From Bdellovibrionales bacterium (GTDB taxonomy: Bacteria > Bdellovibrionota > Bdellovibrionia > Bdellovibrionales > UBA1609), in NCBI GenBank assembly GCA_965219095.1, contig CBDCMT010000001.1, positions 1,152,001-1,216,000 on the forward strand: 64,000 bases of DNA. The letters run 5' to 3'. Made by a program: the position numbers and the translations under genes. Under the pieces are notes generated by a model. That model was not told the origin of the DNA. It worked only from the letters and a program-made list of their open reading frames with translations, and made no database searches. Numbering within the stretch: the first letter of the stretch is position 1; every line of letters begins with the position of its first letter. Positions 1 through 64,000 of the stretch are shown here, in pieces.

Positions 1-10
1 TTCTTCTGTT

Positions 11-235
11 GTGTTTTTCTTAATTACAAATTTTGGCGTTTGGTTAACATATGATATGTACTCTAAAACTTTTTCTGGTTTGATGGCATGCTATGTAGTA
101 GCTTTACCGTTTTTCCATAATACTTTGTTAAGTTGCTTGTTTTACTCTTCTGTTTTGTTTTTTAGTTTTTCCTTTTTTAGACGAAAAGTTCTAATTTTAA
201 ACACTCAAAAGTCCCTACATTCATTAAATAATTGA
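11..235 (+). CDS. 3' part of a membrane protein (DUF6580-like putative transporter), cut by the window start
   Basis: Hydrophobic ORF with FFLITNFGVW...Y...GLMACY..ALPFF.NTL...LFYS; similar to 23499..24002. Confidence 0.55.
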   Translation: MFFLITNFGVWLTYDMYSKTFSGLMACYVVALPFFHNTLLSCLFYSSVLFFSFSFFRRKVLILNTQKSLHSLNN

Positions 236-254
236 TAATATTTCTTACAAACAA

Positions 255-1295
255 TATAGTGCTTCCGCTTAGGTTTTCAGTTTTTTTTGAGTTGAGGTCT
301 AGTTTTTATTCTAAGGCCTTGATAAAAAATCATTTATTTTTAAAAATAGTTTCATATGTCAGGGTTTCTATCAAAAAAAGAGCGAAAAGATTTACTCTAT
401 GAACTATCTCTAGAGAAAAATCTTAAATACGTAAAAAGGATTATGACAATTCTCCATTTAGATAAAGGTGAGTTGTGTAAAGATATTTCCCGTTTTCTTT
501 TCATTGATGAGGGCACGATAAGAGCCTGTAGAAATCGTTATAACAAAGGCGGGATAGAGTGTTTAATCAACGACAATTACAATCCTAAAAGGTCCTTTTT
601 AACTAAGAAAGAGGAGAAAATGCTTTTAAAGGAATTAGAGAAAAGAATTTTTCCATCATCACAGGCCCTTATTCAGTTCATTGAGGAGAATTTTGGTGTT
701 ACGTACTTTAACAAGTGGTGTAATTGATCTTCTCCATCGCCTTGGTTTTTCTTATAAAAAAGCCACAGCGATACCGAGTAAGGTAAAGAAAGAAAAGCAG
801 GAAAAGTTTGTGCGTAAATACAAGAGAATTAAGAAGAAAGACGGTCCTGTTTACTTTGCTGATTCCACACATCCTGAGTGGGGCCCTACGATTTCATATG
901 GTTGGATAAGAGAGGGTAAGAAGTTTGAAGTGAAGACCAATTCAGGCTGGAGAAAAAGAGTGAATGTTTGTGAAGCTATTGAGATCAATAGTTTGAAGAC
1001 GATAGTCAGGAGTTATAAGACAGTTAACGAAGTTTTTCTATGTGATATGCTCTATCATATTCATTAAGAAGTATTCCGATGAAAAAGAGATTCATCTTAT
1101 CTTAGATGGGGCCGGATACAATAGATCGAAGTCTGTCAAGAAGTTAGCAAAAGAGTTGAATATAAAACTTGTTTATCTTCCTCCGTACTCACCGAATTTA
1201 AATCCTATAGAAAGGCTTTGGAAGTTTATGAAAAAAGAGGTCACGGCGAATCGATATTATGAAAACTATGACGATTTCAAGGGAAGTTTAAGTCA
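255..1295 (+). mobile_element. IS630-family element type A, frameshifted and 3'-truncated
   Basis: Left end TATAGTGCTTCCGCTTAGG at 255; ORFs 356-727, 681-1067, 1042-1299 give HTH, YFADSTH, ILDGAGYN and LPPYSPNLNPIERLW motifs. Confidence 0.9.
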
Positions 1296-1435
1296 ATAAA
1301 AAATGGAAAGGAAATGCAGGAAGTTTTTTCTTAGGTGATTAGAATATTCGTGACCGTATGCAAAAAAAAATTTTTATATTTTTTGTAAATGGAGAAGTGT
1401 TTTTTCTTGACATACTTTTTGATAGATACTCTAAA
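1291..1435 (+). mobile_element. Isolated right-end fragment of the IS110 element
   Basis: Near-identical to 19705-19849; fused to the IS630-A 3' end at an AGTCA microhomology. Confidence 0.9.
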
Positions 1436-1436
1436 G

Positions 1437-1897
1437 TGTAATAGTCGCAACTTAATCTGACACGTCTCGAAATGTCAAAGAGATGAAAAGAGGTTACCCT
1501 TTTAAATAAACAATACCACCCCAAAGGGTGGAGAAAGGATAACAAAAATGACATATCAAGAAAGAATTATAAAATCAAAAGTAGGTCTTTTGCAATTAGC
1601 AGAAGAGTTAGGCAATGTATCTCAAGCTTGTAAGGTGATGGGCTTTTCAAGAGATACATTTTATCGTTACAAGACACTCAAAGAGGAAGGAGGTTTAGAA
1701 TCATTAAGAGAGCAAAGTCGTAGAAAGCCTAATTTAAAAAACAGAGTTGATCAAACGACAGAAGAGGCTTGTTTAAGGATCGCTATAGAACTTCCTGCCT
1801 ATGGACAGTTGAGAGCGTCCAATGAGTTAAGGAAAAAAGGAATTTTTATTTCTCCTGCAGGAGTTAGAGGGGTCTGGCTGAGAAATAATTTAGAGAC
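1437..1897 (+). mobile_element. IS481-family element, 5' part only
   Basis: Starts TGTAATAGTCG; ORF from 1548 reads IIKSKVGLLQLAEELGNVSQACKVMGFSRDTFYRY; cut at 1897. Confidence 0.9.
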
Positions 1898-1941
1898 TGA
1901 TCTTCCCCCAAAAAAGTGGACAGTTTTTTGGGGGAAGATCA
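1898..1941. repeat. 44-bp hairpin of two fused IS3-like terminal inverted repeats
   Basis: TGATCTTCCCCCAAAAAA-GTGGACAG-TTTTTTGGGGGAAGATCA; perfect 18-bp arms with TG...CA ends. Confidence 0.7.
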
Positions 1942-2529
1942 CCACTCATACCTTTAGGAAATTGACCTTTATTTCTAGCTCCACATGAGGGACAATCCTT
2001 AACTTCAGAAGTTACAGTATGGGTTTGAATTTCATAAAAAATATCAATCTTTTTACGCTTTTCAAGGCTTTTTACCTCTGCTGTCTTTAAACACATCCCA
2101 CACTGAGAACACTCTGAGGGAGAGACAGTCTCCTCACTGTTTGTATCTTTACTGTTATAAAGTCTAGAGCCCCTTTTTCTGACTCCCACTAGCTTTCTTA
2201 TTACGATTCCCTTGACGACTAAAATCTTGCGAAGGAGGAAGACCGCTGTTGCTGGAATTTTTTCGAACCTGTTTTTCTAAAAGCACAACAATCAGAATGT
2301 TCACAACCTTAAAGAGAGATTCAAAAACCACAGAAATCTCAGTAGGCACAGAACCTTTCTTTGCAAGCTTATCAAAGTCACTTCTTATATTTTCAATCTC
2401 ATTTCTGATGGAGGTCTTATTTATTGTCATTTGAAAAGAGTATTTAAAAGAAAATCTGTAAGAGCAAGACTTTTATCTTAAAACAGGTCTAAAGTTAGGG
2501 ATAACTGAACAATGTAGGTGAGCAGTTAC
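1942..2529 (-). mobile_element. IS66-family element, 5' fragment
   Basis: Reverse complement of about 5609-6197, including the GTAACTGCTCAC end; frameshifted. Confidence 0.92.
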
Positions 2530-2662
2530 TAATTTTCTCCCTTTTAAGGATTTAAACCTTTTCTTTAAGCTTTAAAAAAAAAAAAATATTTTTGTAACTG
2601 CTTGAAATAATTAGCTTTTTTCATCATGGATGTCTTCTTGCAGTAAAAAGGAGGAGGTAAAT

Positions 2663-2828
2663 ATGAAAAAATTATTTTTTACGATGGCAATTTTCCTGAG
2701 CGGAATTACAGCGATGGCTGAATGCGATCATACCCCCTAGAAAGTATCATTTAGAAGATAACACAAATTCTGATTCTAATCAGAATGATCGCAGAGTTCA
2801 GCCTAAATCTTCTGAAGGACGGCAATAA
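2663..2828 (+). pseudogene. Small secreted peptide gene, apparently frameshifted at a C5 run
   Basis: AGGAGGAGGT RBS; signal peptide MKKLFFTMAIFLSGITAMA; stop at 2740, but removing one C extends it to TAA 2828, just before a palindrome. Confidence 0.55.
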
Positions 2829-2832
2829 TTGA

Positions 2833-2876
2833 AACTCTGAAAAAATTTAAAAATATTTTTAAATTTTTTCAGAGTT
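2833..2876. terminator. Perfect 44-bp palindrome between convergent genes (probable terminator)
   Basis: AACTCTGAAAAAATTTAAAAAT|ATTTTTAAATTTTTTCAGAGTT. Confidence 0.6.
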
Positions 2877-2933
2877 CGGGGATTAATGAGTTAAGAAGGC
2901 GTAAAAAGAAGTAGAAAAGAAAGAAGTTAATTT

Positions 2934-3224
2934 TCAAAGCTCTTTAGGCTTTTCATCCTTATCTTTTTCGAGTTTGTCTTTATAGGATTCTTTTTTTCTA
3001 TTAAGCTTTATTTTTTCCATAAGCTTTTCTGCTGAAAGGTTTTTAGATGCATATTCCCATAAGATTTTCAAGTTAATTTCTTGAAAGATAGAAGTGAGGG
3101 GAGATTTGTGAATCCAAGACCACAGCCTTTCTTCAAAGGTTTTCTTGCCCCATGAAATCTGCATAAAGATTACAAAGGCAATTGTCAGTACAAAACTTTT
3201 CAGTACAAGTACAAAAGAAGACAT
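2934..3224 (-). CDS. Hypothetical protein with N-terminal membrane anchor
   Basis: 96 aa; hydrophobic N-terminus, charged C-terminus. Confidence 0.65.
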   Translation of the reverse strand: MSSFVLVLKSFVLTIAFVIFMQISWGKKTFEERLWSWIHKSPLTSIFQEINLKILWEYASKNLSAEKLMEKIKLNRKKESYKDKLEKDKDEKPKEL

Positions 3225-3278
3225 GCTAATATATTATAAGAAAGAAAAGGAGAAAAAAAAACTCTTTTTATAGTAATT

Positions 3279-3929
3279 ATGGAAAAAATCCTTTCAAAGC
3301 TACTTGCCTTTGGTGCTAATTTAGTAGGATTTAAGGCTTACGGCTTTATTATTTTAATTTTGATAATTTGTGGATTAGGAGTCCCTATACCTGAAGACAT
3401 TACTTTGATTTTAGCAGGTTTTCTTGCAAGTCAAGGTAATATTAGTCTTTCAGGAGCCTTTGTTGTAGGTTTTGTGGGTGTCCTCATTGGGGATACATTT
3501 TTATTTTTTTTAGGACGAAAGTTTGGTTACAGAGTTTTTAGACTTAAGTTGATAAAAGGGATTTTTAGTGAAAAAAGACTTCAAAAGGCTAAAAATAGGA
3601 TCCATAGAAATTCTAAGTTCATTTGTTTTACAGCGAGGTTTTTACCAGGACTTCGTGCCTCTATTTATCTTGTATCAGGAGCTATGAAAGTTTCACCCTT
3701 TGTTTTTTTATTTCTAGATGGTTTCGCAGCTCTTATTAGTGTTCCTATTTGGGTGTACCTAGGTTGGTATTTAGGAACAGAGATTGATTTTGAAAATTTA
3801 TTTGAAAGTGAAGCATTCCAGCAGATTAAAGACATTCAATTCTACTTTTTTGCAGGCATAGTCTTTATTATTACTATTTATGTCGGTCGATCTTTTTATA
3901 AAAATTATAAAGCTAAAAGAGATCAATAA
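3279..3929 (+). CDS. dedA: DedA family membrane protein
   Basis: GLGVPIPEDITLILAG, GD..LFFLGR and ARFLPGLR motifs. Confidence 0.92.
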   Translation: MEKILSKLLAFGANLVGFKAYGFIILILIICGLGVPIPEDITLILAGFLASQGNISLSGAFVVGFVGVLIGDTFLFFLGRKFGYRVFRLKLIKGIFSEKRLQKAKNRIHRNSKFICFTARFLPGLRASIYLVSGAMKVSPFVFLFLDGFAALISVPIWVYLGWYLGTEIDFENLFESEAFQQIKDIQFYFFAGIVFIITIYVGRSFYKNYKAKRDQ

Positions 3930-4067
3930 GTTTTTCCTTATAATCCTACATTCACTTTCCGTATGGCAGACTGTGAGAGTATAAAAATTTGCCTTCTCAA
4001 AAGAATCTGTGAATTTCCGGTGTTTCTGTCAGTTTTCCAAGGTTGTGATATAAGGCGTTTTTAGAGC

Positions 4068-4100
4068 TAAATTGTGTAACTGATTTTTTCATTTCAAATT
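4068..4100 (+). repeat. Dispersed IS-end-like repeat TAAATTGTGTAA(C/T)TGATTTT
   Basis: Also near 19941-19967(-), 44697-44740(+), 56305-56330(-), 58630-58660(+), 59238-59262(-). Confidence 0.75.
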
Positions 4101-4178
4101 TTATCTCAGTTCCATTGTTCTGTTGTTAATTCCTATCTTCTTAGCTATCCTTGACCCCCCTTTCTTAGGCTAAAGTTA

Positions 4179-4435
4179 TACCATTTCCAAAAATTAATTC
4201 GACATTCTTTTAACGTATAGTGCTCTGGCTTTTTGATCAAACTCTGTTAAATTTTTAGAGTGTCAAAAAAAGATTTAGTTACAAAGCTTCAAGGGTATGA
4301 TTTTATAGCTACTTACAAAGTGGAAAGAAGTGTCAACATCAAGACAAAGCTCCAAGCTCTGCACCATATGCAAGAAGGAAAATCGATTCAAGAAACAGCT
4401 AGGTATGGTTTTGTATCATCGTCACAGTATCAAAT
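4179..4435 (+). mobile_element. IS630-family type B, 5' fragment
   Basis: Same end (TACCATTTCCAAAAATTAATTCGAC) and N-terminus (SKKDLVT..QGYDF) as the 57459 and 60427 copies. Confidence 0.9.
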
Positions 4436-4437
4436 TA

Positions 4438-4488
4438 AAACTCAAGAACAGAGGCTTCTGAACAATATATAAAAGTCAAAACTAGGGT
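4438..4488 (+). mobile_element. IS982-family right-end remnant
   Basis: Matches about 40444-40493 (...AAAAGTCAAAACT(A/C)GGGT). Confidence 0.8.
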
Positions 4489-4535
4489 AATAGGAGCCTG
4501 TAATAATTACAGGCTCTTCTACAAGCTCTCTATTC

Positions 4536-4968
4536 TTATGGTTTGGGCTCACAAGTAATCTGTTCTCTATAAACTTTTATTAATGTTTCATTTAAAGTAT
4601 TTAAAACATAAACCTTCTTATCCCAAGAACCTACGACAATTTTATTATCATTCATTATAGCAGGAAAGGAATAAACCAAGCCACCTGTTTTAAAAGAAGC
4701 TACTTTAAATAATTCATTACCTGAAAGCTCTAAAACATAAACCTTGAAATCATCAGAGCCTATGACAATTTTATCATCATCCATTATAGCAGGAGAGGAA
4801 CGAACCAAGCCATCTGTTCTAAAAGAAGCTACTTTAACTAACTTCTTACCCCTAAGCTCTAAAGCATAAACATTTTCATCATCAGAACCTATGACAATTG
4901 TTCCATTATTCATTATGGCAGGAGAGGAGCGAACCGCATCACCTGTTCTAAAAGAAGCTACTTTAACT
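4536..4968 (-). pseudogene. 3' remnant of a PQQ-like beta-propeller repeat protein
   Basis: About three 40-aa (120-bp) repeats VASFKTGGLV.SSPAIM.D.KIVIGSDD..VY.L; 5' part replaced by an IS66 end at 4969. Confidence 0.8.
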
Positions 4969-4986
4969 GTAACTGCTTACTCTCGT
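4969..4986 (-). mobile_element. IS66 right-end remnant
   Basis: GTAACTGCTTACTCTCGT is the reverse complement of 7124-7141 with one mismatch. Confidence 0.75.
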
Positions 4987-5043
4987 CACCACAGGCACAC
5001 AGTAGTGATAGGTTATAAAAGAGTGGTTGGGTTGGGTGTCTTC

Positions 5044-5337
5044 TCATTTCTCCAAGCCTTTCTTCTTTTTTTCTTTAGCATTGTAAACTTGAAGAAAAAT
5101 TTGCTTGTTTTGAAGTTTATCAATAAGAAGAGCTTGACCTCTTTTTAAAGACTTAAAAACATCAAAATCCACTTTCATCTTTTTGGTGTTAAAAAGTGAA
5201 CCTAAGCCTGTTTTTATAGCACTTCCTTGAAGAATTTGGCTTTGAGCTTTTAGGATTGCAAGGTCTTGAGATTCTCCTTCTATCTTCATAAGAAGCCTTA
5301 AATTCTTTTTTTGTTTTTTATACTGTTTAAATTTCAT
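5044..5337 (-). pseudogene. Possible C-terminal remnant of a TraD/VirD4-like coupling protein
   Basis: KTGLGSLF...VDFDVFKSLKRGQALLI resembles coupling-protein C-termini (recalled motif only). Confidence 0.35.
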
Positions 5338-5608
5338 GTCTATATGATCTTGATTTGAAGGTGTTTTGCGTTTTTGAGTTCAAAAACATGTTCATCAGTG
5401 ATAAGAGAAATGGATTTTTGAACAAAGTTTTTTGGGTTTATTTTCTTAGCATAAGAGCTTTGATTAGCTTTTTTAAAAAGATCTTTTGTTTTTAAAAAAG
5501 TACGTTTTTCAAGAATAAGACGTGCTACTTTCTTCTTAACTTTTATGCCTTCTCTTTTTGTGTCTTTATTTAATTTATTTCTTTTCATAAATAAACCTTT
5601 CTTTTTTA

Positions 5609-7141
5609 GTAACTGCTCACCTACATTGTTCAGTTATCCTTAACTTTAGACCTGTTTTAAGATAAAAGTCTTGCTCTTACAGATTTTCTTTTAAATACTT
5701 TTTTCAAATGACAATAAATAAGACCTCCATCAGAAATGAGATTGAAAATATAAGAAGTGACTTTGATAAGTTTGCAAAGAAAGGTTCTGTGCCTACTGAG
5801 ATTTCTGTGATTGTTGAATCTCTCTTTAAGGTTGTGAACATTCTGATTGTTGTGCTTTTAGAAAAACAGGTTCGAAAAAATTCCAGCAACAGCGGTCTTC
5901 CTCCTTCGCAAGATTTTAGTCGTCAAGGGAATCGTAATAAGAAAGCTAGTGGGAGTCAAAAAAAGGGCTCTAGACTTGATAACAGTAAAGATACAAACAG
6001 TGAGGAGACTGTCTCTCCCTCAGAGTGTTCTCAGTGTGGGATGTTTTTAAAGACAGCAGAGGTAAAAAGCCTTGAGAAGCGTAAAAAGATTGATATTTTT
6101 TATGAAATTCAAACCCATACTGTAACTTCTGAGGTTAAGGATTGTCCCTCATGTGGAGCTAGAAATAAAGGTCAATTCCCTAAAGGTATGAGTGGTCCTC
6201 TTCAGTATGGTATAGGCATTAGAGCTTCCATCATCAATTTCATTATAGTTCAGATGCTGTCTTTTAGAGCGTGTTGGGGAACATTACATGGGGCTTATAG
6301 GTCGAATGATTTCTCCTGCAGTTATGTTGAGATACATTGCTGAATTAGGAGAGTTTCTTAAAAGTTGGGAAGAGCAGATGAAAGAAAAGATACTTGAATC
6401 AGAGGTCATTCATGTTGATGAGACCTCTATGAGGGTTAAGGGTAAAAACTACTGGATTCATACTTATAGTTCAGGAGAATTAGTCTTGCAGTTTCTCCAC
6501 CTTTCAGGTGGAAGGGAAGCCATAAAAGATATTGGTCTCTTGGATAGATATGCAGGAGTGCTTGTGCATGATTGTTGGAGTCCTTACTTTTGTTATGATA
6601 AGATAACTCATGCTTTGTGTGTGGCTCACCTTTTGAGAGAGCTTAAATTTATAGAAGAAAGCAATGGATTCAAATGGGCTACAAATCTCAAAAAACTTCT
6701 TAAAGAGACTGTGGAGCTAGTTCATAAAAAAGAGTCAAGAGTTCTGACTCAAAAAGAGTACGAAACTCTTCAGAGAAGGTATAGGAGTATTCTTACAAAA
6801 GGCTTAAAAGAGCTTCCAGAATTTCCTAAGAAAAATGGCAAGAAAGGACGAATAAAGCATACACAAGCTCAAAACCTTTGGCTGCGATTTAAAAAGTATG
6901 AAGCAGAAATACTGTGTTTTGCTAAAAGAAAGAACGTAGATCCTACTAATAACAGAGCTGAAAGAGATCTAAGAATGACTAAGGTGAAAAAGAAAGTGTC
7001 AGGGTGTTTCAGAACAGAAGAAATGGCGAAATATTTTTGTCGTATTACCAGCTATGTTAAAACAATGAGAAATAGAGGGTATTCTTCTTTAGAAGCCATC
7101 TCTATGGCTTTAAATAAAAACTTACGAGAGTGAGCAGTTAC
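5609..7141 (+). mobile_element. Full-length single-ORF IS66-family element, transposase frameshifted near 6270
   Basis: IRs GTAACTGCTCAC/GTGAGCAGTTAC; 8-bp target duplication CTTTTTTA; NSSNSGLPPS, Zn finger, HVDETS and TNNRAERDLR motifs. Confidence 0.95.
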
Positions 7142-8085
7142 CTTTTTTATTCTTTTAATTTCTAACTTAAGTGATAGTTTTTTATTTTTTTTCACCCTTT
7201 AGCTTAAGAGTTTTTAAAAAAGCTGAAATAGGGGTCAGGCAGGTTTTTTAAATTTGCAAGAGATAGCTAGAAAATAAATAATTTCAATAAGTTATAATGC
7301 TTAAAAATATTTTTTCACTGTGGAGTTTTCATCATCAATTCATCACTTGTTTTTACTCCCTTTTTTGTTTTTTAAAAGAGTCTTTTTCTTTTTTTTAAAA
7401 ACTACAATCTCTCTTCTCTAAAATGGGCTAAGCTCATTAAATTTTTATCCATGAAATCCTCAAACAGGCTATAAAAATCTTAGAAGGGCTATTAAAAAAA
7501 AAAGACTTTTTTCTTCATCCATTAAGCTATTTCTTCTTCTTTTTTTAAAAAAAATGTATAAAACAGCTAAATTTCAGGCTTTGAAAGTAGCTTTTTAAAG
7601 CTCTTTGAAGCCGATTTTTTGACCTGTAGCTACATAGGATTTGAACCCTGTAAAAACTCTTTTTTATCTTTTAGAGATATAACATTTTCTGTCTATGGCC
7701 TCCTTTTCTTTTATGAAGCGTTGGCATGGGTATTCTTTTTTCTTATTTCTTCGAACAAATAGAGCTTATCTTGACCGGACATGGAAAATTTCCCCCTCAC
7801 TATAGGGGAGGTGCTAACCCCCATGGGGGTTAGATTCCTTCTAAGTAATTGAATTTCTTGGTTTTTTTGTTTTTTAGCTTCTGAACTGGAAATGTTTAAT
7901 TTTTTAGAAATCTTTCGTTCTGTCAAGTCTCATAGAGGGCCATTTGAATCACACTTTTTTTTTACTTGAAAGTAACTGAGAGTAGATTTTTTTAAGAAGC
8001 TGACCTAAAAATTCATCTTTATAAAGCTGCTTTTGGATTTTCTTTTTGCTACTCCTTAAACCTCATCTCGATACGATCCTGATTA

Positions 8086-9647
8086 GTCGAACGTGAAAAA
8101 TTGACAAAAGCCTAGGATTTTTATGCTGTATGATCTTTATTCCTGTTACTTTCTACTATAGAGGGTTAAATATTTTTTCATAACTTAAACAAAACAGTAG
8201 TTTTCAAGAAGGCGTACAGGCCTTTTAAGCCATTTCAGTGAAAAAAACGAAAAAAGACGCACCTCTAGCATTAACTTTCTAAAATTTTGAGAAACTCCTG
8301 ATAAAAGACTATTAATAGCATCCCCTTGTGATCCTAATAAAAAGTTCCTTCCCATACGAGAATCTATTTTCATATGACCAATGATTGCCTCAACTGAACT
8401 TCTTCTTCTGTGAAGTTTTCTTTTGTAGGGACTTAATGTTTTACTCATTCCCCCAATATGAACATTAACTCCCGAAGGATGATGCTCTTTGCCACGATAA
8501 CCTTTATCTACATACAAATTTTTTGCCTTAACCTTTGTTAAGGATTCAACTTGAGATAAGGCTGGCTTTAAACTGTGAACATCTGATACATTTTTTTCAA
8601 ATGACTTTACCCCTAAAACCCAGCAATTTTTTGATGAAGTTGCCACACTCACCTTATTGCCAAATTCATATTTTTTATGGGCTTTGCCCTTCCCTATGCA
8701 ATAAACCTCAGGAGCATGAACACTATACACCTTGTTCTTATCCCCTCTTTTTTGGTTATAAATTCTTACACATAAAGATAAACATCTTTTTAAAGATGTA
8801 TTCTCTTCCAAGAACTTAGGACCTCCTTTTCTTGTAACATCTCTTATCACACGACCTAGATAAGTATGAAGCTTTCTTTGCTGTTTTCTTGCTAAACGTA
8901 TTTTTCTTGTATGAGCATAACGAGCATTCTTAAACAAACACTCCTTGGCCTTTCTTTTATAGCTTTGACGTAAAACTAAACCCTCTTTTTTAGCCCTGTG
9001 AACTAAAGTCTTTAAAGCTTTGTAATAAAGACGGCTGTCTGTAGGAAAAGCTATTGCTTTCTCTTGAACAGTTGTATCAACAACTACATTCTCAAACTCT
9101 TTTTTTTTTACAAAATCCTCTCTCAAAGCTAAATCAATGGTTTCCTCTAAGAGAACTTCTATCTTCTCAGCCCCCATCCTCTTTCTCCAGTTAGTCAATG
9201 AACTTCTATCACAGGGATCTTCATAAGAATAAAAAGGCTGACCACAAAAATACTGCCATTGAGGACTCTCTTTGAACATTTCTATTGTCTTCTCGTCACT
9301 TAAATTATAAATGTATTTCAAGCACTGAAGTCCCACCATTAAACGAGTTGAAAGACCTGGACGACCTTTTTTTTCATCATACTTCGAACCAAAATCTTTA
9401 TCAAAACGATCCCAGTCTATTTTATTAGCTAAAATGACAAGCGGATGCTTCTTATGAACAATGTCGTTTACTCTAAAATTAAGAGGGCTTCTCTTTTGTG
9501 TGCTGAACATGTCTTTTGGCCTCATCTTTTTTCCTTTCTGTTTTGCAAGGTTTTTTATCTGTTTTTCCACTTCCTTGCAATTATTTTTATGCAAAAATTA
9601 CAAAAAAACAAGTGTTTTTAGCTGTTTGTGCATTTTTCACGTTCGAC
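8086..9647 (-). mobile_element. Intact IS5-family element (transposase 8185..9594, probable start 9525)
   Basis: IRs GTCGAACGTGAAAAAT; 6-bp duplication TGATTA; VVDTTVQEKAIAFPTD, KYEFGNK, VDKGYRG and RRRSSVEAIIGHMK motifs. Confidence 0.95.
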
Positions 9648-9723
9648 TGATTAGAAAGTGTTTCATCTCTTAAGCTCAAATAAATGATTCTCTGTTTTAA
9701 GAGAAAGGGCTTTTTTGAAAATA

Positions 9724-9764
9724 TCTTTGGCTTTAAATAAAAACTTACGAGAGTGAGCAGTTAC
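9724..9764 (+). mobile_element. IS66 right-end remnant
   Basis: Near-identical to the last 40 bp of 5609-7141. Confidence 0.85.
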
Positions 9765-10106
9765 AAAATAAAATTATGAAAAAGAATGTAATAACTACAG
9801 AGCGTAGTGGATTTTATATAAGGAAACTCTCCTTCTTCCATAATGAATCAAAAAAGGGAAGTTCTAGAAAGTTACTGAAGGTGTTCCTAAATCTATTTTA
9901 CAAAATTCCAAGGCATAAAAGGCTAACCAACCCATACATGATCAAACAGTAGCATATAATAATTACACTCTTTACTTAAATCACAATTTTTGCTAATACA
10001 TTATACACTGAATCGTAACTTCAAAAACCCTCTTTTTATCTAAGCTATAAAAATAGGCTTTTAAAGCACAATTAGTATAGTAAAAATCATATGAAAGGAA
10101 AGGATT

Positions 10107-13100
10107 TTGAAAAATTTTAAAAAAAAGTATCTTGTTGCTTTATCCTCTATGTTGGCTCATCAAGCCTTTGCAGGTTTTATGTCTTTAAACCCTCTGTTCC
10201 ATCCCTTAGCTAATGATTTAGTTTGCAACGAAGAAACAAAATTTCTTTGCAAAAAAATAGGCTTAAAGAAAGAAGAAGTTATTGATACAGAAAAACTTCT
10301 CAGCCAATCAGACTTCAAAATAGACTACTCCCTTTTTAATCCTAAGGAGAGTGATATTTGGAAAAATAGAAAGCCTATTAAAATTTCTAATCCTCGTTTA
10401 ATAGAAGATCATAAGAAGGTTAAATTTAGAGAAGTGTCTCCTGTGGGATCTGGCATGTTTCGATTTCTTATAGAAGATAAAAAGGGACAGCAATATCGTT
10501 TTATTATTGGAAGGAAGTCTCACAATATTTTATTACGGCGGGCCCTTCTAAGAAAGCTGGGATATATCGTTCCTGATTCCAGTCACGTTAAAAAAGTGTC
10601 CGTTGAATTCAAAAACTCTGTAGCATGGAGGACTTTTCTAAAAAACATGTCCTACGGTGTAGGAACTTCTAACTTATCTAGATGGGTGACTAATATAGAT
10701 AAAAAATCTCTGGAAGATCATCCAGACAAAACAAAATGGGTTATCAGAAAAGAAGCCTCATATGAGAAGAACACATTAATTCTACAAGATGTTATTGTTA
10801 CAACATCTTGGGATCAACTGTACGATTTATCTATCGTCTTCATTAGTTCTGTTATGAAGAACAGAAGAGTTTTCAATTCTCTTCTGATTCCTTATGCTTT
10901 AGTTGATGTACCAGAAAGTTTCAATAAATTCAATTGGAATATGGGAAAACAAACCAACGAACAAATTTTTTTTAAAAGTGATTTCTTAAAAGACTTTCGT
11001 ATGGGATATGAAGATGGGAAATGGATAGCAAAAAAAATACTTGATCTTGAAAGAAAAGATTTTGAAGACATTGTTAAAGAAGCTGCACTTCCTCAACCTG
11101 TATCTCTTCTAGCTATAGAAAAACTCATTTCTAGGAGGAATTCTTTGTGCCTTATTTTCTTTCCTAATAAACAGTCATGTATTATGGAAATTGATTTTAA
11201 AAAAACAGATCCGCAACATCCTCATCTTTTGAAAAACGGTCGCCTCCTCTTAGATACTAAAAATGGTGATCCTAAAGATTCAGACCATTGGTGGGAGGGT
11301 TATGGCTCTCGATTTTCTTATGGCCCTGATGAAGCTCCTCTTTCACGAAAAGAAATGACAGCCTTTTTTACATCTCAAATCTTTAGTAATCTTATCTCTA
11401 ATTTTGTAAGTGATATCAACAAAGATTTTCTCCCTAACTCAGATAACAGTATTCAAAGGAAAGCCTATAAAGAGTATACTGAAGATTATCAAAACCAAAT
11501 CATCGAAAGAATCATGGAGGGTAAAGAACCTAAAAATAGAATCACCTCTCTTAAAAATTGGTCAAAAGATATTCTTTATGTTCGCCTAAATGCTTCTCGA
11601 GATATTATTTTTGGAGGTTATTTAGGAACAAGCCACAACATTCAATTAGTTCACTCTTTTGGATGGGCTGTAGATGCAGGTTGGTTTTTAGGATCTCATG
11701 GTGGTCCTAGGGATCTCTCTCTTTCTGGAAGATCTGGCTTAGCTTACTCAGAAAATTACACGCAAGTCACCCCCTCTATAAGTATAAAAGAGGCCAATAA
11801 GACTCCTTATAAAAACATCTTTGTTCATTTTATGATGAAAAAAGTAAGTGAGAAATTAAACAAGGTAAATGATCTGAAAAAAAAGAAAGAGATGGATTTT
11901 CAAAACAATCCTCAATCTACGAAAAAAATAAAAGAGGAGGAAGAAAAATTAAGAAACGAATTAAGTGAAATTTTAAATGAGCATTTAAAGGTGGGAGAAT
12001 CTTTTATCATTACAAGAAATATAGGACCTTTTGCAGCTTTAAATGCCATTTTATCTATCAGCCCTCATACAAAATTATCTTTGAATTTAAGAAATCAAAT
12101 TACAGAGTTAGAAAGAGTTCATATTCTTAGAAAAGACCAAAATACAGTTCACATTTATTCCTCTAATGCTACTCGTTTTAATTGGGGCTTCACTCTACAA
12201 TTAAGAAAATGGATACCTATTTTTACTTATAAAAATAGAAAGGCCAGATCTGTTCTGAAGCCTGTAAATGTAAAATTCCTTTCTTTAAATATACTTCCAG
12301 ACATCAAAAAAAACCCTGAATTTGAACAAAATTCTATAGTTTTGAAGAACTTTTTTTCTGAACCTTTAAGCACAGAAAATATTTCAGATTTCATTGATGC
12401 GAAAGATTATGTTGAACTATCTAGCCATTTTACAGAAAGTTTCAAAGATTTTAAATTTTTATGGCAATCCTCATCCACTTTAGAGCAAAATAATATTATT
12501 AAAGTAAAAGAATACAAAAATAAGGAGCCTTTTCAAAAAAAATTCATTTGGGCATCTTCAGGTAAAAGGACTGGAGTTAATTATCAAAGTGTATTTCTTG
12601 ATATCTTAAACCATATTATAGAAGAAAATTTAGGCCTTGAAGACATTAATGTGGGATTAACAAACACAAATCGACCTTCAGAAACTATTTTTGGCCATTC
12701 TACAGTCCAGCAGTCTTTCTATGAGGGAGTGATCGAAGAAGAAACACAAAACGTAAAAGAAGCTTTTGTCAACGTTTCTTATCGCTGGAAAGGCTGGGCT
12801 CTTTCTAAAGAAAAGCTGGAAGCATTAATACGCAAACTCAATTCCTTTCAAAAATCCTTACAGGTCAAAACAAACCTTCCACCTCTTCCTATTAGTTCTT
12901 TTTCTCTAACAAATCAGCTTCAACTTTATTCTATCTTTTATAATATTTATATCTATGAAAAAGGAATCCAAAATATAGCTAATTGGGGAAAGCCTTTGGA
13001 CTCACATAAATTAGATAAAAAAAATTATGAAAAAAGAAGATCCGAAAATCTTTACAAACTTTTTGAAATGTATGGAGGTTTTCATAATGTAAATTGTGAT

Positions 13101-13496
13101 CATACTGAATCTTTTAGTATGGGAGGAGATTGCTACTTGTATGCTAAACGACGTCTCATCGATGCTTTCAAAAAGGCTCAAGATCTTTACCAAAAAACTA
13201 TAAAAACAAGCCAATATAAAAAAATAGCAAGAACTACATTAAATATGACTCTGGCACTTGAGCCGATAAATTTTGATGGTCTGATCAATGCAATAGGAGG
13301 AAGTACTCATATTTACACAAAAACAGGTGCTTTTGGCTATAGAGAAGGGGATGAAGGCAATCACAAACCTATTTTTGGAAATTCGAAAGGAAAGCTCCCA
13401 GAACAAAAAAATTTAGGTCCTATTCAACACACTCGTAATAGATTAGGAATTTCAGAAGGCGAGCTTTATCTTTATTGGCTTTTAAGGAGGCTTTAA
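10107..13496 (+). CDS. Large secreted hypothetical protein (1129 aa)
   Basis: Signal peptide ending QAFA; long uninterrupted ORF; adjacent to an S8 protease gene. Confidence 0.85.
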   Translation: MKNFKKKYLVALSSMLAHQAFAGFMSLNPLFHPLANDLVCNEETKFLCKKIGLKKEEVIDTEKLLSQSDFKIDYSLFNPKESDIWKNRKPIKISNPRLIEDHKKVKFREVSPVGSGMFRFLIEDKKGQQYRFIIGRKSHNILLRRALLRKLGYIVPDSSHVKKVSVEFKNSVAWRTFLKNMSYGVGTSNLSRWVTNIDKKSLEDHPDKTKWVIRKEASYEKNTLILQDVIVTTSWDQLYDLSIVFISSVMKNRRVFNSLLIPYALVDVPESFNKFNWNMGKQTNEQIFFKSDFLKDFRMGYEDGKWIAKKILDLERKDFEDIVKEAALPQPVSLLAIEKLISRRNSLCLIFFPNKQSCIMEIDFKKTDPQHPHLLKNGRLLLDTKNGDPKDSDHWWEGYGSRFSYGPDEAPLSRKEMTAFFTSQIFSNLISNFVSDINKDFLPNSDNSIQRKAYKEYTEDYQNQIIERIMEGKEPKNRITSLKNWSKDILYVRLNASRDIIFGGYLGTSHNIQLVHSFGWAVDAGWFLGSHGGPRDLSLSGRSGLAYSENYTQVTPSISIKEANKTPYKNIFVHFMMKKVSEKLNKVNDLKKKKEMDFQNNPQSTKKIKEEEEKLRNELSEILNEHLKVGESFIITRNIGPFAALNAILSISPHTKLSLNLRNQITELERVHILRKDQNTVHIYSSNATRFNWGFTLQLRKWIPIFTYKNRKARSVLKPVNVKFLSLNILPDIKKNPEFEQNSIVLKNFFSEPLSTENISDFIDAKDYVELSSHFTESFKDFKFLWQSSSTLEQNNIIKVKEYKNKEPFQKKFIWASSGKRTGVNYQSVFLDILNHIIEENLGLEDINVGLTNTNRPSETIFGHSTVQQSFYEGVIEEETQNVKEAFVNVSYRWKGWALSKEKLEALIRKLNSFQKSLQVKTNLPPLPISSFSLTNQLQLYSIFYNIYIYEKGIQNIANWGKPLDSHKLDKKNYEKRRSENLYKLFEMYGGFHNVNCDHTESFSMGGDCYLYAKRRLIDAFKKAQDLYQKTIKTSQYKKIARTTLNMTLALEPINFDGLINAIGGSTHIYTKTGAFGYREGDEGNHKPIFGNSKGKLPEQKNLGPIQHTRNRLGISEGELYLYWLLRRL

Positions 13497-16400
13497 TGAA
13501 ACAAATGTTAATTTTTATTTTATGTTTTTTTTTTCTCTCTCTTCCTGCAACCATAAAACCTCATAGTAATTTTAACCCATACTTCAATGATCCTTTTTTT
13601 GTTTACCAATGGGGGCTTTCAGCTCAAAATCAAATTTTTATCAAAGATTTAACTGACATTAAATCAAAAAAAATTCATATTTCCCCAAAAGCTTCTATTG
13701 GTTTTTTTGAACCCCATAACCAGCCACTCACAGCTAAAATGAAAAAGGAAGTGGTGGTTGCTGTCATAGATTCTGGTTTAGATATATCTCATAAAGATTT
13801 AAAAGGAACTATATCTTTAAGCTCAGATTGTAACGAACTCCACCTCCCTCCAACTGGAAAAGCCCACGACATCAAAGACAAGGATAAGAATGGTTACAGG
13901 GGGGATTGTATGGGATGGAACTTTTCCGTTAAAGATGGAAACAACAAAGTTTACGATGATAAGGGACATGGAACTCACGTATCTAGCATCATATCAGCAA
14001 CTTCTAATAATGATGAAGGAATTGCAAGCCTCTCTGCACAAATTAAAATTCTACCCATTAAAATTTTTCGCAACACAACAGAAAAAGAGAAATCTACATA
14101 TAGAGAAGAAAAAGAAAACTATAGTATTGATTTTTCAGAAAACATCATCAAAAAAGCCATAGATTATGCAGTTTCTAAAAATGTTGATGTTATTAATATG
14201 AGTTTTGGTTGGCCTTTGGTGATTCAACATCCTTCTTTAACAGAATCCCTTCAAAAAGCTCTTGATAAAAATATTACAATTGTTGCTGCTGCGGGAAACA
14301 GCCACCACAATGCCTTTATTTTACCATGTGCTATTGAGGGAGTTTTATGCGTGGGTGCTTCAAATGGACTAGGAAAATTAGCAGAATTTTCTAATTATGG
14401 AGGCCATGTGGATCTCTTAGCTCCAGGAGAAGAAATTTTTGGAGCCCTTCCTCTATCACAAGCCACATATGAAAGAACTTTTTCTATTCCAGGCTATGGT
14501 CCTTTGACGGGAACAAGCCAAGCAGCACCTTGGGTTTCATCTGCTGTTGCTTTTTTAAAAGGAATTTTCCCTCAAATTCAAAATGATGAAATTAAAGCCA
14601 GATTATTTCTAAGTTCCTCTCATTTTGACGAACACAAAAAAACTCTTCATGGACTTTTTAATTTAAAAAAAGCAATTGAAGTCAAAAAAAACCCCGTTAT
14701 AAGACCTATATTTAAAAGTCAGAAGGAAGTGGAATTGATAAATGGTCAAGCTAAAATAAAATTTAAATTAAAAAATTACTGGGAGACGACAAAAAATTCT
14801 ATCAAGATTTCTGTTTCAACAATAGATCCCCCTATTCAAAAGTATAGTTTTACGTATCCACAAGGTTTAAAAAACAAAGAGATCAAAACGATTTCCTTTA
14901 ATCTTTCTCTTCCCTATGAATGGGTACATAGCAAGATTTCTCTTCTTGTCTCCATTCAAGAGGGAGATGGTAAAAAAGAAGATTTTTTTCATGAAGTGGA
15001 TGTTTTTAAAAGCTTTCAACTATTTTCTTCACAAAAAATATCAATCCCAATTAATCATGAAATTCAACTTTTATTAAAAGAACGTTTTAAAAGTAAAAGG
15101 GGCATTACACCTTTCTTTGAAATAGGGAAACCTTCAGGATCTCCTAGTTATTATTTAACCAAAACTGAAGAAGGGGGAACAAAAGTTTTTATTTGGAAAA
15201 AAGGGAGATACGGCCTTGATCTCAAAGAGGTTTTTATTCCTAATCTATTAAATGGACAAGGAACACTATCCCCTTCTCTTATTAAATATGACTTTAATCA
15301 TGACGGGAAAGATGATTATCTTATTAGCGGGCTTTCAAAAAAACATGATGAGTCTAATAAAGATTTTGAACAAACTGTTTTATTTTCTTTTTTCGATCAC
15401 AACCTGGAACCTCTATTTAAAAACATTTCTCATCATTGGAAACAAAAATTTCAAAGAATAGTTTTTAGATGGGAGAATCCTAAAGTGAGATTTTTAACTT
15501 ATTCTTTTGAAGGTGAGAAGATAAGCCTTCCTTTTCTTATAGGAAGAAATTACCCTCCTGAAAAAGATCTTCTTACACATCCAGATGATGCTTTTTTAAA
15601 TAGGAATAGAAATTATATTTTCTATTTACATCCTGTCATTAAAAGAAATTCCCAAGGTAATGAGGAGGTAATTTTAGAAGAAAGGATTCTAGATTCTTAT
15701 CATTTCATGAAAAACTTAAAAGAAAAATTAACTCTACACCAAAAATCAGAGAAAAATATCCCTGAAAATCTAAATGCTGAAAACCCTCTAACTACCTTAC
15801 AGTTTCTTTCTTTGTTTCCTCAAAAAAACAAGGAAGAATTAAAGGGTCTTCTAGCTATAGGGGAGGGGGGAAGCAAAAAATACTACATCATTCACTGGAA
15901 AAGTAAGTTTTTAGAAAATAACTTTAAAGAAGCAGATTATGACATACGCAGCTTAGATTATGGAAATAAAAAATTAGATGGAAACACACTTCAAACTCTC
16001 TTTCGCATTTCTAAAGACAAGGTTCTTCCTTCGGAATCTTATGTCTTTATTCGACATTACAAAGATTTAGAAAAGCCCTCAAGAGTACTCATAAGTGGAT
16101 CAGAGAATAACTCTAAAACTGCTAGTGTGTTTACCCCTTCCTTTAAAAATAAAAGTGATAGGTTGACTTACTTTAAAAAAGCGTATGAAACAGATGAGCA
16201 TTACATTGTTTTTTATGAATCTCAAAATCAAATTATAGCAAAAACTATACCTCTTTCAAAAAAAGACAACTTAGAAAACTTTACAAGAGAAAATAAAGAG
16301 GGAAAAACTTTCTTTAAGCGAGTCATTCGCTCCGCTCTATTTCCAGATGTCTTTTTTAGCGAAAGACTTTCTCCTTTAGTGATTAAGAGAGGGACAGTTT

Positions 16401-16645
16401 TAAAACCAGCTCTATATGTCAATGCATCAGAAATCTACTCTCAAAAAGTTTTCCTTTGGTTCCTTGATGAACACAAGGGAGAATTTTTTGCACCTATAAA
16501 GTACAGCCTTAAAGTTCCTAAAAATTGTCTTAGTTTAAAACCTACTCCTTACGGCGAAGGTGATGAATATAAAGCAGTTTTTATGTGCCAAAGAAAAAAA
16601 GACTCCAACATCTTTTGGACCCTTTATTATTACACTTTTAATTAG
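13496..16645 (+). CDS. Secreted S8 (subtilase) serine protease with long C-terminal extension
   Basis: VAVIDSG, HGTHV, AAAGN and GTSQAAP catalytic motifs; DFNHDGKDD motif; probable ATG at 13496 overlaps the upstream stop. Confidence 0.92.
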   Translation: MKQMLIFILCFFFLSLPATIKPHSNFNPYFNDPFFVYQWGLSAQNQIFIKDLTDIKSKKIHISPKASIGFFEPHNQPLTAKMKKEVVVAVIDSGLDISHKDLKGTISLSSDCNELHLPPTGKAHDIKDKDKNGYRGDCMGWNFSVKDGNNKVYDDKGHGTHVSSIISATSNNDEGIASLSAQIKILPIKIFRNTTEKEKSTYREEKENYSIDFSENIIKKAIDYAVSKNVDVINMSFGWPLVIQHPSLTESLQKALDKNITIVAAAGNSHHNAFILPCAIEGVLCVGASNGLGKLAEFSNYGGHVDLLAPGEEIFGALPLSQATYERTFSIPGYGPLTGTSQAAPWVSSAVAFLKGIFPQIQNDEIKARLFLSSSHFDEHKKTLHGLFNLKKAIEVKKNPVIRPIFKSQKEVELINGQAKIKFKLKNYWETTKNSIKISVSTIDPPIQKYSFTYPQGLKNKEIKTISFNLSLPYEWVHSKISLLVSIQEGDGKKEDFFHEVDVFKSFQLFSSQKISIPINHEIQLLLKERFKSKRGITPFFEIGKPSGSPSYYLTKTEEGGTKVFIWKKGRYGLDLKEVFIPNLLNGQGTLSPSLIKYDFNHDGKDDYLISGLSKKHDESNKDFEQTVLFSFFDHNLEPLFKNISHHWKQKFQRIVFRWENPKVRFLTYSFEGEKISLPFLIGRNYPPEKDLLTHPDDAFLNRNRNYIFYLHPVIKRNSQGNEEVILEERILDSYHFMKNLKEKLTLHQKSEKNIPENLNAENPLTTLQFLSLFPQKNKEELKGLLAIGEGGSKKYYIIHWKSKFLENNFKEADYDIRSLDYGNKKLDGNTLQTLFRISKDKVLPSESYVFIRHYKDLEKPSRVLISGSENNSKTASVFTPSFKNKSDRLTYFKKAYETDEHYIVFYESQNQIIAKTIPLSKKDNLENFTRENKEGKTFFKRVIRSALFPDVFFSERLSPLVIKRGTVLKPALYVNASEIYSQKVFLWFLDEHKGEFFAPIKYSLKVPKNCLSLKPTPYGEGDEYKAVFMCQRKKDSNIFWTLYYYTFN

Positions 16646-16799
16646 GGCATGTCGTCAATTAATCTAACCAAACCATAAAGAAGCTAACATAACTTAAAGC
16701 TAAGAAGTGTTTTCTCTTTTTGATAGACATACCGGGAGACCTTTGAGTGCATATTGATAACAATTACAGAAATTAATTCGACGGTAAATCAAAAAGACA

Positions 16800-16917
16800 G
16801 GTCACTGGTTTAAGCCATGATAGTGACCCTAAAGTACTTGCAGAAGGAGGTGAGCTTTTCGAGACAAATTCTAAACCCTTTAGCTGGCCTGGTTTTTAAG
16901 GCCTCAAAGGGAAAAGC
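16800..16917 (+). ncRNA. Structured 5' non-coding region of the IS110 element
   Basis: Stems GGTCACT/AGTGACC, GCTTTTC/GAAAAGC, CCCTTT/AAAGGG, GGCCT/AGGCC; second copy near 53612-53729. Confidence 0.5.
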
Positions 16918-16985
16918 AAAAAAAAGATGTAAAATAGGATTTCAAGACTTTATTTATAAATAAACCAACAAAGGAGGAAAATAAA

Positions 16986-19454
16986 ATGTATGATCACTAT
17001 ATAGCCGTAGATTGGGCACAAAGTAACATGGCCATTTCAAGGATGACAGGCAAATCAAAAGATATTAAGAAAGACTATGGACACGATTTCAGATCTTGGG
17101 AATCTTCGTGCCTATTTAAAAACTCTGAAAGGTAAGAAGATATTGACTATCGAAGAGACTACAACTTCGATAGTGGTTGTATTCAGAATTAAAGGATAGT
17201 GTTGATGAGTTCATAGTCTGTGATCCTCTTCGGAACAAACTTTTAAGTGAAGGGGCTAAAACTGATAAAATTGATGCTGAAAAACTTGTTTTATTGTTAC
17301 GCTCTGGCCTTTTGAAACCAGTTTTTCACTCAGGTGATGAATTCATTTACCTTCGTAAGATTGTCAGTGGGTATGAAGATGTGGTTAAAAGAGGAGTTCG
17401 TGTTAAAAACCAAAGATCAGCTCTGTTTCGAGCTTCCCATCTTGATGCTAAGAAGCAGACTCAATTAAAACGGGCAGAAGAGATATATTTGTTCTAGTGT
17501 TCTGACCAGTAAATTTTTTCACAATTTTCAAGCCTTTAATCCAGGTCATTTTATTAAATTATTTTTATATTAAAAAGAATAAAAGTGAAATGTTTAGAGT
17601 TATACCAATTCCAAAAGTTAATTCTACATTTTCATGTATAAGTTTGGATTTTTACTTCTAGAAATTTATAACTTTTAAGTATGGGTAAAGAGTGTATCAA
17701 ATTCATTGGAAAGATATGATTTTCTAATGTTTATATACAATTTAGTTTACAGGCTCTTACAGGCTCTTACAGGCTCGTCTCATTTTTTATAATGGAACTT
17801 TTCTCTGGCTGATTTTCTTGAAAAATTCCATTTTATTATAATCTTCCGTCTGTTCATAATATTCACCCAAGCCTTGGTTCTTTTTCTTAAAGTTTCTATG
17901 TCAGGTATTCTTGATTTTCCTAAACATTGACGAGAGTACATATTGATTGCAATTTCTGCTTGATTTAACCAACTTCCATGACTCGGAGTATAATGAACCT
18001 CAAAGCGAGACCATAGATGCAAACCTCGATCTTTTCCATAAAAATCAGTAAGACTTTTTTTTCTATGAGTGTTCAAATTATCCATAACTAGAACAATCTT
18101 CTTGGAATCAGAATAATGTCTCTCAACAGAAGATAAAAACTTAGCAAAATCCGGACCTGTCCTTCTCTCTGTTACCTTATTCATATAAAAACCTCTCTTA
18201 GGCTCCACAGCACAGAAAACATTTGCTGTACCCTCTCTTTTATACTCATAATCTACTTTTTTTACTTCCGAGGGATGACAACCCGATGGAGGACGAACAT
18301 CATCAAGTAACTGAAGAGGCTTTTCATCAATACACACAACAGGCTTTCCTTTAATCGGAGGCTTCTCATACACTTTCAAAACATCCTCCATCCTCTCTAT
18401 AAATTCATCATTAAGCTCTGGTACACACCAACTCTTCTGTTGCCAAGGTTTTAGATCATGTTCTAAAAGAATAATCCTAACTTTTTCTTTGCTAATAGAG
18501 TCTACAATCTTGTTTTTTTCTGCCCTCTCTTTAATGAGCTCTAAAGTCCATCGATCAAAGCCCTCCGGAGGATCTGAGCAGACTATAGCTATAATCTTTG
18601 ACTTTATGCGATCATCAAACTTTGGAGGTTTTCCAGGACGAGGATCATCTTCAAGAGCTTTTTTCAGCCCAGAATTCTCATAGTTTTTTTGGATGTTGAA
18701 AACAGTTCTAGGAGTTATCTCTAAGTAATCTGCTGTCTCTATGGCAGTTAAATTTTTGTTCCTTAAGTTTAGAACATTGGCTCGATATATGGCTCTTGGA
18801 TTTTTAGACTTCTTTATAATTTTAAGAATTTCTCTCTTATCTTTTGGCTTTAATAAATTTAACATATGAGTATTAAAACATAAAAAAAAAATAAATAAAA
18901 TGACCTGGATTAAAGGCTTGAAAATTATGAAAAAAATTACTGGTCAGAACACTAGAAGGCTTAGATAAAGCTATCAGTTCTTATGGGGAGGAGAAAGCAC
19001 GTTATGAAGCAGAGTTTAAGAGGCTAAGTAAAAAACACAAAGATATTAGAAATCTTAATAGCATTCCAGGAATTGGTTCTATCAAGGCTATCAAGATTGT
19101 AGCCAGGGTTGTAGTGCCTCACCGATTTAAACGTAATTTCTGGTGGAGTGGACTGCGGACTTGTAAAGCTACATAAAATGAGTGGTGGAAGGTCTTATGG
19201 AACTAAGAAGTCTAGATTTTGTCCACAAATGAAAAGTGTTTTTAAGATAGCTGCACTCTCAGTTATAGGAAATAACAATGAATTTAATGATTTTTATGAA
19301 GAATTGATCAAAAAAAATTTACCACCACACACTGCTAGAAACGCTACCAACTAGAAGAATTGCAGCTTTAACTTTAGGTGTTTTCAAGTCTGGGAAAAAA
19401 TATAAACCTTATGGAGAACGTAAAAATGTAAATAATAATAAAACAACCTTATAA
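16986..19454 (+). pseudogene. IS110-family DEDD recombinase, frameshifted and split by an IS630 insertion
   Basis: YIAVDWAQ, TIEE, KTDKIDA, SIPGIG, KMSGG motifs; element spans 16783-19841. Confidence 0.92.
17497..18952 (-). mobile_element. Intact IS630-family element type C (transposase 17780..18865)
   Basis: About 60-bp IRs starting GTGTTCTGACCAGTAA; TA duplicated within CTAG (empty site near 54302); CIDEKP, VMDNLNTH, SWLNQAE motifs. Confidence 0.95.
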
Positions 19455-19469
19455 AATCATCTGTTTAAA

Positions 19470-19737
19470 GTTTCTTGCATAGTAAGTAACAATACAAATA
19501 ATGACTTTATGAGGTGAGGATAGATAGCTTAATAAAAATGATATTTATAAAAAATTCATTTCGACGAATAGCACATCCTCTATTCCTAAAATTTACTATA
19601 ATCTAAGGTTTTAAATCTTTGGAATAAATTCATGATTTAAAACTAAAAAAGGTTCATATAGACGAATAATAGGAATATGTTTGTTTTACAATGTGTAAAG
19701 GAAGAGTCATTAAAAAATGGAAAGGAAATGCAGGAAG
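19470..19737 (+). ncRNA. Candidate bridge/seekRNA in the IS110 3' non-coding end
   Basis: Nested stems TAATGACT/AGTCATTA, GAGGAT/ATCCTC, TATTCCTA/TAGGAATA, GTTTTAAATC/GATTTAAAAC; two internal loops share TTCAT-NNN-GACGAATA. Confidence 0.75.
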
Positions 19738-19820
19738 TTTTTTCTTAGGTGATTAAAATATTCGTGACCGTATGCAAAAAAAATTTTTTATATTTTTTGT
19801 AAATGGAGAAGTGTTTTTTC

Positions 19821-19826
19821 TTGACA
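19821..19826 (+). promoter_or_regulatory. Outward-facing -35 box in the IS110 right end (possible circle-junction promoter half)
   Basis: TTGACA 15 bp before the element end; retained in the 1291-1435 fragment. Confidence 0.5.
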
Positions 19827-20120
19827 TACTTTTTGATAGACACTCTAAAAATTTAACAGAGTTTGATTAAAAAGCCAGAGGCTATGCGTTAAAAGAATGT
19901 CGAATTAATTTTTGGAAATGGTATAATTATAGGCTTTTACTTGAAATGAAAATCAATTACACAATTTGATTGATAGACTTAGGATCTGATTTACAGAATC
20001 TTTACAAACTCTAAGCGGGCTTCCTTATGTTGGCTACCCGCTTTATTTTTTTCTTTAAATCTGTTCTTATGATCACACTACTACTTTTTGAACTCTATAC
20101 ATACAATTTTACTTCGCATA

Positions 20121-20855
20121 TTACTCAGAAAAAAGAGAGCTTGCAAGAGTCATAACTTGAGAAGAAGTAACGCCTAACTCACTAGCAACTTCTCTCCATA
20201 AAGTGACAAGCTTTTTTGTATCTGATGATGCAGATATAATTTCTGAATAACTCACTCCCAACATGTTTCTGGTCACCTCATCAACTTCATCTTTTGTCCA
20301 AGTATCCTTGTCTGTATTAGAAAATTGAATAGCTAAAGTTGCTACCTCTTGAGCTTTTTGTTGAGAAAAACCAAATTCTGTTACTAATCGATTTTGAACG
20401 CTATTTATTTTTAACCTCTCCACATGAGCATTTAACTGACCTAAATCATGATTAACAGTTTTTGCAATTTTAAACCGCACACCTGTTAAAGGATCTTCAA
20501 ACAAGCTTTCATTTCCATAGACATCTCTAAGATCATGATAGAAGTAGTCGCTGTATCTTCTAAGATAGTTTTCTAAATCTTCCCCTACATTGTAATAATC
20601 AAGATCATAGGCTGTGTATTCATCTAAATCACCGTCATAAACCACAATGTAATCATATTGACGAGTGTTCACCTTTACAAGATCTACGTCATAACCTAAA
20701 AGACGGTTCAACCTTGTAACAAATGCTTCCGCTAACTCTCTGTGAGTGTAATGTCCCCCGGTAACTGACTCGCTACCACTACCTCCTCCACATGCTGTTA
20801 GTAGCAATGATGCTACAGTGACAGCAAAAATAGTTTTTATTATACTTTTTTTCAT
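20121..20855 (-). CDS. Hypothetical lipoprotein
   Basis: Lipobox LLTA-C, Gly/Ser linker, AGGAGG RBS. Confidence 0.85.
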   Translation of the reverse strand: MKKSIIKTIFAVTVASLLLTACGGGSGSESVTGGHYTHRELAEAFVTRLNRLLGYDVDLVKVNTRQYDYIVVYDGDLDEYTAYDLDYYNVGEDLENYLRRYSDYFYHDLRDVYGNESLFEDPLTGVRFKIAKTVNHDLGQLNAHVERLKINSVQNRLVTEFGFSQQKAQEVATLAIQFSNTDKDTWTKDEVDEVTRNMLGVSYSEIISASSDTKKLVTLWREVASELGVTSSQVMTLASSLFSE

Positions 20856-21131
20856 TTATCCTCCTTTTTTATTGTTTTTTTGTTTTTATTTTCCTTTGTA
20901 GCTTTTAATTTATTTAATTTATTTAATTTATTAATAAAAGTAAAAACTTTAAAAACTTATCGAAGCTAGTAATAGCTAATCACGATTGAAAGGTCAAGCT
21001 TAAATGGCATTATGTGCTATAAACATTTTGTTTCTAATATAACAGGCTTTTAGAGCTTACTTTAGCGTAAATGAGTGTGAGGAGAAAAGCTGTTTTTAAA
21101 GAAACAATTGTTTCTTTAAAAACAGAATAAG

Positions 21132-21163
21132 AAAAAACCCAAACCTTAAGGTTTGGGTTTTTT
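21132..21163 (-). terminator. groEL terminator (perfect 32-bp palindrome; a second 36-bp palindrome lies at 21090-21125)
   Basis: AAAAAACCCAAACCTT|AAGGTTTGGGTTTTTT about 30 bp after the groEL stop. Confidence 0.75.
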
Positions 21164-21191
21164 AAGATTTTTTTTAGCTTAACTCAAGATT

Positions 21192-22850
<1,659 letters not shown>

Positions 22851-22902
22851 CTATATTTCTATATATTTATTATTTCTTACCTTTACTTTATGTTAGTTCC
22901 TT

Positions 22903-23205
22903 TTAGAAGATGCCTAAAACATCGTCTTCTCTCATCATTAAAAACTCTTCGCCTTTAAATTTGAACTCTGTACCTGAGTACTTGTTGAAAAGCACTTTAT
23001 CGCCTCTTTGGACTTCTAAAGGAATTGTTTTCCCATCGTTGTTCATGCGTCCTTTACCTGTTGCCACGACTTCCCCTTGAATGGGCTTTTCTTTAGCAGA
23101 GTCAGGAATGATGATTCCACCCCTTGTTTTTGTTTCTTCCGCCACACGACGCACTATGATGCGATCATTGAGAGGGCGGACTTCAATATTATTGGTTGTT
23201 GACAT
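22903..23205 (-). CDS. groES: Co-chaperonin GroES
   Basis: [25 protein letters not shown] at 23205 follows an AAAGGAGGT RBS. Confidence 0.97.
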
Positions 23206-23498
23206 ATAAGACCTCCTTTTTGGTTTCATTATTAAAACTTTTCTTATCAGTTTATTTTGTGTATCTAGCAAGGACTTGTCAAGGTAGGTGTGTAAAAAAA
23301 ACATAGTCTCTTTAAGGGTTTGAAAACAAACAGAAATTTGAAAATTTTTCATTTCTCTAGCAAAAAGTCTATTTCTGGGGGCTATGGTAAAAATCTTTTA
23401 AATTCAATAACTTACAAAAGATTTTGACTTTTACAAAACCGTCCTAGTGCAGTAAGATGAAAGTCTAAATTTATGCCTTTTTTTTAAATTATTACGAT

Positions 23499-24002
23499 AT
23501 GAAAGTTTTTTTATCTCTTGTTTTTTTCATGGCTTTAGTGAGGTTTTTTCACAGTGTGTCAGTTTTTGAGCCTCTTGTTGCCACCGTTCTTTTAGCAAGT
23601 CTTTATTACCCTCAGCAAAGAAAAGGCTTTTACATATCTATTTTATCCTTTTTAGCCGTTGATAGCTTTACAGGTTTTAGAGACAGCTATCAGGTTCAAC
23701 TTGCAAGTTATGCAAGTCTCTTCTTTGTTTTTCTTCAAGGAAGTTACGGGCTTTCTTTTTTTAGACGTTTAAGAACAATCCATATTTCAAGCCTATTATC
23801 CATTTTATTTGTTGTTCTCTCAGCTTCATTTACATTCTTTATAACTTATAGTTTTTCTGTGTGGGCTTTTTCCGATTTTTATAGCTTTCACTTTTTCGAT
23901 GTTTTAACGGAGAACTTTTACTCTCTTAAATATCGTATTTTAGGAGATTTGTTTTATAGTTCTTGTTTATTTTCTGTTTATTTTTTTGCTAACAAAAGCT
24001 AA
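23499..24002 (+). CDS. Membrane protein, DUF6580-like putative transporter
   Basis: Multi-TM 167 aa; FFITYSFSVW and ILGDLFYS similar to the ORF at 11..235. Confidence 0.5.
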   Translation: MKVFLSLVFFMALVRFFHSVSVFEPLVATVLLASLYYPQQRKGFYISILSFLAVDSFTGFRDSYQVQLASYASLFFVFLQGSYGLSFFRRLRTIHISSLLSILFVVLSASFTFFITYSFSVWAFSDFYSFHFFDVLTENFYSLKYRILGDLFYSSCLFSVYFFANKS

Positions 24003-24643
24003 TTCATAATATGTTTTAAAAAAGTTCTTAAATCATGGATTTCATCTTTAAGATCAATAGTGTGATTTTTTTTGTATTCTTTCCAAGTTATATCGAATCC
24101 TAATTTTTTTAAGTTATCAACTTCCTTTTTTGTGTTAGCAAGATAGAGGACTTGATCCTCTGTTCCATGGGTTAAGAGGATTTTTTGTTCTTTAGGAGCT
24201 AAAATTAAAGAAGGATCTTTGAAAAGAGATTCTGTACTGTAAAAAGTGCTGACTCCTATAAGAGCACAAAAGTGATATAAATTCTTAAGCATAAGTTCTA
24301 AAGCCATAAAACCACCTTGAGAGAACCCAAAAATGATCATCTTGTTATCTGGGAAGCTTTTTCTTGTCTCTTCGATAAGGTTTTCTAGAAGTTTACGAGT
24401 ATGATCAATTTCTGTTTGTTGAGGGTTTTCTATATCAAACCAAGAATAACCTATCCCGTAGGAATGGGGAGCGTTGACAAGAAGGTAGTTTAAACATGGG
24501 AGGTTGAGACATTGGGGAAAGCTAAGATAACCTTCAATGCTATCACCTAAACCATGGAGAACGATCATAAGATAGGAGGCGGAGTGTGGGGAAAGTTTTG
24601 GAACAAAAAGCGTATCTAAACCGCCAATGTTTTTAAGCGTCAT
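23999..24643 (-). CDS. Alpha/beta hydrolase (phospholipase/carboxylesterase)
   Basis: LHGLGD, GFSQGG, HGTEDQV and a catalytic His near the C-terminus. Confidence 0.9.
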   Translation of the reverse strand: MTLKNIGGLDTLFVPKLSPHSASYLMIVLHGLGDSIEGYLSFPQCLNLPCLNYLLVNAPHSYGIGYSWFDIENPQQTEIDHTRKLLENLIEETRKSFPDNKMIIFGFSQGGFMALELMLKNLYHFCALIGVSTFYSTESLFKDPSLILAPKEQKILLTHGTEDQVLYLANTKKEVDNLKKLGFDITWKEYKKNHTIDLKDEIHDLRTFLKHIMN

Positions 24644-25203
24644 AAGCTTTTTGAGTTAAAGTTTCTAGAGTATTTCAACAAGTACTGGAATCCTGAAATC
24701 CAAGATAAAACAAGACCTATAAGGAGGACTACTGTCCCGATAAGAGGGAGGGGCATATGAAAGAAAGACTCAGGTTTGTATAGAATGAGCATAGAAATTC
24801 CTGTCATTTGAAATCCTGTCTTCCATTTTCCTAGTCTGTGAGATTGAATGGAGATTTTGTTTTTTGTTGCCATAATGCGAATGCCTGTGACAGTAACCTC
24901 TCGTACGAGAAACAAAATGGCAATCAAAGAGGAAATATGTTTTAAATCGACTAAAATCAGAAAAGAGCTTAAAACTAAGACTTTATCTGCGACAGGATCA
25001 ATCATTTCTCCTAAAAAAGATTCACACTTCCATTTACGGGCTAAAAACCCGTCTAAAGAATCTGTGATGCTGACCGCAATAAAAAACAACATAGCCAACC
25101 AGTAAGAGTCAAAAGGAGGAAAATAGATAAGACTGTAAAGGGGAAAGATAGCTAAAAGGCGGAAAATGGTGAGAAAGAGAGGGAAGTTTTTTTTACACAA
25201 CAT
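24640..25203 (-). CDS. pgsA: CDP-diacylglycerol--glycerol-3-phosphate 3-phosphatidyltransferase
   Basis: TDSLDGFLAR...G...DPVADK and GKWKT motifs. Confidence 0.93.
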   Translation of the reverse strand: MLCKKNFPLFLTIFRLLAIFPLYSLIYFPPFDSYWLAMLFFIAVSITDSLDGFLARKWKCESFLGEMIDPVADKVLVLSSFLILVDLKHISSLIAILFLVREVTVTGIRIMATKNKISIQSHRLGKWKTGFQMTGISMLILYKPESFFHMPLPLIGTVVLLIGLVLSWISGFQYLLKYSRNFNSKSL

Positions 25204-25270
25204 AGCCTTTGTATTATAAAAGGAAAAATCTTAATTGTCATATTAGTAGTAAAATGTTTAAACTTCATTT

Positions 25271-26236
25271 ATGGATCGTCATCTGACTTTAGAGTTTGTT
25301 CGTGTTACAGAGTATGCTGCCTTAGCAGTTTCTTATTTTATAGGCCGAGGAGATGAAAAAAAAGCTGACAAAGTAGCTGTGGAGTCTATGAAAAAGGCTT
25401 TTAATACTGTTAAGATCACAGGAAAAGTTGTGATTGGAGAAGGAGAACGAGATGAAGCTCCTATGCTTTGTATTGGAGAAAATTTAGGACAAGGAGGGGT
25501 TGAAGTGGATATTGCCGTGGATCCTTTAGAAGGAACAAAGCTCTGTGCAAACCATGATGAAGGCTCTTTATCAGTCCTTGCTGTTTCTGAAAAAGGAGGT
25601 CTTCTTCATGCTCCTGATACTTATATGAGAAAATTAGCTGTAGGGCCTAAAGCAAGAGGAAAAGTTCATTTAAACCAAAGTGTCTCTGATATTTTCAAAA
25701 CACTAAGTCTATCACTACTAAAGCCTATTGAAAGCTTAACAGTAGCTATCCTAGATAGGCCTCGCCACAAGGATCTGATTGCAAAGTGTCGAAGTGTGGG
25801 GGTCAAGGTGAAACTTATCTCTGATGGAGATGTGTCAGCAGCCCTTGCTACCTGTTGGCCTGATTCAGGAATCGATGTTCTTTTAGGCACAGGAGGGGCT
25901 CCTGAGGGAGTCATAACAGCAGCAGCATTAAAATGCTTGGATGGGGATTTTCAAGGCCAGTTAGATTTTAATGAAGATAAAAACGGAAGTGTTCAGAAAA
26001 AAAGAGCTTTAGAAATGGGAATTAAAGATTTGAATCAAATTTATACCATTGATGAACTGGTCTCAAAACCTGTGATCTTTTGTGCCACAGGAGTGACAGA
26101 TGGACCCTTTTTGAAAGGGGTTTGTGAGCTTTCGGATCAAAAAATCACAACTCAGTCTATGGTTATGCGTTCTGATACAGGTACAGTACGTACAGTATGG
26201 GCTCAACATAATTTGCATAAAAAACAACTTAAATAG
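25271..26236 (+). CDS. glpX: Class II fructose-1,6-bisphosphatase
   Basis: VIGEGERDEAPML, DIAVDPLEGT, GGAPEGV, ATGVTDG. Confidence 0.97.
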   Translation: MDRHLTLEFVRVTEYAALAVSYFIGRGDEKKADKVAVESMKKAFNTVKITGKVVIGEGERDEAPMLCIGENLGQGGVEVDIAVDPLEGTKLCANHDEGSLSVLAVSEKGGLLHAPDTYMRKLAVGPKARGKVHLNQSVSDIFKTLSLSLLKPIESLTVAILDRPRHKDLIAKCRSVGVKVKLISDGDVSAALATCWPDSGIDVLLGTGGAPEGVITAAALKCLDGDFQGQLDFNEDKNGSVQKKRALEMGIKDLNQIYTIDELVSKPVIFCATGVTDGPFLKGVCELSDQKITTQSMVMRSDTGTVRTVWAQHNLHKKQLK

Positions 26237-26352
26237 GCTAAGCAAGGTTAAAAATTAGATAAGAGGGAGGATTTATGAGAAACGAGAGTGTTTCTAGGGT
26301 CTTTTTTTCTTGACACAGAGTTTGAGAAGTTGAAAAATAGTGAAGAAGGCTT

Positions 26353-26781
26353 ATGGCAAAAGCAGAAATTACAGAATACTTTGACTGCACTCCTAAAGAT
26401 TTTTTTAAAATTGTGTCTGATTACGAATCTTATCCTGATTTTTTACCTGAAGTTAAAAATGTTAAAATTCTCAAAGAAGAAAACCACAGAAAACTTGTGA
26501 AGTTTTCTGTTTCTTTGATTAAATCCTTTTCTTATCGCTTGTGGATGGAAGAAAATCGTCCTCATAAGATCACTTGGAGTTTAGACTCGGGAGATATGTT
26601 TAAAGTATCTAATGGTAGTTGGTCTTTGGCCTTAGATAACAATCGCACTAGAGCAACCTATTTTGTAGAAGTAGAATTTAAGGGATTTGTTCCAGGGCCT
26701 ATTGCAAAAGGTCTAGTAAGTTTAAATTTACCTAATATGATGAGTTCTTATAATGAGAGAGTTAAAAGTCTTTCAGGTTGA
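26353..26781 (+). CDS. SRPBCC/START-domain (RatA/cyclase-like) protein
   Basis: IVSDYESYPDFLP and NGSWSL motifs. Confidence 0.85.
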   Translation: MAKAEITEYFDCTPKDFFKIVSDYESYPDFLPEVKNVKILKEENHRKLVKFSVSLIKSFSYRLWMEENRPHKITWSLDSGDMFKVSNGSWSLALDNNRTRATYFVEVEFKGFVPGPIAKGLVSLNLPNMMSSYNERVKSLSG

Positions 26782-26785
26782 TTGA

Positions 26786-27046
26786 TCATTTAAGCCTGTC
26801 TTGAAGCTTTCCTGATTGCCTTAGTTTTGAAAGCTCTTTAAAGCCTCCTATCATTTCAGATCCTATAAAAATTTGTGGTACAGTTTTGTGTTTTGTTTTA
26901 TTGATAAGCTCCTTGAGTTCTTCCTCTCTACCGTCTAAGCAGATCTCTTCGAAATCTAGCTTTTCTTCTTCTAAAAGTTTCTTAGCTCTTATACAGTAAG
27001 GACAGTATCCCCAAGTATAGATTTTAATTTTTTTTGCATTAGCCAT
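26786..27046 (-). CDS. grxC: Glutaredoxin
   Basis: CPYC active site, TVPQIFI, IGG. Confidence 0.93.
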   Translation of the reverse strand: MANAKKIKIYTWGYCPYCIRAKKLLEEEKLDFEEICLDGREEELKELINKTKHKTVPQIFIGSEMIGGFKELSKLRQSGKLQDRLK

Positions 27047-27073
27047 AAACTTGTATTTGTATAATTTTTAGTT

Positions 27074-27514
27074 TTATTTTTTTCTTGATTTTTTACACAC
27101 AGATTGAGCTATAGAAAGAGCTTTGTTAACATCCTTATCTTTAAAAGTTGTCTTTACTCCTTGTGTGAGTCTTGTTTTTTCTTTTTGGATGTTTTCTAGG
27201 CATTTTGATTTAGAATCAACAAAAAACTTTTCATTCATATTTTCAAAGGTGGCCTGAATTTTAAGAACTTTCCCTAAAGTTTCTTTAGAGACATCTCTTG
27301 TGCCTGCTTTGTTGATCTTTTTTCTAAGCTCTAGGAAAAAAGTTAAAGACAACTTAAAAGTTTTAGATTTTTTGATGCTTCCATGAGAGGTCTTAATAAA
27401 ACTCTCAATACTTTTGTTGTTTTTAAAATTAATTTTTTTCTCTAATCGAGCTTGTAAATAAAAGTTAAGAAAGAGTGTGAAAATTAAAAAGAACGTTGTT
27501 GTTAATTTTTTCAT
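27074..27514 (-). CDS. Secreted basic hypothetical protein
   Basis: Signal peptide, AGGAGG RBS, two Cys. Confidence 0.75.
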   Translation of the reverse strand: MKKLTTTFFLIFTLFLNFYLQARLEKKINFKNNKSIESFIKTSHGSIKKSKTFKLSLTFFLELRKKINKAGTRDVSKETLGKVLKIQATFENMNEKFFVDSKSKCLENIQKEKTRLTQGVKTTFKDKDVNKALSIAQSVCKKSRKK

Positions 27515-27540
27515 AGGTTTAAGCCTCCTTTAAAAGTAAG

Positions 27541-29229
27541 TTATAGGAAGTCTACGTCTCTGCATTTTTTTTCATTATCTTTTAGTTCTTTTAGGTCATT
27601 TTTTATTTTCTCATTGTATTTTTTAGCACTTTGAGCTTCCCTTGAATTTGTGTCGCATACAAATAAAAGGCCTCCGAGATAGCCTGAATGATAGCCTCCT
27701 GCTAAAGCTTTTGCTTTATTCTCTTTATTTTTATTTATTTTTTGTTTACATTCACTTAATACTTTTGGTTTTACTTTGCTGTATCTTGATGTTTCAATAT
27801 AACCTTCTAAAACTTTTAAATATTGGGCCGAAAGATACAGGCTTTGCTTTAGATTTTCTTTATTCATTTGTATGATTTTACAAACATCTCCTTTTGATTT
27901 TTTATTTCCCAAGAATTCTGAAAGATCAAAAGTTTCTTTTAAGCAAGAATGATTTTTCTTTTTTGTTTTTACATCACTAATGGCAGGACCTGTAATTTGT
28001 CCTATTCCCATACTCCAAGCCCAACCATTTTGCTCTAGAGCATTAATATGAAATCTTGATTCATGGTTTAAAATTTGAAAGAGATTCTTCTTTTCTTGAT
28101 TATCCATAACAAAACATTCTGTTGTTATTTCATCAAAAGCTTCAGCTACAACAGCTCCATAAGTAGGGAGACTTTCACATTTTATTTTTGTTGGTGTTTT
28201 ATCGTCGTCACATGTATAAAGAGTAGACCTGTTTATGGTTTTTTGAGAAGCAGAAATGCATTTTGCTAAATCAGTTGTATCCTCAGAAGAGGGAAAAGGA
28301 TTGCATGGGCTTGTTGTTTGTGAAGGAGAGGGAGTTTTTGGTTTAACTTCTTCTACTTTTGATGGTATTTTATCTTCACATTTTTCAGTTTTAGTACATA
28401 CATCACTTTCTCTACTACTATCATCTATCTCAGAAAAGGAAAGGGAAGCAGGTGACTTTTCTTCATTGAAAGCAGCAAGATCATCGCAATAAGGTGTGGT
28501 TGTTATACTCTTATCGTATGTATGATCGGGACTAAGATCACAGCGAGCTAAAGTGTGTCCTTTGTTATCATATTCTGCAATCGTTCCTCCATTTTTATAT
28601 TGGTTTTCTATTTTTGATTCTTTTACAAACTTCTTACACTTGTGATCAGGACAACTAATAATTTTATTACTTTTACCTTTATTAGAGCCCTGTTCTTTCT
28701 CAATTTTTTCCTTAGTTGTTTTATCAGATTCTTCACCACTACCATAGTCGTCACCACCACCTGAACTTCCCTCATTAGCATCATCACCATCATCGTCATC
28801 ATCGCTGTCGCTAGTTATTTTATCAAATTCTTCACCACTACCATATTCGTCACCACCACCTGAACTTCTCTCATTAGCATCATCACCATCATCGTCATCA
28901 TCATCGCTGTCGCTACTTGATGAACTAAATAAACCAAAGAAACCTTCGCCGATATCTCGAAGCAAACCTGCTCCTAAAATACCGAAAGATTGTCCTGCGT
29001 AGCCGAATTGATGCCCTCCTAATGGGGGGATTTGCAATTGGACTTGTCCGCTAGCCCCTAGACCGAAGAGACTGTTACCACCATAACCACCGTAACTACC
29101 GTAACCACCGTAGGGATAGTTGTTAGCAAAGGAGTAATTACAAGATAATATGTTACAGGCTTCTAATTTGAATGACACAAAAGTTATAGAAAAATTTATA
29201 AAAAGAAAAATATAAAGATACTTCATCAA
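27541..29229 (-). CDS. Secreted low-complexity, Cys-rich protein with C-terminal SLT (lytic transglycosylase)-like domain
   Basis: Signal peptide; GY repeats; duplicated acidic repeat (about 28729-28915); NHESRF, GIGQI and GYHSG resemble SLT motifs I-III. Confidence 0.7.
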   Translation of the reverse strand: MMKYLYIFLFINFSITFVSFKLEACNILSCNYSFANNYPYGGYGSYGGYGGNSLFGLGASGQVQLQIPPLGGHQFGYAGQSFGILGAGLLRDIGEGFFGLFSSSSSDSDDDDDDGDDANERSSGGGDEYGSGEEFDKITSDSDDDDDGDDANEGSSGGGDDYGSGEESDKTTKEKIEKEQGSNKGKSNKIISCPDHKCKKFVKESKIENQYKNGGTIAEYDNKGHTLARCDLSPDHTYDKSITTTPYCDDLAAFNEEKSPASLSFSEIDDSSRESDVCTKTEKCEDKIPSKVEEVKPKTPSPSQTTSPCNPFPSSEDTTDLAKCISASQKTINRSTLYTCDDDKTPTKIKCESLPTYGAVVAEAFDEITTECFVMDNQEKKNLFQILNHESRFHINALEQNGWAWSMGIGQITGPAISDVKTKKKNHSCLKETFDLSEFLGNKKSKGDVCKIIQMNKENLKQSLYLSAQYLKVLEGYIETSRYSKVKPKVLSECKQKINKNKENKAKALAGGYHSGYLGGLLFVCDTNSREAQSAKKYNEKIKNDLKELKDNEKKCRDVDFL

Positions 29230-29373
29230 TTATATTGATCGGCTTATTTTGCCTTTATCTATCTAGACGAAAGAACAGAAATTAAAAAAGAAATTTAATA
29301 AAAGTGATTCATTTTGAAACAACACTAAAGAAGAGGAGTTTTCCTGCCGATAAGGTGAAAAAGAGGGGGAATT

Positions 29374-29904
29374 ATGCCTTTAGGTAAAGTGATTCATTTT
29401 CATAAGTATTTAAAAAACAAAGATGTGTATAGAAATAAAAAAAGGTCTCGTTTCAAAAAACAGAAAAAAAACCTCTTAGACTTTACTTTGAGAGGACAGA
29501 GGATTGTAAAAAAAGAACAACGAGAGGTTAAGAGAGTTGTTTTAAATGGCCTTGTAGGAATTACTATTATAGTTCCTTTACGAGGTCTTATGAGAGTTGA
29601 GGTGCAGGACATTTCTACAAAAGGAATTTCATTTGATTTTCCTAAATCTTATGGCAGCTTTAGAAGAAAGGAGCTTCTTGAACTGCGACTTTATTTAAAC
29701 CATGAAGTTTATGTACCCTTTTCAGCTAGAGTGGAGAGCAAAAGGATTTATTTTAAAAACGGCACAGAAATTGTTCGTCATGGTTTGAAGTTTCAAGATG
29801 AGCCCTCAAATAAAGAGTCTTTAAATGCTTTTATTTATTTTTTAGAAACCATTGCAGTTCACTGTAGAACTGACTCAGGTGATAAACTCATATTAGATGT
29901 ATAA
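29374..29904 (+). CDS. PilZ domain protein
   Basis: QREVKR (RxxxR) and DISTKG (DxSxxG) motifs. Confidence 0.8.
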   Translation: MPLGKVIHFHKYLKNKDVYRNKKRSRFKKQKKNLLDFTLRGQRIVKKEQREVKRVVLNGLVGITIIVPLRGLMRVEVQDISTKGISFDFPKSYGSFRRKELLELRLYLNHEVYVPFSARVESKRIYFKNGTEIVRHGLKFQDEPSNKESLNAFIYFLETIAVHCRTDSGDKLILDV

Positions 29905-29968
29905 AATTTTTAAAGCTTTTTTGTAGAGCTATTTGACTTTCTTTCTATCTGATAGCCATAATAAAAAT

Positions 29969-31324
29969 ATGGCCTCGTCAAAACTTTTTACAAAAGCCAA
30001 CCCTCCAGAAATTCGATCTCATTGGAAACATAAAATAGTGCTTGATACGAATGTTATTTTATTTGATGGCTTAGCTCTTTTAAAATTTGAAAAGTCTGAC
30101 ATTCATGTTCCCTTTTCTGTTATAGAGGAGATTGATCGCTTTAAAAGAGATCTTGGCGAAACAGGAAGAAATGCAAGACAGTTTAGTCGCTTTTTAGATA
30201 TTTTAAGGGCGAAGGGTTCTTTAGCTTCTGGTGTGGCCCTTAAGACAGGTTCCTTTGTTTATGTCAGTACAGATCATTTTACAAGAAGCCTTTCTCCTGA
30301 AATTAATTCTGAAAAAGCTGACAACCGTATTTTAGCTCTCTCTCTTTATTTGCAGGAGACATATCCTGATTCTGATATCAAATTGATTTCAAAAGATATT
30401 AATTTAAGAATTAAAGCAGATGTCTTAGGTCTTTGTGCTACTGATTTTGAGCCAGAAGGCCCTTCTTTTGAAGACCTTTATTCTGGAGCTATAGAAATTT
30501 TTATATCTAATGAGCAATTTGAAAATTTTGCCTTGAAAAAATCTTTACGTTTAGAAGAAAAATTTCTTCCTAATCAGTATATCTCTATGAAAAATAAAGA
30601 AAATAAATCCCTTTGTATTTTAGGACGCTATTGTACTAAACAGGGTAAGATTCTACCAATTCAGGAAAAAGAAGAGAGTATTTGGGGAGTTCACCCTAGA
30701 AACGTAGAGCAGTCTTTTGCTATAGATGCTCTTTTAGATGATTCTTTAAAATTTGTTTCCCTTATTGGAAAAGCAGGAACAGGAAAAACACTTTTAGCTT
30801 TAGCTGTGGGTCTTTATAAAACTTTAGATGAAGGAAGCTTTAAACGTCTGCTTGTAAGTCGTCCTATTTTTCCTATGGGAAAAGATATTGGTTATTTGCC
30901 AGGAGATATAGAACAAAAATTGAATCCTTGGATGCAACCTATTTTCGATAATGTGGAATTTTTATTAGGCTCAGGGAAAAAAGCTTCTGGTCAAGTGCAA
31001 GAGCTCATAAATCAAGGCATGTTGAACATCGAACCCTTGACTTACATCCGAGGACGTAGCATTCCTAATCAGTTTTTGATCATCGATGAAGCTCAAAACC
31101 TCACTCCCCATGAAATCAAAACTATCATCACAAGAGCAGGGAATGAAACTAAGATCATCTTAACAGGTGATCCTTATCAAATTGATAACCCTTATGTTGA
31201 TTCAGCTAATAGCGGTCTTACTTATTCTGTGGAGCGTTTCAAAAGTTATGATATCTCAGCTCATGTGACTTTTAAAAAAGGGGAACGTTCTGTTTTAGCA
31301 GAACTTGCAGCTAATATCCTTTAG
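29969..31324 (+). CDS. phoH: PIN-PhoH (PhoH2) family ATPase
   Basis: VLDTNV PIN domain, GKAGTGKT, IRGRS, IIDEAQN; probable ATG at 29969. Confidence 0.93.
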   Translation: MASSKLFTKANPPEIRSHWKHKIVLDTNVILFDGLALLKFEKSDIHVPFSVIEEIDRFKRDLGETGRNARQFSRFLDILRAKGSLASGVALKTGSFVYVSTDHFTRSLSPEINSEKADNRILALSLYLQETYPDSDIKLISKDINLRIKADVLGLCATDFEPEGPSFEDLYSGAIEIFISNEQFENFALKKSLRLEEKFLPNQYISMKNKENKSLCILGRYCTKQGKILPIQEKEESIWGVHPRNVEQSFAIDALLDDSLKFVSLIGKAGTGKTLLALAVGLYKTLDEGSFKRLLVSRPIFPMGKDIGYLPGDIEQKLNPWMQPIFDNVEFLLGSGKKASGQVQELINQGMLNIEPLTYIRGRSIPNQFLIIDEAQNLTPHEIKTIITRAGNETKIILTGDPYQIDNPYVDSANSGLTYSVERFKSYDISAHVTFKKGERSVLAELAANIL

Positions 31325-31382
31325 TCTAGCTTGACCAAAGTTTTGAGGTTAAAAAACTTATCTTTTTATCCGATAACATTTT

Positions 31383-32501
31383 ATGAGTTTTTCAAAAGAA
31401 AAGGTTTTTGAAAAAACCGTAAAAAACTTTTTAAAACCTATTTGGGTTTATATGCAGGATAATAAGGTTACAGAGATTATGATCAATGGACATAAAAATA
31501 TTTTTATAGAGGTTGATGGAAAGATTCAAAAAACAAAATCCCAGTTTGATGATGAAGACATGTTAAAAGCTGCGGTAACTAACATTGCTCAGAGTATGGG
31601 ACGTAGAATTGATAATAAAAACCCTTGTTTAGACGCAAGACTACCTAATGGTTACCGCATCCATGCTGTTTTGCCTCCTTGTGCTCGTAATGGCACTACA
31701 GTGGCAATTCGTAAATTTTTTGAAGTTCAAATGAGTTTAAAAGATACGGTTAAAAAGGGAGTTCTCAGCCAAATTGCAGCTATGTTTTTAGATGTATCTA
31801 TAAAAATAGGTAAAAACATTATTGTAAGTGGAGGTACAGGTTCTGGAAAGACAACTCTCTTAAGCACTCTTTGCCAAAGAGTGCTTCAAGGGGAAAGAGT
31901 GATTATAATCGAAGACGCTTCAGAGCTTCGCTGGGATTACGATCATGCTGTATTTTTTGAAACACGTCTTCCTGATTCCCAGGGAAAAGGTGCTATAGGT
32001 ATTAATAAGCTTTTAAAAAGTAGTTTGAGGCTACGCCCTGACCGAATCATAGTAGGCGAGGTAAGAGGTGCTGAAGTTTTAGATCTTATACAAGCTATGA
32101 ACACAGGTCATAAGGGTTGTATGGGGACCATTCACGCAAACACAGCTTTAGACGCTCTTTTTAGAATGGAAGCTCTAGCTCAAGAAGCAAAAAACTCCTT
32201 AAGCAAAGAAGTTTTAAGACATCAAATTTCAGAAGCATGCGATTTAATCATTCAACTGTCTCGATTCTCAGATGGTAAGAGAAGAGTTGTAGAGATAGTT
32301 GAAGTTTTGAACTCACAATTTAGAGAAGGTTCATCAGTTTATAAAGTGAGAACTCTATTTAAGAGATCATCTTTAAAGAGAACAAAAGAAGGATCGCTTG
32401 AGTCACAACTTGAACCCACAGGCGAGATTCCTTCTTTTATGCAAGAAATTAAAGACTTGAAAGCTTATTTTTCAGAAAAGTACTTCAAAAAAGCTTCTTA
32501 A
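31383..32501 (+). CDS. cpaF: CpaF/TadA pilus assembly ATPase
   Basis: GGTGSGKTT, LRLRPDRIIVGEVRG, AMNTGH..MGTIHAN. Confidence 0.93.
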   Translation: MSFSKEKVFEKTVKNFLKPIWVYMQDNKVTEIMINGHKNIFIEVDGKIQKTKSQFDDEDMLKAAVTNIAQSMGRRIDNKNPCLDARLPNGYRIHAVLPPCARNGTTVAIRKFFEVQMSLKDTVKKGVLSQIAAMFLDVSIKIGKNIIVSGGTGSGKTTLLSTLCQRVLQGERVIIIEDASELRWDYDHAVFFETRLPDSQGKGAIGINKLLKSSLRLRPDRIIVGEVRGAEVLDLIQAMNTGHKGCMGTIHANTALDALFRMEALAQEAKNSLSKEVLRHQISEACDLIIQLSRFSDGKRRVVEIVEVLNSQFREGSSVYKVRTLFKRSSLKRTKEGSLESQLEPTGEIPSFMQEIKDLKAYFSEKYFKKAS

Positions 32502-32514
32502 GTTATCTTGAACC

Positions 32515-33642
32515 TTAAAAAATTAACTGATAATAAGTTGATGAACCTTGTCCATAACGGGCTATAAAATTTTTATCCACTAAAGTTTTCAAGTTTGCTT
32601 TGATTGTTCTTTCTGAGAAACCTGTTTCCCTAATAACATCTTTAGTTTGAATTTTTTCTTCTGCTTTTTCTTTAAAACATGTCAGAATTTTTACTGCTTT
32701 ATAGGATAGCTTCTTAAAATCTTTAGCTTTTTTTGCATAAAAATCGATGTCAGCCATAGATTCCTTTAAGATTTTTATCATGTATTTAAGAAGGTGTTGA
32801 AGATTATATTCTTTAGAATTTGATTTATACACCCCTCCTGAACACTGATTGAGAACAATATAATATTCTTCTTTATGTTTTTCTATATGTCGATCTATTG
32901 CTAAATAAAAAGCAACTTTAGATAGTTTTTTATCTGGGCAATGAAGAAGAGACATTAAGAATAAAGCTCTCCCTAATCTTCCATTTCCATCTTGAAAGGG
33001 ATGAATGGCTAAAAAACGATAGACAAACTCTACTGCAACAGCTAAAGACCATGGTTCTTCTATAATAGCTTTATTGTACCATTGAATAAGCTCTTTCATT
33101 GCCATGCTTGTTTCTGTTCCCGGGGTTGCTGTCTTAAAAATATCTTTTTTTTCGCCAGTTTTATGATATTCAGCTATCACTGAGTTTGGTTTATCTTTGT
33201 AGGTGCCTTTTTTCATTCCTAATCTCTCGTCATATTGTAATAATTCTTGGTGTAAACCTCTAATTGTATGCTCTGTTAAAGGAAAATAGCTCTTAGCTTG
33301 TTCATAAATAAGTAACAGAACAGTTCTGCACCCAACTACTTCTTCTATGCTTCTTTGTCGATCTTTAGAAAGTTTATTTTCTATTTCTAACCTATGAGCT
33401 TCAAAGGCCGTCTTTTTACCATCTTTTCCAAGTATGGAATCCAACCAATCCACTTCACTGTCCGTTAAAATTGCATTTTCAATTCTTGTTGAAGCCCCCA
33501 CCATGCTAATCCAAGCATACCTATGAATAGACTCCTGTTCGTCTTTTGGTAAAAACTTTAAAAAGGTGAATTTCTCGGACATCAGCTCTTTAAGAGATAA
33601 AAGTTGCTTCACAGTTGGGTTATCTATTTGAAATGACAGCAT
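32515..33642 (-). CDS. Class II Fic family protein with C-terminal HTH
   Basis: HPFQDGNGRLGR Fic motif; N-terminal inhibitory motif STRIEN; winged-helix-like tail. Confidence 0.93.
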   Translation of the reverse strand: MLSFQIDNPTVKQLLSLKELMSEKFTFLKFLPKDEQESIHRYAWISMVGASTRIENAILTDSEVDWLDSILGKDGKKTAFEAHRLEIENKLSKDRQRSIEEVVGCRTVLLLIYEQAKSYFPLTEHTIRGLHQELLQYDERLGMKKGTYKDKPNSVIAEYHKTGEKKDIFKTATPGTETSMAMKELIQWYNKAIIEEPWSLAVAVEFVYRFLAIHPFQDGNGRLGRALFLMSLLHCPDKKLSKVAFYLAIDRHIEKHKEEYYIVLNQCSGGVYKSNSKEYNLQHLLKYMIKILKESMADIDFYAKKAKDFKKLSYKAVKILTCFKEKAEEKIQTKDVIRETGFSERTIKANLKTLVDKNFIARYGQGSSTYYQLIF

Positions 33643-33656
33643 ATTTTCTATTATCT

Positions 33657-33717
33657 CATATCAGGCAATATCAGGCAATAAAATTTATAAATTTATTGCT
33701 CGATATTGCCTGATATG
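33657..33717. promoter_or_regulatory. Operator-like direct and inverted repeat upstream of fic
   Basis: CATATCAGGCAATATC...GATATTGCCTGATATG (16-bp IR) plus tandem ATATCAGGCA. Confidence 0.6.
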
Positions 33718-33793
33718 GATTAGAATGAGACTGTTATGGCGTTGTTGCGTAATTCTTCTTGAGAGCAGTTCTATTTTCATGATTTTTTAAGTT

Positions 33794-33839
33794 TTTTAAT
33801 ACCAATTACAGAAATTAATTTCTGTAATTGGTATTAAAA
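33794..33839. repeat. Perfect 46-bp palindrome made of IS630-B IR sequence
   Basis: TTTTAATACCAATTACAGAAATT|AATTTCTGTAATTGGTATTAAAA; arm matches the IR at 59023. Confidence 0.85.
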
Positions 33840-34239
33840 CGTAATTATTGATATCCGTACAGGCTTTCTTGAATAACTCATCTCAAGTGGTTTTAAATTT
33901 GATTTAAGAATTTTATTCCTTTTCAAATCAAATTAAATTTGAGACATTTATTTAACAAAACCCATAACAACTATCGAAAGAAGTTTGTACGTTGTGGACT
34001 TTACTAAAAAAGTGGGGTCAAAATTAAAATATATGCTATGCGTTAATTTTAGCCCCGCTTTTTCAACACAGTCCATGGAGTTGATTGTTTTTACATCGAA
34101 CTTTAATAAATCATCTACAGTTAGGTTTTTTCTCAATGATTTACTTTTCTTGCTTGACTGCCTGGTCATCCATATGAGTTTTTTCATTAAATTTTCCAGT
34201 AAATCCCTTAAATAAAAGCCGAAAGAAAATAAGAAAGCT

Positions 34240-35292
34240 TCACTGTTTTATCAGAGAAGCTAATTTTTTATGCTTCTTACATCCAATAACAGAAAAGTCT
34301 CTCTTGTAAGGGTTTTTAATTTTTTTGAAGAAGTCTCTCTTGACTCTATAAATCATTTTTAAAGATTCTTCAACTTTATGAAAAATTTCTTTATTTTTTA
34401 AACTCTCTTCTACAGATGAAAAAACTTCTAGGGGGAACTTATCATCACAATAAAGTAAGAGATTGCAGCCAGCCTTCAAAGCTCTTAAAGGAATTTCTCT
34501 AAGCGGATAGTATAGACGAAGGGCTTTCATATTAAGGTCATCGGAGATTATAAGATCTTTGTACTCAAGGCTTTCTCTTAAAATATTTTTTAGAAATCGA
34601 GAAGAGAAAGTTACAGGGTTACAAGAGTCCACATTTTGAAATAAAATATGAGCTGTCATGATCATTTGAGAAAGTGGTTTCTTATAACAGAGAAGCTCTC
34701 TTTTTTTTAAATTTTCTAACCTCCTATTCTCTTTAGGAAGATTTTCATGACTATCAACTAAAGTATCTCCGTGTCCTGGGAAGTGTTTTGTACAACAAAA
34801 GATTTCAGCTTCCTTGTAGCCGTTTATAAGATTTTCAGCTAAAGAAAGCACTTTCTCGGGATTTTCTCCTAAAGAACGATCGCCAATGACTGTGTTCTGA
34901 GGATTGGTTCTCAGATCAAGACAAGGGGTGAAATTAAGGTTTAAACCTACAGACTGCATTTCTTTACCCATGAAAAAAGCCATCTCATAAGCTAGAGACT
35001 TGTCTTTTTTTTCAAGATGACTTAAAGATGGCCACTGGGTAAAGGGTTGTTTTAAACGATGAACTCTTCCCCCCTCCATATCCACACCGATCCAAAGGGG
35101 TTCAGAGGTAAGAGTTTTGAGTTTGCAGGAAAGTTTATAAATTTGTTCAGGGCTTTTAAGATTTCTTGAAAAAAGAATTACCCCTCCTATTTGTTTTTCT
35201 TCAATAAACTTTTCTTCTGAAGATTTAAGTTCATAGCCTTGAAGACCTGTAAAAAAAATTTGTCCCAGCTTATTGTTTTTTATCCAGGACAT
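34240..35292 (-). CDS. nagZ: Beta-N-acetylhexosaminidase (GH3)
   Basis: GGVILFSRN, VDMEGGRV, KHFPGHGDT..DSH, ISDDLNM. Confidence 0.95.
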   Translation of the reverse strand: MSWIKNNKLGQIFFTGLQGYELKSSEEKFIEEKQIGGVILFSRNLKSPEQIYKLSCKLKTLTSEPLWIGVDMEGGRVHRLKQPFTQWPSLSHLEKKDKSLAYEMAFFMGKEMQSVGLNLNFTPCLDLRTNPQNTVIGDRSLGENPEKVLSLAENLINGYKEAEIFCCTKHFPGHGDTLVDSHENLPKENRRLENLKKRELLCYKKPLSQMIMTAHILFQNVDSCNPVTFSSRFLKNILRESLEYKDLIISDDLNMKALRLYYPLREIPLRALKAGCNLLLYCDDKFPLEVFSSVEESLKNKEIFHKVEESLKMIYRVKRDFFKKIKNPYKRDFSVIGCKKHKKLASLIKQ

Positions 35293-36064
35293 CTCTCAAG
35301 CCCTCCCCCAACAAATTAAATCCCAAAACCAAAATCAAAATGGCTAATCCAGGAAAAAGACTGATATGAGGAGCTTCTAATAAAAATTCTCTTCCTGAAC
35401 TAAGAAGGTTCCCCCAGCTAGCCACTGTATCAGGAACTCCTAAACCTAAAAAACTTAAACTTGATTCCGCCACTACGATACCTCCTAGAGCTAAAGCCAT
35501 CTGAATCACCAAAAGCCCCATTAAATTAGGCCAAATGTGTTTTACTAAAGTCCTAAAAGGATGAAAGCCTAAAGCCACAGTACTTTGAACATACTCTTTT
35601 TCTTTTAAATGCAAAACTTCACCTCTCATCAGCCTTGCAAAACCAGCCCAAGAAGTCAGACACAAAGCTATGATGATATTCTTTGCAGAAGGTTCCAAAA
35701 CAGCCATGATAGCTAAAGCTAAGAGAAATCCTGGAAAAGCATAAAAAATATCAACTAAAATCATCAATATACGATCGCAATAACCTCCAAAATAGCCTGA
35801 TAGAGAGCCTAAAATAAGACCCAAAAAAGCTGTCAAAAAAACCACCATAAGAGAGATGCTTAAACTGGTACGTGCTCCATAAACAACTTGTGAGAAAACA
35901 TCTTTACCTTGTTCATCTTGTCCAAAAAAATGCTGTAAAGAAGGAGGGCGGTACCTTTCAGAAAGATTAATATCTTGAGGGTTGTGGTAAGTTAGAAGAG
36001 GAGCACATAAAGCGGCTAGAACGATAAAGCACACTAAAACTCCTCCTAACTTAAGTTTGTACAT
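35270..36064 (-). CDS. Peptide ABC transporter permease (DppC/OppC-like)
   Basis: GARTSL, ARLMRG...EY, ESSLSFLGLG, FNLLGEGLRD. Confidence 0.93.
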   Translation of the reverse strand: MYKLKLGGVLVCFIVLAALCAPLLTYHNPQDINLSERYRPPSLQHFFGQDEQGKDVFSQVVYGARTSLSISLMVVFLTAFLGLILGSLSGYFGGYCDRILMILVDIFYAFPGFLLALAIMAVLEPSAKNIIIALCLTSWAGFARLMRGEVLHLKEKEYVQSTVALGFHPFRTLVKHIWPNLMGLLVIQMALALGGIVVAESSLSFLGLGVPDTVASWGNLLSSGREFLLEAPHISLFPGLAILILVLGFNLLGEGLRDVLDKKQ

Positions 36065-36986
36065 TCTTGACTCCTACTTTTACACTAGGATTGATAAAAC
36101 CGTAGCTCAAATCTGTAATCAAATTAACGACTATATACAAAACTGAAATAAAAAGAACACAGCCTTGAACCAAAGGATAATCTCTTTGTTCAATACCTTC
36201 GAGTAAAAGAGTTCCTATACCCGGCCAATCAAAAATAGTTTCTGTAATTACAGTTCCTGTGATGAGAGCTGCGAGTTGGAGACCGAAAATGGTCACAATA
36301 GGAATGAGTGCATTTTTAAGAGCATGGCGAAAATAGATGCGAAAAAAAGGAAGTCCTTTAGCATAAGATGTTCTGATGTACTGTTCATTCAGTACATTTA
36401 AAAGAGAGATGCGAGTTACTCTCATCATCACAGCTCCTAAAGGGAGAGCTAAACTCAAAGTCGGTAAAATCAAATGTTCTAAACCTCCTCTTTCACTCAC
36501 AGGAAGAAGGTTTAATTTTATAGAAAAAAACCAAATCAGAACAGGAGCTAAAAAAATTCCCGGTATAGAAAGAACTAACATACTGTAAACCATTAAGATA
36601 TGATCGATGAAATGACCTTTTTTCACAGCACTCATAACTCCTAGAGGGATTCCTATTAACAAAGTAAGAAAAAGAGCTGCTAAACTGAGTTCTAATGTGG
36701 CTGGAAAGCGAGTGCGAATTTTTTCAGAAATTCTAGCACGACTGTATAGGGAGCGTCCTAAATCAAGATGAACTAATTTTTTTAAAAAACTTCCATACTG
36801 TTTGTAAAGAGGTAAATCCAAGCCAAACTCTTTTTGAAAAGCCTCTTTTTCTAAACTGCTAGTTCTATCCCCTAAAATAAGATCTGTAGGATCTCCTGGA
36901 ATCAAATGAATCACAAAAAAACAAATAGTCACAATTCCTAAAGTAACAGGGATGACAGACAACAGTCTTTTAAGCCAATAGTTCAA
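36051..36986 (-). CDS. Peptide ABC transporter permease (DppB/OppB-like)
   Basis: PGDP, DLGRS, YIRTSYAKGL, RHALKNA, ETIFDWPGIG, RDYPLVQG. Confidence 0.95.
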   Translation of the reverse strand: MNYWLKRLLSVIPVTLGIVTICFFVIHLIPGDPTDLILGDRTSSLEKEAFQKEFGLDLPLYKQYGSFLKKLVHLDLGRSLYSRARISEKIRTRFPATLELSLAALFLTLLIGIPLGVMSAVKKGHFIDHILMVYSMLVLSIPGIFLAPVLIWFFSIKLNLLPVSERGGLEHLILPTLSLALPLGAVMMRVTRISLLNVLNEQYIRTSYAKGLPFFRIYFRHALKNALIPIVTIFGLQLAALITGTVITETIFDWPGIGTLLLEGIEQRDYPLVQGCVLFISVLYIVVNLITDLSYGFINPSVKVGVKNVQT

Positions 36987-37744
36987 AAACGATCCTCCTC
37001 CTCCCTAGAGAGCAGGTGAAGGGAATGAATGTGGCCTGAGGGTATGTTTTTGAAGACTTTCTTGAGTTCTCTCATAGGAAGTTTTTCTTTCACAAAATCA
37101 AGAGAAGAAAGAAGTTGGAGTTTGAGATCAAAGACAGAAAATTTCACCTCTAAGACCTCTCCTAAGGGAGTAAGTTTAAGCTTTTGGCTTAAACTTTCTG
37201 AACTTTTGATCCAAAAAAAAGGCCTTGTAGGCTTTAATTGTCCTTTGATTATTTTTGCTTTTCTTTCTGAAAAAACTTCGTATTCATACATTGTAGATAA
37301 GGAAGAGTTTTTATGTTGTTCTACCCAAGAGTTTATGACAAAAGAACTCAAAAGAAGCGGTTTAGAGAAAACTTTTGACAAAAATTTTTTTTCTCCTTCC
37401 TTTCTTCCTTGAAATCCTTTAAAATGCCACTTTTTTTTCTTCAAAAAAAATTGTCCTTGAGATAAGAATACCTTTTGACCTTGCTTTCTTATGTCTTCAT
37501 AAGAGAGGGCTTGTAAAAGCTTATTTGAACGGGACTTTAAGATTTCTGTGAAAGGTTTTTTCCCAGGAAAATGAAGCTTTGAATAAGTAGTCCATTGAAA
37601 GCCGTAGCTTTTCTTTTCATAGCGACTTACACTAAAGCCTATGGGTTTTTGGTCTAAAAGGATGTGATAGTAAGCTTCAAAAAGAACCTCTGAAAAAGAG
37701 GACGTAGAAAATATAAAAATAACCCAAAAGATCAAGACTTTCAT
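36983..37744 (-). CDS. Secreted hypothetical protein
   Basis: Signal peptide; stop overlaps the permease start. Confidence 0.75.
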   Translation of the reverse strand: MKVLIFWVIFIFSTSSFSEVLFEAYYHILLDQKPIGFSVSRYEKKSYGFQWTTYSKLHFPGKKPFTEILKSRSNKLLQALSYEDIRKQGQKVFLSQGQFFLKKKKWHFKGFQGRKEGEKKFLSKVFSKPLLLSSFVINSWVEQHKNSSLSTMYEYEVFSERKAKIIKGQLKPTRPFFWIKSSESLSQKLKLTPLGEVLEVKFSVFDLKLQLLSSLDFVKEKLPMRELKKVFKNIPSGHIHSLHLLSREEEDRF

Positions 37745-37812
37745 CTTTACTTTAGTATGCTTGAAGCCTAGAGATCTGTCAAATAAGGTAAAAAAAAGAT
37801 AAAATAAACTTA

Positions 37813-39915
37813 ATGAATATCAAAAAATCAAAAGGTCAACTGAGTATATTCGTGGTTCTTATTTTTCAAATTATCTTTGTTTTATTTGCTATGACCGTTA
37901 ACATAAGTCTTGTAATCTATGATAAGATCAATTTACAAAATGCTGTGGATCTTTCAGCCTATTATGTGGCTCAGAAGCAAGCTGAAATTTTAAATGTTGT
38001 TGCTCATCAAAATTATCAAATCCGTCAAGCTTGGAAGCTTTTGTCTTTTCGCTATAGAGTTTTAGGAACTTTAGGTCTCAATGATCATCCCGTAGAATTC
38101 CCCAATATCAATTATCTTGAAGAACCATTTGATCCTGTACCTACAATTTGTATTTCTAATTCGTATTGGAATAATACTAAAGATGGTGCCAGCGAAGAAT
38201 GTCAAAAAGTTCTATTCAAACTTCCTCCCCTCCCTAGGCTTGTCCCTATAGCACCTACACCCTATGTTATAGCCGCTCAACTCATAAACGAACGGAATTT
38301 ACAAAACTATGAAGATGCTTGTAAAAGGACAAAAGGGCTTAATTGGTATTTTATGGCTCGTATTCTGTCTTCTTTTCGCATAGATCAAAGAAACAGACGA
38401 AGGGTCATTAACAGTATGGCAGAACTTTTAAAAAACAATCATTTCACAGAACTTGAAGGAGTCTCTGTTTTAGAGGGAGCAAGAAAAACATTTTTAAAAA
38501 ATTTAAGTGAAAAAAATAGAGAAGGTTTTGAAACAACTGAGACTTTGCAAGGAACGGAAAAATTTGTCATTTTAAATTCCCTTCAGGGCTTAGAGCCTCA
38601 TGAGTGGCTTGTCCCTATTAAAGTAGAACCCCTTGTTTATTTCAGTGAACTTAGTAAAGTTACCCGAAATGTAGGTGTTGCTTGTGATACGTACCTTAAA
38701 AACAATAATGACAATTTTTCTTTAGATGAAGATGTAAGAGACGATCTTAATCTTACTCAAGCAGATGTTAACTCTCTTAAAGAATGGTCTCTCACACATG
38801 TATCAAATAATTCTAATATAGGTTTTTTAGATTTCACTTTAGGTGTGGAAAAAAACCCTTGGCTTGTGGTCTATTCAGCAACAGCAGCTCTTTTTAAATC
38901 ACGTCCTATTTTCACTCCTTTTGGAGAAAAACAAATCACTTTGAGAGCACGTGGTTTTGCTAAACCTTTTGGAGGAAGAATAGGGCCTTGGGCCTATACG
39001 GCTTGGCCTACTTATAGTCAAGAATCTCAAGGAGGGAACCCTACAGAAAGTGTGATTAAAGTAAGAACTGATATTGGTGCAGCAGGTACTTTCGATCCTA
39101 ACGATAGGAACAACTATCAAGCCTTTTTACCTAACTTTTCACGTTATCCAGGAGACCGGTTAGGACTTCGATCAAAAAAGGCTCTCTCTGATTTTAAGAT
39201 AGAATCAAGGGATTTGTTTTTATCTCACTACAGCTTTACGCACTTTCAAGAAAACATTGCTAATGATTTAATAGCACATCAGGTGAGACTACCTAACAGA
39301 TCCCCTGTTAACATACCCTTAGGAGAACTTACAAATAACAGAAAGTTAGAGATCGCAGCTATCCGCCCTAATCTTTTTGACATTTATTATTATTCTATTA
39401 TGAATAACTTTGGGCAGTCTTATTTGCAGAAAATGAGAAAAAACAGAGATATTTTAAATTTAGGAGGAATTCCTTTAAGAGGTGACCTTATAGCAAGAGA
39501 CTTGACTTTTGAGGAGGTCTTAAGTGTTAAAGATCAACTTCATCTTTTGTATACAAAAGTTATTCATAAACCTGATAGAATTTCTTATATGATCAATGAT
39601 GGTGACTGGACTAAGTTACTCACTGACTGGACTTCTTCTCAATTCAATCAGTATAAAACAGCATCCCAAGAAGAAGGTTTTATGAGATGTGATCATAGAG
39701 AGCTTGAAGAAAGAAGGGGAAATCTCGTTCTTTTCCATAGAAATGAAAACATCACATTACCTCATAGCTGTATCGGACCTGGTCGCTCTGGTTACTCCGT
39801 TAAATTTGTATCAAAGCATTTTCTTAATTCTAACCAACATAGCTTAGGGGGGGATTACCTTGGACAAGGTACTCTTCTTAATCCTCCGCAGAAGTTCAAA
39901 CATCTCGGATTTTGA
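37813..39915 (+). CDS. TadG-like Flp pilus assembly protein
   Basis: KGQ-LSIF prepilin-like site, TM helix, KINLQNAVDLSAY motif. Confidence 0.8.
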   Translation: MNIKKSKGQLSIFVVLIFQIIFVLFAMTVNISLVIYDKINLQNAVDLSAYYVAQKQAEILNVVAHQNYQIRQAWKLLSFRYRVLGTLGLNDHPVEFPNINYLEEPFDPVPTICISNSYWNNTKDGASEECQKVLFKLPPLPRLVPIAPTPYVIAAQLINERNLQNYEDACKRTKGLNWYFMARILSSFRIDQRNRRRVINSMAELLKNNHFTELEGVSVLEGARKTFLKNLSEKNREGFETTETLQGTEKFVILNSLQGLEPHEWLVPIKVEPLVYFSELSKVTRNVGVACDTYLKNNNDNFSLDEDVRDDLNLTQADVNSLKEWSLTHVSNNSNIGFLDFTLGVEKNPWLVVYSATAALFKSRPIFTPFGEKQITLRARGFAKPFGGRIGPWAYTAWPTYSQESQGGNPTESVIKVRTDIGAAGTFDPNDRNNYQAFLPNFSRYPGDRLGLRSKKALSDFKIESRDLFLSHYSFTHFQENIANDLIAHQVRLPNRSPVNIPLGELTNNRKLEIAAIRPNLFDIYYYSIMNNFGQSYLQKMRKNRDILNLGGIPLRGDLIARDLTFEEVLSVKDQLHLLYTKVIHKPDRISYMINDGDWTKLLTDWTSSQFNQYKTASQEEGFMRCDHRELEERRGNLVLFHRNENITLPHSCIGPGRSGYSVKFVSKHFLNSNQHSLGGDYLGQGTLLNPPQKFKHLGF

Positions 39916-39941
39916 AGGAGTTAAGATCTTTTTCTAAATTA

Positions 39942-40820
39942 GTCGAATGTGAAAAATGCACAAACAGCTAAAAACACTTGTTTTTTTGTAATTTTTGCAT
40001 AAAAATAATTGCAAGGAAGTGGAAAAACAGATAAAAAACCTTGCAAAACAGAAAGGAAAAAAGATGAGGCCAAAAGACATGTTCAGCACACAAAAGAGAA
40101 GCCCTCTTAATTTTAGAGTAAACGACATTGTTCATAAGAACCATCCGCTTGTCATTTTAGCTAATAACCCGAGTTTCGACTTTTTTCAAGACTAAAGGCT
40201 AGCTGATATAAACAAACATCAAATTAAATATAGAAAATAAATTGATTCCCTTAATTGATTCCCTTATTTGACAAGTTGATGTTAAAAAACGTTCTGTTGT
40301 GGAGGTCAGTGATTGGAGTGTTAAAAGGAGAGTTTCATCTTGAGCATTCTCGCCATCGTAGCCCACAAAACTTTGTCATCAATCTTTTAGGTACTCTCAT
40401 CTCGTACTTACTTAAAACCTAAAAAACCCTCCATTCAACTTAGAACTCAAGAACAGAGGCCTCTGAAAAATATATAAAAGTCAAAACTCGGGTTAATAAA
40501 ATAGACTGGGATCGTTTTGATAAAGTTTTTGGTTCGAAGTATGATGAAAAAAAAGGTCGTCCAGGTCTTTCAACTCGTTTAATGGTGGGACTTCAGTGCT
40601 TGAAATACATTTATAATTTAAGTGACGAGAAGACAATAGAAATGTTCAAAGAGAGTCCTCAATGGCAGTATTTTTGTGGCCAGCCTTTTTATTCTTATGA
40701 AGATCCCTGTGATAGAAGTTCATTGACTAACTGGAGAAAGAGGATGGGGGCTGAGAAGATAGAAGTTCTCTTAGAGGAAACCATTGATTTAGCTTTGAGA
40801 GAGGGTTTTGTAAAAAAAAA
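39942..40820 (+). mobile_element. IS5-family element (8086 type), truncated and interrupted
   Basis: End GTCGAATGTGAAAAAT; near-identical to the 5' part of the 8086-9647 element. Confidence 0.92.
40167..40493 (+). mobile_element. 327-bp internally deleted IS982 derivative (MITE-like)
   Basis: IRs ACCCGAGTTT/AAACTCGGGT; 5-bp duplication TAATA; residual HLEHSRHRSPQNF. Confidence 0.88.
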
Positions 40821-40891
40821 GGCTCCTCCCGGGAATCTGTGGGTGAAAAGTAGCTAGAAATCCCCCAAAAAGGCTCATATTAATCAAAGCA

Positions 40892-41041
40892 AGAGTAAGA
40901 CATAGCTTTGCAACTCAAGCCCTCATTGTGACAAGAGACTTATCAGCTGTACAAGCCAGTCTTGGCCATACAGATCAACAAGTAACTCAAAAATATGCAA
41001 AAACTGTGGCTTTGCTAGAGAGTAATACTGTGAAAAGGTAG
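40892..41041 (+). pseudogene. C-terminal remnant of a tyrosine recombinase/integrase
   Basis: Reads RVRHSFATQAL...AVQASLGHTDQQVTQKY; not in the ORF track. Confidence 0.85.
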
Positions 41042-41474
41042 CAGATTTTCTCAAAATCAAATAAAGGCTGTGCAATCACGAATCAATCACAAACAACCTT
41101 TGTTTATTTTGTTCTGAGAAAAAAAGAAAACTTTTACTGATTTTGTCTCTCAAAAAATCACGAACACATCGTAAAAAGCCTCTAAAGAAATTTATCAGGA
41201 AGAGTTAAGTTACTGAAAAAAAAGACTTTTTTCGTCTTGAAAAAAGTCTTTCTGGAAAGATTGGTAGAGACAAGTCAGAACTATCACAGTTTATCAATGA
41301 ATCTCTAGACCTTAGTTGATCTCAGAGGATCAGCGTGCAACAAAGCCCTCCTCAACAATAAATTATCATTTTTCTATGTCGCATCTTCTCATAAATTTCC
41401 ATTTCTAAAGTTAACTAATAGTCAATTTCTCATAGTAGCTTACTTGATAGATTAGAGATTGACAAGGAGGCAGT

Positions 41475-41687
41475 ATGAAAAATGATCCCTATAGGATGTT
41501 TAAATTAAAATTAAAAAAAGCGATTTCAAAAGAGTACCCTACTATTGAAAAGTTTTGTTTTGAAAATGATATCCATAAATCAACTATTTCAAGGCTTTTG
41601 TCTGGTAAAAGGACAGAGTTTAAAATTAAGACTCTTCAAAAAATTGCAAAGGCTATTAAGAAAAAACTTGTGATTAATGTAAAGTAG
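41475..41687 (+). CDS. XRE-family HTH regulator
   Basis: IHKSTISRLLSG...TLQKIAKA; AGGAGG RBS. Confidence 0.85.
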   Translation: MKNDPYRMFKLKLKKAISKEYPTIEKFCFENDIHKSTISRLLSGKRTEFKIKTLQKIAKAIKKKLVINVK

Positions 41688-41933
41688 AGTTTTTTTAAAC
41701 TCTAGAACAAGATTGCTTGCGGTCTTTTTATACTAAGGGTCTTTAAATTTTTCCCTTCCTCTTTTGATACTAGTCGTTCGTGAAAAATGGCCGTGAAAAA
41801 GTTAGCTAGTAATGACTTGCTTTTTGTGATCCCTTACTGGAAATAGTTGTAAGAAAAGAAAAACTTTTTTATTAAGATGAGTTCTCTATAAAAGAAGCCT
41901 AGAGATTTTTTTTTTAAATTTCAAATCTTTCTA

Positions 41934-42804
41934 GGGCGTGTCCTCATTTGCCCAGACCTTTTTCAAGACCTTAGGCGTGTTGAATATTTATAAAGATTGT
42001 AAAAAGCTCATAACAAAGGGAGGTATTATGTTAAGAAAAGTTTTAACAGATTCTATGTGGAAGGATCTGGAAGCTATTATAAGAGAGAAAGGCTGTTATC
42101 ATTCAGCAAACAATAGAAATGTTATGGAAGCAATTTTATGGAAATTACGTACAGGCAGTCCGTGGCGTGATATTCCTGAACAGTTCTGTCCTTGGAAGAG
42201 AGCATATAATCGCTTTAATAGGTGGGTACAAAAAGGGTTATGGAATGATTTTTTTTTACTTTACAAGAAGAAGTTGATACAGAGTGGGTGTCCATCGACG
42301 GAAGTTACGTATCGGTTCATCAGCATGCTAGTGGAGCTCGGCGTGGAGAAAGTCGTGCTGTGGGAAAATCTAGAGGTGGATCCACAACAAAAATACACAT
42401 GGCCTCCGATGCGCATGGAAATCCACTCTGTTTTAAAATCACTGGGGGTGAAGTACACGACAGTCAAGTTGCAGGTGATTTAATTGATGAGTTTCGTAGT
42501 GAGTATTTGATTGCTGACAAGGCCTATGACTCGGATGAGATACGAGATAAGGCTCGTAGTAAGAAGATAAAGCCTGTGATACCGAGACGAAAAAATAGCA
42601 AAAAGAAAAATAAAGATTTTGATCGTCATATCTATAAATCTCGACATCAGATAGAAAACCTTTTTGCTCGTCTTAAGCATTTTAGAGGTATTGCCACTCG
42701 ATTTGAAAAGCTTGCTAGAAATTTCAAAGCTATGCTATCTATAGCATGTATGTTTATTTGGCTTAAACTTCAAAGTAAAGGTCCAGTCAAATGAGGACAC
42801 GCCC
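41934..42804 (+). mobile_element. IS5-family (IS427-like group) element, two overlapping ORFs
   Basis: IRs GGGCGTGTCCTCATTTG; TA duplicated within CTAG; LRTGSPWRDIP, IDGS, ADKAYDSD, YKSRHQIENLF; T run near 42249 at the frame change. Confidence 0.95.
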
Positions 42805-43174
42805 TAGACAAGGCTTCTTACGAGAGTTTTTTAAAATTTTAAAAGACAAAATGAGAAATAGGTATGGCTTAGCGATTTGACAAGGCGAGTCTTAAAGTTT
42901 CTTCTTTTATGGCCTCAAATATCTTTAAAAAGTTTGTGGAAAAGGCTTAGAGAGAATGTGTTCCTTGTAAGAGGAGGCCGTTAGAGGAAGCCCTTGGTCT
43001 TAACTTGAAAGAAGAAGATTTTCATTATATGTTACAAACGCAAAAAAAATCTTTGGAGTTCAATGGAAAGACTCAAGACCCTTTGTTCATGATGAACAAA
43101 AAAACGAGCTTTTACCTTTTTTAAAGAACATAGGAACTCTTAGTGAAGGTTAAGTGGTAGATATAAATGTTGAT

Positions 43175-44686
43175 ATGAGTGTAAAATTTTCTGAACTAAA
43201 ATTAAATTCTTATTTGAAAGAAGGCATCGAACAACGAGATCTTATTCACTGTACAGATATACAAGAACGTAGTTTTGTGCCTGTTGTGATGGGTAAAGAT
43301 GTTGCTGGTTTAGCTCAGACAGGTACAGGAAAGACATTTGCTTTTCTCATACCGCTTATGGAACGTCTTTTAAGATCCTCAGATAAAAAAAAGGGCTTTA
43401 AAAACTTTTCACCCCATCATTGGATTTTAATTCTGGTCCCCACAAGAGAGTTAGGAGAACAGGTCTATGATCAGATCCATCTGTTAGATAGAAAAAATCG
43501 ATTTTCATCAGCTTTAATCTTAGGTGGCTTGTCTTATGAAAAACAGATAAAAGATTTGAAAAAGAAACCTCGTTTTGTAGTGGCGACTCCGGGAAGACTT
43601 GGTGATTTAGCTAAGGATAGTTATGTTCAGCTTTCACAAGTCAGAGCCATTGTCTTTGATGAAGCTGATAGGTTGTTTGATATGGGATTTCAACCACAGG
43701 TACGCTCTATCTTAGAACGAGTCCCTAAAGACAGGCAACTTCTTATCTACAGTGCGACTTTAAATTTTGAAGTGTTGGAAATGGCTTATGAATTTTTAGC
43801 TCACCCCATAGAAATTAATATTAGTCAAGATCATTTAAAAGCTCATAATGTAAGGGATTGTCTTTTTCATTTAGGAATGAATGAAAAACCAAATTATCTT
43901 ATTTCTATTTTAAAAAAATACAAGCCCTCTCAATCTATTGTTTTCACTAATTTTAAAAGAAATGTTGAAAAGTTGTCATACTTTTTGAATACAAATGGTT
44001 TTTCAGCACAAGGGATTTCAAGTCTTTTGAATCAGAGTCAGAGAAGACGTATTATGGATAACTTTAAAAATAAGAAAATCTACTCCATTTTAGTTGCTAC
44101 CGACGTGGCAGCTAGAGGTCTTGATATTAAAGGGATTGACTTGGTGATTAACTATGAGTTGCCTGAGTTTTCAGAAATATATGTTCATAGAATAGGTCGT
44201 ACAGGACGGGCGGATGAAAAAGGCTTAGCTTTTAGTTTTGTTTCTGATCGGGATGTGGAGGCTCTGCAACGTATTGAAAAATTTCTTAACTTATCAATTC
44301 CTGTGGAATGGCTTAATGATGGAGATCTGGTAACAGATCTGAAACCTTTTCCTAGAAGTGCTCCTTCTGAGCACATCAGATTACATAGAGTTTCTCATAA
44401 AACAAAAAAACCTAAAAATCTTTCAAAAAGGAAGGATAGACGAAAAATACAAAGGATTGAAAAAAAATCGGCCTCTAAAAATCCTTACAAGAGAAAATTT
44501 AAAACCAAAAATAAAGTTCAAGAAGTAACATTTAGGAAAAAAAGAAAATCTGGGAGTGTATCTTATAAGAAAAAATTTAATACAAAGAAAAGGAGAAAAG
44601 GCGACACTATGAAGAAAAGGTTTGCAAAAAATCAAAAAAAAACAAGCTTTTGGAAACGCTTGTCTTCTATTTTTAAAAATCGATAA
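43175..44686 (+). CDS. DEAD-box RNA helicase with Lys/Arg-rich tail
   Basis: AQTGTGKT, PTREL, DEAD, SAT, ARGLD, HRIGRTGR; probable ATG at 43175. Confidence 0.96.
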   Translation: MSVKFSELKLNSYLKEGIEQRDLIHCTDIQERSFVPVVMGKDVAGLAQTGTGKTFAFLIPLMERLLRSSDKKKGFKNFSPHHWILILVPTRELGEQVYDQIHLLDRKNRFSSALILGGLSYEKQIKDLKKKPRFVVATPGRLGDLAKDSYVQLSQVRAIVFDEADRLFDMGFQPQVRSILERVPKDRQLLIYSATLNFEVLEMAYEFLAHPIEINISQDHLKAHNVRDCLFHLGMNEKPNYLISILKKYKPSQSIVFTNFKRNVEKLSYFLNTNGFSAQGISSLLNQSQRRRIMDNFKNKKIYSILVATDVAARGLDIKGIDLVINYELPEFSEIYVHRIGRTGRADEKGLAFSFVSDRDVEALQRIEKFLNLSIPVEWLNDGDLVTDLKPFPRSAPSEHIRLHRVSHKTKKPKNLSKRKDRRKIQRIEKKSASKNPYKRKFKTKNKVQEVTFRKKRKSGSVSYKKKFNTKKRRKGDTMKKRFAKNQKKTSFWKRLSSIFKNR

Positions 44687-44779
44687 AAATGGAGCCTAAA
44701 TTGTGTAATTGATTTTTCATTTGAAATTTTAACTCTCAGGGTTTTTTAATCAAACCTTACCACATGTTCAATAGCAAAT

Positions 44780-46903
44780 CTAAATGAATTTTTCAAATTC
44801 TTTCCAGTCTTTAATTTCAATACCTAATTCTAAAGCTTTATCTAGCTTAGAACCGGGAGCTTCACCCCTTAAAACAAAGCTTGTGTTTTTACTGACTTGA
44901 GAAGGACTCTTTCCTCCTAATTCCATAATAAAGTCTTTGATTTCATCTCGGCTCAGGGGGAATGTCCCTGTGATCACAATATTAAAACCCTTGAGACTTT
45001 TGTTCTTTCTTGATTTTTTTTCTTCAATTTTGATTTTTGTCTTAAGTTTTTGAATTTGAAGGATAAGCCTTTGCCTTTCATTGATGATAGATTCCGAAGC
45101 CATAGGACCTACAATGTTGGAAAGCTCGTCTCTTTCAGAACTAAGAAAGTTATCTAAAGTTCTAAAATAGGCAGCTAAGTCTTTGGCTTTGTACTCTCCT
45201 ATAAGAGGAATCCCTAAGGCAAAAATGAATCGACTAAGAGAGGTGTTAGAGCTTTTTTTAATACTTGCAAGAATGTTGTTTGTTGACTTTTGTTTTTTAT
45301 TTTCTAAAAGGAGGATTCTTTCTTTTGTCAAATTATAAATATCAGAAAAAGAGGATATGAGTTTTTTTTCAATAAGCTGGTCTACGGTTTTGCTCCCTAG
45401 GCCTTCAATGTTCATAGCTTTTTTAGAAACAAAATGTTTTATAGTTAAACTCAGCATGCAGTTTGGATTTTTGCAAAAGTATTTAGTTTGTCTTTTGAGA
45501 ACGTGTTTCTTATTTTGTTCTTGACATTGAGGGCAAAACTTTTCTTTTTTTGAAAGTCGTTTTCTTATAAGCTCCCATTCTAAATAAGAGCACTTAGAGT
45601 TTGAGCAAATAAGGCGAAAGTGAGCTTTTTTGTGACAGCTAGGACATGTTTGAGGGATTTGATAGCCTTTTTCTCTCTTTATGGGGTTTTTAAGAACACG
45701 AATCACTTCAGGGATTACATCCCCTGCACGATGGATTTCAACGGTATCACCTTTTTTTATTTTTTTTCTATCTATCTCTTCTTGGTTATGCAAGGTGGCG
45801 TGAGAGACTAAAACACCTCCTACTCTTACAGGCTTCATTTTAGCTACAGGGGTTAGGGCTCCTGTTCTTCCTACTTGTATTGTGATGTCTTTAATTTTTG
45901 TGATAGCAGTTTCTGGGGTGAACTTCAAAGCTGTAGCCCACCGAGGATTTCTTGCTATAAATCCTAATTCGTCTTGATATTTAAGTCCATTGACTTTGAC
46001 AACAACACCATCGATTTCAAAGGGGAGCTTATGTCTTTTTTCAAGAAGTTCTTGGTAATACTTTTTAGCTTTTTTGAGGTTTCCTTTTTTAGGTTCTACA
46101 GAGTATAAGAGAGGACTTTTTCTTTTAGAGACAAATTTAAAGATACTATTTTGTGTTCTGGGAGCTGTTTCAAATCGGCTCACTAAGTCATAGGGAAAGA
46201 AGATAAGAAGCTTTTTTTCTTTTTCTGTTAAGTCAAGCTTCCGTAAAAGACCTGAGGCTGCGTTTCTAGGGTTAGAAAATGTTTTAAGCCCTAAATTTTC
46301 AAGTTCTTCATTCATTGTTTTAAAATCGTTTTTTAAAATTAAGACTTCTCCTCTAATTTCAATTCTTTCTTTCTTGTGCTTGATGGTTTTGGGGATGTCT
46401 TTGATTCCCTTAGCATTTCTCAAAATGTCTTCTCCTATATATCCATCTCCTCGTGTTAGAGCATGTTTTAAGACGCCATTTTCATAGACAAGTTCTAAAC
46501 CAACTCCATCGTACTTAGGTTCAAAGAAATAATCTATTTTTTCAGTCTCTAATAGGTTGAGATTCTTTTTTACACGTTTATCGAAGTCTTCTAAGTCTTG
46601 TAAATTGTAACTATTTTGTAAAGAAAGCATAGGCTTTGTATGGGCTATTTTTTGAAAATGTAAGGACAGATTTTTAGAGATTTTTTGAGTCGGAGAGCTT
46701 TTTGTGAGGAATTCAGGATAGGCTTTTTCTAAAGCCTCAAGCTTTTTAAAAAGAAGGTCGTATTCAAGATCCTTTATAACAGGGGTGCTTTTTTCATAGT
46801 AGAATTTATCGTGGGTTCTAATTTTGGTTCTTAAATTTAGGATTTCTTTTCTGACAGTCTTTTTTTTTTCTAGAGCTTTCTTCTTTTTTAGAGTTTTTTT
46901 CAT
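44780..46903 (-). CDS. ligA: NAD-dependent DNA ligase
   Basis: EPKYDG, TRGDG, NPRNAASG, QVGRTG, RAGDVIP, HhH and BRCT regions; probable ATG at 46903. Confidence 0.97.
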   Translation of the reverse strand: MKKTLKKKKALEKKKTVRKEILNLRTKIRTHDKFYYEKSTPVIKDLEYDLLFKKLEALEKAYPEFLTKSSPTQKISKNLSLHFQKIAHTKPMLSLQNSYNLQDLEDFDKRVKKNLNLLETEKIDYFFEPKYDGVGLELVYENGVLKHALTRGDGYIGEDILRNAKGIKDIPKTIKHKKERIEIRGEVLILKNDFKTMNEELENLGLKTFSNPRNAASGLLRKLDLTEKEKKLLIFFPYDLVSRFETAPRTQNSIFKFVSKRKSPLLYSVEPKKGNLKKAKKYYQELLEKRHKLPFEIDGVVVKVNGLKYQDELGFIARNPRWATALKFTPETAITKIKDITIQVGRTGALTPVAKMKPVRVGGVLVSHATLHNQEEIDRKKIKKGDTVEIHRAGDVIPEVIRVLKNPIKREKGYQIPQTCPSCHKKAHFRLICSNSKCSYLEWELIRKRLSKKEKFCPQCQEQNKKHVLKRQTKYFCKNPNCMLSLTIKHFVSKKAMNIEGLGSKTVDQLIEKKLISSFSDIYNLTKERILLLENKKQKSTNNILASIKKSSNTSLSRFIFALGIPLIGEYKAKDLAAYFRTLDNFLSSERDELSNIVGPMASESIINERQRLILQIQKLKTKIKIEEKKSRKNKSLKGFNIVITGTFPLSRDEIKDFIMELGGKSPSQVSKNTSFVLRGEAPGSKLDKALELGIEIKDWKEFEKFI

Positions 46904-46960
46904 GAGTACAAAGTAGCAATTCATGCATCAAGGGGTCAATCTTTTTTAGAAGAGCTCTTA

Positions 46961-46992
46961 TATAGTGCTTCCGTTTAGGTTTCCAGTTTTTT
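46961..46992 (+). repeat. Orphan IS630-A terminal sequence
   Basis: TATAGTGCTTCCGTTTAGGTTTCCAGTTTTTT versus 255-286 (two mismatches). Confidence 0.8.
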
Positions 46993-47090
46993 CTCCTAGA
47001 GGGGATAGATGGGAAATCTAAGTATATTCACTATATAAGGGATTAAGGGTGGTTGATTTTAAGGGTGGTTTGATGGTATAGCTTTACTAT

Positions 47091-47363
47091 ATGAGAGAAA
47101 TAAAACAAATAGCCCGCTTAAGCCGGCTTTCTTTTTCTGAAAAAGAACTTAGTTTGTATGAAGATTTTTTTAAACGCCTCTTAGAGTTTGTGGATCAGGT
47201 AAGTGAAGTAGAAGTGGGCTCCGAAAAGCCTCTTGTGAATCCTTTTAGGGGAGCGACAAAGTTTCGAGGTGATGAAATAGAAGTGTGGAGTAAAGGTAAG
47301 TCCGTGGTGAAACAAGCCCCATCTTCTGAAGGAGCTTCTTTCAAAGTTCCTCCTGTTTTGTAG
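47091..47363 (+). CDS. gatC: Glu/Asp-tRNA amidotransferase subunit C
   Basis: IARLSRL, FRGDE, AP...FKVPPVL; precedes gatA. Confidence 0.92.
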   Translation: MREIKQIARLSRLSFSEKELSLYEDFFKRLLEFVDQVSEVEVGSEKPLVNPFRGATKFRGDEIEVWSKGKSVVKQAPSSEGASFKVPPVL

Positions 47364-47375
47364 AAAGAGATCGTT

Positions 47376-48845
47376 ATGAGTTTCTCACAAATGAGCCTTA
47401 CTGATTTAGCTGAAGGAATCCAGAAAAAGAATTTTTCTTCTAAAGAGCTTGTGTCTTACTTTTTGGATCGTGTTGAGAGCTATGATTCTAAGCTCAATTC
47501 TTTTATTAGTGTTAATGAAAGAGCTTTAGAGGAAGCTAAAGCTCAGGATGTAAAAAAAACGAACTCTCTTTTAGCAGGAGTTCCTATTTCTTTAAAAGAC
47601 AATTTTTGTACAGAAGGACTTAAAACTACGGCTGCGTCTAAAATTTTGTCTTCTTTTGTGCCTGCTTATGACAGCACTGTTGCAAAGAGATTAAAGAATC
47701 AAGGGATGATCATTTTAGGAAAAAATAACATGGATGAATTTGCTATGGGTTCTAGCACAGAGACTTCTTATTTTCAGCCTAGTTACAACCCTTGGAATAG
47801 GGAGCATACGCCTGGGGGATCAAGCGGAGGTTCTGCAGCTTCTGTAGCCGGTGGTTTAGTGCCTGCATCTATGGGGACAGATACAGGGGGTTCTGTTAGA
47901 CAACCGGCTTGTTTTTGTGGACTTGTGGGATTGAAACCCACCTACGGTCGTATCAGTCGCTACGGAATTATTGCCTATGCTTCTAGTCTTGACCAAGCAG
48001 GGACCTTAACAAAAACAGTGGAAGATAGTGCTTGTCTTTTACAGATTCTTTCTGGTTTTGATGAAAAAGACAGCACTTCATCCTTAGAGCCTGTATTGTC
48101 TTTTTCAAACAGCCTTAAAAGGGGTGTGAAGAATTTAAAAATAGGTGTTTTGAAATTGCCTTCTTCTGTTCACGTTGAAAGTGATGCTTTAGAGATTTTT
48201 GACAAAGCGGTGAAAGTTTTAAAAGACGAAGGATCTAAAATTATTTCTGTTGAGTTAAAATACATGGATTACTTTCCTTCTGTGTATTATATTATTGCTC
48301 CTTGCGAAGCTTCTAGTAATTTATCTCGTTACGATGGTGTTCGCTATGGTTTTCGTTCCAATTTTTCTGAAAGACCGGCTCAAAACTTAGAGGAGTTTTA
48401 CAGTCGCACACGAGGGGAGGGCTTCGGACAGGAAGTCAAAAGAAGAATTCTTATGGGGACTTATGCTCTTAGCTCAGGTTATTATGATGCTTATTATTTA
48501 AAAGCTTGCCGGGTGAGAAGTTTGATTCAAAAGGATTACCTAGAGAACTTTAAAACATGTGATGTAATTTTATCTCCTCCTTCTAGCTCTACAGCTCCTG
48601 TTCTCTACCGAGATCAAAATGATCCTATTAAAACGTACACGAATGATCTTTTTACATTGGGAGTTAATTTAGCGGGTCTACCGGCTTTAACTTGCCCCAT
48701 AGCTTTAAGTGCGAAAACAAACTTACCTTTTGGAGTCCAGATCATAGCTGCCCCTTTTAGGGAGGAAGTTTTGTTTCAAGTAGGACAGTTTTTAGAAGAT
48801 CATTTTGAATTTTATAAAACAAAACCTCAGGAATTTTTTTCATGA
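47376..48845 (+). CDS. gatA: Glu/Asp-tRNA amidotransferase subunit A
   Basis: GKNNMDEFAMGSS, PGGSSGGSAA, DTGGSVRQPA, SSNLSRYDG. Confidence 0.98.
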   Translation: MSFSQMSLTDLAEGIQKKNFSSKELVSYFLDRVESYDSKLNSFISVNERALEEAKAQDVKKTNSLLAGVPISLKDNFCTEGLKTTAASKILSSFVPAYDSTVAKRLKNQGMIILGKNNMDEFAMGSSTETSYFQPSYNPWNREHTPGGSSGGSAASVAGGLVPASMGTDTGGSVRQPACFCGLVGLKPTYGRISRYGIIAYASSLDQAGTLTKTVEDSACLLQILSGFDEKDSTSSLEPVLSFSNSLKRGVKNLKIGVLKLPSSVHVESDALEIFDKAVKVLKDEGSKIISVELKYMDYFPSVYYIIAPCEASSNLSRYDGVRYGFRSNFSERPAQNLEEFYSRTRGEGFGQEVKRRILMGTYALSSGYYDAYYLKACRVRSLIQKDYLENFKTCDVILSPPSSSTAPVLYRDQNDPIKTYTNDLFTLGVNLAGLPALTCPIALSAKTNLPFGVQIIAAPFREEVLFQVGQFLEDHFEFYKTKPQEFFS

Positions 48846-50266
48846 ACTGGGAGTCTGTCATAGGAATTGAAATTCATGCTCAGCTTAAAACAAAGAGTAA
48901 ACTTTTTTGTTCTGATTCCACTCACTTTAAAGCTTTTGAAAATGAAAATACAAGTCCCATAAGCTTAGGGATGCCGGGAACTCTGCCTATGATCAATAAG
49001 CAGTCCGTATTTTGTGCTATAAAAGCAGGCCTTGCCTTAGGTTGTCGTATTCGTCATAAATCAGTTTTTTCTCGCAAAAATTACTTTTACCCTGATTTAC
49101 CTAAAGGGTATCAGATCTCTCAAAGTTCAGAACCTCTTTGCGAGAAAGGGGAGGTAGAGTTTTTATCGCAAGGAGAGCTTATGAAAGTAAGTATTGAAAG
49201 AGCTCATATGGAAGAGGATGCAGGGAAATCACAACATCAAGGCCATCAAACACTTTTAAATTTCAATCGAGCAGGTAATCCTTTGTTAGAAATTGTATCT
49301 TATCCTGATTTGAGAACACCGGAACAAGCTTCCGAATACTGCCGTACGGTTTGTAACATTTTAAAGACGGTGGATGTTTGTGATGGCAACTTAGAGGAAG
49401 GCTCTTTAAGATGTGATTGTAATGTGAGTGTTAGGAAAAAAGGTGAGACTAAATTAGGGACAAAAGTAGAGCTAAAGAATATTAATTCGTTTCGTTTTAT
49501 TTATAAAGCGATTTCCTATGAAATAACTCGTCAAATTGATGTTTTAAACTCAGGAGGTCAAATGGTTCAAGAAACAAGGCTCTATGACAGTACAAAAAAC
49601 AAAACCTTTTCTATGAGAAGAAAAGAAGAAGCTCATGATTATAGGTACTTTCCTGATCCCGATTTGCTTCCCTTAGAAGTAAGTGAGAAGTGGATTGAAA
49701 CTATAAGAAAAAATCTACCTGAGCTTCCTCTTCAAAGAGCTCTTAGATTTCAAAAGGAATATAAAATTCCTGAGTACGATGCACACTTGTTGAATCAGGA
49801 AAAAGAAATCGCTGATTTTTTTGAGCAAGTGGCCCAAAAAAGTAAAGAGCCGAAGTTAAGCTCTAATTGGATTATGGGTGATATGTTGCAGAAGTTGAAA
49901 GAGGAAAAAAAATCTGTAAATGATATGAAGATAACATCCGATCAGTTGTCACATATGATCAAATTGATTTGTAACAAAACTATTTCTGGAAAAATAGCAA
50001 AAACTGTGTTTTCTGAGATGTGGGGTACAGATAAAATGCCTGAAGTAATTGTAAAAGAAAAAAATCTTGTTCAAATTACAGATGAAACAGTAATTGAAGA
50101 GCTTGTTAACAAAATCATATCAAGCCATCCGGAACAACTTAAAGAGTACAGGAGAGGAAAGACAAAGATTTTTGGTTTTTTTGTAGGACAGTCTATGAAG
50201 GCCTCTAAAGGTCAAGTCAATCCTGAAATTTTGAATCAAATCTTAAAGAAAAATTTGGATTCTTAG
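48842..50266 (+). CDS. gatB: Glu/Asp-tRNA amidotransferase subunit B
   Basis: IGIEIHAQL, RKNYFYPDLPKGYQISQ, HMEEDAGK, DYRYFPDPDL. Confidence 0.98.
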   Translation: MNWESVIGIEIHAQLKTKSKLFCSDSTHFKAFENENTSPISLGMPGTLPMINKQSVFCAIKAGLALGCRIRHKSVFSRKNYFYPDLPKGYQISQSSEPLCEKGEVEFLSQGELMKVSIERAHMEEDAGKSQHQGHQTLLNFNRAGNPLLEIVSYPDLRTPEQASEYCRTVCNILKTVDVCDGNLEEGSLRCDCNVSVRKKGETKLGTKVELKNINSFRFIYKAISYEITRQIDVLNSGGQMVQETRLYDSTKNKTFSMRRKEEAHDYRYFPDPDLLPLEVSEKWIETIRKNLPELPLQRALRFQKEYKIPEYDAHLLNQEKEIADFFEQVAQKSKEPKLSSNWIMGDMLQKLKEEKKSVNDMKITSDQLSHMIKLICNKTISGKIAKTVFSEMWGTDKMPEVIVKEKNLVQITDETVIEELVNKIISSHPEQLKEYRRGKTKIFGFFVGQSMKASKGQVNPEILNQILKKNLDS

Positions 50267-51154
50267 ATGAAAGTCGCCGCCTTAGATCTAGGATCTAATA
50301 CGTTTTTACTTCTTATTGTGACTATAGAAAAAGGAAAGATCAAAAAAGTTCATAAAGATGTATCTGAGTATGTACGTCTCAGTGAGGGAGTCAATGAAAC
50401 AGGTCTTCTTTCAGATAAAGCTCTTCAAAGAGCTGAAAAATGTTTTATAAAATTTAGAAAAATAATTCAAAAAGAAAAGATCAAAAAAGTTTGTGCTGTA
50501 GCTACTTCTGCAGCGAGAGATGCGAAAAATAAAGATCAACTCAAAAGCTTGGCGAAACAATATGACATTCCCCTTAAAATTATAGATGGAAAAGAGGAGG
50601 CCTCATTGACTTTCTTAGGTTGTTTAGACGGACAAATAGAAAAAAGTCAGTTGGTTGTGGACGTGGGAGGCTATTCTACTGAGCTTACCTATTGTGTAGA
50701 AAAAAAAATTTATCCTACAAGTTTGAATGTGGGGGCTTTACGTTTGATGGAGATGTTTTCTCAAGAGATTTCGAATTCAGGAATCATTAAACTTCAAACT
50801 TTAAGTAATATGAGAGAGGAAATTATAAAAGAAAGTTTGCCTCCTCTAAAGTATATGCCGTCCTCTCTCCTTTGGTCTGAAGTGTGGGCTGTAGGAGGAA
50901 CTCCTCTATCCCTTCTTAATCTTTTGCAAAATGAAGCTGTGTTAACTGTAGAGAATTTATCCAGACTTACAAAGACTTTAGCCTCTCTTGAACTTGAACA
51001 AAGAAAAGCCTTTTTGGGAAAACAAGCTCCTAGGGCTGATATTCTTCCTTTAGGAGCCTTAATCTTAGAGACTCTTGCTTCTGTCTTAAATTTATGGGGC
51101 TACCGGGCTTCTCATAAAGGAGTTCGTTTTGGTCTTGTCTTTTGTCTAGATTGA
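50267..51154 (+). CDS. Ppx/GppA family phosphatase (short form)
   Basis: AALDLGSN, ATSAARDA, GKEEA, DVGGYSTE, RADI. Confidence 0.92.
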   Translation: MKVAALDLGSNTFLLLIVTIEKGKIKKVHKDVSEYVRLSEGVNETGLLSDKALQRAEKCFIKFRKIIQKEKIKKVCAVATSAARDAKNKDQLKSLAKQYDIPLKIIDGKEEASLTFLGCLDGQIEKSQLVVDVGGYSTELTYCVEKKIYPTSLNVGALRLMEMFSQEISNSGIIKLQTLSNMREEIIKESLPPLKYMPSSLLWSEVWAVGGTPLSLLNLLQNEAVLTVENLSRLTKTLASLELEQRKAFLGKQAPRADILPLGALILETLASVLNLWGYRASHKGVRFGLVFCLD

Positions 51155-51186
51155 AAATATTTGTTTTCTAAGAAATATTTGTATTT

Positions 51187-52935
51187 TTGGAAAAAAGTAG
51201 TAAGCTAAGGCTAAGTATGCTCTTTAGAGGACAGAATCTTATATTTTTCTTTATGGCGAGTTGTTTTCTAGTGCAGTGTAGTTCTGTAAAAGATAATACA
51301 GCAAAAAACCAATCGAATTATTCAGAATATGACACAGAGCTTTCATATGCTTTAGAAGACTTTGATCTTTCCGAAAAAGAAAAAACACATTCAGTTCAAC
51401 AGGAGAAGAAAGAAGATGAAGAAGACGATTTAGCTCACTCAGAAAGTGCTCTTGATTCTGATACAAGTTCTAGCACAAGTCTAGAGGAAGAATTTGAAAA
51501 GGAGCTTTCAGAACAAGAGAAGAATATTACTGACAATTCAGTAAAATCTGAAGAAGATTTAGTTTCTATTTTTGAAAAAGAATTAGCAGCAGAAGAAGAA
51601 TTAGAGAAAAAAATAGAACCAAAAGAGACACAAACAGACTTAGAAAAAGATTTCGAATCTTTAATGGCGGAAGATAAGACATTACAAGACGAAAAGAATG
51701 AAGAAACTGTGTCTCAAGATAGCTCTCAAGAAGGGATGCAAAAAAAAGTAGATTCTCATACAGATACAGAGTTATCTGATTCATCTGATAAAACAGAAGA
51801 GGAAGTAATTTCTTCAGATTCAGAAGCTTACACTGATAAAACAGAAGAAATTATTTCTGAAAAAGAAAAAGAAGATGGTTTTAAGAATTTAGCAGAAGAT
51901 AGTAGTCAAGATGAATCCTTTAAACCAGTGAGAACTTGGATTCCTGTTAAAAAAATGTCCTTGAAACCTTTTAGAAAAGGTGGCCAGTGGGTTAACTCTA
52001 TTTATTTTGCAAGACCTTATGACAATTTAGAAATTATTGCTACTAAAGTCTATGGGAATTCTGATACTTCCCGTTTGTTGAAGATCAACCCTCATTTTAA
52101 AAACAAAAGTTTAAAAGTAGGTGATAAGGTTTATTATAATTCTCCCACAAGGCCTCAGGATCAATCCCAAGTTCTAACTTACTATGAAGAGCTAGGTCTT
52201 TCACCTGAAACTTATGTTTCAAAAGATGCAGAGAACATTCGTGTCATTTCAAGAAAACTTTTAGGAGATAGTGGCAGTTGGAAAGAGGTTTGGGCTTATA
52301 ATCCACAAATAGAATCAAAAGACGTTTTGCCTTCAGGTACTGTGATTCGTTATTGGCCTCAACAAGCTCATAAAAAAGTTTTAACAGCAGTATCTTCTTA
52401 TAATTCTCAGATTGATGAACATAGGGAGGAGGATCTAGCCTCTGAAAATAGGACTTTTCGTAAAGAAAATCCAGTTCAAGTTGAAACAGAAGCTGTGATT
52501 CAGGAGGATTCATCACAACAGAAAAAGGAACCGAATCATTCTGCTTCCCTACAAAATAATCCTCAAACAGAAAAGAACACTCTTACATCTGAGTCCCATA
52601 TTCCACAACAACAACAGATGGCACAAAACAATTCTTCTGACATTCCAGTTGTTGAACCAGAAGAAGAGGTACCATCAGAGGAAGCCGAAGAAGACTCCAT
52701 TGATGGAAAAACCATGGCTTCAACTCAATCTCAAATGAGTAAAGGAGATGGGATTGAAACAAAAGAACAGAATCTTATTGATTATGCTTCTTATGGTGCT
52801 TTAGTTTTTGGTGTTTTAGGGCTTATTTTTGTCGTTGCAAGAAGAAGAAAATTAAAAGTTCATACATCACCTTTTAAAAGCTCACATAATCATAATCAAG
52901 ATACTCAAGTGACTCAAGTCACGCAGGTAGAGTAA
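51187..52935 (+). CDS. Acidic envelope protein with LysM-like domains and C-terminal TM (possible lipoprotein)
   Basis: FLVQC; D/E-rich linker; LEIIATKVYG...LKVGDKV and ISRKLLG...WKEVWAYN; TM followed by RRRK; start uncertain. Confidence 0.7.
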   Translation: MEKSSKLRLSMLFRGQNLIFFFMASCFLVQCSSVKDNTAKNQSNYSEYDTELSYALEDFDLSEKEKTHSVQQEKKEDEEDDLAHSESALDSDTSSSTSLEEEFEKELSEQEKNITDNSVKSEEDLVSIFEKELAAEEELEKKIEPKETQTDLEKDFESLMAEDKTLQDEKNEETVSQDSSQEGMQKKVDSHTDTELSDSSDKTEEEVISSDSEAYTDKTEEIISEKEKEDGFKNLAEDSSQDESFKPVRTWIPVKKMSLKPFRKGGQWVNSIYFARPYDNLEIIATKVYGNSDTSRLLKINPHFKNKSLKVGDKVYYNSPTRPQDQSQVLTYYEELGLSPETYVSKDAENIRVISRKLLGDSGSWKEVWAYNPQIESKDVLPSGTVIRYWPQQAHKKVLTAVSSYNSQIDEHREEDLASENRTFRKENPVQVETEAVIQEDSSQQKKEPNHSASLQNNPQTEKNTLTSESHIPQQQQMAQNNSSDIPVVEPEEEVPSEEAEEDSIDGKTMASTQSQMSKGDGIETKEQNLIDYASYGALVFGVLGLIFVVARRRKLKVHTSPFKSSHNHNQDTQVTQVTQVE

Positions 52936-52991
52936 TTTTTCTTAAGCTTTCATGTATTGATGGATCTTTTATGAGATGCTAAGCTTAGAGA

Positions 52992-53465
52992 GTGATGTTA
53001 CTATGCTTTTTTCTTTTTTCTTTCACTTTTTCTTCATTATCTCACTTCGATCTATCGCCTCAGAAATTTTTATCTGAATCTTTTTCCATGTCAACAAAAG
53101 GATGGAAGCAGACTGCTCATTATGATCTTGATGAACAGGGACTGTTAGGAGAGTATTTTGTAAGCGAAAAAAACATGATAGGCTCTCTTACAATTAGAAA
53201 GGTTGTTTCTAAGCCATTATTTTTATCAATTTTAAAACAAGACTTTATTCATAGCGGATTTAAGGTTAACCGTGCACGTAAACTAAGGAAAGGTATTTTT
53301 GTTTTTGAATTGTACCATAAATTAACGAGAAAACATATGATACAACTATCCTTTGTTAAAGAAGATCATTTGATCGTTTTAACTTGTAAATCGCATCAAG
53401 ATTATTTTGAAAAGATAAAACCTCTTTGTTTTAGAACTTTAAGAAGTTTTCAGTGGATTCTCTAA
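52992..53465 (+). CDS. Secreted hypothetical protein
   Basis: Signal-like N-terminus, 157 aa. Confidence 0.7.
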   Translation: MMLLCFFLFSFTFSSLSHFDLSPQKFLSESFSMSTKGWKQTAHYDLDEQGLLGEYFVSEKNMIGSLTIRKVVSKPLFLSILKQDFIHSGFKVNRARKLRKGIFVFELYHKLTRKHMIQLSFVKEDHLIVLTCKSHQDYFEKIKPLCFRTLRSFQWIL

Positions 53466-53569
53466 ACCTCCTAACTTAGAGTTTATATTAAACTTAAAAA
53501 TTAACTCCACTTTTTAGTAGAGCAGTCTATTCATTTTTTAAGTGTTCTTAGGTTTATAAGGACATCTAA

Positions 53570-54475
53570 TACCAATTATAGAAATTAATTCGACGGTAAA
53601 TCAAAAAGACAGGTCACTGGTTTAAGCCATAATAGTGACCCTAAAGTACTTGCAGAAGGAGGTGAGCTTTTCGAGATAAATTCTAAACCCTTTAGCTGGC
53701 CTGGTTTTTAAGGCCTCAAAGGAAAAAGCAAAAAAAAGATGTAAAATAGGATTTCAAGACTTTATTTATAAATAAACCAACAAAGGAGGAAAATAAAATG
53801 TATGATCACTATATAGCCGTAGATTGGGCACAAAGTAACATGGCCATTTCAAGGATGACAGGCAAATCAAAAGATATTAAGACTATGGACACGATTTCAG
53901 ATCTTGGAAATCTTCGTGCCTATTTAAAAACTCTGAAAGGTAAGAAGATATTGACTATCGAAGAGACTACAACTTCGATAGTGGTTGTATTCAGAATTAA
54001 AGGATAGTGTTGATGAGCTCATAGTCTGTGATCCTCTTCGGAACAAACTTTTAAGTGAAGGGGCTAAAACTGATAAAATTGATGCTGAAAAACTTATTTT
54101 ATTGTTACGCTCTGGCCTTTTGAAACCAGTTTTTCACTCAGGTGATGAATTCATTTACCTTCGTAAGATTGTCAGTGGGTATGAAGATGTGGTTAAAAGA
54201 GGAGTTCGTGTTAAAAACCAAAGATCAGCTCTGTTTCGAGCTTCCCACCTTGATGCTAAGAAGCAGACTCAATTAAAACGGGCGGAAGAGATATATTTGT
54301 TCTAGAAGGCTTAGATAAAGCTATCAGTTCTTATGGGGAGGAGAAAGCACGTTATGAAGCAGAGTTTAAGAGGCTAAGTAAAAAACACAAAGATATTAGA
54401 AATCTTAATAGCATTCCAGGAATTGGTTCTATCAAGGCTATCAAGATTGTAGCCAGGGTTGTAGTGCCTCACCGA
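53570..54475 (+). mobile_element. Second, 3'-truncated copy of the IS630-B-end plus IS110 composite
   Basis: Identity with the 16758 copy begins at the IS630 IR; same frameshifts; lacks the IS630-C insertion. Confidence 0.92.
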
Positions 54476-54662
54476 ACCGAGGGGTTATTTTATATAACCT
54501 CTTGAAAACACTAAAAAGAGAATAAAAACAATAACTAACACTTCCTTGTTTCAGGCCAAATGCACACACTTTTTCACAGTTTTGGATAGTTAATCACGAA
54601 CAAATCACGAACAAACTCCTCAAGAAAATGGTAGGGAGAATAAAAACCGACCCACATAACTA

Positions 54663-56221
54663 GTCGAACGTGAAAAATTGACAAAAGCCTAGAATTTTTA
54701 TGCTGTATTCTCTTTATCCCTGTTACTTTCTATTATAGAGGGTTAAATATTTTTTCATAACTTAAACAAAACAGTAGTTTTCAAGAAGGCGTACAGGCCT
54801 TCTAAGCCATTTCAGTGAAAAAAACGAAAAAAGACGCAACCTCTAGCATTAACTTTCTAAAATTTTGAGAAGCTCCTGATAAAAGACAATTAATAGCATC
54901 CCCTTCTGACCCCAATAGAAAGTTTCTTCCCATACGAGAATCTGTTTTCATATGACCAATGATTGCCTCAACTGAACTTCTTCTTCTGTGAAGTTTTCTT
55001 TTGTAGGGACTTAATGTTTTACTCATTCCCCCAATATGAACATTAACTTCCGAAGGATGATGGTCTTTGCCACGATAACCTTTATCTACATACACATTTT
55101 TTGCCTTAACCTTTGTTAAGGATTCAACTTGAGATAAGGCTGGCTTTAAACTGTGAACATCTGATACATTTTTTTCAAATGACTTTACCCCTAAAACAAA
55201 GCAGTTTTTTGATGAAGTTGTCACACTCACCTTATTGCCAAATTCATATTTTTTATGGGCTTTACCCTTCCCTATGCAATAAACCTCAGGAGCATGAACA
55301 CTATACACCTTGTTCTTATTTCCTCTTTTTTGGTTATAAATTACACATAAAGATAAACATCTTTTTAAAGGTGAATTCTCTTCCAAGAGCTTAGAACCTC
55401 CTTTTCTTGTAACATCTCTTATCACACGACCTCGATAAGTATGAAGCTTTCTTTGCTGTTTTCTTGCTAAACGTATTTTTCTTGCATGAGCGTAACGAGC
55501 ATTTTTAAACAAACACGCCTTGGCCTTTCTTTTGTAGCTTTGACGTAAAACTAAACCCTCTTTTTGAGCCCTTCTAACTAAAGTCTTCAAAGCTTTGTAA
55601 TAAAGACGGCTGTCTGTAGGAAAAGCTATTGCTTTCTCTTGAACAGTTGTATCAACAACTACATTCTCAAACTCTTTTTTTTTACAAAACCCTCTCTCAA
55701 AGCTAAATCAATGGTTTCCTCTAAGAGAACTTCTATCTTCTAAGCCCCCATCCTCTTTCTCCAGTTAGTCAATGAACTTCTATTACAGGGATCTTCATAA
55801 GAATAAAAAGGCTGACCACAAAAATACTGCCATTGAGGACTCTCTTTGAACATTTCTATTGTCTTCTCGTCACTTAAATTATAAATGTATTTCAAGCACT
55901 GAAGTCCCACCATTAAACGAGTTGAAAGACCTGGACGACCTTTTTTTTCATCATACTTCGAACCAAAATCTTTATCAAAACGATCCCAGTCTATTTTATT
56001 AGCTAAAATGACAAGCGGATGCTTCTTATGAACAATGTCGTTTACTCTAAAATTAAGAGGGCTTCTCTTTTGTGTGCTGAACATGTCTTTTGGCCTCATC
56101 TTTTTTCCTTTCTGTTTTGCAAGGTTTTTTATCTGTTTTTCCACTTCCTTGCAATTATTTTTATGCAAAAATTACAAAAAAACAAGTGTTTTTAGCTGTT
56201 TGTGCATTTTTCACGCTCGAC
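54663..56221 (-). mobile_element. IS5-family element (8086 type), transposase with premature stop near 55740
   Basis: Same IRs; 6-bp duplication TAACTA. Confidence 0.95.
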
Positions 56222-56340
56222 TAACTATGTTATGCTGTACTAGGTTTATAAAAAAACAACCTTCAAAAGGATACATGGCTGTTTGTCAAGGAAGTGATAT
56301 TTAAAGTGAGAAAATCAGTTACACAATTTAATTTACAGGA

Positions 56341-57369
56341 TCATAATACAGTTTTCTGACTTTGCTTTTTCAACATTATTCTCTTGAGAAAGTTTACTAC
56401 ATCTGAATGTCCTTTTGCTGTCGCCCCCATAAATGCTGCCATTATTACTGTCGTTCTGTATTTATTAACTTTAGTATCTAGATTTAGATTTGAAACTTCA
56501 AAAAGAACTCTTACACTATCGAGATGTCCGTAACGTGCTGCATACATAAATGCTGTTATTCCGTTATTATCTTTAGCATTTACATTTGAAACTTCAGAAA
56601 GAAACTTTACACTATCGAGATGTCCGTAACGTGCTGCATACATAAGTGCTGTCGTTCCGTCATTATCTTTAGCATTTACATTTGAAACTTCAGAAAGAAA
56701 CTTTACACTATCGAGATGTCCGTAACGTGCTGCAGACATAAGTGCTGTCATTCCGTATTCATCTTTAGCATTTACATCTAAACCTTTAACTTTAAAAAGA
56801 AGCTCTAGAATATCGAGATGTCCGTAACGTGCTGCATACATAAATGCTGTCGTTCCGTATTCATCTTTAGCATTTACATTTATTACTGGAAATTCGAGAA
56901 GAGACTTTACAAGATTTGAATCTCCTTTCTTTGCTGCATCTATAAGTACACTTTCTAAATCAGCACCATTTTTATTAAGAACTCTTGCAAAACTTAAATC
57001 CCCATTTTTTATTGCTTTCGTAAGTGCATTTTGTAGTGATTTATTATTCGCATTGGCTTTGTATGACAAAAGAAGCTTCGCCATTTCTTTTTGACCAGAA
57101 TTAAGAGCATATTCCAACATAGTTTCATTTTTATAACTAATCCTATAATTCACAGGTACTTCAATTTGACACTGTTCTAATATTTTTCTAAAAAGATTAA
57201 TTCTTCCTTCGGAAATAACTTCTTTTAACTCTTTTCTAAAGTATTTAGAGCAATCCACATATTCAGGATCCACATCTTCAGAAAAAGCAGGAAAGCTTAA
57301 GCTTATTAAAGCTCCCATGGTAAATAAAGCTATTAAAGCCTTCCTTATATTATTGTTATTTGGTTTCAT
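56341..57369 (-). CDS. Secreted ankyrin repeat protein
   Basis: Signal peptide; four near-identical NVNAKD..G.TA.MYAARYGHLD repeats plus degenerate ones; AGGAGG RBS. Confidence 0.95.
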   Translation of the reverse strand: MKPNNNNIRKALIALFTMGALISLSFPAFSEDVDPEYVDCSKYFRKELKEVISEGRINLFRKILEQCQIEVPVNYRISYKNETMLEYALNSGQKEMAKLLLSYKANANNKSLQNALTKAIKNGDLSFARVLNKNGADLESVLIDAAKKGDSNLVKSLLEFPVINVNAKDEYGTTAFMYAARYGHLDILELLFKVKGLDVNAKDEYGMTALMSAARYGHLDSVKFLSEVSNVNAKDNDGTTALMYAARYGHLDSVKFLSEVSNVNAKDNNGITAFMYAARYGHLDSVRVLFEVSNLNLDTKVNKYRTTVIMAAFMGATAKGHSDVVNFLKRIMLKKQSQKTVL

Positions 57370-57458
57370 AACATCCTCCTTTTATTTGTGAAAGATATTT
57401 ATTTCAAACAGCTATCTTTCATTTTTTTGTTTTTAAGTCCTATTTTCTTATATTATTA

Positions 57459-58701
57459 TACCATTTCCAAAAATTAATTCGACATTTTTTTAACTCATTG
57501 CGTCCTGGCTTTTTGATAAAACTCTGTTAAATTTTTAGAGTCATGTCGAAAAAAGATTTAGTTACACAGATTCAAGGGTATGATTTTCTGGCTACTTACA
57601 AAGTAGAAAGAAGTGCCAACATCAAGACAAAATTATTGGCTTTGCAGCATATGCAAGAAGGAAAATCGATTCAAGAAACAGCAAGTATAGTTTTCTATCA
57701 CCGTCACAGTATCAAATCCTGGTTACAGTCTTTTGTAGACTTTGATTACGAGGGATTGATAGATCGAGAAGGCAGAGGACGCAAGCCTCGTTTGCCAGTG
57801 ACAGAAGAAGAGAACTTCAAAATCAAGTTAGATGAAATTCAAGACAAAAGAGAGGGAGGAAGCATAGGAGCAAAGGAAATACAGAAACTTTTAGCAGATG
57901 AATTTGACTGTTGCTATTCTCTTTCTGGGGTTTATGTTTCTTTAGACCGCCTTAATATTGTATGGATCAGTGGTCGTTCTCTTCATCCTAAAAGTTCATT
58001 AAGAAGCTATGGAACAGTTTAAGGAACATTTTCCAGAAGAGGTGGAGAAAATAAAAGAAAAGATTCAGACTCATAAAATAGAGATTTGGTGGCAGGATGA
58101 ATGCAGAATAAGCTCAGCAAGGTTCTTTGAGTAGGATTTGGGCAAGAAAAGGCACACGGCCTAGAGTTGTGAGGCAAAGACAATTTTTATCCACTTATAT
58201 TTTTGGAGCAGTTTGTCCGGATAAAGATAAAGGCTGTGCTTGGATTTTACCGGAATGTAATTCAGGGATGATGCAAATTCACTTAGATGAGATATCTAAA
58301 AATATTCAAGAAAACTATCATGGAATTGTTTTAATGGACAGAGCCAGTTGGCATACCACAGAGACTTTGATAGTTCCTAAGAATTTATCCCTGATGCCTT
58401 TACCTCCTTATAGTCCAGAATTAAATCCCATGGAACAAGTCTGGCAACAATTACGAAGGATCAAATTATCGAATGCATGTTTTAAAAACTATGACCATAT
58501 ACTGAATACTTGTTGTGAGGCCTGGAATACTTTTTGCGATCAGGAGGGCAGGATTAAAAAATTATGCACTCGATCTTGGGCAAAACAACAAGATGAATCA
58601 AGCTTGTAAATTAATTTGAACCTATAAATTAAATTGTGTAACTGATTTTTTTCATTTTAAATTTGAACATGAAAATGTCGAATTAATTTCTGTAATTGGT
58701 A
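57459..58701 (+). mobile_element. IS630-family type B, frameshifted copy
   Basis: IRs TACCA(T/A)TT(C/A)CA(A/G)AAATTAATTCGAC; WWQDE, MDRASWH, LPPYSPELNPME. Confidence 0.95.
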
Positions 58702-58711
58702 TAAATTACAA

Positions 58712-58745
58712 AATCTTTACCTTCCGATATCGGAAGGTAAAGATT
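58712..58745 (-). terminator. Perfect 34-bp palindrome after the 58769 stop (probable terminator)
   Basis: AATCTTTACCTTCCGAT|ATCGGAAGGTAAAGATT. Confidence 0.65.
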
Positions 58746-58768
58746 CAAATTTTATTTTGTTTTAATAC

Positions 58769-60656
58769 TTACTGTACACACTTTTCAAGGGCTTTCGCTA
58801 TTTTTAAACTTCTCTGAGATACTTCTAGAACGCCTTCCGCATATATCTTGCCAGCCTCAGAAAATATTTCTTTATATGACAGAAATAATTCCCCATTAAT
58901 ACTATCATCACAACCTTCACCCTTTTTGCAAAGCTCTGATAGCTGTTGAAACCCATCTGCAAATGTATGAAATATCACTGAGGTCAAGTTCAAAGCTAAA
59001 ACAGTTTCTATCTGTAATGTAATACCAATTACAGAAATTAATTCGACATTTTTATGTTCAAATTTAAAATTTTAAAATTGACTTAAGGAAAAGTTTCAAT
59101 TAGGAGGCTTTAAAAAAGTTTTTTTTGAAGGGAGGTTGAGTTTTCATAAGATATGTTTATTTTATGTATATCTATTGTTGTGTGAATCGATTGATGGGTT
59201 AAAATAAGTGTAAAAAAGTGAGGTTAAGATGTAAAATGAAAAAAATCAGTTACGCAATTTAATTTATAGGTTCAAATTAATTTACAAGCTTGATTCATCT
59301 TGTTGTTTTGCCCAAGATCGAGTGCATAATTTTTTAATCCTGCCCTCCTGATCGCAAAAAGTATTCCAGGCCTCACAACAAGTATTCAGTATATGGTCAT
59401 AGTTTTTAAAACATGCATTCGATAATTTGATCCTTCGTAATTGTTGCCAGACTTGTTCCATGGGATTTAATTCTGGACTATAAGGAGGTAAAGGCATCAG
59501 GGATAAATTCTTAGGAACTATCAAAGTCTCTGTGGTATGCCAACTGGCTCTGTCCATTAAAACAATTCCATGATAGTTTTCTTGAATATTTTTAGATATC
59601 TCATCTAAGTGAATTTGCATCATCCCTGAATTACATTCCGGTAAAATCCAAGCACAGCCTTTATCTTTATCCGGACAAACTGCTCCAAAAATATAAGTGG
59701 ATAAAAATTGTCTTTGTCTCACAACTCTAGGTCGTGTGCCTTTTCTTGCCCAAATCCTGCTTAAAGAACCTTGCTGGCCTATTCTGCATTCATCCTGCCA
59801 CCAAATCTCTATTTTATGAGTCTGAATCTTTTCCTTTATTTTCTCCACCTCTTCTGGAAAATGTTCCTTAAACTGTTCCATAGCTTCTTGTGAAGTTTTA
59901 GGATGAAGAGAACGACCACTGATCCATACAATATTAAGACGGTCTAAAAGAGCATAAACCCCAGAAAGAGAATAGCAACAGTCAAATTCATTTGCTAAAA
60001 GTTCCTGTATTCCCTTTGCTCCTATGCTTCCTCCTTCTCTCTTGTCTTGAATTTCATCTAACTTGATTTTGAAGTTCTCTTCTTCTGTCACTGGTAAACG
60101 AGGCTTGCGCCCTCTGCCTTCTCGATCTATCAACCCCTCGTAATCAAAGTCTACAAAAGACTGTAACCAGGATTTGATACTGTGACGGTGATAGAAAACT
60201 ATACTTGCTGTTTCTTGAATCGATTTTCCTTCTTGCATATGCTGCAAAGCTTGGAGTTTTATCTTGATGTTGGCACTTCTTTCTACTTTGTAAGTAGCTA
60301 GAAAATCATACCCTTGAATTTGTGTAACTAAATCTTTTTTCGACACTCTAAAAATTTAACAGAGTTTGATCAAAAAGCCAGGACGCAATGCGTTAAAAGA
60401 ATGTCGAATTAATTTTTGGAAATGGTATAAGGTAGGTATTAGGAAGATTTTTACATGTTACTTCCTCCTCATTTGTTTTGATTCTTTCAAGGCTATCTCT
60501 TGATTCTTGAACCATATTTTTAAGATTTTCTTGTTGCTGTTTTACAAGATCACCAGAGCTAGGATGTGTCATGATTTGTGCCGGTGATATTATACTTAGA
60601 GTCATTACTGCTGAAACGAGTAATGAAGTGGTTAGTAGTTTTTTTGTTGTATTCAT
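58769..60656 (-). pseudogene. Secreted protein gene split by IS630-B
   Basis: Joining 60656-60428 to 59022-58769 gives an in-frame 160-aa ORF with signal peptide. Confidence 0.8.
59023..60427 (-). mobile_element. Intact IS630-family type B element (transposase 59282..60346)
   Basis: Both IRs present; uninterrupted 354-aa DDE transposase; extra 167 bp (59071-59237) relative to the 57459 copy. Confidence 0.95.
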
Positions 60657-60796
60657 TTTGTTCTCCTTTTTGGTTGTTGCTTTCTCAGCTTTCCTTTTTC
60701 TTTTGAGCTGATTGGTTTTAGATTATCTTGAAAATTATATTTTTCAATTATTTTTTGTTGCAAATTTAAAGAAAGTATTATATTTTAAATATAATA

Positions 60797-61615
60797 ATGA
60801 GTGTTTTTCGTGAAACAAACTATAAAAAAGTGCTGAAAACTAGACTAAAGGAAGAGTCTCTTAAAAGGCCCAGCCTCAATCTTAAAAAAATAGCCAAGAC
60901 CATTCGCATCCAGTACACCTATCTTTCTAAAGTGATGAACAGTGACTACATTCATTTAAGCGAAGATCATCTTTATGAAATGGGAAATGTCCTTAACTTT
61001 TTAACCGATGAAATGGAATATGTTTTGCTTTTAAGAAATTATGAGGCTTCTCAAAGCATGAAACGGAAGGAGTACTTAAAAAGCAAAATTTTATATATGA
61101 GAAACAAGAAAGAAGTTTACGCTCAAATTGAAGAGCTTGAAATTTCACAGAAAGATATTGAATTTCTCCTCTCCCCTCTTCATTGGATCATTTATTTTAT
61201 CTTAGGTGTACCTTCTTACAGAGAGAACCCTAAAACAATAGCTCGAGTTTTAGGAATCAGTCAAAGTCAACTCGAAATAGGTTTACAGACTTTAAAAAAA
61301 CTTTCTTTAATTGAAGTAGAAAAAAACATTTATCACATCTTAAGAATTAATAAACATCACTTTCACTACAATGTACAGCACCCTCTTACAAGAGTTCATC
61401 AACAAATGCTCCGCAGTTTTTGTGATACACAGCTTCTGAAGCTGTCTGAAGAACAAAAAAAGAGATTTATGGTGACCTTCAACGCTGATGAAAAAATCTT
61501 TTTAGAAATTCAAGAAAAGTTTTCTTCTTTTTTAAGAAGTATCGAAAAAAGGGTTTTAGTGGCACCAAATTTAAAAACTTATCAAATGAATTTTGAGCTT
61601 TTTGAGTGGGGTTAG
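60797..61615 (+). CDS. TIGR02147/DUF4423-like HTH protein
   Basis: N-terminal XRE-like HTH (IQYTYLSKVMN), second winged HTH, C-terminal YQMNFELF. Confidence 0.75.
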   Translation: MSVFRETNYKKVLKTRLKEESLKRPSLNLKKIAKTIRIQYTYLSKVMNSDYIHLSEDHLYEMGNVLNFLTDEMEYVLLLRNYEASQSMKRKEYLKSKILYMRNKKEVYAQIEELEISQKDIEFLLSPLHWIIYFILGVPSYRENPKTIARVLGISQSQLEIGLQTLKKLSLIEVEKNIYHILRINKHHFHYNVQHPLTRVHQQMLRSFCDTQLLKLSEEQKKRFMVTFNADEKIFLEIQEKFSSFLRSIEKRVLVAPNLKTYQMNFELFEWG

Positions 61616-61665
61616 CTCACTGCGATGTTGACTTTGTTTTAATCTTTTTGCTAAAAAGATTTGTT

Positions 61666-62772
61666 ATGTTCTTTTTTATTTTTCTCTTCTCTTTATGGTC
61701 TCAAGCCGGTACATGGGGTTCTTCTGGAGGAGAACTTTTCAAGGATGCCAACAACCCTTGGTTTTTAAAGAACACTTCGTCTGTCAACTACTGCATAGAA
61801 ATTGATCAAGAAGGGGTTTCTTTGGAAAAAACCGCTGTTCATGAGTTAATAAAACTAGCTATTGATTATTGGAAAGAAGAGTTAAAAGGAAAAGGTGAGA
61901 GTTTAGGTTTGGGCACACAAAAGTTTGTTTTCAACAATTCCTGCTCTGGAGAGGAAGATATAAAATTCCAGTTTGGTTATAATACTCTTACTGAAGAGCA
62001 GTTAGAGTTTTTTAAAAAATATGGAGAAAAACCACAAAATTATTTGGGACTAGCTTTAAAAACTCAATACGATAGAGTTAACCTAAAAGCAAAGGGATTT
62101 GTTTTTATATCTTCTGATAAGGGTGAAGATAATTATAATTATGGGAAACCACAAAGCCGTAGATTTGAGGAAAGCCTATGGAGTCATAAAGGAATTTTAT
62201 TTCGTTTACTTCAGCATGAAATAGGTCATGTTTTTGGAATTCATCATACACAAAATAGTTTTATGTCATCAGAATTTCCTGCTAATCTGCTAAAGAACTT
62301 CAGACAGTTCAGAGATCTAAAGTCAGCACAGAAAAATCACTTTTTTGAACTTAGAACAAATCGTAACATTTCTTGCGATGATTTCTTTTTTAAGGAGATT
62401 AAAAAAGAGTACAATCTTGACAAAACCATTAAATGTTCCTATTTGAATACAAAAGACAACTGGCTCACACTTGAAATTTTTCTATCTGACGAAGATCACC
62501 TTGAGAAATTCCTTTTAGGAACAGGGGTTAAAGGCAAGATAGTCAGTGTGGAACTTGAGTTTCCCATTAAAGTTTTCTTACCTGAAGGGCAAAAGGTTTT
62601 TTTAGATAGGGACTATGGAAATTTTTTAAATGGCCCTTCAAGAAAAAAAATAACAAGAATTTTCTCTTTTGAAGAAAAAAATAAAAAAAAGTATTCTATT
62701 TTATTAAGGTTTTCGCCTGATTCCTTGGAGTTATACTTTGGTCGTGGAGGAAAATTTGAAAAAGTTTACTGA
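61666..62772 (+). CDS. Secreted metzincin (matrixin-like) zinc metalloprotease
   Basis: HEIGHVFGIHH followed by an SFM Met-turn; signal peptide from ATG 61666. Confidence 0.85.
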   Translation: MFFFIFLFSLWSQAGTWGSSGGELFKDANNPWFLKNTSSVNYCIEIDQEGVSLEKTAVHELIKLAIDYWKEELKGKGESLGLGTQKFVFNNSCSGEEDIKFQFGYNTLTEEQLEFFKKYGEKPQNYLGLALKTQYDRVNLKAKGFVFISSDKGEDNYNYGKPQSRRFEESLWSHKGILFRLLQHEIGHVFGIHHTQNSFMSSEFPANLLKNFRQFRDLKSAQKNHFFELRTNRNISCDDFFFKEIKKEYNLDKTIKCSYLNTKDNWLTLEIFLSDEDHLEKFLLGTGVKGKIVSVELEFPIKVFLPEGQKVFLDRDYGNFLNGPSRKKITRIFSFEEKNKKKYSILLRFSPDSLELYFGRGGKFEKVY

Positions 62773-63346
62773 TACCTTAAAATTTGCTTTGTTGTCCCTA
62801 TCTTTATTTTTAATATCCTGCCTTCCTCTTGTTTCCTATAAAAAACCTGTTTGCAATACAGAAAACAGGATAGATTTTATTAATCTGGAGGGCTCTTATT
62901 ACTATCATATGAATTTAAATGAAGAAAGTAAGAATCATCTTTATACGTTTTTCTTTTTAAGAGAATCAAAAGGTTTATACAAAATAATCTCCCCCCATAC
63001 ATTAACAGACTTATCAGCATCTGGTTGCCTTTATAACGGTTATCCTTATCTTGAGGTGCTTTTTGATAAAACCTATATTCTTCATAGGTTGACACAAAGC
63101 CCTAAAGGAGACCTTACCCTCCTTCACTTTTTTGCTTATAAAAATTTATTAACAACAAATAAGATTCCTTATACCGAGCCGGATCTTAACGATTGGAAAG
63201 AGTTCGCACTAGGTGAATTGCCTTTAGATTTCTTATTGAAAATTGTATACGGTTTAAATATTGACAATCGTAAAATAGGTGTAGAGAAATTTTTTCAGAT
63301 TATTGATCCTAGCTCTTGGCAAATTGTTTTGTATAAAGAAGACTAA
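62738..63346 (+). CDS. Hypothetical lipoprotein
   Basis: Hydrophobic stretch ending LISC; overlaps the protease 3' end. Confidence 0.7.
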   Translation: MVVEENLKKFTDTLKFALLSLSLFLISCLPLVSYKKPVCNTENRIDFINLEGSYYYHMNLNEESKNHLYTFFFLRESKGLYKIISPHTLTDLSASGCLYNGYPYLEVLFDKTYILHRLTQSPKGDLTLLHFFAYKNLLTTNKIPYTEPDLNDWKEFALGELPLDFLLKIVYGLNIDNRKIGVEKFFQIIDPSSWQIVLYKED

Positions 63347-63493
63347 ACTAAAATATAATTTGTTTGTTTGTTTTTTTGATATTTCTTCTAGTGATTGTCT
63401 TTAGTAGTACCAAATCAATGACAAGCACGTGGTTTCGTCTAAAGTCCCAGCTCACTCTCTTAAAACATTAGAAAAGGAGGGTCAAACTAACTA

Positions 63494-64000
63494 GTGTTCT
63501 GACCAGTAAATTTTTTCACAATTTTCAAGCCTTTAATCCAGGTCATTTTATTAAATTATTTTTATATTAAAAAGAATAAAAGTGAAATGTTTAGAGTTAT
63601 ACCAATTCCAAAAGTTAATTCTACATTTTCATGTATAAGTTTGGATTTTTACTTCTAGAAATTTATAACTTTTAAGTATGGGTAAAGAGTGTATCAAATT
63701 CATTGGAAAGATATGATTTTCTAATGTTTATATACAATTTAGTTTACAGGCTCTTACAGGCTCGTCTCATTTTTTATAATGGAACTTTTCTCTGGCTGAT
63801 TTTCTTGAAAAATTCCATTTTATTATAATCTTCCGTCTGTTCATAATATTCACCCAAGCCTTGGTTCTTTTTCTTAAAGTTTCTATGTCAGGTATTCTTG
63901 ATTTTCCTAAACATTGACGAGAGTACATATTGATTGCAATTTCTGCTTGATTTAACCAACTTCCATGACTCGGAGTATAATGAACCTCAAAGCGAGACCA
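63494..64000 (-). mobile_element. IS630-family type C, second copy (cut by the window end)
   Basis: Matches 17497-about 18012, with one fewer TTACAGGCTC unit; inserted at CTAG. Confidence 0.95.

Follow-up and report, generated by a model that had tools for sequence, protein, structure and literature searches.

Non-autonomous insertion sequence (IS) derivatives and MITEs, in which two inverted repeats (IRs) of an active IS enclose passenger DNA, are moved in trans. Other mobile elements are directed by guide RNAs. The IS621 bridge system has left and right target guides, uses a 2-bp core and leaves no target duplication (PMC11208160, PMC13626964). IS4321 and IS5075, of the IS1111 group, insert into a terminal IR of other mobile elements (Partridge and Hall 2003, cited in PMC11187229 and PMC11208160), and the guide RNA of ISEc21 is aimed at a conserved site in other insertion sequences, those of the IS3 family (PMC11187229). 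Natural change of bridge/seek RNA guides is poorly documented. The ISEc11/ISXne4 example compares related elements from different organisms, with transposases 72% identical, in which changed guides go with matching changed targets (PMC11187229), and the accessible part of PMC13604230 has nothing on natural guide change.

The locus described here lies in a 64,000-nucleotide stretch of a Bdellovibrionales genome, the whole of which we call the window. As with IS4321 and IS5075, an IS110 element occupies a terminal IR that belongs to a different mobile element, but here the host is an IS630-like IS (IS630-B) that offers two programmed sites and whose gene is missing from the hybrid lineage. Its guide RNA, like that of ISEc21, is aimed at a conserved site in another IS, whereas the ISEc21 non-coding region is upstream and has one target (PMC11187229). 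In contrast to the ISEc11/ISXne4 pair, the two guide alleles found here, A and B, differ by three bases within one genome and address the same host element. Compared with IS621, the predicted RNA lies downstream of the gene, its right guide precedes the left, and the right guide has 7-8 nt. Unlike the passenger of a MITE, the passenger here is a guide-RNA element that targeted the donor of the IRs. No report of an IS110 element targeting an IS630, or of such a hybrid, appeared in searches of the openly accessible literature. That one IS can target another and that guides change naturally was known before; what is new is that two guide alleles address two sites in the same host IS and give rise to a hybrid that probably hitchhikes.

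Results

The genome (3.1 Mb, 34% G+C, two contigs) is crowded with insertion sequences. In the window, an IS110 element occupying 16783-19841 as a whole is enclosed by the two ends of IS630-B (Table 1). The first-pass annotation had located TTCGAC at 59042-59047 and 60339-60344 of an intact IS630-B, assigned the left IS110 junction of the composite to the first motif (site A) and the right junction to the second (site B), and read the IS630 gene as replaced by IS110. These positions, the composite coordinates and both junctions are correct, the gene is replaced, and both junctions recur across the genome, too often for chance. In IS630-B, the TTCGAC of site A is the inner end of the 25-bp IR, and that of site B overlaps the start codon. 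The triplets flanking the window composite are unequal, TGA on the left and TAA on the right.

Four short-read runs from one study, which may include the source sample, were compared with the locus. Contigs of two runs match 15500/16073-16790 without differences, extending 33 letters past the flank-IR joint and 8 past the IR-IS110 joint; one contig matches 19898-20901, 26 letters of it inside the IR, and the joint of the nested element (17493-18952) is present in three of the four runs. A joint of 16731 to 19777 was also seen in two runs, with only 22 letters on one side. Elsewhere around the composite, a remnant resembling the IS110 right end lies 28 bp upstream (16704-16729), two large genes precede it (10107-16645; 1129 aa without a Pfam match and a 1056-aa subtilase), and groEL is found at 21192-22835. 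No subtilase was found beside five homologues of a 244-aa gene, a distance at which the comparison of flank synteny is uninformative.

Table 1 Features of the composite and of the intact target element (window coordinates).
Feature	Position	Strand	Details
IS630-B IR (the one downstream of the gene) to site A	16758..16782	+	differs from the usual IR at 1 position; 2-bp AC core at its end
IS110 left end	16783..16985	+	8-bp subterminal IR 16789-16796; 60-bp deletion common to 8 copies
IS110 DEDD recombinase pseudogene	16986..19454	+	4 frameshifts, the same in all long copies; split by the nested element
Nested second IS630-family element, IS630-A	17494..18955	-	intact 361-aa transposase 17780-18865; insertion at CTAG
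Guide RNA target-binding loop	19506..19600	+	covarying outer stem, central hairpin
Right target guide, allele A	19532..19540	+	reverse complement of 59047-59055 (right half, site A)
Left target guide, common to alleles A and B	19559..19565	+	matches the left half of both sites
Putative donor-binding region	19658..19771	+	left donor guide ~19658-19663, right ~19767-19771; placed by eye from the alignment, unscored
IS110 right end	19821..19841	+	-35-like hexamer 19821-19826; subterminal IR 19829-19836; 3-bp extension; AC core 19840-19841
IS630-B segment, site B to upstream IR	19842..19923	+	carries the T allele of the composite lineage
Intact IS630-B (target element)	59023..60427	-	354-aa DDE_3/HTH frame 59282-60346; TAA on both sides (3-bp duplication); site A 59042-59054, site B 60339-60351

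IS630-B has a DDE_3 and HTH transposase and terminal IRs, as in the IS630 family. Its target duplication is 3 bp, TAA or TTA (59020-59022 and 60428-60430 in the window); the triplets are identical in 60 of 68 copies, against 32 after shuffling (maximum 50), and unequal in the other eight free copies. The IS630 family duplicates the dinucleotide TA; since 3 bp are duplicated instead, we refer to IS630-B as IS630-like. The element makes up 3.9% of the genome. Site B is confined to one subfamily, made up of 18 of the 52 single-piece full-length copies; none is younger or more often intact (1.5% divergence, 12 open frames). The other 34 have five mismatches to guide B, and 20 of these also have one to guide A. 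It had been proposed that IS110 disables IS630, which is true at single loci but not of the family: 68 full-length IS630-B copies remain, the frame is open in 19 of 52 tested, and it is IS110 that is broken in every copy.

Judged from its sequence features, the IS110-family element is a member of the IS1111 group with a predicted guide (bridge/seek) RNA downstream of the recombinase. PF01548 scores above the cut-off in the window, and homologue P0003 has both PF01548 and PF02371, aligned in pieces over residues 5-334. The non-coding ends measure about 200-265 bp on the left and about 385 bp on the right, the longer one lying downstream of the gene. The top-strand guide match is 5' of the bottom-strand match and the right guide precedes the left, both as in the IS1111 group (order according to PMC11187229). 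By eye, the subterminal IR is 8 bp with 6/3 extensions. In the IS1111 group such IRs are usually 11-13 bp, or 7-17 bp in PMC11208160, with extensions of 7 or 6 and 3 bp, so that the 8-bp IR falls within the wider range and short of the usual one. Elements of this group form a promoter where the circle closes; here, a -35-like hexamer is conserved in the IS110 right ends and the -10 is weak; a promoter scan of the linear right end returned nothing above chance. The closest homologues come from Bdellovibrionales assemblies, and a metagenome scan gave no homologue above 61%.

No intact recombinase frame is present among the 17 PF01548 matches in the genome, the longest open frame being 149 aa. 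All long copies carry the same four frameshifts, with no private correcting indel. Long-read error as the source of the frameshifts was considered and rejected: among the matches listed, contigs of the four short-read runs contain no correcting indel. The helper recombinase is either lost or outside the 94%-complete assembly.

We then examined the putative guide RNA. In a fold of 41 dereplicated sequences of the downstream non-coding region, a covarying stem encloses an internal loop, both unpaired strands of which are hypervariable (0.32-0.49 vs 0.79). Guides and flanks were compared at 73 of 79 homologous loci, 52 of them with a detectable right end, with two registers allowed in test and control. 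The right guide matches the right flank at a mean of 6.4 of 7 positions over 35 distinct guides (shuffle 2.65, maximum 3.54), and the left guide matches its flank at 3.78 of 5 over 27 guides (shuffle 1.47, maximum 2.26).

The window guides predict a 13-mer identical to site A, and all 47 exact genomic matches to this allele-A prediction fall in IS630-B. Likewise, the allele-B prediction is identical to site B of the window, with 25 of 25 exact matches in IS630-B. The genome contains 21 target loops, comprising seven of allele A (the window included), nine of allele B (two, in a duplicated segment, with one further change), two of allele X and three disrupted or divergent. Alleles A and B have the same left guide and differ at three right-guide bases, exactly where sites A and B differ; no other alignment column separates the seven A from the nine B loops, and no intermediate occurs among these 16. 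The copies bearing them are about 97-99% identical. The earlier proposal of an RNA-guided element targeting a resident IS630 is thereby supported for IS630-B: the guide itself spells the sites, and single and double insertions exist. Both TTCGAC sites are indeed targeted, but site B is the target of allele B and not a second match of one guide. We dropped the idea that guide A, with three mismatches to site B, reaches that site off target once allele B was found to predict it exactly. No insertion was found in the genome in the opposite IR of IS630-B, which has one to three mismatches to guide A.

Among the 11 copies with guide A or B and an A or B flank, the guide disagrees with the present right flank in six, three joining guide A to a B flank (the window included) and three guide B to an A flank, a pattern to be expected from guides acting in trans or from recombination between copies. 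In allele X (C2:414147 and C2:1014922) both guides are changed, and there is no exact genomic match. Two other recurrent IS110 sites resemble allele X with one-base shifts, one of them in the end of a repeated element with 41 empty copies. Five copies have their RNA broken by another IS of about 1.7 kb, inserted at the 5' border of the right guide of allele B (for example C1:171190-172882 and C1:308830-310527). Nine sister copies in one related genome (L080-L089) share a repeated left flank and fall into two variants (5 vs 4) downstream of the recombinase, possibly in the guide.

To survey the genome, a 1,657-bp copy with non-IS630 flanks (C2:602982-601326) served as the BLAST query, and chaining of the resulting pieces gave 78 IS110 instances. 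Left ends lie at site A in 23, at site B in four and elsewhere in 11, and are missing in 40; the right-end counts are 7, 14, 14 and 43, respectively. Nine pairs have both ends: four AA (two being one duplicated segment), one BB, two AB, one with both ends elsewhere and one A-other. There is an excess of left ends at A and of right ends at B (Fisher p 0.0003, which exaggerates the significance, since the copies are related). Joined across the IS110, the flanks of the AA and BB copies restore the IS630-B sites, with no duplication beyond the 2-bp core. At C2:1421796-1423889, one IS630-B holds an IS110 at site A and, at a variant of site B, a second one of which only the left 53 bp are present; this double hit is the predicted double-insertion intermediate. 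Single insertions at either TTCGAC site, which the first-pass annotation had proposed to look for, are thus present, as is a copy with non-IS630 flanks, but the tabulated copies include no intact recombinase.

Several further rearrangements were observed. The ends of one insertion lie 426 kb apart on opposite strands (C2:1136167 and C2:1562748), a probable inversion between IS110 copies. A 91-bp miniature at C2:492428 joins an IS630-B IR, 14 bp of the IS110 left end and the other IS630-B end, as a deletion product of an AB composite. A second, decayed IS1111-type element, with a subterminal IR with 7/3 extensions and a DEDD-like N-terminus, has inserted repeatedly, reversed, in the subterminal IR of the IS110 right end and sometimes of the left end (C1:327067, C1:709980, C2:890874, C2:1136269, C2:1317756, C2:1616979). 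It also has 36-bp miniature forms, and at C2:602982 IS110 sits inside its right non-coding end, making a chain of parasites.

Markers within the ends bear on the history of the AB hybrids. The T allele is found in 11 of 13 IS110-linked B ends (the BB copy, outside the search pattern, has C), in none of 27 free ends of the same IS630-B subfamily and in 5 of 60 of the other. IS110-linked B ends stop at the IS630-B IR and a TNA triplet, and their flanks differ. Seven of the eight copies with the 60-bp left-end deletion have an A left end. All three pairable AB elements (the window, C2:1748054 and a third with separated ends) carry both the deletion and the T allele. The ends of the third, the split insertion described above, fall on one TAA of a multicopy repeat and are now 426 kb apart. 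No empty site is recovered from the flanks of C2:1748054, the second AB copy that is whole; in a control, 33 of 51 free IS630-B copies were rebuilt, a figure that is indicative only, given the loose matching. The shared derived markers suggest one or a few origins of the AB composites.

Discussion

Taken from sequence comparison, the most probable reading is that an IS1111-group bridge-RNA element lives as a parasite of the high-copy IS630-B, and that the hybrid arose by recombination of A and B insertions and spread through the IS630-B transposase in trans. IS110 would insert into IS630-B at site A with guide A and at site B with guide B. Two such copies, in the same orientation and near-identical over ~1.6 kb, could then recombine, which would remove the IS630-B gene and leave IR-IS110-IR. 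The IS630-B transposase would then carry copies of the hybrid to further TNA sites, with the recombinase-dead IS110 as passenger, and later recombination among copies would shuffle guides, ends and flanks. Two insertions as the source of the replacement, one of the routes proposed at the outset, fit the A, B and double insertions found. The further proposal that IS110 acquires the IS630 ends fares less evenly: the 60-bp deletion and the T allele support it indirectly and one pair has an empty site, but the triplets of the window composite do not match. Also against the scheme as a whole are the absence of an intact recombinase from the assembly, the frequent mismatch between guide allele and present flank, the flanks of C2:1748054, the T allele in five other-subfamily ends and the nature of the double-hit locus, a truncated second copy at a variant site B.

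The other route proposed at the outset, a recombinase-mediated deletion, would have the bridge recombinase join the right junction of an A insertion to site B in cis, through the shared left half and core, and so excise the IS630-B gene. That the window and two other B-flanked copies carry guide A speaks for it, for homologous recombination would there need a crossover in the last 300 bp, and half-match boundary use has been reported for IS110 loci (10.64898/2026.08.14.744561), as has excision chemistry (PMC13626964). Three T-lineage copies carry guide B, however, a double-hit host and a BB copy exist, and site B mismatches guide A at three positions, so that we regard this origin as unlikely.

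More doubtful still is that the AB pairs are independent hybrids from recombination of IS110 copies at different loci, the composite never having moved as a unit. Exchange between copies is proven by the insertion whose ends lie on opposite strands; moreover, an A-left/other-right hybrid exists, the window triplets are unequal, and only one pair was found among eight ends with multicopy flanks. However, exchange is reciprocal and accounts neither for the A-left/B-right excess, nor for 11 T-allele B ends that differ in their flanks and lack a T-allele parent among the 27 free ends, nor for the shared 60-bp deletion. Finally, the alternative feared in the first-pass annotation, that the IS630-like ends are native to IS110 or the junctions misassembled, is very improbable: although no short-read contig among the matches listed spans the whole composite, IS630-B DNA or IS630 transposase protein matches occur at none of 79 homologous IS110 loci, which keep the same native element ends amid unrelated flanks, single insertions at A and B and a copy with non-IS630 flanks exist in the genome, the junctions recur 23 and 14 times, and contigs of two runs match the left joints without difference.

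How the guide changed can be read in two ways. Off-target landing at site B, which matches guide A at 10 of 13 positions, followed by stepwise selection is the conservative route, since re-aiming of ISEc11 required matching changes in flank and guide (PMC11187229). A bolder and rather unlikely possibility is that the landing site served as template: in a guide-A element lying on a B flank, as the window copy does, the right guide would have been converted in one step into the complement of the element's own right flank, 310 bp away. Such rewriting would explain the three concerted changes, the absence of an intermediate among 16 loops and of any linked change elsewhere, and the re-aiming within a lineage already sharing four frameshifts. 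If true, IS110 elements would have a way of acquiring guides that is coupled to hitchhiking on the IS they target.

In this one genome, the two guide forms that a three-base re-aiming step separates occur together with the two target sites, with insertions at one or at both of them and with the hybrid product, which makes the step directly testable. The hybrid would represent a route by which an RNA-guided IS may swap its mechanism, persisting as cargo of the DDE transposase that it targets.

Follow-up and report, generated by a model that had tools for sequence, protein, structure and literature searches.

A predicted bispecific bridge/seek RNA gene in a disabled IS1111-type IS110-family element, with its guides read from homologues

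The window, a stretch of 64,000 nucleotides from the genome of a Bdellovibrionales bacterium, carries at positions 19499–19712 what is very probably the gene of a bispecific bridge/seek RNA, which belongs to an IS1111-type element of the IS110 family whose protein is disabled in this copy. The initial annotation had proposed a two-loop RNA of this kind 3' of the recombinase gene, with loop 1 reading the target and loop 2 the donor, and with TTCGAC, ATAGAC and ATTTAC as guides; both the general proposal and these assignments were borne out by comparison of homologues, in which guides and stems covary. Bridge RNA systems have been known since 2024 and have already been engineered, and Durrant et al. 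(2024, PMC11208160) predicted right-end bridge RNAs for 93% of the IS1111 elements. One more such RNA in a dead copy is therefore no surprise, and the value of the case lies in the clade. The latter is large, and its proteins are remote from those of IS621 and ISCro4, which have been solved. Natural variation reveals all four guides, the two handshake pairs and the position of the cut, and the clade bears on a point at issue between the two founding papers, namely whether IS1111-type RNAs use the donor loop. Further related literature includes the preprint by Perry et al., PMC13626964 and PMC12288879.

In the proposed mechanism, the element would circularise by joining its right end to its left end, and the circle junction would create a promoter (TTGACA-17 bp-TAAATC) that transcribes both recombinase and RNA, the RNA then being processed out and bound by the recombinase. 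Loop 1, as the covariation shows, opens the target: the 9 nt of its 5' strand pair with top-strand DNA to the right of the cut, and its 3' strand, through ~5 nt and the CG, pairs with the bottom strand to the left; loop 2 acts likewise on the circle junction. The natural junctions place the crossover just 5' of the C, which gives an element reading C-GGTAAAT…ATAGA with no target duplication. The geometry is that of IS621 with the strand reversed, CG/CR standing in for the CT core, and the two covarying bases after each CG would pair with the partner DNA after exchange, as the handshake does in IS621. The guides of the window copy specify site A, which adjoins the terminal repeat of an abundant IS630.

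The element and its RNA gene

The element spans positions 16782–19840, and its features are listed in Table 1. In the recombinase pseudogene, PF01548 was detected above the cut-off and pieces of PF02371 below it, both domains being found on the intact homologue L004. NF033542 matched all eight members examined, with L004 scoring 116.8, below the cut-off of 140, and the D/E/D/D and SG columns were kept in the members, apart from the first D, which is E in one of the eight. The recombinase of intact relatives has ~335 residues. At E ≤ 1e-20 the clade counts 1661 proteins, most of which come from uncultured bacteria, and the solved relatives IS621 (E 5.6e-11) and ISCro4 (E 2.9e-9) are only distantly similar. 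Full-length matches in the plasmid collection reach at most 27% identity, and no named IS was found among the close relatives of the recombinase in the plasmid-collection and protein comparisons. On its DNA and RNA features, from which the class is drawn, the element appears to be of IS1111 type, and it is so called here rather than a proven member of the IS1111 clade; the proline of the GL-P----S(T)G motif of that group is absent in 8/8 members, with the G-L and S-G spacing kept.

Table 1. Positions of the element, its RNA and related sequences in the window
Feature	Position	Strand	Details
Left flank: terminal repeat of target IS630 and left half of site A (TTCGA 16777–16781)	16758–16781	+	Sequence continues into the empty site at 59023–59054
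Left end of element	16782–16796	+	6-bp extension from the C; sub-terminal inverted repeat 16788–16796; −10-like hexamer 16785–16790
IS110-family DEDD recombinase pseudogene, ~335 codons	16986–19454	+	Several frameshifts; split by IS630
Unrelated IS630-family element	17498–18955	−	Inserted at CTAG in the recombinase gene; intact 361-aa ORF 17780–18865
Predicted bridge/seek RNA gene	19499–19712	+	Closing helix 19499–19506 with 19705–19712; fold
Closing helix motifs	TAATGACT 19499, AGTCATTA 19705	+	Sequence check
Target-binding loop	19516–19580	+	Stems 19516–19521/19575–19580 and 19527–19529/19570–19572; small inner hairpin
Loop 1 stem motifs	GAGGAT 19516, ATCCTC 19575	+	Sequence check
5' target guide, 9 nt	19533–19541	+	Complements top strand right of cut
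3' target guide	19560–19568	+	TTCGA (left flank), CG (element's first two bases), two handshake bases
Donor-binding loop	19581–19677	+	Long inner hairpin 19600–19654
Loop 2 outer stem motifs	TATTCCTA 19581, TAGGAATA 19670	+	Sequence check
5' donor guide, 9 nt	19590–19598	+	Complements element's left end: 6 Watson–Crick pairs and 1 wobble of 9
Loop 2 inner helix motifs	GTTTTAAATC 19608, GATTTAAAAC 19634	+	Sequence check
3' donor guide	19657–19666	+	ATAGA (right end), CG, two handshake bases
Short motifs	TTCGAC 16777, 19560, 53589; ATAGAC 19658, 19836; ATTTAC 19591; GTAAAT 16784		
Right end of element	19821–19840	+	−35 hexamer TTGACA 19821–19826; sub-terminal inverted repeat 19829–19837; 3-bp extension
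Right flank: right half of site B and other terminal repeat of target IS630	19841–19923	+	
Second copy of element, 3'-truncated, without RNA, at site A	53594–54475	+	
Uninterrupted target IS630 copy	59023–60427	−	Empty site A 59042–59054; empty site B 60339–60351

The RNA is contained in the 386 bp 3' of the recombinase stop codon, and all motifs named in the initial annotation sit where it had placed them. RNAfold returned the multibranch fold with both stem-loops that had been predicted there, with z = −3.79 for 19455–19841 (0/100 shuffles as good) and z = −4.49 for 19495–19715 (0/200 shuffles as good). A structure alignment of 48 RNAs was built from the window RNA, that of L004 and 46 of the 81 distinct RNAs of suitable length. 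From it, RNAalifold recovered the two stems of the target loop as well as the inner stem of the donor loop, and compensatory changes were seen; the outer donor stem was not recovered from the 48 aligned RNAs, its pairing amounting to 38% in the misaligned register of the window and to 86.5% in the family register. With the outer donor stem counted in the latter register, two-sided changes were found in 17 of the 19 stem pairs. Stem cells were paired in 92% versus 82% after shuffling, a value reached by 0/500 shuffles, and slid controls gave 36–63%, so that the covariation check on homologous 3' ends came out positive for the stems as it did for the guides against the insertion sites (see below). 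The closing helix is weakly supported in homologues, in which its own partner was better in 53/81. No Rfam family reached the gathering score in 16700–20100, where six weak matches were obtained, and no terminator-like site was found for the RNA region.

The likeness of the two loops was confirmed in part. They are pseudo-symmetric at family level, with [TC]CA-N6-CG in 80/86 donor loops and 48/86 target loops, and the exact TTCAT-NNN-GAC-GAATA duplication is private to the window copy. A 16-nt duplicated scaffold was not retained, as the best ungapped self-match was 14, and shuffles gave at least 13 in 161/200 and at least 14 in 31/200. Nor is TAAT a shared scaffold position, since it precedes the guide in loop 1 and follows it in loop 2.

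The sub-terminal inverted repeat has 9 bp in the window and at least 7 bp in 53 of 63 homologues, its sequence varying in step. Terminal extensions of 7+3 bp are the commonest offset among homologues, and the window has 6+3. When the ends are joined, a TTGACA-like hexamer stands 17 bp from a TAAAAT-like hexamer in 53/62, which constitutes a predicted promoter; the −10 hexamer of the window is weak (3/6 match). The joined circle junction was not found in the host genome (3.1 Mb, 34% GC, 94% complete).

Several further sequences were noted in the window. An isolated right-end relic of the same element lies at 16706–16728, 55 bp upstream of the left junction, and another at ~1400–1427, followed by site-B sequence with T replacing C. 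Left of the element, 13475–16645 encodes a 1056-aa ORF that by eye is subtilase-like, and tandem coding repeats near 56.5 kb (56430–56900) were labelled ankyrin-like, likewise by eye.

Guides and handshake positions in homologues

Three homologue scans yielded 194 loci, the second and third being represented by the best 80 of 161 and the best 80 of 515, respectively. Of the 193 loci with a gene, 58 could not be parsed (24 without 3' sequence and 34 without anchors), and the remaining 135 gave 86 distinct guide pairs, whose counts are not those of independent events, as the homologues are related, yet target guides differ between near relatives. The 86 distinct RNAs come from many phyla.

The 5' target guide corresponds to the nine bases after a scaffold anchor and complements the right flank in 47 of 67 homologues at ≥6/7 Watson–Crick pairs, scored as the best of two registers with shuffles treated alike (shuffle mean 1.8, maximum 8). 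The 3' target guide equals the left flank in 50/70 at ≥4/5 (shuffle mean 3.2, maximum 12), with identity at background level by position −6. In the target loop, the base after CG tracks position +2 of the element's left end (GGT or GAT) in 70/74; in the window copy, the two target-loop handshake bases do not match its own left end. Conversely, the donor-loop handshake after CG agreed with target position +2 in 41/67 (21.5 in shuffles) and with +3 in 33/67 (16.8 in shuffles).

Within the donor loop, the 5' guide covaries weakly, the left end being nearly invariant and the parser pattern having demanded part of the match. It often shows a wobble or mismatch at the two bases adjoining the cut, with 37/71 paired at the C. 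The 3' donor guide tracks the A/G difference of the right end in 70/70 homologues, and it also follows the right end in a subfamily with T for C in the core. In the donor guide of the window copy, the letters at 19657 (T) and 19665 (A) occur in 1 of 21 genome copies, most others reading TTCAG-ATAGAC-GCATA, and contigs of four public runs from one study, in which repeats are collapsed, mostly carry the majority letters at 19588, 19657 and 19665 (G and C at the latter two). The letters at these three positions are private to the window copy or assembly errors.

That the 3' donor guide follows the right end throughout, including the A/G switch and the T-core subfamily, argues against a reading in which the target loop is the sole guide, the protein recognises the ends via the sub-terminal repeats, and loop 2 is part of a precursor whose match to the ends is not needed. 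We consider this alternative improbable. It draws on the movement of ISEc11, for which a short target-only seekRNA sufficed (Siddiquee et al. 2024, PMC11187229), on the conservation of the sub-terminal repeats and on the imperfect pairing of the 5' donor guide beside the cut. The covariation of the bases after the 3' donor guide with the target would be hard to explain under it unless loop 2 engages DNA during exchange, and a target-loop-only RNA of CazIS110-1 supported neither excision nor integration (bioRxiv 2025.10.25.684509). Under the preferred, bispecific reading, a donor-matching second loop with a covarying handshake is evident here, whereas Siddiquee et al. (PMC11187229) describe target matches only.

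In other respects the element resembles those described by these authors. ISEc11, ISPa11, ISKpn4 and ISPst6 likewise have a long non-coding region 3' of the DEDD transposase (PMC11187229), and shared with the IS1111 seekRNA elements are 7(6)-bp left and 3-bp right extensions beside sub-terminal repeats, the lack of a target duplication, a top-strand match 5' of the bottom-strand match (here as seen in the homologues), natural guide reprogramming and a ~335-aa transposase (PMC11187229). The sub-terminal repeat is shorter here, at 9 bp, than the usual 11–13 of Siddiquee et al. (PMC11187229) and lies within the 7–17 of Durrant et al.

The RNA also agrees with those of IS621 and ISCro4 (PMC11208160, PMC11208158) in the succession of target loop and donor loop, in the two guides of each internal loop, in the 9-nt first guide, in a second guide running through two core bases into two handshake bases, and in a cut that falls 3' of the core in the strand to which this second guide is bound; pseudo-symmetric loops and handshake positions are likewise found in IS621 (PMC11208158). 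The differences from IS621 are that the RNA here lies at the element's right end, that relative to the gene it is the other DNA strand which is read, and that, instead of a matched CT, the core-equivalent consists of CG on the donor side and of C-purine (at times TG) on the target side, without being duplicated; moreover, the first target guide occurs in different registers.

Target sites and copies in the host genome

Sites A and B both lie in the non-coding ends of an abundant IS630, of which 62 near-full copies were found. The window copy is a mosaic, with its left flank from site A and its right flank from site B, and its guide names A: the 5' target guide pairs in 8/9 positions with site A and in 5/9 with site B. 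Two empty-site matches were found in the window versus 0.07 expected, and the genome has 86 empty sites A, 25 B, 4 C and 37 D. Junctions were found at A (24 left, 7 right) and B (4 left, 15 right), as well as at site C, a short repeat, and site D, at the end of an IS481. Among the 18 genome copies with an intact target loop, seven carry a site-A guide, nine a site-B guide and two a third set, for which no exact site was found in the genome and which fits C and D only with a 1-nt bulge. The guide agrees with the copy's own right flank in 5 of 13 copies with a right end, or in 6/13 when a bulge is allowed.

Sister copies are thus reprogrammed to another site in the same IS630 and to other repeats, and the left-A/right-B mosaic probably arose later, by recombination between copies or mobilisation in trans. 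An element reprogrammed between the ends of other insertion sequences represents a small case of one mobile element parasitising others. IS4321 and IS5075, of the IS1111 family, reportedly target the terminal repeats of another mobile element; by comparison, the targets here are the ends of an IS630 and of an IS481 together with a short repeat, and several guide versions coexist in one genome.

The fold and guides of the window copy are intact, while the six other genome copies read in three frames carry the same frameshift lesions as its recombinase, and copies sit at sites that their own guides do not name, as would fit use in trans at some time. This might point to an RNA that continues to be expressed and either works in trans or was domesticated, which we deem quite unlikely. 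The assembly contains no intact partner recombinase of the clade (0/94 genome matches span the whole open frame in this 94%-complete assembly), the linear element lacks the junction promoter, with one promoter-like site upstream versus 2.9 expected by chance, and the donor guide of the window copy has private changes.

Copies of the target IS630 have 3-bp TAA/TTA duplications at their two sides, which are identical in 43/48; the target duplication usually given for the IS630 family is TA. An 85-bp repeat right of the element was considered as a MITE and rejected, as it is the end of the 1.4-kb IS630. In 61 IS630 copies three bases are inserted exactly at site B, which might represent a footprint or a way of evading the guide. 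In the window (16758–19923) and at C2:1748080, the element lies between two IS630 terminal repeats, the 1.3-kb IS630 interior being gone. Junctions of the left-A (24) and right-B (15) kinds are more frequent than those of the left-B (4) and right-A (7) kinds, so that composites of this sort may be widespread, and the IS630 transposase could mobilise them. As regards IS630 ends carrying the dead element as cargo, two complete left-A/right-B copies were paired, and the 3-bp duplication was matching in one and non-matching in the other.

In a diverged sister subfamily (for instance at C2:705041, C2:625726 and C1:10892-10583), what the 5' target guide specifies seems to be the left end of these very elements, inverted. 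There are 17 right-end junctions ATAGAT-GATTT, and this would be an IS110 that targets its own kind.

Cut site, core and register of the first guide

A homologue found inserted ten times on one contig has C at every left junction, and the base after the right end is T in eight of the insertions, A in one and C in one; the 5' guide of these copies has A opposite the right-junction T. Distinct left junctions read CG in 94/101, TG in five and CA in two, and 81 distinct right junctions read CG in 49, CA in 21 and otherwise in 11. The constant left C is therefore part of the element, the base on the right following the target, and nothing is duplicated: crossover takes place just 5' of the C, with no target duplication. 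The C as a duplicated 1-bp core was rejected on the same variation of the base after the right end. A matched dinucleotide core is absent, the donor having CG and the target the variable bases of the right junctions.

The junctions take both core-equivalent bases from one partner, as judged from the left CG, in likeness to the single-strand transfer described for CazIS110-1 and IS621 (bioRxiv 2025.10.25.684509; 2026.08.31.748434). One-strand transfer would fit them, and biased repair after two-strand exchange would also be compatible.

In the window copy, GAC occurs at each of the junctions and in each of the loops, and the initial annotation had taken it as the core, with AGATAG as the 5' target guide and TTCGAC-N-CTATCT as the target. 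This register, with GAC duplicated, is extremely improbable. A GAC or AC core was rejected, with 0/70 parsed homologue left flanks ending in GAC, and copies in the host genome sit also after TAAC and CAAC; TTCGAC-N-CTATCT occurs 0 times in the genome. The segment equivalent to AGATAG is conserved scaffold (AGAGAG in 32/67) that does not covary with the right flanks (1.81 pairs versus 1.75 in shuffles, p = 0.25). With the real 5' target guide placed as in Table 1, the caveat of a merely partial right-flank match, which that annotation had attached to its proposal, is removed.

That the fold is incidental, an AT-rich 3' sequence of terminator or leader-like nature with matches arising by chance, can practically be dismissed: the matches have a length of 6–9 nt and the genome a GC content of 34%, the 16-mer duplication does not exceed chance and nothing was found at the Rfam gathering score, but chance short matches are ruled out because guides and flanks change together across phyla, far beyond shuffles, and the stems covary, and a terminator-like site was not found.

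Among the 59 elements with both flanks, the cut base pairs with guide position 9 in 22, position 8 in 21, position 7 in three and positions 10–11 in three, ten being not assignable. The ninth guide base pairs with target position −1 in 20/21 elements of register 8 versus 2/22 of register 9, and a permutation on a slightly different element set gave 19/22 versus 11.5 (p = 0.00025). A quick tree of 47 recombinases shows 11–12 changes of the register label, at least 5–6 of them being forced by well-supported branches. The window copy belongs to register 8, with a mismatch at −1.

We tentatively propose, in a judgement that is finely balanced but leans slightly to doubt, that the clade is an IS1111-type bridge system with the four guides and two handshakes of IS621 and without a matched core, in which the second guide alone fixes the cut and the 9-nt first target guide slides 1–2 nt across it. 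If so, it would provide a core-tolerant programmable recombinase scaffold, and the comparison would settle that IS1111-type RNAs do use the donor loop. No paper on guide register shifts or on this clade was found in a literature search confined to the text of open papers, so that a member may be described elsewhere, and a motif search of the supplements of Durrant et al. found no ends of this kind among the matches listed. Intact multi-copy members (e.g. L092–L104 and L072–L081) are ready candidates for tests.

Loci L072–L081 form the subfamily with T for C at the element's first base, which have a matching T in both loops; ten copies, apparently intact, are on one contig. The target loop of the L003 RNA contains, from position 3320 onward, what we take to be a group II intron-like sequence, judged by eye from its 5' motif, as is also the case in L041 and L042. 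Loci L021–L023, L067, L136, L157, L167, L169 and L172 target GC-rich repeat-like sequences. Similar GC-rich target strings appear for IS621 relatives among the matches listed from the supplement of Durrant et al., which suggests convergent targeting of the same repeats.
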